DNA of 33,023 nucleotides from an uncultured bacterium (GTDB taxonomy: Bacteria > SAR324 > NAC60-12), in assembly GCA_964010765.1 (NCBI GenBank), contig CAXGMD010000036.1, forward strand, positions 1-33,023, read 5' to 3'. Position 1 is the stretch's first letter; the number at the start of each line of letters is the position of its first letter. The notes under the pieces were generated by a model. The model was given only the letters and a program-made list of their open reading frames with translations, had not been told where the DNA came from and did no database searches. The position numbers and the translations under genes were made by a program. Below, piece by piece: positions 1-33,023 of the stretch.

Positions 1-1197
1 ATGACCATACAACGTTCATATCACCCCCTGTTTCCTCTGAAGTATGGCTGCAATCCGCATCAGCAACCAGCAGCCCTACTGTCAACAAGGCAATCTCCGT
101 TACCGTTTGAGGTGCTTAATGGTCGACCAGGCTACATCAACCTCCTGGATGCCCTGAACGCCTGGCAGTTGGTTTGGGAATTGGATCAGTCCCTGAACCT
201 GCCCGCTGCAGCTTCCTTCAAGCATGTGAGTCCAGCAGGGGCTGCTGTTGGCACTCCGCTCAGTGAGGTTCTTGAGGAAGTCTATGACTGCCAGGATAAG
301 GACCTGAGCGAGTTGGCTGTGGCCTATCTACGGGCACGGGGTGCCGATCCCTTATCGTCCTTTGGTGACTTCATCGCACTGAGTCGCAAGGTTGACCTTT
401 CGACGGCAAAGATCATTCGTACCCAGGTTTCTGATGGCCTGATTGCACCAGCGTTTGAACCAGAGGCTCTAGAAATACTGAAAGCTAAAAAAGGGGGTGG
501 TTATGTGGTCTTACAGTCTGATTCTCAATATTCCGGCCCGGATGAGGAATTTCGTGAAATCTATGGGGTGGTCTTTCAACAACAGCGAAATAATCTGCTG
601 CTGAACGCCGAGAATTTACTGGGGGAGCTCGTTACTGAGAACAAGAATCTACCCACCAACGTTCAACGTGATCTGGTACTCGCTGCGATCACACTAAAGT
701 ACACACAGTCCAATTCGGTTGGTTATGCACTGGATGGACAGATGATTGGCATTGGAGCAGGCCAGCAGAGCCGGATTGACTGTACGAAGCTTGCTGGACG
801 CAAGGCTGATCTCTGGTTCTTGCGGCAACATCCCAAGGTGCGATCCCTACCCTTTGCGGATGGAGTGAAAGCGGTAGACCGTACAAATGCGCGAGTAGCC
901 TATATTGAAGGGGAAATGACGCCACCAGAAAAACAAGCATGGCTCCAGCTCTTCCATCAACCCCCTCCCTTGCTGGATTCTGAGCAAAAACAGGAATGGC
1001 TCACTCAGCTCCAGGGGGTGGCTCTGGCTTCTGATGCTTTCTTCCCTTTCCGAGACAATCTGGATCAGGCCTCTCGGCACGGTGTGAAGTATGTGGTACA
1101 GCCAGGAGGAAGCAACCGGGACGAGCAGGTCATCACAGCCGCCAATGAGTATGGCATGACCATGGCCTTCTCCAAGATTCGGCTCTTCCACCATTGA
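1..1197 (+). CDS. purH: AICAR transformylase (short-form PurH, apparently lacking the N-terminal IMP cyclohydrolase domain)
   Basis: Motifs LKYGCNPHQ, SFKHVSPAGAAVG, RGADPLSSFGDF, KYTQSNSV, GAGQQSRIDC, SDAFFPFRD, QPGGS and terminal RLFHH. The ATG is at window position 1, so the true N-terminus is unverified. Confidence 0.9.
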   Translation: MTIQRSYHPLFPLKYGCNPHQQPAALLSTRQSPLPFEVLNGRPGYINLLDALNAWQLVWELDQSLNLPAAASFKHVSPAGAAVGTPLSEVLEEVYDCQDKDLSELAVAYLRARGADPLSSFGDFIALSRKVDLSTAKIIRTQVSDGLIAPAFEPEALEILKAKKGGGYVVLQSDSQYSGPDEEFREIYGVVFQQQRNNLLLNAENLLGELVTENKNLPTNVQRDLVLAAITLKYTQSNSVGYALDGQMIGIGAGQQSRIDCTKLAGRKADLWFLRQHPKVRSLPFADGVKAVDRTNARVAYIEGEMTPPEKQAWLQLFHQPPPLLDSEQKQEWLTQLQGVALASDAFFPFRDNLDQASRHGVKYVVQPGGSNRDEQVITAANEYGMTMAFSKIRLFHH

Positions 1198-1209
1198 GTT
1201 GTAGCGAAT

Positions 1210-2616
1210 TCAGCAGATATCCAGAAAGCTCTGGAGGCGAGAGTTGGGCTGCAAACGGTCGATTGCTCGGGTAGCTGCCACATAGATCATATTGACCTCT
1301 TCGGTGGCGAGTTCTTCCCGTGGCAAGGGACGTCCTTCACGTACCAGCACTGGGAAGTCATCTGCCAGAAATACTTGGGCAAACTCCAGTCCTTTGGCCT
1401 TGTGCACTGTAGAGAAGAGGACTTCGGCCTCCTCCTGAGCTACTGACTGTTCCAACATTTCCTCGACCAACTCTGGAATCATTCCCTGGTGTTTTTCCAC
1501 TAACCGGCAACGCCCAAGCCACTCAAAGTCCTCCACTTGAGTGGCGTAGTTCCTTAGTGCTTCATAGGAACTGAATGTCTTCAGATAAGAGTCTCGCACT
1601 TCTTTCTTGCGTCCTTCAAACAACTTCCAAGTTTCCGTGATCACAGGCAGCTGATAGCCCTGTACTCCACCGACAAAGCCAAACTTGCGTAGTCCCAGAT
1701 ATTGAGTGGCCTGGTCGAAAAGAGCTGCATTCGTGCGTGCCAAGTAGGCAAAAGGACTGCCTTGCACTCTACCAAGTTGATCGGTTTTCTCTGCACCTCG
1801 GATAGCATTAGATTCTGCTTTGAACTGACGCAATACACTGGTCGCAGCCTGGGCGATGGTAGGGCCAAAGCGAAAGGACTGGGTCAGGTATCGCGTGGCG
1901 TTCACTGGTACTTTGGAGAGCACATCGATAGCTCCCCGAAACTGATAGATGGCCTGATGCGGATCTCCCACCATGATCTTGGCACACGTCTGTTGCAACA
2001 GTAATTGAGCTGTTACGGGGTTCGTGTCCTGCGCTTCATCCAGCAGAATGATGTGATAGGGCAGCTCGGGTTTTGAAAGCTGAAAAAGCTTGAGGTAGCC
2101 GTCATGCAGCATCGGTACTTCATGCTGTGGATCACTCATGCGCACCCACAACTCTCGTGCTTGTTGCACAAAATCTGGCAAATGCTTAGGACCAAAGTGA
2201 GTCCGAGCGATGGTTGGTACGTGGGCGCTATGGAGTCGAGGATCGGCCGATACAAGAAAATTCTGCAAAGTATCAATCACAAAGCGAGCAACCTCGTGCT
2301 GGTCCAGATTCAACCAGTCCATCACTTGATTGGCGCGTATCTGATTAACGAGCTTGTGCCGAAATCGAAGCCCTTCACTACGCCAGGCCAACGAATGGAT
2401 CGTTCGACAATGCACGTTTGTAGGAAAACGCTGCTCAGCCTCCTGCTGGACAGACTTGTTGAAGGCCACATAAAGTAGCCTGAGGCTCGGGCGGGCTCGG
2501 GCGAATTGTTCAAGGACAGTGGTTTTGCCAGTTCCTGCGAAGGCCACCACTTTAAGGATTTCTCCGTGGCGTAAGGGAAAATCGACAATGTCCCGCTGTT
2601 CGGCGGTGAGTTCCAT
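1210..2616 (-). CDS. UvrD-like superfamily 1 DNA helicase (FBH1-like, compact)
   Basis: Walker A AFAGTGKT, YVAFNK, DEAQD, VGDPHQAIYQFRG, LTQSFRFG, TVHKAKGLEF and YVAATRA motifs. Confidence 0.9.
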   Translation of the reverse strand: MELTAEQRDIVDFPLRHGEILKVVAFAGTGKTTVLEQFARARPSLRLLYVAFNKSVQQEAEQRFPTNVHCRTIHSLAWRSEGLRFRHKLVNQIRANQVMDWLNLDQHEVARFVIDTLQNFLVSADPRLHSAHVPTIARTHFGPKHLPDFVQQARELWVRMSDPQHEVPMLHDGYLKLFQLSKPELPYHIILLDEAQDTNPVTAQLLLQQTCAKIMVGDPHQAIYQFRGAIDVLSKVPVNATRYLTQSFRFGPTIAQAATSVLRQFKAESNAIRGAEKTDQLGRVQGSPFAYLARTNAALFDQATQYLGLRKFGFVGGVQGYQLPVITETWKLFEGRKKEVRDSYLKTFSSYEALRNYATQVEDFEWLGRCRLVEKHQGMIPELVEEMLEQSVAQEEAEVLFSTVHKAKGLEFAQVFLADDFPVLVREGRPLPREELATEEVNMIYVAATRAIDRLQPNSRLQSFLDIC

Positions 2617-2730
2617 GCAGATTGAGCTTAGGAAGGCGTGACTGGCAGAGGAAACTTTGAAAAGCTTTATAGGCTAGCAGAAGAGAGCGGAGGTGCGAGT
2701 GAAAAAAGACAGAAGCGGATTAGACGAGGT

Positions 2731-3378
2731 TTACTCTTCGACTGGCAGGATGATCAATTCTACTCGATTGTTGAGAACACGCTGAATTTCGGAGTCATTG
2801 CGGAAACGCGGACGATTCGCCCCAAAGGCCTTAGCCGTCACCTTATCCGCTTCCAGGCCTGTTTCGATCAAGAATCTTGCAACTCGAGCCGCACGAGCAC
2901 CAGACAGTTCCCAGCCTGAAGACCATTTTGTCAGCGGGGTGTTGTCGGTGTGACCTTCAATCTGGATTGGATTCGGCAGTAGGAAGAGCAATTGGGCAAA
3001 GCGCTGAAGCTCTTTGCGGGCGTCCGCTGTCAATTCGCTGGATTCCGGCTCGAAGAAGGCCTGAGCACTGAAGGAAACGACTACTCCACGAGCTTCTGCT
3101 GTCACGTTGGTGCTGTCGCCCAGCTCGGTATTTTCAACATTCTTCGAGATTTGCTCCACCATGGAATCATTGCCCTCTTCCATGAATGGAGTACCTGCCG
3201 GCAAGGGCTTAAAGCTTTCAGCAACACTCTTGAACTTCTCAATCTCATACTTGCACATTGAGAAGAGCAGAATGAAGAAGCACAACAGTAAGGTAACCAG
3301 ATCTCCATACGTGAAAATCCAGCCATCCTTGAACTCCTCACAGACCGGACAATCTTCTTCATCAATTGGAATACCCAT
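2731..3378 (-). CDS. motB: MotB/PomB-family stator subunit with OmpA-like peptidoglycan-binding domain (downstream paralogue)
   Basis: TM segment WIFTYGDLVTLLLCFFILLFS with the conserved Asp; OmpA-like motifs IEGHTDN, WELSGARA and NNRVELII. Confidence 0.9.
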   Translation of the reverse strand: MGIPIDEEDCPVCEEFKDGWIFTYGDLVTLLLCFFILLFSMCKYEIEKFKSVAESFKPLPAGTPFMEEGNDSMVEQISKNVENTELGDSTNVTAEARGVVVSFSAQAFFEPESSELTADARKELQRFAQLLFLLPNPIQIEGHTDNTPLTKWSSGWELSGARAARVARFLIETGLEADKVTAKAFGANRPRFRNDSEIQRVLNNRVELIILPVEE

Positions 3379-4038
3379 GCAGTTCGTATCCGTTGGTTTA
3401 GGGAATCAGCGCTGCATGTCTTCAGGCATCAGCAGGATCTCAACACGGCGATTGAGCGAGCGCTTGTAAGCTGTGTCGCCGAAGAAGCGTGGACGGGAAT
3501 CACCGAAGCCAGCTACTTGAATCCGCTTGGTTGGAATTCCCTTCGATTCCAAATAGGTTGCAATCGCGCTGGCTCGGCCAATCGACATTTCCCAGTTGGA
3601 TGGGAAGCGATCATTGACATCAGTAGGATCCGTATGTCCTGAAATCAGGATGTCGTTGGGCAACGGGCCAATCGTTGGTAACATTTTGTCAATGGTCTCC
3701 TTGACTTCCCGGCTCAACTCGATGGATCCCTGGGCAAAGGCGACATTTCGGCTGAAGGAGACTTCAACCCCTTCTTTTCCTGCACTTACGTTCACGCTGT
3801 CGGGCATATCCATCTTTTCCAACTCCTGAGCTGCATGCTCCAAGTTAGAAGATCGCCCACTGAAAAGAAACGGGCTTCCTGGCGGAAGTGAACGGAAACT
3901 ATCAGAGATTTGCTTGAGTTTGTGATCGTCGATCTTGCAGAGTGAGAAGAGCAGGATGAAGAAGCACAGCAGCAGGGTGACCAGATCTCCATACGTAAAA
4001 ATCCAGCCGTCCTTGAATTCCTCACATACCGGGCAATC
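3259..4038. repeat. Imperfect 96-bp direct repeat (3259-3354 and 3943-4038) encoding the identical 32-aa segment of the two motB genes
   Basis: Manual alignment gives 86/96 identical nt. All 10 differences are silent because the peptide DCPVCEEFKDGWIFTYGDLVTLLLCFFILLFS is identical. Confidence 0.85.
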
Positions 4039-4062
4039 GTCGGAATCGATGATTTGTCCCAT
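3406..4062 (-). CDS. motB: MotB/PomB-family stator subunit with OmpA-like domain (upstream paralogue)
   Basis: Same TM motif WIFTYGDLVTLLLCFFILLFS; motifs ISGHTD, SNWEMSIGRA and LNRRVEILL. Confidence 0.9.
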   Translation of the reverse strand: MGQIIDSDDCPVCEEFKDGWIFTYGDLVTLLLCFFILLFSLCKIDDHKLKQISDSFRSLPPGSPFLFSGRSSNLEHAAQELEKMDMPDSVNVSAGKEGVEVSFSRNVAFAQGSIELSREVKETIDKMLPTIGPLPNDILISGHTDPTDVNDRFPSNWEMSIGRASAIATYLESKGIPTKRIQVAGFGDSRPRFFGDTAYKRSLNRRVEILLMPEDMQR

Positions 4063-4092
4063 GCATTCTCCAACTTGGGGTAGTCAGCGAGA

Positions 4093-4914
4093 TCAGCCTT
4101 CGCCGCCACCGCCTTGGTTTTCAAACTTCAGCGCTTCGTACATTGCCTTCTTGTCGGGTGGGAGGTAGTTCATCAAGTCAGACTCGATGAAATCTGGTCG
4201 CTCACCGCGCTCAATGTACAGCACACCGTCCTTGATCATCTCCATTAACGTCTTGTACTCAGCATTGTAGATGTCGAGTTTACCCTTACACGGATTGAAA
4301 ATAACGTTAGCGAAGAGCGACCCGTAGAACGTTGTGATCAAAGCAACCGCCATCGCAGGACCAATCGCAGAGGGATCATCCAGGTTCTGGAGTAGAAGCA
4401 CCAAGCCAACGAGTGTTCCTAACATCCCCCAGGCAGGGCAGAGAGAACCCATCGTCCCAAGTACAGCTGCCTCACTGTCCTTGCCGGCCATGGTGAACTT
4501 CATTTCGTGAGACATCATATCAACGATTGCCTGTCGGTCGACTCGGTCCACAACCAGCCGCAATCCACTGCGGAGAAAGAGGTTTTCGATGCTGGGCAAA
4601 GCGTCTTCGATAGCAAGAATGTTCTTTCTAGCGATCTTTGCAACATCGACAATCAGAGTCAGAGTCTCTACCAACTGTACGTTATTAGGCTTCCAGGTAG
4701 CCCCAATGCTCTTGCCAAAAGTCTTTGCTTCATCCATCGGGTGGAGAATGAAGGTGGAGGCGATCGTTCCTCCAAAAACAATCATCAAAGAGGGTACATC
4801 AACAAAGTAGCCCAGCTTACCTATATCTAGGCTAAAGTTGACGAAGTCGAAGGTCATTGCGACCACCAGTAACACCCAGGCAAGGATGTTACCGATTAGG
4901 GTTCCCTGTTCCAT
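4093..4914 (-). CDS. motA: MotA/PomA-family stator subunit
   Basis: Motifs DVPSLMIVFGGT, FLRSGLRLVVD, PAWGMLGTLVGLV and GPAMAVALITTFYG; AGGAG RBS upstream. Confidence 0.92.
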   Translation of the reverse strand: MEQGTLIGNILAWVLLVVAMTFDFVNFSLDIGKLGYFVDVPSLMIVFGGTIASTFILHPMDEAKTFGKSIGATWKPNNVQLVETLTLIVDVAKIARKNILAIEDALPSIENLFLRSGLRLVVDRVDRQAIVDMMSHEMKFTMAGKDSEAAVLGTMGSLCPAWGMLGTLVGLVLLLQNLDDPSAIGPAMAVALITTFYGSLFANVIFNPCKGKLDIYNAEYKTLMEMIKDGVLYIERGERPDFIESDLMNYLPPDKKAMYEALKFENQGGGGEG

Positions 4915-4926
4915 GAAGCAATACTC

Positions 4927-6924
4927 CTACGAGTCTAGGGAGGTTGGGTGTGCGGTAGCCCTGAGGGCTTCCAATTCAGTCTCAAAGTTTCCCGAAAGGA
5001 TCGGGAAGCGACACCATGTTTTCGGATCCAGATTTTCTTCGTCCAAATGAAAGGACGGTGCCAGACGCTCTCGTTTCCATTGGTTGCGACACCAGAGACG
5101 GAAAAAGCGCTCTGTGTAATGTGCTAGCTGAACCGGCGGAAGCTCTGGGAAACGCTCCTGCAGGTCCTGCCAAATCTCTAGTGGCCAGCGATGTTCTCGA
5201 ATTGCCTCACGCTCAATTGCATCCAACACATGGTAGGGCATCAAATCATCTTCGTCGGACTGTGCTGCAGCAAGGGGTCGCAATTCCGCCGTCGGTTCCT
5301 GCTCGTTCACACAATGCAAAAAGGGCAGCGAACCGATCGTTGGCAATCCTTCTTTTTCTAACCAACGCAACCATTCGCGCAGGTAGGCTTTGTCTATGCC
5401 CCCAAGCGGGCTAAGCCCTCCTGCCGTATCCCCATCCATGGTTGCGTAACCCACAGCAGCCTCACTCCGATTACTAGTAGATAACAGCAGTGCACCGTGA
5501 AGATTCGTCAGAAACCAAGCTCCTGGAGCTCGGACCCGAGCCTGAATGTTCTGCAAGGCCAAATCGTCTTGCTGCCAGTCCAGCGGTCGTTCCAGTTGCT
5601 GCTCCATCCAACCACGGTGTTGATCCAGCAAGGGTTGGATATCGTATTCGAAGTGTCGGGCACCGACCGATTCACAAACTGTGCGTGCAGCAGACCGTGT
5701 AGTTGCTGAAGAATTCTCACTTGACTGGTAGATGGTTAGCAATAAGCGTGACATCAACTCCGTGAGTGAAATATCGGCTGGTAGGCCCATTGACCAGAGC
5801 CTTGTCAGGTATTCAACCAGCTTGGCACGGCCCATTTCTTCATCAGCGAGACGCAACATCAGGTAAACCAATACCACCAGACTGGAGGAATCCGCACCAC
5901 CACTGGCTGAAACCACAAAACCACGACTGCGACTCTTGCGCAGATAGTCCCACAGTCCGAGACTCACTGCGTGAGTAAATTCCTCATGCTTACTCGGAGA
6001 TGGCGCCAATAGTTTCACTGTAGATTTCAGAGAAATGGGTAAAGATTTCCAGGAAAACGGGCAGAAAATGCAGTGAGGTGACGGTTCTGACGTAGCCCGA
6101 ACGGGCAGCTTGCTACGATCCAGACGTGTCAGGCGCAGATCCACAATTGCTGTCGTCATCTGGAATTCTGTAAAGGAAAAGTAACGACCAGATGCTACCA
6201 TTCCCTGCCGACCATGAGCAATCAAAGTGCTGCCTTCGTAGATGATTCTGCCAGCCTCATTTCCCAGCAGATTGGCATAGAGATACGTCGTAGCCGTCGA
6301 ACGGGCGGACTCTGTGACCAGTTGTTGTCGCAACTGGATCTTACCAAAACTGAATGGACTGGCGCTTGGATTGAGGATCAGATCCACATCCTGAGAAGCC
6401 AAGCGCTGAGCTGGACGAGAGGTACCCCAAGCATCTTCGCAGATCTCCATCCCAATTCGCACACCTCCTAGATCAAAGCAGATATCTCCAAACGGCACTT
6501 GCAGGCCATCCCGCTCCAGCAGTTCCTGCTTGCCTGGCATCCAAGGCTGGAACCAACGCGGCTCATAAAACAGGTCGTGCTGAGGCAATGTCTGCTTACA
6601 GACCAGCCCCACCAACTGCTGATGCGCTAGTAGTGCTGCTGCATTGTAAGTCTGCTTGCGAACACGCAACGGCACCCCAAGAACAACGACCATCTCATTG
6701 GTGAGCGGTAGCAGTGACAACAGTTGCTCCCAAGCATAATCATGCAGCTGTTCCGCATGAAAAACATCTTCGCAGCCATATCCGGTCAAACAAAGCTCTG
6801 GCAGCAGTAGCAGTTGCACTTCCTGCTGACGTGCCTGTTCAATTGCCTGACGAATGCGGCGAAGATTACCGGGCCAGTCCAGTGGGGTTTGATTTAGTGT
6901 TGCAGCAGCAACTCGGAGTTTCAT
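4927..6924 (-). CDS. nadE: Glutamine-dependent NAD+ synthetase (nitrilase domain plus synthetase domain)
   Basis: Nitrilase triad contexts PELCLTGY, CKQTLP and EICED; synthetase motifs SGGADSS, SNRSEAAVGYATMDGD and PTAELRP. ATG at 6924 preferred over TTG at 6936. Confidence 0.93.
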   Translation of the reverse strand: MKLRVAAATLNQTPLDWPGNLRRIRQAIEQARQQEVQLLLLPELCLTGYGCEDVFHAEQLHDYAWEQLLSLLPLTNEMVVVLGVPLRVRKQTYNAAALLAHQQLVGLVCKQTLPQHDLFYEPRWFQPWMPGKQELLERDGLQVPFGDICFDLGGVRIGMEICEDAWGTSRPAQRLASQDVDLILNPSASPFSFGKIQLRQQLVTESARSTATTYLYANLLGNEAGRIIYEGSTLIAHGRQGMVASGRYFSFTEFQMTTAIVDLRLTRLDRSKLPVRATSEPSPHCIFCPFSWKSLPISLKSTVKLLAPSPSKHEEFTHAVSLGLWDYLRKSRSRGFVVSASGGADSSSLVVLVYLMLRLADEEMGRAKLVEYLTRLWSMGLPADISLTELMSRLLLTIYQSSENSSATTRSAARTVCESVGARHFEYDIQPLLDQHRGWMEQQLERPLDWQQDDLALQNIQARVRAPGAWFLTNLHGALLLSTSNRSEAAVGYATMDGDTAGGLSPLGGIDKAYLREWLRWLEKEGLPTIGSLPFLHCVNEQEPTAELRPLAAAQSDEDDLMPYHVLDAIEREAIREHRWPLEIWQDLQERFPELPPVQLAHYTERFFRLWCRNQWKRERLAPSFHLDEENLDPKTWCRFPILSGNFETELEALRATAHPTSLDS

Positions 6925-7042
6925 GACTGCTTCCAAGCGATTAGATAGTAGGTGAACAAAATCAGTAGATCAGATCTCGATTAGGTCAGCAAGTATCACC
7001 TTTTCAGAGGCACTAGATCGAGCACGTTGGGATTTGAAGACA

Positions 7043-7456
7043 TCAAGGAGCAGCCAGCGAGTTTGGCCATGTTTCACTACACCAACGAAGCTCTACAGCA
7101 GCCTCATCCAATAAAGCTGCTATAGGAACGGAGGGCTTGTGTAGACAGACTCGGATGTACTCAAGCTTTGGGAATTCTGCGCGGAGACGTTCAACAATCG
7201 CATCGGCTAGTGACTCCAGCAACTTGAATCTACGCTGTTCACAAAGCTCACGGATTTGTTCACAAAGCTCTGCGTAGGATACCGTGTGCGACAATTCATC
7301 AGTCCAAGGCTCTGATGGCGGATGGAACGCACACTCCAAGTCCAGTACAAAGCGTTGTCCCAAAGTGGCTTCTTCTGGCAGTACTCCATGATGGGCGTGG
7401 AAGCGTAGTTGTTGAAGACGAATCCAAAAGCACTTGGAAGCGGTCAGAGATGGCAT
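7043..7456 (-). CDS. folB: Dihydroneopterin aldolase
   Basis: Motifs FHAHHGVLPEE, GQRFVLDL, TVSYAEL, FKLLESLA and HKPSVPI. Confidence 0.9.
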   Translation of the reverse strand: MPSLTASKCFWIRLQQLRFHAHHGVLPEEATLGQRFVLDLECAFHPPSEPWTDELSHTVSYAELCEQIRELCEQRRFKLLESLADAIVERLRAEFPKLEYIRVCLHKPSVPIAALLDEAAVELRWCSETWPNSLAAP

Positions 7457-7547
7457 AGTTACAGGGACGATTCTGGTTGCAGATTTGGGCAGGGACGGGT
7501 ACCTTTCACCGGTTTACAGACTCCAATAATCTTCAGAAAGAAACAGG

Positions 7548-8759
7548 ATGGCGTTACTGGAAGGTCGAAGGATTGCCCTGGTTCACGATTGGTTGACCGG
7601 TATGCGTGGCGGAGAAAAGTGCCTAGAGGTGTTCTGTGAACTTTTTCCCCAGGCAGACCTCTATACGCTTGTGCATCAGACAGGTAGCGTCTCACCTACA
7701 ATTGCGGAGATGCCGATCTACACATCTTTCCTGCAGCACATTCCTGGAGGCATCAAGCACTACCGCTACTTTTTGCCGCTCTTTCCAACAGCGATTGAAG
7801 CTTTTGACCTCAGTGACTACGACGTCATCATCAGTTCAAGTCATTGTGCTGCCAAGGGTGTTCGCGTGGGACCCAACACCTATCACTTGTCCTACGTACA
7901 CGCCCCCATGCGCTACATCTGGGACTCTTTCGACCTCTACTTCCGGCGAATGCAGACCTCTCGCTTACAGCGCCTCGGTGGAGAAGCAATGCGGCCTTAT
8001 CTGCGAGAATGGGACAAGTCCAGCGCCAAGCGCGTACACACGTTCCTCTGCAACAGTCGTAACATTCGTCAAAAAATTTTGGAATATTACGACCGCGAAT
8101 CTCAAGTCGTCTATCCACCTGTTGATCTAGAAGTCTTTGTTCCGCAAGGACCGGTGAGCAAGCAGGACTATTACCTGATGGTTGGGGCCTTCGCACCAAA
8201 CAAGCGGGTTGACTTGGCAATCGAAGCCTTCAACCGTTTGGGACTACCCTTGAAAATTGTTGGTACGGGTCAGGATCAGGAATATTGCCAATCCATTGCC
8301 GAACCAAATATCGAATTCCTGGGAGACCGAGCCTCTCACGAACTTCCACCGCTTTATCAGCAGGCCCGGGCTTTCGTTTTTCCGGGGATTGACGACTTTG
8401 GCATCACGCCTTTGGAAGCCCAGGCAGCAGGTACTCCAGTGCTGGCTTTTGCAGGTGGAGGTGCACTGGAGACTGTTAACGAACAGACTGGTATTTTTTT
8501 CAAGGAAGCCCGTGTTGATGCCCTCTGTGCTGCTATTGAGCAAATGGAGCAGACATGGGAGGACTTCGATCCAGTTCAGTTGCGCAAGCAGACCCAACGC
8601 TTTGGGCGTGACCGCTTCGCCCGCCAGATTGCCAATGCTGTGCAATATGGCTATCGTCAGTGGCGCGTTGATCCTGGCCCTGAATCATCGGGCCCCGTGG
8701 ACATTCCTGAAGACGAAGAGCTTCCATCAACAGCAGCCGTGCAGGAAGCTTCTTCCTGA
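7548..8759 (+). CDS. Glycosyltransferase family 4 (GT-B fold)
   Basis: N-terminal motif ALVHDWLTGMRGGEKCL, plus PNKRVDLAI and DDFGITPLEAQAAGTPV; acidic low-complexity C-terminal tail. Confidence 0.9.
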   Translation: MALLEGRRIALVHDWLTGMRGGEKCLEVFCELFPQADLYTLVHQTGSVSPTIAEMPIYTSFLQHIPGGIKHYRYFLPLFPTAIEAFDLSDYDVIISSSHCAAKGVRVGPNTYHLSYVHAPMRYIWDSFDLYFRRMQTSRLQRLGGEAMRPYLREWDKSSAKRVHTFLCNSRNIRQKILEYYDRESQVVYPPVDLEVFVPQGPVSKQDYYLMVGAFAPNKRVDLAIEAFNRLGLPLKIVGTGQDQEYCQSIAEPNIEFLGDRASHELPPLYQQARAFVFPGIDDFGITPLEAQAAGTPVLAFAGGGALETVNEQTGIFFKEARVDALCAAIEQMEQTWEDFDPVQLRKQTQRFGRDRFARQIANAVQYGYRQWRVDPGPESSGPVDIPEDEELPSTAAVQEASS

Positions 8760-8788
8760 TTTCTCGCCGTTGTTTCTGAGCACAGGTA

Positions 8789-9091
8789 ATGTTCATGTCT
8801 TTTCTAAAAGCCCCTTGGCTGACCATCCTGATCCTCCTTACTCTCGGCGCTTGTCAGCAGTCTCCTCGTTCCCTGCTCTATCCCACTATGCAACAGCAGC
8901 AAATTGATTATCTCTGTCGAGTTGTCTATGAAAGGGAGTTTAGACGCAATGCTGGCTGGGAAGAAAGTGCTCCAGAATTTCTGTTCATTTCTGAAGAGCG
9001 AGTCACTTATCATTTCACAACAGGACAGTCGACAACCATTGTTCGGCATCCAGAATTGATTGTACCTCCCGGCACCTATTCTTGCCCATAA
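8789..9091 (+). CDS. Hypothetical lipoprotein
   Basis: Hydrophobic signal peptide ending in lipobox LGAC; fills the gap in a co-directional gene run. Confidence 0.6.
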   Translation: MFMSFLKAPWLTILILLTLGACQQSPRSLLYPTMQQQQIDYLCRVVYEREFRRNAGWEESAPEFLFISEERVTYHFTTGQSTTIVRHPELIVPPGTYSCP

Positions 9092-9106
9092 AATACTAAA
9101 TCAACC

Positions 9107-9748
9107 ATGACTGATCCCGCCGCTTCCTCCGAGCTATCTCAACGGTACTATCGTGAAGGATTCGAACTGTTGAAGTTAGAGCACTTTGTCGAATCTCTCG
9201 AAAAATTTGGTAAATCTGCCGAATTGCGCAACAAGACCACACCCGATATGTATCGTAACCAGGGCTGGTGCCTATTTCGCCTAGCTGAACAGGATACCTT
9301 TGTGCTGGAGTGGAAAAGTGCAGAAGAGAAATTTCAACAGGCAAAGCGCTTTTACGAAAGAGCTCTCGCAGGCTTTCTCCAGATGAAACAACAAGATCCG
9401 TCGGAATCTTTCAGCCAACGCCTCAAGCTACGAATGTCCGATTGTCGACGTCGGATTGCTCAGATCAGCGGCTACTTAGAATTTTTTACACGCCGGAAAG
9501 CCTGGGTTGCTGTCAATGGGGATATTTCTGTCAAGGAATCTTCGATTGCGATTGAAGCCAAACGAACTTCGGATCGGCTAGTGGGGCAGTCCATGGAGCA
9601 AGTCAAGCGAGTCCAAGACGCCATGAATAGCCTGATGGGGCGCTTCCTCAAGGAACCCACCCCGAACAAAGCTGCTGCGGAAGAATCCTCAGAAACATCT
9701 GAAGAAGCCGACGAGTCAGTCGGAGCAACCGAATCTCAGCGTGCCTGA
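9107..9748 (+). CDS. Hypothetical protein with TPR-like helical repeat
   Basis: TPR-like pattern YYREGFELLK...YRNQGWCLFRL...AKRFYERAL; overlaps the prmC start by 8 nt. Confidence 0.6.
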   Translation: MTDPAASSELSQRYYREGFELLKLEHFVESLEKFGKSAELRNKTTPDMYRNQGWCLFRLAEQDTFVLEWKSAEEKFQQAKRFYERALAGFLQMKQQDPSESFSQRLKLRMSDCRRRIAQISGYLEFFTRRKAWVAVNGDISVKESSIAIEAKRTSDRLVGQSMEQVKRVQDAMNSLMGRFLKEPTPNKAAAEESSETSEEADESVGATESQRA

Positions 9749-10631
9749 AACCCCAGACACCTGGACAATTGAAGCCGTTTTGCGTTGGACCACGGACTAC
9801 TTCCGTGAAAAACAACTGGCTACTGCACGATTGGATGCTGAGTTGCTACTTGCTCATGTCCTGGGTTACGAGCGCCTGCAACTGTATTTACAAGCCGATC
9901 GGCCCCTGACAGAACCAGAACGAGCGGACTATCGACAAATAGTTCGTAAGCGTGGCCAGGGGTGCCCTGTCGCCTATCTCTTGGGCTACCGAGATTTTTG
10001 GTCTCTTCGACTGCGTGTTGCGCCAGGTGTGCTCATTCCGCGTCCTGACACCGAAACGCTGATCGAAGCCGCGCTCAATCACCTTCCTAAACACCCTCTA
10101 CGACTACTGGAACTTGGCACAGGTACTGGGGCCATCCCGTTGTCACTCTGTGCAGAACGCACACAACTGGATTGGCTTTGTCTGGAGCAAAGCCCAATCG
10201 CACTCCAAGTGGCTCAGCAAAATTGTAGGGAGCACTCACTGCTCCTTGAACCACGTCAGAATCGGTTAAAATTACTCCAGTCCAACGGTTTTGCTGCTCT
10301 ATCTGCGACCCATCCGTTCGATGCACTCCTGAGTAACCCTCCCTACATTCGAACCACAGAGATTGCGAGTTTGAGCCCTGAAGTCAGCCAATTTGAACCA
10401 CATCTGGCGCTAGATGGCGGTGAAGACGGCCTTTTCTGGTATCGGGAATTTCTCCAGCAGGGTCCTCGTCTGCTACGACCCAGAGGTTGGCTGATCGTCG
10501 AAATTGGATACGATCAACAACCGGCTTTGACGAGGCTCATTCAAGAAACTGAGGCGTGGAACTTGGTTGAATTTTGCCAGGACTTGCAAGGCCATCCACG
10601 AGTTCTCGTGGCACAACTACGAGTGAAATGA
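9741..10631 (+). CDS. prmC: Release factor glutamine N5-methyltransferase (HemK/PrmC)
   Basis: Motifs ARLDAELLLAHVL, VLIPRPDTE, ELGTGTG, SNPPYI and EPHLALDGGEDGL. Confidence 0.95.
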   Translation: MPETPDTWTIEAVLRWTTDYFREKQLATARLDAELLLAHVLGYERLQLYLQADRPLTEPERADYRQIVRKRGQGCPVAYLLGYRDFWSLRLRVAPGVLIPRPDTETLIEAALNHLPKHPLRLLELGTGTGAIPLSLCAERTQLDWLCLEQSPIALQVAQQNCREHSLLLEPRQNRLKLLQSNGFAALSATHPFDALLSNPPYIRTTEIASLSPEVSQFEPHLALDGGEDGLFWYREFLQQGPRLLRPRGWLIVEIGYDQQPALTRLIQETEAWNLVEFCQDLQGHPRVLVAQLRVK

Positions 10632-10645
10632 GGGAAAGGCGGGAT

Positions 10646-10669
10646 GGAGCCGCACAGTTATGCGACTCC
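10646..10669 (-). terminator. Stem-loop between convergent prmC and gltA (probable terminator)
   Basis: On the minus-strand RNA, GGAGUCGCA-6nt-UGCGGCUCC forms a 9-bp stem with one G-U pair. The U-tract is weak. Confidence 0.45.
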
Positions 10670-10682
10670 TGGAGAGATAGAA

Positions 10683-11963
10683 TCAGCGCTGGCTGATCTG
10701 TTGATACGAGCGCTGTGTTGGACCTGTGTAGATCTGTCGAGGGCGCCCAATCTTGGCATCACTATTGTGCATTTCGATCCAGTGCGCGATCCAGCCCGGC
10801 ATTCGCCCCATCGCAAATAGGACAGTGAACATGTCAATCGGGAAGCCCATCGCCTTGTAGATGATCCCGCTATAGAAGTCGACGTTTGGATAGAGTTTAC
10901 GCTCAACGAAGTATTCGTCTTGTAATGCAGCCTCCTCCAGTTGCTTGGCAATATCTAGCAAGGGATCCTGCACTCCAACAATTTTGAGGACCTCATCAGC
11001 GTAGCGCTTGATGATCTTGGCTCGCGGATCAAAATTGCGGTAGACCCGGTGACCAAAACCCATCAGGCGGAAGTTTGAATTCTTATCCTTGGCAAGATTC
11101 ACAAATTTCTGCACATCACCGCCATCATTCTGAATCTGCATCAGCATTTCCAGCACGGCTTGATTTGCCCCACCATGCAGTGGCCCCCAGAGCGCAGCAA
11201 TTCCGGATGAAATCGAAGCAAACAGATTGGCTTGGCTACTACCTACCAAGCGTACTGTTGATGTTGAACAGTTCTGTTCGTGATCAGCATGTAAAATGAA
11301 GAGCACGTTGAGCGCCTTGGCAAACACTTCAGGAACTTCATAAGGTCCAGCGGGTACGCTGAACATCATGTTCAGAAAGTTGGCACAGTAATCGAGGTGG
11401 TTCTTCGGATAAACAAAGGGCTGACCACTATTTTTCTTGTAGGACCAAGCCGCAATCGTAGGTAGTTTGCCAACGAGTCGCCACACTGCGAGATCGACCG
11501 CGCTCTGGTCACGGTGGCTAAAGTCATCGTAGAACGTAGAGAGCGCGCAAACAATGCAGGAGAGAATCGCCATTGGATGAGCATCCTTTGGAAATGCCTC
11601 GTAGATGTGACGCAAATCCTCGTGAAGCATCGTGTGCATCGTGACGTTACGCCGGAACTCTTCCAATTGTTCTACCGTTGGCAAATCACCATAAATCAAG
11701 AGGTAGCTCACTTCCAGAAAGTTGGAATGCTCTGCCAACTCCTCTATGGAATAACCTCGATAACGTAGAATTCCCTCTTCACCGTCCAGAAAGGTAATCG
11801 CACTGGTGCACGCACCTGTGTTCACATAGCCTGGATCCAGCGTGATTGCTTTGGACTGCGCACGCAGTTTGCTGATGTCCAGTCCCAATTCACCCTCACT
11901 GCCTTCCACAATCGGCAAATCCACTGACTTACCTCTAATATCAATCCGTGCATTGTCACTCAT
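10683..11963 (-). CDS. gltA: Citrate synthase (hexameric GltA type)
   Basis: Motifs DPGYVNTGAC, LHADHEQNCST, LWGPLHGGAN, GFGHRVY and YPNVDFYSG. Start placed at ATG 11963 (MSDNARID) after an AAAGGA RBS, not at 12107. Confidence 0.96.
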   Translation of the reverse strand: MSDNARIDIRGKSVDLPIVEGSEGELGLDISKLRAQSKAITLDPGYVNTGACTSAITFLDGEEGILRYRGYSIEELAEHSNFLEVSYLLIYGDLPTVEQLEEFRRNVTMHTMLHEDLRHIYEAFPKDAHPMAILSCIVCALSTFYDDFSHRDQSAVDLAVWRLVGKLPTIAAWSYKKNSGQPFVYPKNHLDYCANFLNMMFSVPAGPYEVPEVFAKALNVLFILHADHEQNCSTSTVRLVGSSQANLFASISSGIAALWGPLHGGANQAVLEMLMQIQNDGGDVQKFVNLAKDKNSNFRLMGFGHRVYRNFDPRAKIIKRYADEVLKIVGVQDPLLDIAKQLEEAALQDEYFVERKLYPNVDFYSGIIYKAMGFPIDMFTVLFAMGRMPGWIAHWIEMHNSDAKIGRPRQIYTGPTQRSYQQISQR

Positions 11964-12018
11964 GCGAATCCTTTCATTCAATGAATTCGTGTTGAAAATA
12001 GGTTTGCAGCACAACCCC

Positions 12019-12246
12019 TCAGGAGTCGGTTGGCTCCTCATCCCGCCAGTATGGTAATCGATGACGTAGTCGATAGAGCAGCAGGAAATAGGCGCAAAGC
12101 ACTCCAAGAAAGGACCAACCGTGATACTCTGCTGGAAAGATCACCTTGACTAGTTCACCGAGCGCCAAAGTAGGTACGAACAGGACAATCAGAGCAAAAA
12201 GCCCACGGTAGATTCCATCAACGAGTTCGTCCAACCAAGCTTTCAT
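12019..12246 (-). CDS. Small hypothetical membrane protein (2 predicted TM segments)
   Basis: ATG at 12246 (MKAWLDELVDG); two hydrophobic stretches; co-oriented upstream of gltA. Confidence 0.55.
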   Translation of the reverse strand: MKAWLDELVDGIYRGLFALIVLFVPTLALGELVKVIFPAEYHGWSFLGVLCAYFLLLYRLRHRLPYWRDEEPTDS

Positions 12247-12296
12247 AATTATTTCTTGCAGAAAGTAACAAGCAACTATTTGAAAAATAGAAAGGA

Positions 12297-12325
12297 ACGG
12301 TAAGGAAGATGCCAACAACAGTCAA
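12297..12325 (-). promoter_or_regulatory. Candidate sigma70 promoter for the small membrane gene and gltA
   Basis: Minus strand reads TTGACT-N17-TACCGT in the intergenic gap. Confidence 0.35.
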
Positions 12326-12350
12326 TTCTTCCTCATCAAGCTGACAGGGA

Positions 12351-12758
12351 TTATTTTGATTCGTTAGACGAAGACAAGCGACTGGAAAAGCCTAATTTAC
12401 GTTGAGAACGTGCACCTTTCCAGGCAGTCAGGAAGAGGGAGTCATAGGAACCATTGGGGCTTCCTTGCAGAACAAACTGGCGGCTCACTACCTCAGCGAC
12501 TTCGGTACTGCCTCTTTCGATGCCGAGTACTTTCAACTGTCGCTCCAGCTTGGTCAGCCCAACTGTAGTCAGCCACTGCTTGAGAGCAGCCAAATCCTCT
12601 GGCTGCAACACAAACGTCGCTTGCTCTGCTGAGAAGGGATCTGCCATCTTGCCACCCCAAAACGGGGTCACACAACCCCAGCCAGCCAGTGCTTCAGTGG
12701 GTAGTTCCTTCAGTAACCCCAGGTGGAGAGAAGGTGAGGCAGAGGTGTCTGAATCCAC
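12351..12758 (-). CDS. Hypothetical protein
   Basis: 135-aa ORF with a GTG start 3 nt after the stop of the MarR-type gene; no family recognised. Confidence 0.5.
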   Translation of the reverse strand: MDSDTSASPSLHLGLLKELPTEALAGWGCVTPFWGGKMADPFSAEQATFVLQPEDLAALKQWLTTVGLTKLERQLKVLGIERGSTEVAEVVSRQFVLQGSPNGSYDSLFLTAWKGARSQRKLGFSSRLSSSNESK

Positions 12759-12761
12759 TGC

Positions 12762-13319
12762 TCAGTAGAGACAGACAAAATGTTGACCTGCCTTCCAGCC
12801 GTGTTGCTGCAGATGTAGGATCAAAGGTCCCTGATCTTGTAGAACAGCCAGAAACATCCGCTCATCCCGAGCCAGAATTGGTAGCGGTCGCTTGAGCAAA
12901 TCATCAGGACCCGTGGAGGCAGACAATTCCAGTTTGGAAAGTGGCAGGCAAAGACGAATGATTTCTTGCAGATCTTCTTCACTGCACAAGTGAATGCGCT
13001 GACAGCCCTGCAACTCGAGTTCAGTGAAATGCTGGAGGATGAGGGTTTTGAGTTCCTGAAACGAATGCATCGTTCGCCGCAGGTAATTCATCGTCAAGCG
13101 GCTTTTCTCTCGGAAGCCTTCTGGTGTCAGGAAGTAGGCCCAGCGCCTTGCGCTGACCTGACGAGCGCGGACCCAACCCTTGTGAAGCACTGTTTGCAGG
13201 AAGGCGTTGGTCAATCCCAAGGAAAGCCCAAGCTCTTGGGCCAACTGGCGCTGACTGATGCGCTCATTGCCATCAACAGCCTCGAAGAGCGAGAGCGTGC
13301 GTTGTTCTTCTTGATTCAT
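12762..13319 (-). CDS. Winged-helix MarR-type transcriptional regulator (resembles the EPS-associated MarR family) with C-terminal domain
   Basis: HTH ISQRQLAQELGLSLGLTN and wing AYFLTPEGFREKSRLT. Confidence 0.8.
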   Translation of the reverse strand: MNQEEQRTLSLFEAVDGNERISQRQLAQELGLSLGLTNAFLQTVLHKGWVRARQVSARRWAYFLTPEGFREKSRLTMNYLRRTMHSFQELKTLILQHFTELELQGCQRIHLCSEEDLQEIIRLCLPLSKLELSASTGPDDLLKRPLPILARDERMFLAVLQDQGPLILHLQQHGWKAGQHFVCLY

Positions 13320-13340
13320 TTATCCGTATTTTTATAGCTG

Positions 13341-13355
13341 GTTCAATTTCTGAAC
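13341..13355. promoter_or_regulatory. Palindrome GTTCA-N5-TGAAC, candidate operator of the MarR-type regulator
   Basis: Perfect 5-bp arms 21 nt upstream of the start codon in a 57-bp intergenic gap. Confidence 0.45.
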
Positions 13356-13376
13356 AATGGTTGTGCAAGGGCTAGG

Positions 13377-13847
13377 CTAAGGTGCTTGCAGTGCCTGGAA
13401 AGTTTCAAATGAATCGTTCTGCTCCAGAGGTTCCCAAGTGCCATCTCCCAACTGACGCACGCAAGCCAAATAGGAACCATAAGGACAGGAGTTACTCCAC
13501 TCCTCAGGGCCAATCAGGCTGAGGACATGACTATTGGATTGGGCAGCTTCGTAGAGATGGTAGGGTTGCAGCAACACTGGCGTGAACCGATACTGGGCCT
13601 TGGCGATCTGTTCTGCGAGTCGCACACGTGCTTCAATCTCCTGGGCCTGCCGAAGTAATAATTGGGCTTGTTCCTGAAGTCGATCAATCTGCTCCTGGGC
13701 ATGATGATTCATCGCCTCCAGTGCTTCACTGCGATCCACAGACAGGGGATCTGGCCGGAAGGCGGGAGCGTTGGTTTCTGTCGGATGCTCTCGCAGATTG
13801 CGATTCTCGACAAAAGAGAGCGGCTTGTCGTTTTTAGCTGACGGCAT
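13377..13847 (-). CDS. DUF2452-like protein
   Basis: Coiled-coil followed by FTPVLLQPYHLY...LSLIGPEEW...GTW, which I recall as the DUF2452 pattern. Confidence 0.65.
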   Translation of the reverse strand: MPSAKNDKPLSFVENRNLREHPTETNAPAFRPDPLSVDRSEALEAMNHHAQEQIDRLQEQAQLLLRQAQEIEARVRLAEQIAKAQYRFTPVLLQPYHLYEAAQSNSHVLSLIGPEEWSNSCPYGSYLACVRQLGDGTWEPLEQNDSFETFQALQAP

Positions 13848-13848
13848 G

Positions 13849-14940
13849 CTAGGGTTTTTCCTTCGGGTTTTGGGAGGTGATCATTTGTGCTTGTTGTTGT
13901 AGCCAGTCACGGTCTTGCAGTTCATCACGATTCTGCCATTCCTCAAACAAGGTACGCAGGGCAGTCCATTGATGTAGTGCCGGACGTTCGTGCAACATTC
14001 TGTGAGCATCTCGAATAGTCCCAGGGATGGAATCAAGAAAGTACCACTTACCCTTGATGGCTGAAAGGTATCCATAAGTACCCAAGGAGCGCAATCGACG
14101 TAGCAGAACAAATTGCTCTAGTTCGCTGGTAAAGTGCTTCGGGTCAATCAGGCAATGCCGTGCACCAAGTTCCTGGTAATCATCTCGAAGTTGCTCACGT
14201 AGCGCTTCATTCAGTCCGGCCTTGGAAGCGTGAAGTAGAGCGGCTAGGTCGTAATGTGGTGCTCCAATTCCACCCGACTGGTAATCAATCATGTATAATT
14301 GATCATGATGACACATCAGGTTACGGGACTGGAAGTCCCGTGAGACAAACACCGTTCTTGGCAGCCTGCCCACCGTTTCAGCCAGCGTCGATAGTTCTTC
14401 ACTAAGAGTTGCAGTAACAGGACTATCGGGTACAAAGGCTTCCCAGAATCTTTGACGAAAGTATTGGAGGTCCGCTTGGAAAAGTGCTGTGTTCGATTCA
14501 GGAGCAGCATGGCACCAGCTGCGATCAAAACCAACTGTTCCCTTGGTTTGCATTTGGATTAGTGCCTCAAGTGCTTCTTGGTAAACTTCTCGGATGCGCG
14601 CGGCAGCTTCGGGCACATTCGGATCCAGATCCATCAACCAGTCGGCCAGTGTCTGATCACCCAGATCCTCAAGCAGGTAGACCAGTTGCTGCCGATCTTC
14701 CGCGTAAATTTCAGGGACAGGGAGGCCCTGCTTTCGAAAGTGACGGGACATTGCCAAAAAAGCTTGGTTTTCGTCCTGGGCTGGATTGGTAACACCAACC
14801 CATGAGCAGCCGTTTCCTGCGGAGAATCGATAAATCTGTCGATCTGACCCATCACCACGCAGAGCAACAGGCGGAGCAGATAATGCAGGTAAGTGGTGGG
14901 CTGCCAATTGTTCCAAAAGAGGGAGCAGAGGGTCAGTCAT
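13849..14940 (-). CDS. APH/choline-kinase-fold sugar kinase, AmgK-like (MurNAc/GlcNAc anomeric kinase family)
   Basis: Motifs GDGSDRQIYR, LLEDLGD, SRDFQSRNLM, IDYQ, YDLAALL and RSLGTYGYL. Confidence 0.7.
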   Translation of the reverse strand: MTDPLLPLLEQLAAHHLPALSAPPVALRGDGSDRQIYRFSAGNGCSWVGVTNPAQDENQAFLAMSRHFRKQGLPVPEIYAEDRQQLVYLLEDLGDQTLADWLMDLDPNVPEAAARIREVYQEALEALIQMQTKGTVGFDRSWCHAAPESNTALFQADLQYFRQRFWEAFVPDSPVTATLSEELSTLAETVGRLPRTVFVSRDFQSRNLMCHHDQLYMIDYQSGGIGAPHYDLAALLHASKAGLNEALREQLRDDYQELGARHCLIDPKHFTSELEQFVLLRRLRSLGTYGYLSAIKGKWYFLDSIPGTIRDAHRMLHERPALHQWTALRTLFEEWQNRDELQDRDWLQQQAQMITSQNPKEKP

Positions 14941-15053
14941 GAGACCTGGTGTAACGAGTTCTGGCTGGTTTTTGCGATCTTTCCGATGTTAGCCTTTTTG
15001 ACCCGAAAGGTAAAATTGCGTCCAAATGATTCATTCCTATCTTCAACAGAAAC

Positions 15054-16913
15054 TTGATGCAAGCAACGCTTGGACGCCTGGTCCGCACACTAATTCCCTC
15101 CAATACACTTGATGAGCGTGGAGGCACTTCCACCACTTCCGTACTGGACAGCGACTGGGTGCACAACAAGTACCTTCTGCTGGTCCATTACCTCCGACAG
15201 CACTGGGTTTCCTACACAATCGGTATCTTCACCACTTTCCTCACCAATTGGCTGGCGGTCAGCATTCCAGAATATGTTCAACTTAGTATAGACCTGCTTT
15301 CAAGCGATCTAAATGGACAATACGATCTACTCAATGAATATCTTTGGATCATGCTTATACTTGCGGTCAGCATGGTTTTCATTCGCACACTGTCCCGCCT
15401 ACTCTTCTTCAATCCCGGGCGTGCGATTGAGTGTCAGGTGAAGAACGACATGTTCACCAAGTTGATGCAACTGCAACGGGACTACTACGACAAGAATCCG
15501 AGCGGTACGATCATTTCCCGAGTCAACAACGATATCCATGGCATTCGGATGATCTGTGGCTTCGGTTTCATGCAGGTCTTCAATATTGCTAGCGCGCTCT
15601 CGCTGACTCCCCTGATGATGTTCCAACTTTCACCACGACTGACCCTCTATTGCGTCATTCCGATCCTGATTGTCTTCTCTATCGTCCGGATTGGTATGCG
15701 CTTTTTGGTCAACAACATGCGGACACGGCAAACGGATCTTCAGAATCTCTCTGGCTTCACAGTAGCTTCCTTGAATGGAATTGATGTGATCCGTAGCAAT
15801 AATCTTGGGGCTTGGAGCCAGGAGCGCTTTGACAAAGATAATCGAAACCTGACGGAGCGCTCCTTGAACATCGCCTGGATTCGCTCTTTCATCATGCCCG
15901 TGCTGATGAACCTAGCCAATATCCTCCAAGTGGTGGTGCTGCTCTTCGGGGGAATGATGGTGCTGGAAGAGGAGTTCACAGTTGGTGAATTAACCGCGTT
16001 CATCGCCTACACCGCACTGCTAACACTGCCACTGATGGGACTGGGCTGGGTTACCACCATGTTCCAGCAAGGAATGGTTGGGCTCGCCAGTGTCCAGTCT
16101 GTACTTCAACAACCAGAGCCTTTTGCAGGTCGCCAGTCTCTACCGGAAGTACAACAAAAGGACCTATTTCAGGACGGGCTCACTGTGCGCAATCTCCGAT
16201 TTCGCTACGCCGAGGATCGACCTTGGGTTTTACAGGACATCAACTTCCACTTGAAGCCTGGTCAAACGCTTGGTGTCCTGGGCCGGATTGGTTCCGGTAA
16301 ATCAACTCTCGTCAACTGCATTAATCGCTATCTAGTCGCTGAAGACGGACAAATTCGCCTCAATCACATTGACATCAATCGCTTGACCTACCAGGACTTA
16401 CGTCACAGCATCCGAACAGTGACTCAGGAGCCATTCCTTTTTTCCGACACAGTAGAGAACAACATTGCGTTTGCGATTGAGGATCGGCCTGAAGACTGGC
16501 AGGAACATTTTCCCAGTTTGCTCAAACAAGCCGCACTCCGGGAGGAAGTTGATAAATTCCCGCTGCAGGAACAGACCATTGTTGGCGAGAAGGGCATCCT
16601 GCTCTCTGGTGGCCAAAAACAACGAATCAGCTTGGCCCGGGCAATGGCCACATCCTGTGATCTACTGATTCTGGACAATGTCCTCTCGGCGGTGGACTAC
16701 GAGACCGAGCGCTACCTACTTCAGCAAATCTTTGCTCGCAGGCAAGCAAAGAGCCTACTGATTGTCTCCCATCGGGTCACAGCAGTAGAAAAAGCAGATT
16801 GGATCCTAGTTCTAGATGAGGGGCGGATTGTAGCCCAGGGAACCCATGAGGAACTACTTCAACAACCCGGCTACTACCAGGAAATGTGGGCACTCCAGCA
16901 TGAAACGTCCTGA
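15054..16913 (+). CDS. ABC exporter, fused TMD-NBD (MdlA/YheI-like)
   Basis: Multi-TM domain plus Walker A GRIGSGKS, signature LSGGQKQR, Walker B LLILDN and H-loop VSHR. The true start may be downstream, for example GTG at 15159. Confidence 0.9.
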   Translation: MMQATLGRLVRTLIPSNTLDERGGTSTTSVLDSDWVHNKYLLLVHYLRQHWVSYTIGIFTTFLTNWLAVSIPEYVQLSIDLLSSDLNGQYDLLNEYLWIMLILAVSMVFIRTLSRLLFFNPGRAIECQVKNDMFTKLMQLQRDYYDKNPSGTIISRVNNDIHGIRMICGFGFMQVFNIASALSLTPLMMFQLSPRLTLYCVIPILIVFSIVRIGMRFLVNNMRTRQTDLQNLSGFTVASLNGIDVIRSNNLGAWSQERFDKDNRNLTERSLNIAWIRSFIMPVLMNLANILQVVVLLFGGMMVLEEEFTVGELTAFIAYTALLTLPLMGLGWVTTMFQQGMVGLASVQSVLQQPEPFAGRQSLPEVQQKDLFQDGLTVRNLRFRYAEDRPWVLQDINFHLKPGQTLGVLGRIGSGKSTLVNCINRYLVAEDGQIRLNHIDINRLTYQDLRHSIRTVTQEPFLFSDTVENNIAFAIEDRPEDWQEHFPSLLKQAALREEVDKFPLQEQTIVGEKGILLSGGQKQRISLARAMATSCDLLILDNVLSAVDYETERYLLQQIFARRQAKSLLIVSHRVTAVEKADWILVLDEGRIVAQGTHEELLQQPGYYQEMWALQHETS

Positions 16914-16997
16914 AGAATTAAGCGCCTTGTATTGATCTGAATTTCTCTCCTCTACCAACGACTTTGCCCAAAGTGCGGAGAATCTTGCAGTGCACGC

Positions 16998-17026
16998 TTG
17001 AAGGAAGTGCAAAATCGCTGTAAACT
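16998..17026 (+). promoter_or_regulatory. Candidate sigma70 promoter upstream of infA-mreB
   Basis: TTGAAG-N17-TAAACT in the 225-bp intergenic region. Confidence 0.4.
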
Positions 17027-17138
17027 TGTTGGTTTACTGTCAAAAAAACTGCTTTGTTGTCAGAAATTGCCGTCCATCTACACTCAGGTCGGCATGCACT
17101 ACCCTGACAAACAGGTTTTCCCCTAACAATGGAGGCAT

Positions 17139-17369
17139 TTGAGCGACGACAAACTGGAACTGAAGGGCATCGTGGTGGACTCCTCCAACGGCATTTTTCG
17201 TGTGCAGTTGGAAAACGAGCATGTGGTGATTGGTCATCTCTCTGGCAAGATGAAGATGCACAAGATCCGCGTTTTGCCAGGGGACGAGGTCACCATTGAA
17301 CTGTCTGCCTATGACCTGAGCCGAGGACGCATTGTCCGTCGGGAAAAAATCGTACAAAAATCCAGCTAG
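17139..17369 (+). CDS. infA: Translation initiation factor IF-1
   Basis: Motifs FRVQLENEH, HLSGKMK and IRVLPGDEVTIELSAYDLSRGRI; TTG start with GGAGG RBS. Confidence 0.93.
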   Translation: MSDDKLELKGIVVDSSNGIFRVQLENEHVVIGHLSGKMKMHKIRVLPGDEVTIELSAYDLSRGRIVRREKIVQKSS

Positions 17370-17423
17370 CCCTCCCCATTTACCTTTCCTGTCCCTGCCA
17401 CTTCTGCCCCCGACGAGAACCGC

Positions 17424-18467
17424 ATGTTTGGACGGAAAAAGCTCTCAAATTGGTTTGCAGAAGATCTCGCTATTGATCTTGGCACTGCCAATACCTTGGT
17501 TTTTTTGCGTGAAGCTGGGATTGTCATTCGTGAGCCCTCGGTAGTTGCTGTCAAGCGCGATCAACGAGGGGCTCTCAAGGTGTTGGCCGTTGGACGTGAA
17601 GCCAAGGAAATGGTTGGCAAGACGCCAGACACGATTATGGCGATCCGGCCGCTGAAAGACGGGGTCATCTCCGACTTTGATGTGGCTGAACAGATGCTGC
17701 GTCATTTCATTCAACATGTGCAGCAGCGCCAAGGATTCCTGCGCTTCAAACCACGTATTGTTATCGCAGTCCCTTCTGGTATCACCCAAGTCGAAAAACG
17801 GGCTGTGCGTGAATCTGCTCTCTCTGCAGGAGCCCGTGAGGTATTCCTGATCGAGGAACCAATGGCAGCAGCTATCGGTGCAGGACTGCCGATTGCTGAA
17901 CCCAGCGGGAACTTCGTTGTTGACATTGGTGGCGGTACGACCGAAGTTGCCGTTCTCTCGATGGCCGGGATCGTTTACAGTAGTTCGCTACGCATGGCTG
18001 GCGACAAGATGGACGAGGCTATTGTTCAGTACCTGAAACAGAAGTACAATCTACTGATTGGCGAACGAACCGCAGAAGAACTTAAGCTCAACATTGGCTC
18101 TGCTGCTCCACGTTCCCAACCGCTACAGTTGGAAGTCAAGGGGCGCGATCAAGTTGGTGGCAACCCAAAGGTTCTGCTGGTCAATGACGAAGAAATCCGC
18201 TTTTGTCTCAAAGAAGTCTACGATAGCATCGTCCACGCAATTCGGGTTGCGCTCGAGCAGACACCACCAGAATTGGCGGCTGACATCATCGAAAAAGGCA
18301 TCGTGCTAGCTGGTGGAGGTTCACTGCTTCATGGTATGGATGTCCTGCTCCGCGAACGAACAGGATTGCCCGTCTTCTATGCCGAGGATCCTTTGGATGC
18401 AGTGGTCAAGGGAACCGGTGCGATGCTTGATCAGATGGAACTACTGGCCTCCATCGCTCTCGACTGA
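17424..18467 (+). CDS. mreB: Rod shape-determining actin homologue MreB
   Basis: Motifs IDLGTANTL, IRPLKDGVI, EEPMAAAIGAG, VDIGGGTTE and LAGGGSLL. Confidence 0.97.
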   Translation: MFGRKKLSNWFAEDLAIDLGTANTLVFLREAGIVIREPSVVAVKRDQRGALKVLAVGREAKEMVGKTPDTIMAIRPLKDGVISDFDVAEQMLRHFIQHVQQRQGFLRFKPRIVIAVPSGITQVEKRAVRESALSAGAREVFLIEEPMAAAIGAGLPIAEPSGNFVVDIGGGTTEVAVLSMAGIVYSSSLRMAGDKMDEAIVQYLKQKYNLLIGERTAEELKLNIGSAAPRSQPLQLEVKGRDQVGGNPKVLLVNDEEIRFCLKEVYDSIVHAIRVALEQTPPELAADIIEKGIVLAGGGSLLHGMDVLLRERTGLPVFYAEDPLDAVVKGTGAMLDQMELLASIALD

Positions 18468-18508
18468 ATGAATCCTGACGTTGTCCGCTCTTTCTGCAAG
18501 GAGATTTT

Positions 18509-19498
18509 GTGAGCACACCCGATACCTCCATCTACATTGTCGGTACCAACCGAACCTGGCAGATTCGTGCAAAGACACTCAAGCTGATCCTAACCTCAAC
18601 TGTACTATTGCTGATAGGGCTGGCGGCAGCTCTGCTCTACCAAAGCATCTGGCATCTGCAGGTCGTTGGCGGTTGGGAGGAACGTTACGCCGCAGAGAAT
18701 GAGCGCAACGAAAAAATGCGGAGTGTGATTGAAGATCTGCGGGAGCGTGTGGTGGATCGGGGAACTCTGGAGATGCGACAAGCGATTTACAGCAATGGTC
18801 CTGATCCCGAAGAACTACTCCAAAAAAACCAGCGACAGCAGGAAACCATCGAAGCTCAGCAATTGCGTATCGAGCAACTGCAGTCAGAGACCAATGATCA
18901 GCAGGTCAAGCTGCTTGAGTTGGACGTTCAACTCACCGATGAGATCGCTCGCTATGCCTCACTGCAAGAGAGCCATCAACAACTGGAGATTCAGCGTGCT
19001 ATTTTGCAGGACAACCTGACTTCCCTAAATGAAGAACTAGTACAGCAGCAGACACAGGGTGCTGAACTACAGAAGCAGATCCTCAGTTTACAAAAGCAAC
19101 TGGCAGCCATTCCCAAGGTTGTTGAAAAACCAACACAAACCCTGGCCTCAACTGCAACTTCTCGTTCACCAGCACTTGCTGGCCCAAGTCCCGTAGCTAT
19201 AGAGAAAATACAACTCAACAACCGTAACGGACAACTCAATGTCCGCTTCCAACTGAGCAACCGTGATCGCAAGCGTCAGACTGGGTTCCTACAGACCTTC
19301 CTAGTGTATGCTGATGACGCAGTTACACCAGTGAAAATCACAGATCATTTTGCTGATCCTTTTGCCATCCGGAATTTCAAGAACGTTCGGGCAGAGTTTA
19401 AAAATTGGGACAAGAATTCCCTACTACGAGTAGTGGCTTGGAATGCGAAAAAGCAGAGAGTTTACGACAAAACCTTCCCTTTGAACAAAGTCAACTAA
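18509..19498 (+). CDS. Membrane-anchored coiled-coil protein with a beta-rich C-terminal domain
   Basis: One TM (LILTSTVLLLIGLAAALLY), long Q/E/L heptad region, T/S/P linker and alternating beta-strand C-terminus; GTG start after AAGGAG. Confidence 0.75.
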   Translation: MSTPDTSIYIVGTNRTWQIRAKTLKLILTSTVLLLIGLAAALLYQSIWHLQVVGGWEERYAAENERNEKMRSVIEDLRERVVDRGTLEMRQAIYSNGPDPEELLQKNQRQQETIEAQQLRIEQLQSETNDQQVKLLELDVQLTDEIARYASLQESHQQLEIQRAILQDNLTSLNEELVQQQTQGAELQKQILSLQKQLAAIPKVVEKPTQTLASTATSRSPALAGPSPVAIEKIQLNNRNGQLNVRFQLSNRDRKRQTGFLQTFLVYADDAVTPVKITDHFADPFAIRNFKNVRAEFKNWDKNSLLRVVAWNAKKQRVYDKTFPLNKVN

Positions 19499-19522
19499 AG
19501 CCCCCCTAACCAACGCTCCAGA

Positions 19523-20524
19523 ATGGAGATGCTACCAGCGGACCTGAGAAGTTACCTTGAAACTCTGGGGCTACTCCAAATTGGTCAAGATTTCCAGGCC
19601 ACACCCTTGACTGGTGGTGTTTCTTCAGACATCTGGCTCCTGGAAACGAAACAACGACGCTTCTGCGTCAAACGGGCCTTGCCTAAGCTGAAGGTAGCTC
19701 AAGATTGGTTTGCACCACTGGATCGTAATCGATACGAACGCCACTGGTATCAACTAGCTCATCAGATTGTTCCTGGCAGTGTTCCTCAAGTTTTGGCTGC
19801 AGACGATGCTGCTCTCCTGTTCGCCATGGAATATCTGGATCCTGAACAGCATCTCCTTTGGAAAACCGAATTACTGGAAGGGCGCATCAACCCTTCGTTT
19901 GCAGCCCAAGTCGGGGAAAGGCTTGGAAAAATTCATTCAGCCACAGCTCACCGTTCAGACCTTGCCGATGCTTTTGCAACAGGTTCTAATTTTGAACAAC
20001 TCCGACTGGAACCCTACCTACGAGCAACAGCCCTTCGTCATTCCGAATTCACTACTATTCTGCAGAGCCTTGCAGACAAAACAGCTCATCAAAAACTCAC
20101 ACTTGTTCATGGAGATATCAGCCCCAAAAATATTCTGGAAGGACCTCAAGGACCTGTCTTTCTCGATGCAGAATGTGCTTGGTACGGCGATCCAGCTTTC
20201 GACTTGGCGTTCTGTCTGAATCACCTGCTGCTGAAAACCATTGTCCAACCTGAACGTCTACCGGCTCTGCAGGAAAGCTTTATGATGTTGCAACAAGCCT
20301 ATCTAGAGCAAGTCGACTGGGAAGCACCCGCAGAGCTTGAAGCCAGAACTGCCGCATTGTTACCTGGCTTACTGTTGGCTCGGGTTGATGGTAAATCGCC
20401 TGTCGAGTATCTACAAACAGAGGCACATCGAGAGTTGGTTCGCAGTGTTGCTTTTCCTCTCCTTCGAAAAGCTCCCAGAAATTTAGCTGACATTTGTGAC
20501 GCTTGGAGAAACGTATGGGCCTAG
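19523..20524 (+). CDS. APH-family kinase related to 5-methylthioribose kinase (substrate unknown)
   Basis: Motifs GGVSSDIW, CVKRALP, LVHGDISPKNIL and FLDAECAWYGDPAFD. Confidence 0.8.
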   Translation: MEMLPADLRSYLETLGLLQIGQDFQATPLTGGVSSDIWLLETKQRRFCVKRALPKLKVAQDWFAPLDRNRYERHWYQLAHQIVPGSVPQVLAADDAALLFAMEYLDPEQHLLWKTELLEGRINPSFAAQVGERLGKIHSATAHRSDLADAFATGSNFEQLRLEPYLRATALRHSEFTTILQSLADKTAHQKLTLVHGDISPKNILEGPQGPVFLDAECAWYGDPAFDLAFCLNHLLLKTIVQPERLPALQESFMMLQQAYLEQVDWEAPAELEARTAALLPGLLLARVDGKSPVEYLQTEAHRELVRSVAFPLLRKAPRNLADICDAWRNVWA

Positions 20525-21804
20525 ACACCACTATCGCCAAATTGCAAGGTCGCCAAGTATGGGACTCCCGTGGTAGACCAACAGTCGAAGTAGATTTGTG
20601 GCTGTCAGACGGTTCTTTAGGTCGAGGTGTTGCTCCAGCTGGGGCATCTCGAGGTTCGGCTGAAGCGGTTGACTTGCGTGATGGAGGTTCAGCACTAGGT
20701 GGCTTTGGTGTGCGTAACGCACTCAATCTACTGAACGGGGAAATTGCCAAAAATCTGCAGGGAAAACACTTCACCAACCAGGCGGAACTGGATCAAGAAT
20801 TAATTGAGCTTGATGGAACCCCTAACAAATCTCGACTTGGTGGAAATAGTCTCATAGCCACTTCCTTGGCATTCGCGCAAGCTCAAGCAGCCCATCAGCG
20901 GCAACCACTCTGGCAATCACTCTGTACAAGCACCCCAGCCTACCTACCTTTACCTGAAATTCAGCTCTTTGGTGGTGGAGCACACGCAGCTGGACGAATC
21001 GACATTCAGGATTTCATGCTGATTGCGGTAGGTGCCCAAACTTTTGGCGAAGCACTGGAATGGACGGCCGAAGTATATCGTACAGCCGGTGGGCTATTGC
21101 ATGAAAGTGGGCTCTTGGCTGGTGTAGCTGATGAAGGTGGTTGGTGGCCCCAGTTTTCTAGCAATGAAGAAGCACTGGAGTGGAGTGTTAGAGCCATTGA
21201 AGCTGCAGGCTTCAAACCAGGTCAAGACTTAGCGATTTCTCTGGATGTGGCTGCTTCTGAATTTGGGCAATCAGGCCGCTATCGTCTCAGCCGAGATCAG
21301 CGTGTGCTGAATCGCACAGAGATGCTGGAACTTCTGAAGAACTGGCTGAAACACTACCCGATTATCTCCTTGGAAGATCCTCTCGCTGAAGATGATGACT
21401 GGAAAGCGATACTTCCAGCTCTGGGACGTCCTGTTCAAGTCATTGGTGATGACTTTCTGGTGACCAATGCCAGCCGAGTTCAGCAAGCAGCAACTCATCA
21501 ATCCTGTAATGCACTGCTGGTCAAGCCGAATCAAGCTGGGACTTTGACTGAAACCAAGGCCGCCTTGGACGCTGCACATGCCGCAGGATGGCAAGCCGTT
21601 GTTTCAGCTCGTTCTGGAGAGACTGAAGATGTAGCGATTGTGCACCTGGCTGTAGGTTGGGGAGCCACTCAATTGAAGGTTGGTTCCTTCTCACGCTCAG
21701 AACGGATGGCTAAGTGGAATGAGGCTTTGCGGATTGGAGAGGCTTTAGGCTCTACTCAACTACCATCAAAGGATTGGTTTCCTTGGTATCAGCAGAATGT
21801 CTGA
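20515..21804 (+). CDS. eno: Enolase-family protein with a non-canonical active site
   Basis: Motifs DSRGRPTVE, GASRG, DEGG, LDVAASEF, LEDPL, GDDFLVTN, VKPNQAG and RSGETED. ATG at 20515 after GGAGA overlaps the kinase gene end. Confidence 0.85.
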   Translation: MGLDTTIAKLQGRQVWDSRGRPTVEVDLWLSDGSLGRGVAPAGASRGSAEAVDLRDGGSALGGFGVRNALNLLNGEIAKNLQGKHFTNQAELDQELIELDGTPNKSRLGGNSLIATSLAFAQAQAAHQRQPLWQSLCTSTPAYLPLPEIQLFGGGAHAAGRIDIQDFMLIAVGAQTFGEALEWTAEVYRTAGGLLHESGLLAGVADEGGWWPQFSSNEEALEWSVRAIEAAGFKPGQDLAISLDVAASEFGQSGRYRLSRDQRVLNRTEMLELLKNWLKHYPIISLEDPLAEDDDWKAILPALGRPVQVIGDDFLVTNASRVQQAATHQSCNALLVKPNQAGTLTETKAALDAAHAAGWQAVVSARSGETEDVAIVHLAVGWGATQLKVGSFSRSERMAKWNEALRIGEALGSTQLPSKDWFPWYQQNV

Positions 21805-21849
21805 ATGGAATAACAATACGACACTTGGTTCAGCGAACGCACTATCAAC

Positions 21850-22380
21850 TCATTGGGGAGGGGGCAGAAAATCTTCTTTCTTTTCAAGTTCGGTAATCAG
21901 TTTGCTCAGTGAAACAACTAATTCTCGCATAATCGCTGCTTGGTCCTGATCACTGCTAGGCGCTCCAGAGTTGTTGATCTTTCTGCTCAACTGCTGAAAT
22001 TCCTCGTTTCTTTTACTCATCTCAGACTGTAATTTCCTAACCTTCGACAAGTAGTGGTCGTTCAACTCCTTGTACTTGTCATTGTAGAGTTCGTAAGCAT
22101 CCAAAGAGTTATCCAGATCTGCTCTCATGCGCTCCAATTCCTCTTCCTTGTTTTGAATTTCCTCCTCGCGCTGTACTAGACGATTTTCCATCTCATGGAT
22201 TTCATGGTGTTGGGCATCCAGTTCTTGTTGCTGCTGCTGCAACCGTTCTGCCCAGATTTTCAAGTCCTCAACACTGAGTTTCAGCAAGCTCTCAATTTGT
22301 CCCTTGCCTTCGCAAATCCGACATTCCGGATCATCTAATGTCAGGCCATCGCAGACGAAGCACTTAATCTTTACAATCAT
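21850..22380 (-). CDS. Hypothetical protein with an N-terminal CxxC...CxxCxGxG zinc finger and a long coiled coil
   Basis: CFVCDG...CRICEGKG followed by E/Q-rich heptads; ATG at 22380 after GAGAGG RBS. Confidence 0.7.
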   Translation of the reverse strand: MIVKIKCFVCDGLTLDDPECRICEGKGQIESLLKLSVEDLKIWAERLQQQQQELDAQHHEIHEMENRLVQREEEIQNKEEELERMRADLDNSLDAYELYNDKYKELNDHYLSKVRKLQSEMSKRNEEFQQLSRKINNSGAPSSDQDQAAIMRELVVSLSKLITELEKKEDFLPPPQ

Positions 22381-22688
22381 GTTACCTCTCATTGATCCTG
22401 AATATTTGTTTTAAAGCTCTGCTAGACTCCGAGACCATTCCATCAAAAGATTTTTCGCGGACCACCTTTTCCTCGGTTTTGTGACTGATTTTTCGGAATT
22501 TGTTGGAATCAATTTGATCTGAATTACGTAGTTTTTTTCAAAAAAATATTTTTGTCTCAATTTAGTCAAGCAAAATTGCTCTGACTTCTATGGGTCAGCA
22601 CTTTTTCTGCTTTGTCGACTGGCAACTCAAAGGTACTGACTGGCTGCTCTATATCCCTCACGGTATTCCCAGCAGAAAACACTATGGA

Positions 22689-22713
22689 GGTCAGGAACAT
22701 CCTGTCCCTGACC
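22689..22713 (-). terminator. Stem-loop downstream of ppk2 (probable terminator of the asd...ppk2 gene run)
   Basis: Plus strand GGTCAGGAACA-TCC-TGTCCCTGACC; 11-bp stem with one G-U pair on the minus-strand RNA, about 30 nt after the ppk2 stop. Confidence 0.5.
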
Positions 22714-22742
22714 AACAAACCCAACAGAGGTTCAACAGGACT

Positions 22743-23648
22743 CTAGTACACTTCTGGTACATGGAATTGCTCCTCTCGTGGAGGACGCTGGTAATCCTTC
22801 GGTAGCGGAGGTCTCTCTGGAATCTTGATCACAGATGGCAGAACATCTTTGTAATCCACTTTGCTCAGAACATGATGAATACAATTGAGTCGAGCACGGC
22901 GTTTATCATCACCCTCTACTCCAAACCAAGGAGCTTCTGGAATATTTGAGAAGTTTAGCATCGTATCCTTGGCCTTGGAATACTCGACCCAGCGAGAGAT
23001 TGACTCCATATCCATTGGGCTCAGTTTCCAGCGCTTGCCCGGATCTTTGGCTCGATCATGAAAGCGTCGCTCTTGTTCTTCATCACTGACTGAGAACCAA
23101 TACTTGAGCAGGATAATTCCAGAGCGGATCAGCATTCGCTCAAACTCTGGACAACTGCGCTGAAACTCTTCGTACTGCTCGTCGGTACAAAAGCCCATTA
23201 CCCGCTCAACACCTGCCCGGTTGTACCAACTGCGATCAAAGATAACAATCTCTCCTGCAGCCGGTAACTCACGCACATAGCGCTGAAAGTACCATTGTGT
23301 CTTCTCTTTCTCTGTCGGTGTTCCCAAAGCTACTACTCTACAGCCCCGTGGATTCAGTGGTTCGGTAATACGCTTGATAACACCACCCTTACCAGCGGCA
23401 TCACGGCCCTCAAATAACATGACAACCTTGAGGCCCTTCTGCTTGATCCAGGTCTGCCACTTGACCAACTCAAGTTGCAGTCTTACCAACTCTGACTCAT
23501 AGAAAGACTTGTTTAATCTCTCATGCTTAATATGTACATCTATGCGAGGAACTTCTTCTACCGTAGGAGACGTATCTGGCTTCTTAGCCGCCTTTACAAC
23601 GTCTTGTTGTCCCCTTTGTTCCTTCTTCTTGTCAGCTTTCTTGCCCAT
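22743..23648 (-). CDS. ppk2: Polyphosphate kinase 2 (single domain)
   Basis: Motifs FEGRDAAGKGG, WYFQRY, FDRSWYNRAGVERVMGF, RWKLSPMD and DDKRRARLN. Confidence 0.95.
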   Translation of the reverse strand: MGKKADKKKEQRGQQDVVKAAKKPDTSPTVEEVPRIDVHIKHERLNKSFYESELVRLQLELVKWQTWIKQKGLKVVMLFEGRDAAGKGGVIKRITEPLNPRGCRVVALGTPTEKEKTQWYFQRYVRELPAAGEIVIFDRSWYNRAGVERVMGFCTDEQYEEFQRSCPEFERMLIRSGIILLKYWFSVSDEEQERRFHDRAKDPGKRWKLSPMDMESISRWVEYSKAKDTMLNFSNIPEAPWFGVEGDDKRRARLNCIHHVLSKVDYKDVLPSVIKIPERPPLPKDYQRPPREEQFHVPEVY

Positions 23649-23660
23649 TGCTGGTCTCCC

Positions 23661-24581
23661 TCAGTAGACAGGTTGTGGATCATACGCCGGACGCTTGCGC
23701 CAACGACGATGCATCCAGAAGTACTGCTCTGGATGACGACGAATTGCCGCCTCCATTGCGGTGGTGAAGGCCTGCGACGTCTGTTGCAGGTCTCTTTCCT
23801 TGTCACCGCTGTGCGGACATTCCAACCGTTGGAATTCAAGCAAACAGCGATTACCTTGGTAGGTACAGGTAGTGAAAAGAACCGGACTTTGTTTAAGATA
23901 ATGGAAGCTTCCCAGCCCTTTGCTCATCGAGGCAGCCTTACCGAAAAAATCGACAAAGAGATCGGATTTGTTGTCATTCTGGTCAACAATGATAGTGACA
24001 GCCCGATTGTTCTCTAGTGCACGACGGATGCGCAATGGCGCCTGACGGCTACGACCAATCGTCTCCACTCCAAAACTAGCACGCAACGTATTCTGGTTGT
24101 CATCAGAGCGTGGATTGGTCTGAGCACCAACATAGAGTGAAACTGGAAAGCCAGCTTCAGCCAACCTAGGGCAGATAATCTCCCAGTTACCAAAATGACC
24201 TGACGCTAGAATTACACCTCGCTCCTCTGCTAATGCCTCGCGTAGAATCTCTGGATTGCGCACCTCGCAGATGCTCTCTGTCCGTCCAATCCAGTCGGAC
24301 ATACGCAACAAGTCCAGCGTAAATCGTGCAAACCAGCGATAGTTGTCATAAGCAAGTTGAACACGGTCCTCTTCAGCCCAATTCGCAAAGGCAATACGCA
24401 GATTCGGTTCAACCACCTTCCGATAAATCTTCAGTCGTTGGTAGGTCAGCTTGGCAAAACCATGTTCCCACCATCCCAATTGAGGTTTTCGGGTGAGCAC
24501 GGCCAATCGTTGAGCCAAAACAAGGGCTCCATACTCTACACGCTGTCGGATCTCCCGCTTGGAAAGTATCAACTCGCTCAT
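23661..24581 (-). CDS. Lipid A biosynthesis lauroyl/palmitoleoyl acyltransferase family (LpxL/HtrB-like)
   Basis: Motifs GHFGNWE, VDQN, FFG and PEQYFWMHRRW; start placed at ATG 24581 (MSELIL). Confidence 0.85.
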   Translation of the reverse strand: MSELILSKREIRQRVEYGALVLAQRLAVLTRKPQLGWWEHGFAKLTYQRLKIYRKVVEPNLRIAFANWAEEDRVQLAYDNYRWFARFTLDLLRMSDWIGRTESICEVRNPEILREALAEERGVILASGHFGNWEIICPRLAEAGFPVSLYVGAQTNPRSDDNQNTLRASFGVETIGRSRQAPLRIRRALENNRAVTIIVDQNDNKSDLFVDFFGKAASMSKGLGSFHYLKQSPVLFTTCTYQGNRCLLEFQRLECPHSGDKERDLQQTSQAFTTAMEAAIRRHPEQYFWMHRRWRKRPAYDPQPVY

Positions 24582-24591
24582 TGAATCCAGC

Positions 24592-25497
24592 CTACTCCAA
24601 CAAGAACTTGGCCAACTCCTGACGCTCATGAGGTGCATGAGTGGGATTCTTCAACAATAGCAAACCACTGTAGGGTGAGGCTAGTTCCTGCTTACCTTGT
24701 CGAGTGTATAATGTAGCCAGTGGTTCTCCTTGTTGGATGTATTCTCCAGCTCGCCGATGCCAGGTCAGCACACCCCCACTCGGTGACAGCCAGCGTTTGA
24801 GGTGTTCACGAATCGACCAGACTCGAGCTGCTGGAGCCTTGGGCAAAATACCAAAGTATCGCTGCAAGGCCTGAATTCCACGCTCTACATCTTCACTAGT
24901 AATCGCACGGCTTGCAGACAATTCCAAGGTAAGTGCAACCTTGCCAAGTTGCTGACAGGTATCACAGAAGCTGGTGGAATGTTGTTCCCAAGCCAAAACA
25001 TGTGGCAATCCCAAGCACTGAGCCTGCTCGACCTGGCTTACATGAGCATAAACATGTGGCGCTGTCTCAGCACCTGCAGTGTGCAGATCCAGAACGGTAT
25101 CTGCTGGCTCAGTCAGGTTCAGCAACAGGTCTACCCATTCTCCTTCCTGGCTACCATCACCTCGTAATTGCCCAATTCTGTTCCAGTTCCAACAGTTTTG
25201 CTGGTTGGTGTGCAGGTTATTATAGCCTGTCTGTACCCCCATGATCTGGCTATCCAGTCCCATTGGATTCGACTGCGGTACACAGATGATTCGATGAGGC
25301 AACTGAGCCTCTTCAACCAGCTTCATGAACTCGTAAAGAACAGGGATGCCCGTCAGTTCGATACCATGTAAGCCCCCTTGCAGATGTACGGTCTCTGTAG
25401 GGTTGGGGGGATCATAGCGATACACATCAATTTCATAGTGCGCGCCACTTGCGGTCTGGTGAACCGACAAGGTCTCCTTCTCAAAACGAACCATCAC
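24592..25497 (-). CDS. Succinylglutamate desuccinylase/aspartoacylase family (M14-like Zn hydrolase)
   Basis: HxxE motif LHGIELTG, plus NPMG, NWNR, LDLHTA and TLEL; biotinyl/lipoyl-like C-terminal hairpin. Confidence 0.8.
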   Translation of the reverse strand: MMVRFEKETLSVHQTASGAHYEIDVYRYDPPNPTETVHLQGGLHGIELTGIPVLYEFMKLVEEAQLPHRIICVPQSNPMGLDSQIMGVQTGYNNLHTNQQNCWNWNRIGQLRGDGSQEGEWVDLLLNLTEPADTVLDLHTAGAETAPHVYAHVSQVEQAQCLGLPHVLAWEQHSTSFCDTCQQLGKVALTLELSASRAITSEDVERGIQALQRYFGILPKAPAARVWSIREHLKRWLSPSGGVLTWHRRAGEYIQQGEPLATLYTRQGKQELASPYSGLLLLKNPTHAPHERQELAKFLLE

Positions 25498-25940
25498 TTG
25501 CCTCCCAACAGCTTCGTGCGCAATCCTTCCACCCGACGACGATTAGCCCCCAAATCAGAGCGACCTAAGCGTGAAGCAGAACGTACATGAATTACTTGTT
25601 CCTCTGCAACTGAAAAGAACTCTACATCGTCAACAAATCTCATGATAAGGCTCGTGAATTCCGCATGCAGATAGTTTTCATGATCTGTTACGATTTCGAC
25701 ACGTTCCTCGTTCTGAAGTAGTTCTCGTAATTCCGCAAGCGAAACACCACGAAAAGGTTCGATTCGGTGTGTCTCATCTTCATTACCCATGCTATTGACA
25801 CAGTTCGGAGAAGATGGACAAGGGCGTAGATAACCATCTTTCAAACCTAACTCAGTAGGCCGGTTTCCGGTACAGCCAATGATCGAAAAACCTAGTAACA
25901 AAGAGAAAGAAGCATACATAATCCGTCCTGAGAACCACAT
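25494..25940 (-). CDS. DUF1499-family lipoprotein
   Basis: Lipobox IIGC; motifs LRPCPSSPNCV, FVDDVEF and RSASRLGRSDLGANRRR. Confidence 0.85.
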   Translation of the reverse strand: MWFSGRIMYASFSLLLGFSIIGCTGNRPTELGLKDGYLRPCPSSPNCVNSMGNEDETHRIEPFRGVSLAELRELLQNEERVEIVTDHENYLHAEFTSLIMRFVDDVEFFSVAEEQVIHVRSASRLGRSDLGANRRRVEGLRTKLLGGK

Positions 25941-25967
25941 GAAGAATCCTGAAGTTGGAAAAGCTTT

Positions 25968-27140
25968 TCAGCAATTCGCCAGCTCCTGCCCAGAGAGGCC
26001 GAGGAAGTAGAGTAGTGCATCCAGGTTAGGCTGATTGAGCTGGCCACTGGCCCGTTCCTGCAACACTGGCTTCGCATTGAAGGCGATTCCCAGACCGGCT
26101 ATCGCCAACATCTGCACGTCATTCGCACCGTCACCAATGGCTACAACCTGCTCAGGAACAATGCCTTCACGCGCAGCAATTTCCTGCAGCAACTGCGCCT
26201 TGCGCTGACCATCGACAATCTCCCCCAGCAGTTCTCCGGTCAACCGACCATCCTGCCACTCCAATGAGTTGGCGAAACCATAATCGAGGTGGAACTCCTC
26301 ACAAATATGATCAACAAACAGTTGAAATCCACCACTGAGCAACGCTAGCTTGTAGCCAAGTTGCTTCAGTACACGTACCAGACGCCGTACGCCCGGAGTA
26401 TAAGGTAGCTGACGAAGCAAAGACTCCAAATCATCTCGGTGGAGGCCTTTCAGCAAGCGAACACGGGCCCGCAAAGCCTCTTCAAAATCCAGCTCACCAC
26501 GCATGGCTACCTCGGTCAGCACTTTTACTTCTGCCTCACAGCCAACCAGCTGACTCATCTCATTGATAATCTCACACTGGATGAACGTCATGTCTGCATC
26601 AAATACGATCAGCCGCTTGTGCCGCCGAAACAGTGATTCTGGTTGCAGGGCAAAATCTACGTGATGTTGCTGATGCAACGGCAGTAAATCCCGGAGCAGA
26701 CGCGGTCGATCCAGCTGCTGATGGGTTCGTAATTGTAGTTCCAGGACTCGTAGATGCTGACTCTCCAGCGGTTGAAGCCCATGGACGAGTAACTCTTCCT
26801 GCTGAAGGCGTTGTAGCAGTTGCGCCAATAAGCTCGTACTCAGGTGCTCACCAAGCAGAGTCAGGATGAATCTCTGTTCTCTTCTTGGCTGAGCCTCGCT
26901 TTGGCTGAGCCGGAACTGCATGTCAAATTCCTGCATCAGGGAGCACAAACTCTTTTCCATCAATTGTGGCTCCTGTTCACTGGTCCACTCCAACTGCCAT
27001 AAGCCAGAGAAAATCTGATCCTGTTCCAGACCATGTAGATCCAGCAACCGCACAGGCCAGCTATCGAGAAGTGCACCCAGACGCGACAGAATTTCAGGGT
27101 GATGAGGTCCTTGAAAACTCAACAGTAGTTGTCGATTCAT
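25968..27140 (-). CDS. serB: Phosphoserine phosphatase with N-terminal ACT-like domains
   Basis: HAD motif FDADMT, plus AMRGELDF, SGGF and IGDGANDVQML; about 170-aa ACT-like N-terminus. Confidence 0.9.
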   Translation of the reverse strand: MNRQLLLSFQGPHHPEILSRLGALLDSWPVRLLDLHGLEQDQIFSGLWQLEWTSEQEPQLMEKSLCSLMQEFDMQFRLSQSEAQPRREQRFILTLLGEHLSTSLLAQLLQRLQQEELLVHGLQPLESQHLRVLELQLRTHQQLDRPRLLRDLLPLHQQHHVDFALQPESLFRRHKRLIVFDADMTFIQCEIINEMSQLVGCEAEVKVLTEVAMRGELDFEEALRARVRLLKGLHRDDLESLLRQLPYTPGVRRLVRVLKQLGYKLALLSGGFQLFVDHICEEFHLDYGFANSLEWQDGRLTGELLGEIVDGQRKAQLLQEIAAREGIVPEQVVAIGDGANDVQMLAIAGLGIAFNAKPVLQERASGQLNQPNLDALLYFLGLSGQELANC

Positions 27141-27146
27141 GCTCTT

Positions 27147-27965
27147 TCAGCTAACTGGGGTGTTTTGATCTTTGGGAAAGTGCACAATCGCATCAGCCAG
27201 ACCTGCGAAATTATGCGAAGTAGCGGTCACATCCACCAACAGAGACAGTTCGCGGACAGCCGCTGACGTCGATGGGCCGATGCACGCAATTCTTGGACGT
27301 TGCGTCAACTGTAACCACTCGCTCAGGGGTAGACGGTTGAACCAGTGTTCTACTGCAGAAGGGCTAGCGAAGGTGATCCAATCAACACCCTTTTCAAGGG
27401 TGTCTCTCCAGGCTCGTGAAGCTGCAGAGGGAGCCGGAAGAATCTGATATATTGGCGTTTCTAGTACCTTGATGCCAGCTTCTCGGAGAAGTACCCCTAG
27501 GACTTCACTTGCCTGCAGTGCCTGCGGTAACCAACAACAATGATCGGAGGCTATGCCTGTTTGTAGTATCGCTGCTCCCAGAGCCTCAGCGTGGAAAACT
27601 TCTGGAACCAACGGCGGCTGACCTCCCAAAGCGATCCAAGCCTCTGCTGTTGAGGGCCCGATGCAAGCAATTTTGCAATGAGACAGTTCAGCTAAATTCC
27701 CACCAAGTGTTGCCAAACGCTGAGAAAACCCTCGAACAGCCCGCTGGCTGGTGAAAACAACCCAATCCACCTGCTGCCGCTGATGCCAAGCAGCATCAAA
27801 TACTTTCCAAGAAGGAGGTGACGCTGTAACCAGGACTGGGTGATGACAAACTCGAATTCCTACTGATTGCAGAGCCTGAGACAATGGGCCATTCACGGGT
27901 TCTTCACGGGTGATCAGGGCCAGGGCTGATAGAAAATGAAACTCAGTTGTAGTGGATGCTATCAA
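27147..27965 (-). CDS. hemD: Uroporphyrinogen-III synthase
   Basis: Motifs LITR, DWVVFTSQRAV, ACIGPSTA and ITFASPSAV; the start codon is uncertain. Confidence 0.85.
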   Translation of the reverse strand: MIASTTTEFHFLSALALITREEPVNGPLSQALQSVGIRVCHHPVLVTASPPSWKVFDAAWHQRQQVDWVVFTSQRAVRGFSQRLATLGGNLAELSHCKIACIGPSTAEAWIALGGQPPLVPEVFHAEALGAAILQTGIASDHCCWLPQALQASEVLGVLLREAGIKVLETPIYQILPAPSAASRAWRDTLEKGVDWITFASPSAVEHWFNRLPLSEWLQLTQRPRIACIGPSTSAAVRELSLLVDVTATSHNFAGLADAIVHFPKDQNTPVS

Positions 27966-28281
27966 TCTTGGTGATCGTGGCAGGAGGACGTTCTGGCTGC
28001 TGGGCAGCTACTTCAGCTTCCCGCTGCCGTCGTCTCTTTAGGAGTATGGAATAAACTATGTAGAAGAGGAGCCCAACAACAAAGGGAGTGTAGATGATGA
28101 CCAACAGTCGCACCAGAGCAACGTGTACTCTCAAGATTCTAGCAACGTCTGCACACACTCCAACAAACCAACGTTTGGGAATGTACTCCTCGTCTTCCGA
28201 GTCACTACTCATTAGTGCGAACACTCCGAGGAAACCAACGAAGAGTGAAAATCCTCCGATGATCACCAGAAGCAAATTCAT
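27943..28281 (-). CDS. PspC-domain membrane protein with an extra N-terminal TM
   Basis: PspC-like motif RWFVGVCADVARILRVHVALVRLL followed by a TM; ATG at 28281 (alternative TTG at 28299). Confidence 0.65.
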   Translation of the reverse strand: MNLLLVIIGGFSLFVGFLGVFALMSSDSEDEEYIPKRWFVGVCADVARILRVHVALVRLLVIIYTPFVVGLLFYIVYSILLKRRRQREAEVAAQQPERPPATITKIDSIHYN

Positions 28282-28308
28282 GGGCACGGCGCTCTCCAAC
28301 TCAAAATC

Positions 28309-28506
28309 TCAAACACCCTCCACCAACTGGCGATATGCTCTGCGAAAGCCATGACGAAGTAACTCCTCTTCAGTAGAATCCGACTGTTCCTGAAGTTCCT
28401 GAAGTAGGTGGCGGAAATCACATTCCTCCAGTGGTCGGCGTTCAAATTCATTCGTCAACCAAGCCAGGATTTGGTTGTAGTGTGGTCGTTTACCATCTTG
28501 GTTCAA
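28309..28506 (-). CDS. Small hypothetical helical protein
   Basis: 65-aa ORF with a TTG start that tightly fills the gap after asd; amphipathic helical pattern. Confidence 0.5.
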   Translation of the reverse strand: MNQDGKRPHYNQILAWLTNEFERRPLEECDFRHLLQELQEQSDSTEEELLRHGFRRAYRQLVEGV

Positions 28507-28522
28507 GTAGCCTATTCCAGAT

Positions 28523-29524
28523 TCAGCTTTCCAGCAGAACCTCAGCGATCTGAATTGCGTTCAAAGCTGCTCCTTTGTAGAGCTGGTCCGCTACACACCA
28601 GAAGGTCAATCCGCGTGGGTGTGACAGATCTTCTCGCACTCGGCCAACGTAAGTGTCGAATGTTTCGCTGGCTTCCCACGGCACAGGGTACCCCCCGGGC
28701 TTGCGTTCGTCTACCAACTGAATCCCTGGCGCTTGGACAAATAGTTCCCTTGCTCGTGCCTCTGAAATCTTGGTCTCCGTCTCAACCCAAATGGACTCCG
28801 AGTGGGCTCGTAGCACCGGAACTCGAACACAGGTCGCTGAAACCAGGAGCTCAGGGATTGACATGATCTTGCGTGTCTCCAATACCATCTTCATCTCTTC
28901 CTTAGTGTAGCCATTTTCCTGGAAGACATCGATGTGAGGGATCAGGTTGAAGAGAATTTGCTTGGGAAAGGCTTGGGGTGTCAGAGGTTTGCCTTGGGTG
29001 TAGTCGTGGACTTGATCCAACAGTTCCTGCATACCACTGGCACCCGCTCCAGAGACAGCTTGATAGGTGGAGACAACAACTCGCTGTAAAGGTGACTCCT
29101 GATGCAGCGGGTTCAAAGCTACTACCATCTGGATCGTTGAACAGTTCGGATTGGCAATCAACCCTTTGTGTCGTCGAGCTGCCTCCGCATTGATCTCTGG
29201 CACGACCAGGGGCACTCCTTCATCCATACGAAAGGCACTGCTGTTATCAATGACCAGCGCACCCGCTTCTACTGCTGCTGGAGCAAATTCTTTGCTGCGA
29301 CCCCCGCCTGCTGAAAAGAATGCAACGTCAACATCTTGAAAAGCCTCTGGTCGCAACTCTTCGACCGTCAGAGTCTGGTCCCGAAAGCGCAATTGCTTCC
29401 CCACCGAACGTGCTGATGCCAGCAATTTGAGTTTCTGAAGCGGATAGTTGCGCTGTTCCAGCAGCTTTATGAACTCTGTACCTACGGCGCCAGTTGCACC
29501 AGCAATTGCCACGACCTGCGACAT
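28523..29524 (-). CDS. asd: Aspartate-semialdehyde dehydrogenase
   Basis: Motifs GATGAVG, IDNSSAFRM, catalytic ANPNCST, STYQAVSGAG, TCVRVPVLRAHSES and KGAALNAIQIAE. Confidence 0.96.
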   Translation of the reverse strand: MSQVVAIAGATGAVGTEFIKLLEQRNYPLQKLKLLASARSVGKQLRFRDQTLTVEELRPEAFQDVDVAFFSAGGGRSKEFAPAAVEAGALVIDNSSAFRMDEGVPLVVPEINAEAARRHKGLIANPNCSTIQMVVALNPLHQESPLQRVVVSTYQAVSGAGASGMQELLDQVHDYTQGKPLTPQAFPKQILFNLIPHIDVFQENGYTKEEMKMVLETRKIMSIPELLVSATCVRVPVLRAHSESIWVETETKISEARARELFVQAPGIQLVDERKPGGYPVPWEASETFDTYVGRVREDLSHPRGLTFWCVADQLYKGAALNAIQIAEVLLES

Positions 29525-29642
29525 CGAACCTTTTCTGATCTGTTGAAGGAGAGCAATCCTGCTAATGACGAAGCAGGGATTACAAAAACAACCAACCCTA
29601 TCGAAAAGAGGTCAGAAGCTCAAACCGAAAGCGAGGGGGGAC

Positions 29643-31304
29643 TCAAGGGGAATCAACTGGGATGTGATAAAACGCAAAATTACCGGAGTGCTTTACGAAC
29701 TGGACCCGTGGGTGATCCTTGCGCAGGCTATCTTCCATGCGGCGCTCTGTGATAATCGCCAGATCTGTGGAATTGGGGAGATTGAGAATCTCTGGATCAT
29801 TTGGAAATTTGTAGGTGTGCAACATCTCAATGGGTTTTCCTCCATAGAAGAGAGCAGCAAAGGAGACAACGCGATAGAGCACAACCTTGGCCTGCTGCTG
29901 ATGGGCTTCCCGTACAAGTTCAACCAATGGAGTTTGGATATAACTCTGGATCATCGGCACTTGATAACGCCAGAGGCCTTGAACGCAAAAAATCATGCTT
30001 AGTCCAACGACCCCGAGTCCATACCAGAAACGTTGGCGCCAGAGCAGTAGGGTGCCCAGCAACATGGTCAACAGCATTCCACCACTGGTCCAATAAATAC
30101 CGCTCGACCATTCCAGTTCAAACTCAGGGCTGAATTCAGCCAAGTACCTCTCTGCCAAAAAAGGTACTGCACAGAGCCCCACAGCTAGCAGCACTCCCCA
30201 GAGTCCAAGGACAAGGCAAGACCAGCGAGGCAATTCAAACTTACGGTCATGCAGTTGAAGAGAAATTAGGAGCGTCAGGGGAAGATACATCGAGGCTGAG
30301 TAGTGAGGTAGCTTCGTGCTGACCAGAGAAAACAAAACTAGCACAAAGAGTATCCAGACCACGGAAAGACGCACTAGCGGTCGCACATGTACTTCTTCTG
30401 ATTTCCAGAGACGTCTTGGCTGCAGAAACAGGAAAGGAGTCCAGGGGAATAGTCCAATCAACGCAACCAACCAATGGTAGAAGAAGGGCCCCTCATGACC
30501 TTCTAGCGGACGGCTGAAGAGGCTCAACTGGAACCAAATGAAGCCCTGAAGAAACTCTGTTCCGTAAACAACCCAGTTGAGCAAATACCAGGAGAGAGCA
30601 ACGCCCAGTGAGATGAGTCCACAACTGAAGAAATGTATGAGTGGAACTGTCCGACGAGGAGCCACCAAAAACTTGTAGCCTGCAAAAGCAATCAACGGAA
30701 TAACTCCCCCCAAAGGTCCCTTGGTCAGCACCGCAATCCCCATGCAGAGACTGGCAATCAATAGAGAGAGTCGATGTTGTGGGGTTCTTGCTCCAGACTG
30801 CTGACGCCACGCTTCATATAGGCGGTCGTAGCGATAAAGAAAAAAGACCGCGATTGCAATGAAGGCGTTGAAGGTGTGATCGATGACTGCACTACGAGCG
30901 AAGACTCCCGGAAGTAGTGATGTCAGATAGACCAGTGACCAGATGGTTCCAAGGTACTGATCCCGAATGCGCCGACCCACTTCAAAGCAGAATATCACCA
31001 TCACCAGACCAGCCAATACTGATGGGAAACGGGCCGCAAACTCGTTGATTCCCCAAAGATGATAAGAGGCCGCCTGCTCCCAGAAAAAGAAAGGAGGTTT
31101 TTCCGCGAAGGGATAGTCGTTGATGTAAATATTCAGATAGTTGTCCCGCTCCACCATCTGTCGGCTGGCTTCTGCGTAGATGTTCTCATCCCAGTCCACC
31201 AATGGGGTGTCGCCAAGTCCGGGCAGGAGCATGACAATCCCAAAGTAGAGCAGGACCAGTTTGAGTCGGATCGGGTTTTGTAGAAAGCGCGGCAGGGCGT
31301 CCAT
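29643..31304 (-). CDS. ArnT/PMT-family (GT-C) integral membrane glycosyltransferase
   Basis: Motifs DWDENIYAEASRQM, EKPPFFFW, AARFPS, LTKGP and STKLPHY, with many TM segments. ATG at 31304 after GGAGG RBS preferred over 31337. Confidence 0.88.
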   Translation of the reverse strand: MDALPRFLQNPIRLKLVLLYFGIVMLLPGLGDTPLVDWDENIYAEASRQMVERDNYLNIYINDYPFAEKPPFFFWEQAASYHLWGINEFAARFPSVLAGLVMVIFCFEVGRRIRDQYLGTIWSLVYLTSLLPGVFARSAVIDHTFNAFIAIAVFFLYRYDRLYEAWRQQSGARTPQHRLSLLIASLCMGIAVLTKGPLGGVIPLIAFAGYKFLVAPRRTVPLIHFFSCGLISLGVALSWYLLNWVVYGTEFLQGFIWFQLSLFSRPLEGHEGPFFYHWLVALIGLFPWTPFLFLQPRRLWKSEEVHVRPLVRLSVVWILFVLVLFSLVSTKLPHYSASMYLPLTLLISLQLHDRKFELPRWSCLVLGLWGVLLAVGLCAVPFLAERYLAEFSPEFELEWSSGIYWTSGGMLLTMLLGTLLLWRQRFWYGLGVVGLSMIFCVQGLWRYQVPMIQSYIQTPLVELVREAHQQQAKVVLYRVVSFAALFYGGKPIEMLHTYKFPNDPEILNLPNSTDLAIITERRMEDSLRKDHPRVQFVKHSGNFAFYHIPVDSP

Positions 31305-31429
31305 GCCTCCGTTCAGATGCAGGGGGAAAGACCACACTCAGGTGGCCTTTTCAGGGATGGGTAAGTGATGTTCTTCGGGGTGCCTTCATTCAAGTCCTAT
31401 ACCCGCTACAAACTAGCGGAGAAAGGCGT

Positions 31430-32134
31430 TCACTGGTCACCATTGGGTAGTTGAAAGTAGAGTTCACGCACTTGGCGCAGGTGTTCACCCATGACAGCTT
31501 TTGCAAGTGGTGCGTCACGCTGCTCCAAGGCCGAAAGTAAACGGCGATGATCATTCAGAAAGGGTTCAGACATTCCAGCACTCCAGGCTTTCTCCTGAAG
31601 ACGCCGCCACATGGGCGAGTGCTGCATCTGATTCCAGAGGTACTCGGTCATTGCAACCATCGCACGATTGCCCGTTGCTTCTGCAATCAACAAGTGAAAG
31701 CGACGATCTCCGTTGGCACCAGCCATATCTTCCGCTTCCATCTCTCGAATGGTCTGCTCGAGTTCCTCCAGCAAGTCAGCGGGCATTCGCTGGGCAGCCA
31801 ATTCTGCGTTGTTGCGCTCCAGTTCAAAGCGAGCCTCAATCAATTCAGAAGGACTTGGTCCAGCAGTCGCCTGGCTACCTGGGAGTGGTCCCTCTTCCGT
31901 ACGGTCAGAAATCACGAAGATACCAGCCCCTACGCGCACCTCAACCAAACCGGCTAACTCTAGGGCAATCATCGCTTCACGCACGGTGGGTCGACTTACT
32001 CCAAGCTGCTTTGCCAAATCACGCTCTGGTGGTAATCGGCTACCCACCGTGAACTCTCCAGAGCGAATCAATGCGCCCAGTTGGCGAGCCACCTGTTCAA
32101 ATAAACGCTGCGACTGTACAAGCTTCAGGGGCAT
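31430..32134 (-). CDS. GntR-family FadR-subfamily regulator (GlcC/LldR/PdhR-like) with FCD domain
   Basis: HTH RLPPERDLAKQLGVSRPTVREA; FCD motif DRRFHLLIAEATGN...DH...EHL; divergent from glcD. Confidence 0.9.
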   Translation of the reverse strand: MPLKLVQSQRLFEQVARQLGALIRSGEFTVGSRLPPERDLAKQLGVSRPTVREAMIALELAGLVEVRVGAGIFVISDRTEEGPLPGSQATAGPSPSELIEARFELERNNAELAAQRMPADLLEELEQTIREMEAEDMAGANGDRRFHLLIAEATGNRAMVAMTEYLWNQMQHSPMWRRLQEKAWSAGMSEPFLNDHRRLLSALEQRDAPLAKAVMGEHLRQVRELYFQLPNGDQ

Positions 32135-32158
32135 TCAGGTCCTTCAGATGATATTATG

Positions 32159-32284
32159 AATTGGTCAGGCCATTTTTTCATTTGACAGTACAACCTTTCC
32201 TTACTAAATTTTTGGTTGTGTCAAACAAAAGAGTAATTTGGCACAATTTTTTCGCAATTGGTCAGGCCCCTTTTTCGTTTGACA
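32159..32284 (+). promoter_or_regulatory. Two tandem 29-bp modules (32159-32187 and 32256-32284), each a FadR-type box followed by a TTGACA -35 element
   Basis: AATTGGTCAGGCCATTTTTTCATTTGACA versus AATTGGTCAGGCCCCTTTTTCGTTTGACA (26/29 identical). Candidate -10 elements at 17-bp spacing: TAAATT (32205-32210) and CAAGAT (32302-32307). Confidence 0.7.
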
Positions 32285-32355
32285 ACCCGAACACAGCATC
32301 CCAAGATAGGGAGCTTTAGACCAATAATCAACCACCTTTGCACGCAGGGAAAGCC

Positions 32356-33023
32356 ATGGCATTCGCACCACGTATTCGGGAAGAGCTGACGCAGATTTGC
32401 GGCAGTAAGTGGGTTAAGGATGACGAGGTCACGCTCTACACCTATCGCAGCGACGGACTGACACTTTACACAAAGTTGCCAATGGGCATCGTCTATCCAG
32501 CCAATTCAGAGGAATTGGTTCGAGTCGTCAAAGTCTTGTATCGTGAGAAGCTAACCTTCTTGGCAAGAGGAGCCGGCACCGGCCTTTCTGGAGGAGCTGT
32601 GCCTCAGGAAGATACCGTCATCATCGAAATGGATCGGTTCAAAGAGATTCACGATATTGACTACATCAACCGAACCATCACAGTGGGCCCAGGCGTGGTC
32701 AATCTGCGTATCTCCGAAAAGGTACGCCCAAACGGCTATCATTTTGTTCCAGACCCGTCCTCACAGAAAGCTTGCACCATCGGTGGTAACGTCGCTGAAA
32801 ACTCTGGTGGCCCACACACTCTGAAGTACGGGGTGACTGTCAATCACGTTCTCGGTATGGAGGTTGTCTTGCCTGACGGCGAACTGATTCAGGTCGGCGG
32901 AGATTTTCACAATCAGCCCGGTCCAGACTTGCTTGGACTGATCAACGGTTCAGAAGGCACCTTCGGCATTGTGACCAAGGTAGTCTGTAGACTAACACCA
33001 AATCCAGAGAAAGCGGTAACTCT
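32356..33023 (+). CDS. glcD: FAD-linked glycolate/lactate oxidase subunit GlcD (partial, runs off the window)
   Basis: Translated by hand because it is missing from the ORF track: MAFAPRIREEL...ARGAGTGLSGGAVP...PDPSSQKACTIGGNVAENSGGPHTLKYGVT...GSEGTFGIVT. Confidence 0.9.
   Translation, partial: MAFAPRIREELTQICGSKWVKDDEVTLYTYRSDGLTLYTKLPMGIVYPANSEELVRVVKVLYREKLTFLARGAGTGLSGGAVPQEDTVIIEMDRFKEIHDIDYINRTITVGPGVVNLRISEKVRPNGYHFVPDPSSQKACTIGGNVAENSGGPHTLKYGVTVNHVLGMEVVLPDGELIQVGGDFHNQPGPDLLGLINGSEGTFGIVTKVVCRLTPNPEKAVT

Follow-up and report, generated by a model that had tools for sequence, protein, structure and literature searches.

Enolase (EC 4.2.1.11) serves as the textbook case of a single-function branch in its superfamily, and the enolase subgroup is treated as isofunctional. 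Preceded by a glycerate 2-kinase, either of the MOFRL type (GckA/TtuD) or of class I (GarK/GlxK), it forms the lower branch of the glyoxylate, aldarate, tartrate, serine-cycle and non-phosphorylative Entner-Doudoroff routes. Precedents for enolase-type chemistry on other 2-phospho acids, or for addition and elimination of sulfite at C3 of phosphoenolpyruvate (PEP), are PhpH, the carboxyphosphonoenolpyruvate synthase of phosphinothricin biosynthesis and a re-tooled enolase homologue in a biosynthetic cluster, and ComA, a phosphosulfolactate synthase whose fold differs from that of enolase and which works toward synthesis. Activation of a hydroxyl group by an APH-family kinase, followed by elimination by a second enzyme, occurs in levulinate catabolism (LvaA/LvaC) and in ACAD10/11. 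Here we report a gene pair of a SAR324-like genome that encodes an APH-family kinase and a variant enolase. To our knowledge, the pair differs from PhpH and ComA, which are not coupled to an APH kinase, and from LvaA/LvaC and ACAD10/11, which use phosphate as the leaving group and an acyl-CoA dehydrogenase as partner; in the kinase-enolase pair the phosphate would be expected to remain on the product.

Both genes are located on the plus strand of the window, i.e., the whole stretch of 33,023 nucleotides that was analysed, and all coordinates given here for the pair refer to this strand. The gene of the APH/protein-kinase-like small-molecule kinase (19523..20524) encodes 333 amino acids, and that of the variant enolase (20515..21804) encodes 429 amino acids in a reading frame that is open from position 20503. 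A preliminary description of the locus had claimed that the kinase gene overlaps the enolase start by 10 nt, which a direct reading of the coupling junction (20505..20524) bears out: a GGAG motif (20505-20508) is followed after a spacer of 6 nt by the enolase ATG (20515-20517) and then by the kinase stop codon TAG (20522-20524). An alternative TTG start at 20503, upstream of the ATG, would extend the overlap from 10 to 22 nt. The junction was bridged in 4 of 4 RNA-library runs examined by contigs that cover both genes, which may include DNA and are no proof of a single transcript. A promoter and terminator scan of positions 17000-22600 gave fewer hits than shuffled sequences and none adjoining the pair. 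The neighbours in the window (an MreB-like open reading frame by our reading, a coiled-coil protein and PPK2) say nothing about function; in its source genome, the locus is an accessory gene pair without pathway neighbours.

The kinase belongs to the APH family (69.7 bits against Pfam PF01636, cut-off 23.2) and has a Lys for ATP binding, an HGD...N catalytic loop and an Asp for Mg binding. An alignment of 45 family sequences showed that K50 (19670-19672), H196-G197-D198 (20108-20116), D215-A-E217 (20165-20173) and the further catalytic motif residues E72 and N203 are invariant. The solved structure closest in sequence is 5-methylthioribose kinase MtnK (2olc; E 5.9e-8), which shares the APH/protein-kinase-like fold and is the best match in both PDB and NCBIfam; unlike MtnK, the kinase remains below the equivalog cut-off (75.5 bits against TIGR01767, cut-off 275) and has no methionine-salvage context. 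A look-up in the ESM Atlas yielded only clusters with the generic label 'phosphotransferase family'. Profile searches gave no match to the glycerate kinase families MOFRL (class II) or Gly_kinase (class I); despite the different fold, the kinase may still act as a glycerate 2-kinase. In the same 45-sequence alignment, the C-lobe is rich in invariant Arg, Lys and His, which would fit an acidic substrate. Complex prediction with the variant enolase, for which both proteins were supplied as alignments, gave a score of 0.00 (mark 0.32) and counts neither way.

The variant enolase passes the family threshold of TIGR01060 (449.3 bits, cut-off 300), with profile scores of 143.6 bits for Enolase_N and 275 bits for Enolase_C. 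Shared with canonical enolase are the two-domain fold, three carboxylates that bind the metals, the Lys and Glu of catalysis, another Lys, a Ser in the GAS loop, a His in the lid loop and the Arg-Ser pair at the phosphate site. The motifs previously listed for it were all found in the translation, both those with key residues, LDVAASEF (D244), LEDP (E287), GDD (D312), VKPNQ (K337), DEGG (E207), SARSGE (A365, R366, S367) and DIQDFM (D166), and the altered motifs GASRG, GGWWP and EIQLFGG. In yeast enolase, the metal ligands are Asp246, Glu295 and Asp320, the catalytic residues Lys345 and Glu211, the further Lys is Lys396, and the phosphate site is Arg374-Ser375. The retained catalytic acid Glu207 (21133..21135; canonical Glu211), K337 (21523-21525), K388 (21676-21678) and the other retained catalytic or ligand residues (D244, E287, D312, S45, R366, S367) are invariant in an alignment of 42 clade sequences.

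The pair of residues at the C3-hydroxyl site of canonical enolase, Glu168 and His373, is absent from the variant: the codon at 21010..21012 specifies Asp166 at the position of Glu168, and that at 21607..21609 specifies Ala365 at the position of His373. These two substitutions, already remarked on in the preliminary description, proved to be clade markers: all 87 variant enolases that were collected have Asp and Ala, and all 21 canonical enolases, which are the copies from the same genomes, have Glu and His. The name Asp168/Ala373 clade that we use for the group follows the numbering of the yeast enzyme. In addition, the Gly that precedes DEGG in canonical enolase is replaced by Ala, and the lid loop usually has an Arg. 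Among the best 120 database relatives, SARSGE and [IV]KPNQ were each present in 120, DEGG[YFW]WP in 119, and D[IV]QDFM in 108, the 12 others having no match to the pattern. GASRG was present in only 19 of them (GASTG in 89), so that the 'new Arg' formerly suggested as an anion binder is not a conserved feature. The lid-loop segment H157-A-A-G-R161 (20983..20997) carries an Arg where canonical enolases have Asp or Asn. An Arg or Lys within 4 residues after GGxHA was found in two sets of variants (87/87 and 119/119) and in none of 20 canonical enolases, but in only 74 of 84 fused forms; with 10 fused members lacking it, the residue does not mark the clade as a whole, and the case for an additional anionic group in the substrate is weaker as a result.

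Phylogenetic analysis separated the variant clade from the 21 canonical enolases by a single branch (SH-aLRT 100). A sequence search found no member of the clade among the PDB entries, the best match to the variant enolase being a canonical enolase (375 bits). The source genome also encodes a canonical enolase (contig C44, 19073-20329; 674 bits to TIGR01060), which has the motifs SHRSGE, DLQEFM, GASTGE, GGFAP and MMNIVNGG and shares 44% identity with the variant; the preliminary description had pointed to such a second eno as informative. Canonical copies in pair-bearing genomes score 633-698 bits against the same model, and a canonical-type enolase is retained in 49 of 50 of these genomes, the exception being a 2.8-Mb assembly labelled MAG; the variant is not the housekeeping copy and in none of the 50 is it the sole intact enolase. 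A MOFRL or class I glycerate kinase is present in 50 of 51 pair genomes, and a phosphoglycerate mutase (iPGM or dPGM) in 48 of 51. Because the canonical enolase, the glycerate kinase and the phosphoglycerate mutase are all kept, the pair is an addition to, and not a substitute for, the normal D-glycerate route. On these counts, the pair was rejected both as a substitute for a missing glycerate kinase and, in a replacement role, as a bypass of a missing phosphoglycerate mutase; a substrate such as 2,3-bisphosphoglycerate would still be compatible with the mutase count.

Linkage of the two genes was assessed in 80 species loci with an HMM of the kinase family (E<=1e-8). A match overlapped the variant enolase or was at most 300 nt away in 73 loci, at most 3 kb away in 75, and at most 10 kb away in 78; in 2 of the loci where blastp found no kinase, the enolase sits at a contig edge. 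Fusions of an N-terminal kinase to a C-terminal enolase account for 83 of 84 long SARSGE proteins and for 0 of 34 long proteins of the canonical SHRSGE type, and a single variant enolase is joined to a D-2-hydroxyacid dehydrogenase. The kinase gene precedes the enolase gene in most loci; the order is reversed in Actinomycetota, with the enolase gene first in Rhodococcus and also in Methylobacterium nodulans, and haloarchaea carry the pair too. Carriers that can be cultivated include Rhizobium sp. N324, Paracoccus seriniphilus and Rhodococcus opacus PD630, and the pair was also found in Azospirillum brasilense and Cupriavidus. Co-occurrence with the kinase, as the preliminary description had anticipated, is therefore conserved across phyla and two domains, often as a fusion. 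Since a canonical eno is present and the link is conserved in other taxa, the two objections which that description had raised against itself, a sole enolase and an adjacency peculiar to this locus, fall away on the genomic side. A scan of one genome per species (185,579 species) led to an estimate of approximately 3400 matching stored stretches, with approximately 7800 estimated for the metagenome collection. The pair is carried by 31 plasmid records and occurs at an identity of at least 60% in 9 of 88 genomes of the phylum of the window. Kinase and variant enolase are a self-contained, horizontally mobile two-enzyme module.

The gene neighbourhoods were compared in the 80 species loci and in 22 long metagenome loci. 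No third conserved gene was found within 10 kb of the pair in the species loci, where the most common families were ABC ATPases (23/80) and 2-hydroxyacid dehydrogenases (16/80); the context thus yields themes and not one pathway. Recurring neighbours are D-2-hydroxyacid dehydrogenases, diketo-acid hydrolases, aldolases, aldehyde dehydrogenases, GarL/GarR and, once, a PEP carboxylase. In Rhizobium sp. N324, the order is ppc, a PGDH-like dehydrogenase gene and the kinase gene; in one Rhizobium operon (locus L075), genes for GarR, a MOFRL glycerate kinase and GarL directly adjoin the pair; and one context combines a diketo-rhamnonate-hydrolase-like gene with two SDRs and a sugar ABC system. The metagenome loci have an aldehyde dehydrogenase directly upstream in 3 of 22 cases, and further neighbours include a lactonase and the combination of an IlvD-type dehydratase with a DHDPS-type aldolase; in locus L160, it is an IlvD-type dehydratase that immediately precedes the fused gene. 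These neighbourhoods suggest a link to PEP and to the C3 (glycerate-type) compounds in which the catabolism of sugars and sugar acids ends. With GarL, GarR, hydroxyacid dehydrogenases, aldehyde dehydrogenase and ppc, they resemble the routes that employ a glycerate 2-kinase and enolase, with which the pair would also share the phosphorylation of a free C3 hydroxy acid at O2 and the dehydration to PEP; unlike in these routes, the kinase has the APH and not the MOFRL or Gly_kinase fold, and the enolase is a dedicated variant. For the genome with the GarL/GarR operon of locus L075, the idea that the pair makes up for an absent aldarate dehydratase was rejected, as GudD and GarD are encoded on another contig; in genome G039, GudD (888 bits) and GarD (909 bits) are encoded away from the pair. 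No sulfite exporter or oxidase was detected among 29 annotated recurrent neighbour families or 107 metagenome neighbours.

From the sequences we infer the order of the reactions, the substrate class and the product. We consider it an even call that the kinase phosphorylates a glycerate-like 2-hydroxy acid and that the enolase, with its rebuilt pocket, converts the product to PEP by an enolase-type elimination. The APH-fold kinase would use ATP to phosphorylate the 2-hydroxyl of a small acid of this kind. To judge from the retained residues, the variant enolase would bind the resulting 2-phospho-carboxylate via the unchanged two-metal and phosphate site, the retained Lys would take the C2 proton, and expulsion of the C3 substituent would give PEP. 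A C3 pocket rebuilt by the changes from Glu to Asp and His to Ala, and usually by a new lid-loop Arg, suggests that the true substrate is probably not ordinary D-2-phosphoglycerate, nor that of the pair plain D-glycerate. A sibling is more likely: L-glycerate, or else a derivative of D-lactate that has another leaving group, which may be anionic, at C3. The module would join non-phosphorylative sugar, sugar-acid and C3 catabolic routes at their end. The logic of phosphorylation followed by elimination put forward in the preliminary description remains the best one. The paralog, the conserved kinase link and the substitutions E168D and H373A were borne out; what did not stand were the Arg of GASRG and the substrates named (tetronates, sulfolactate), which find no specific support, with no sulfite-handling or tetronate gene among the recurrent neighbours. 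Sulfolactate is retained as a minority candidate. It is a more tentative suggestion that the Asp168/Ala373 clade represents a second reaction type in the enolase subgroup, in which kinase-fed PEP formation starts from a 2-phospho acid that is no substrate of canonical enolase. This acid could be L-2-phosphoglycerate or one with a C3 leaving group other than water, such as sulfite (D-2-phospho-3-sulfolactate), phosphate (2,3-bisphosphoglycerate) or a thiol (2-phospho-3-mercaptolactate). L-Glycerate could be released by diketo-acid hydrolase routes and would then be converted to L-2-phosphoglycerate.

The two enzymes might instead be plain catabolic isozymes, a D-glycerate 2-kinase of a new fold and an ordinary 2-phosphoglycerate enolase, duplicated into catabolic operons for extra flux, with Asp and Ala as tolerated lineage drift; a pyruvate kinase in a tartrate operon offers an analogy. 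The score of the variant enolase above the TIGR01060 cut-off (449 vs 300) and the conservation of all but two first-shell catalytic residues are consistent with this. So are the recurrent neighbours that make D-glycerate or its precursors, since GarL/GarR, hydroxypyruvate-reductase-like 2-hydroxyacid dehydrogenases and aldehyde dehydrogenases deliver D-glycerate by textbook logic, and the ppc beside the kinase in Rhizobium sp. N324. The His373Asn mutant of yeast enolase reportedly has partial activity left. We nevertheless consider isozymes unlikely, because the opposed invariance at positions 168 and 373 in the 21 canonical and 87 variant enolases indicates selection for a different optimum. 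Moreover, nearly all of the genomes already have a standard glycerate kinase (50/51) and a canonical enolase beside the variant (49/50, the exception being the MAG mentioned above), a MOFRL glycerate kinase even shares the operon with the pair in L075, and, if the kinase product were a free central metabolite within reach of the abundant housekeeping enolase, neither obligate coupling nor 83 fusions would be expected. The side chains at C3, each shortened by the exchange of Glu for Asp and His for Ala, would also suit a phospho-dehydratase for longer acid sugars, in which the kinase acts on O2 of an aldonate, aldarate or tetronate and the enolase removes the 3-OH, leaving a 2-keto-3-deoxy acid in the form of its enol phosphate, followed by dephosphorylation (possibly regenerating ATP) and aldolase cleavage. 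This scheme is close to the 'bulkier C3 group' of the preliminary description. HpcH aldolases, dehydratases of the MR/MLE and GarD/UxaA types and TRAP, TTT and MFS acid transporters are found nearby, and one representative protein is a UxuA-kinase fusion. It is quite improbable all the same, as the module mostly has no aldolase or phosphatase partner, also in the window, conventional dehydratases accompany the sugar-acid genes (GudD and GarD in G039, IlvD-type in L160), and the exchange of Ala for Trp in GG[YFW]WP may fill the pocket instead of opening it.

A reverse order, with a phosphorylated central metabolite as the enolase substrate and subsequent transfer of the phosphate from the enol phosphate to ADP by the kinase, as by pyruvate kinase, would agree with the variable gene order and with the fact that most loci need no transporter or upstream enzyme for the module. 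We regard it as very unlikely: it accounts neither for the rebuilt C3 pocket nor for the link to enzymes producing free 2-hydroxy acids, and we know of no APH-fold enzyme that works in this way. It is hardly credible that the pair is a resistance cassette, consisting of an inhibitor-insensitive copy of the target and a kinase that inactivates a natural enolase-directed antibiotic. The APH family, by its description, contains many antibiotic kinases, inhibitor binding could drop with the active-site substitutions, and the distribution is patchy and partly plasmid-borne; however, the kinase-enolase fusions in 83 clusters and the one that joins a 2-hydroxyacid dehydrogenase are in keeping with consecutive metabolic steps and not with resistance, and the neighbours are catabolic enzymes and transporters; mobile elements, efflux genes and biosynthetic genes do not recur among them.

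The Asp168/Ala373 clade is a large, unstudied sister clade of enolase in which two leaving-group residues are replaced and an obligate kinase partner is often fused. The database label of each of its members is presumably 'phosphopyruvate hydratase', and these features of the clade imply that thousands of annotations may be wrong in detail and that the pair may represent an undescribed step of carbon, or possibly sulfur or phosphorus, catabolism. If true, L-2-phosphoglycerate or a non-water leaving group would mean a new and widespread entry into PEP, and the pair would also reveal how the active site of enolase can be re-specified. In listings and abstracts of the openly accessible literature, we found neither a publication describing the pair nor an assay of a member of the enolase or the kinase clade; enolase is not mentioned in the accessible part of a paper on the microbial kinome (PMC1821047), nor is the variant clade in those of two superfamily papers (PMC4570537, PMC5467563). 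A possible connection to CpgD was dropped, as the accessible part of the relevant paper (10.64898/2026.05.18.725363) concerns a cytidylyltransferase and does not mention enolase, and the one NTP_transf_3-kinase fusion (P0294) matches MobA and not a cytidylyltransferase of the CpgD type. The question posed by the pair is directly testable with two soluble enzymes, a short list of substrates that can be bought or easily made, and a simple PEP read-out. According to the accessible part of the same paper, both enantiomers of 2-phosphoglycerate are commercially sold (10.64898/2026.05.18.725363).

Here we report that an APH-fold kinase gene and a variant enolase gene in the window form a real, conserved two-enzyme module, which is a new variant within a known enzyme family. 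The mechanism class of the pair is well constrained, and its substrate stands at the level of candidates. The kinase ORF (19523–20524; 333 aa) ends in a TAG codon at 20522–20524, and in the enolase ORF on the same strand (20503/20515–21804; 429 aa) a GGAG (20505–20508) precedes the ATG at 20515 with a six-base spacer. The 10-nt gene overlap reported in the preliminary description was confirmed by reading these codons from the sequence, and all enolase motifs quoted there are present in the translation. The kinase belongs to the APH/protein-kinase-like small-molecule kinases (PF01636, 69.7 bits). Among named relatives, methylthioribose kinase comes first (TIGR01767, 75.5 bits, far under the cut-off of 275), and among solved structures MtnK 2olc is the closest in sequence (E 5.9e-8). 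The enolase carries both enolase domains and scores 449 bits with the NCBI enolase model (cut-off 300). Among named relatives, SAR324 cluster assemblies come closest to the locus (93–96% protein identity). A second APH-family kinase of the window (13849–14940, minus strand; 363 aa; PF01636, 56 bits) falls outside the enolase-coupled kinase subfamily and scores 57 and 54 bits with models of AmgK (N-acetylmuramate/N-acetylglucosamine kinase; cut-offs 500 and 550).

The best 120 database relatives of the window enolase (60–95% identical) are labelled 'phosphopyruvate hydratase' or 'enolase' wherever the source gives a name. SARSGE and [IV]KPNQ occur in all 120 and DEGG[YFW]WP in 119; GASRG, previously listed among the changes of this enolase, is found in only 19 and did not hold up as a shared feature. 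A pattern scan of one genome per species (185,579 species) gave at least 599 matching stretches, 590 of them confirmed, with an estimated total of about 3400; the estimate from a metagenome scan that included fused members was about 7800. Residues were compared between 87 variants (from the species loci, the window and five plasmid records, of which two are haloarchaeal) and 21 canonical enolases drawn from the same genomes. All variants have Asp at the Glu168 and Ala at the His373 position (yeast numbering, with mechanistic roles as in the enolase literature), as well as Ala preceding DEGG and a Glu within RSER; the canonical copies have another residue at the first three positions without exception and at the fourth in 19 of 21 cases. 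The A-to-W exchange in GGxWP and the EIQxFGG loop are limited to the main subclade, and the Rhodococcus/Methylobacterium and haloarchaeal subclades have DEGGLSP or DEGGYAP, and MVNILSGG. The mobile lid loop has a basic residue at most four positions past GGxHA in two sets of variants (87/87 and 119/119) and in none of 20 canonical copies; since it is missing from 10 of 84 fused members, this residue is common and not clade-defining. A quick maximum-likelihood tree of 38 of the 87 variants (49 left out) and all 21 canonical sequences separated the two groups by one branch (SH-aLRT 100). The window protein clusters with members of unrelated phyla, a placement that fits horizontal spread. No member of the variant clade was found in the PDB, and full-text searches of literature outside subscription journals and supplements yielded no paper on this clade, on an APH-fold glycerate kinase or on the kinase–enolase pair.

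The adjacency of kinase and enolase, which the preliminary description had proposed to check in other taxa, is conserved: a kinase-family match overlaps or directly adjoins the enolase in 73 of 80 species loci and is no farther than 3 kb away in 75 and 10 kb away in 78, and the commonest junction is a 4-nt overlap. By blastp (E < 1e-20), the kinase was detected in 76 of the 80 loci, and in two of the four missed ones the enolase is at a contig edge. The pair is also present in Halomarina and Haladaptatus; Rhodococcus opacus and Methylobacterium nodulans have it with the enolase gene first. Of 120 listed proteins similar to the window enolase and above 751 aa in length, 84 contain SARSGE, and 83 of these are kinase–enolase fusions with the kinase catalytic motif on the N-terminal side; the kinase is absent from all 34 long SHRSGE proteins. 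The remaining SARSGE protein (P0397; 752 aa, Asp168-type, 60% identical to the window enolase) is fused to a C-terminal D-isomer-specific 2-hydroxyacid dehydrogenase (PF00389 and PF02826). Four metatranscriptome libraries from separate studies gave contigs spanning both genes and the junction between them, which is consistent with co-transcription, short of proof. The kinase family comprises 879 clusters (50% identity) at E <= 1e-30. Two further fusions, each known from a single representative that could be a gene-calling artefact, join relatives of the kinase to a UxuA mannonate dehydratase domain (P0289; 720 aa, 49% identical) and to a MobA-like nucleotidyltransferase domain (P0294; 519 aa, 47% identical).

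The search for a second, SHRSGE-type enolase suggested earlier located a canonical copy (674 bits; SHRSGE, DLQEFM, GASTGE, GGFAP, MMNIVNGG) on another contig of the same assembly, which is 92% complete. The window enolase is a paralog of this copy (44% identity). An intact canonical-type enolase (633–698 bits) was found in 44 of 50 pair-bearing genomes and a fragmented one in five; the sole genome without one is a 2.8-Mb assembly labelled MAG. With the window's own genome included, a MOFRL glycerate 2-kinase is present in 47 of 51 genomes, a class-I glycerate kinase in three of the other four, and a phosphoglycerate mutase in 48 of 51. In Rhizobium panacihumi (L075), the operon starts with genes for GarR, a MOFRL glycerate kinase, GarL, the APH kinase and the variant enolase, followed by an MFS transporter, a 2-hydroxyacid dehydrogenase, a hydratase-like FAA protein and an HpaI-like aldolase. 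Its GarR and GarL both exceed equivalog cut-offs, and the aldarate dehydratases GudD and GarD are encoded elsewhere in this genome. These counts and this operon indicate that the pair coexists with complete machinery from D-glycerate to 2-phosphoglycerate; it adds to the standard route and in one case adjoins it. In the window's phylum, 9 of 88 genomes encode the kinase (identity of at least 60%); within its genus, 6 of the 8 other members do. The pair is a patchily spread accessory trait in this phylum.

No conserved third gene was found within 10 kb of the pair in the 80 species loci. The commonest families in these intervals are ABC ATPases (23 loci), D-2-hydroxyacid dehydrogenases (16, adjacent in 7), Zn-ADH (15), SDR (12), glycerol-kinase-type FGGY proteins (10), hotdog thioesterases and aldo-keto reductases (9 each) and FAA-family hydrolases (6). 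In Rhizobium sp. N324, ppc shares its strand with a PGDH-like dehydrogenase and the kinase, and the opposite strand encodes a cupin, the enolase, an HpaD-like VOC dioxygenase and further proteins; the Rhodococcus locus comprises an FAA hydrolase, a dehydrogenase, enolase, kinase and a second FAA hydrolase. In Paracoccus seriniphilus, a LacI regulator is oriented opposite to kinase, enolase, a 2,4-didehydro-3-deoxy-L-rhamnonate-hydrolase-like protein (352 bits, under the model cut-off), a sugar ABC system and two SDRs. Haloarchaeal loci have kinase, enolase and cupin amid MR/MLE dehydratases, a GarL-like aldolase, SDRs and an IlvC paralog. On two haloarchaeal plasmids (L085 and L089), a ketol-acid reductoisomerase paralog (in Halomarina, TIGR00465 at 285 bits, cut-off 226) and a small cupin flank the pair, with several MR/MLE-family dehydratases close by. 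A scan of 107 ORFs flanking 22 long metagenome loci placed an aldehyde dehydrogenase immediately upstream in three. Other loci combine an FAA hydrolase, an SDR and an amidohydrolase, or an IlvD-type dehydratase and a DHDPS-type aldolase; still others encode two SDRs beside a gluconolactonase-type protein, a thioesterase beside an EamA transporter, a GntP permease, or glycosidases of families GH2, GH3 or GH116. In two of the 22 (L113 and L166), URO-D-family proteins, whose fold is common to corrinoid methyltransferases, are encoded one to two genes downstream of a fused kinase–enolase. The richer neighbourhoods are parts of non-phosphorylative sugar and sugar-acid routes, whose last product is a C3 aldehyde or a 2-hydroxy acid.

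Retention of the two-metal, phosphate and carboxylate site speaks for a variant enolase that still binds a 2-phospho-carboxylate, and the retained Lys and Glu argue for proton abstraction followed by beta-elimination. Because the kinase is obligate and often fused, D-2-hydroxyacid dehydrogenases occur as fusion partner or adjacent gene, and neighbouring enzymes yield hydroxy acids, the kinase probably supplies the enolase substrate: it would convert a free D-configured 2-hydroxy acid to the 2-phospho-carboxylate, from which the enolase would form PEP. The ppc gene beside the kinase fits PEP as the product, as does the fact that the pair is self-sufficient. A reaction order with the enolase acting before the kinase is less likely, as is a role of the pair in resistance.

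The invariant replacement of both residues that flank the C3 hydroxyl, together with the coexisting standard glycerate kinase and enolase, argues that the substrate is not simply D-glycerate. In rough order, the leading candidate is L-glycerate, which would converge on achiral PEP and which diketo-acid hydrolases could release from L-series hexonates. Next come derivatives of D-lactate whose C3 leaving group is anionic or bulkier (D-sulfolactate, 3-phosphoglycerate via 2,3-bisphosphoglycerate, 3-mercaptolactate or tartrate); the lid-loop Arg present in most members speaks for them, and the neighbourhoods do not. Plain D-glycerate with channelling is placed third. Longer acid sugars are less likely.

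No sugar or sugar-acid route genes are next to the pair in the window, where the neighbours, from reading translations, include MreB-like and ABC-transporter-like ORFs. A coiled-coil protein gene (18509–19498, plus strand) ends 24 nt before the kinase start; this gap is bridged by the RNA-library contigs, so the pair may be transcribed together with it. A second coiled-coil gene (21850–22392, minus strand) is convergent with the pair, and both have sub-threshold Pfam matches only. A polyphosphate kinase 2 gene (PPK2; 22743–23648, minus strand; PF03976, 351 bits) about 1 kb downstream of the pair recurs in three close SAR324-type loci (L003–L005) and a gammaproteobacterial MAG (L068), and this arrangement is absent from the other 76 loci. 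Single in-frame TAG codons were observed in the canonical enolase of a SAR324 single-cell assembly (G001:C325:53594-54856) and in a GarD/UxaA-like gene of the window's own genome (G000:C2:19205-20611).
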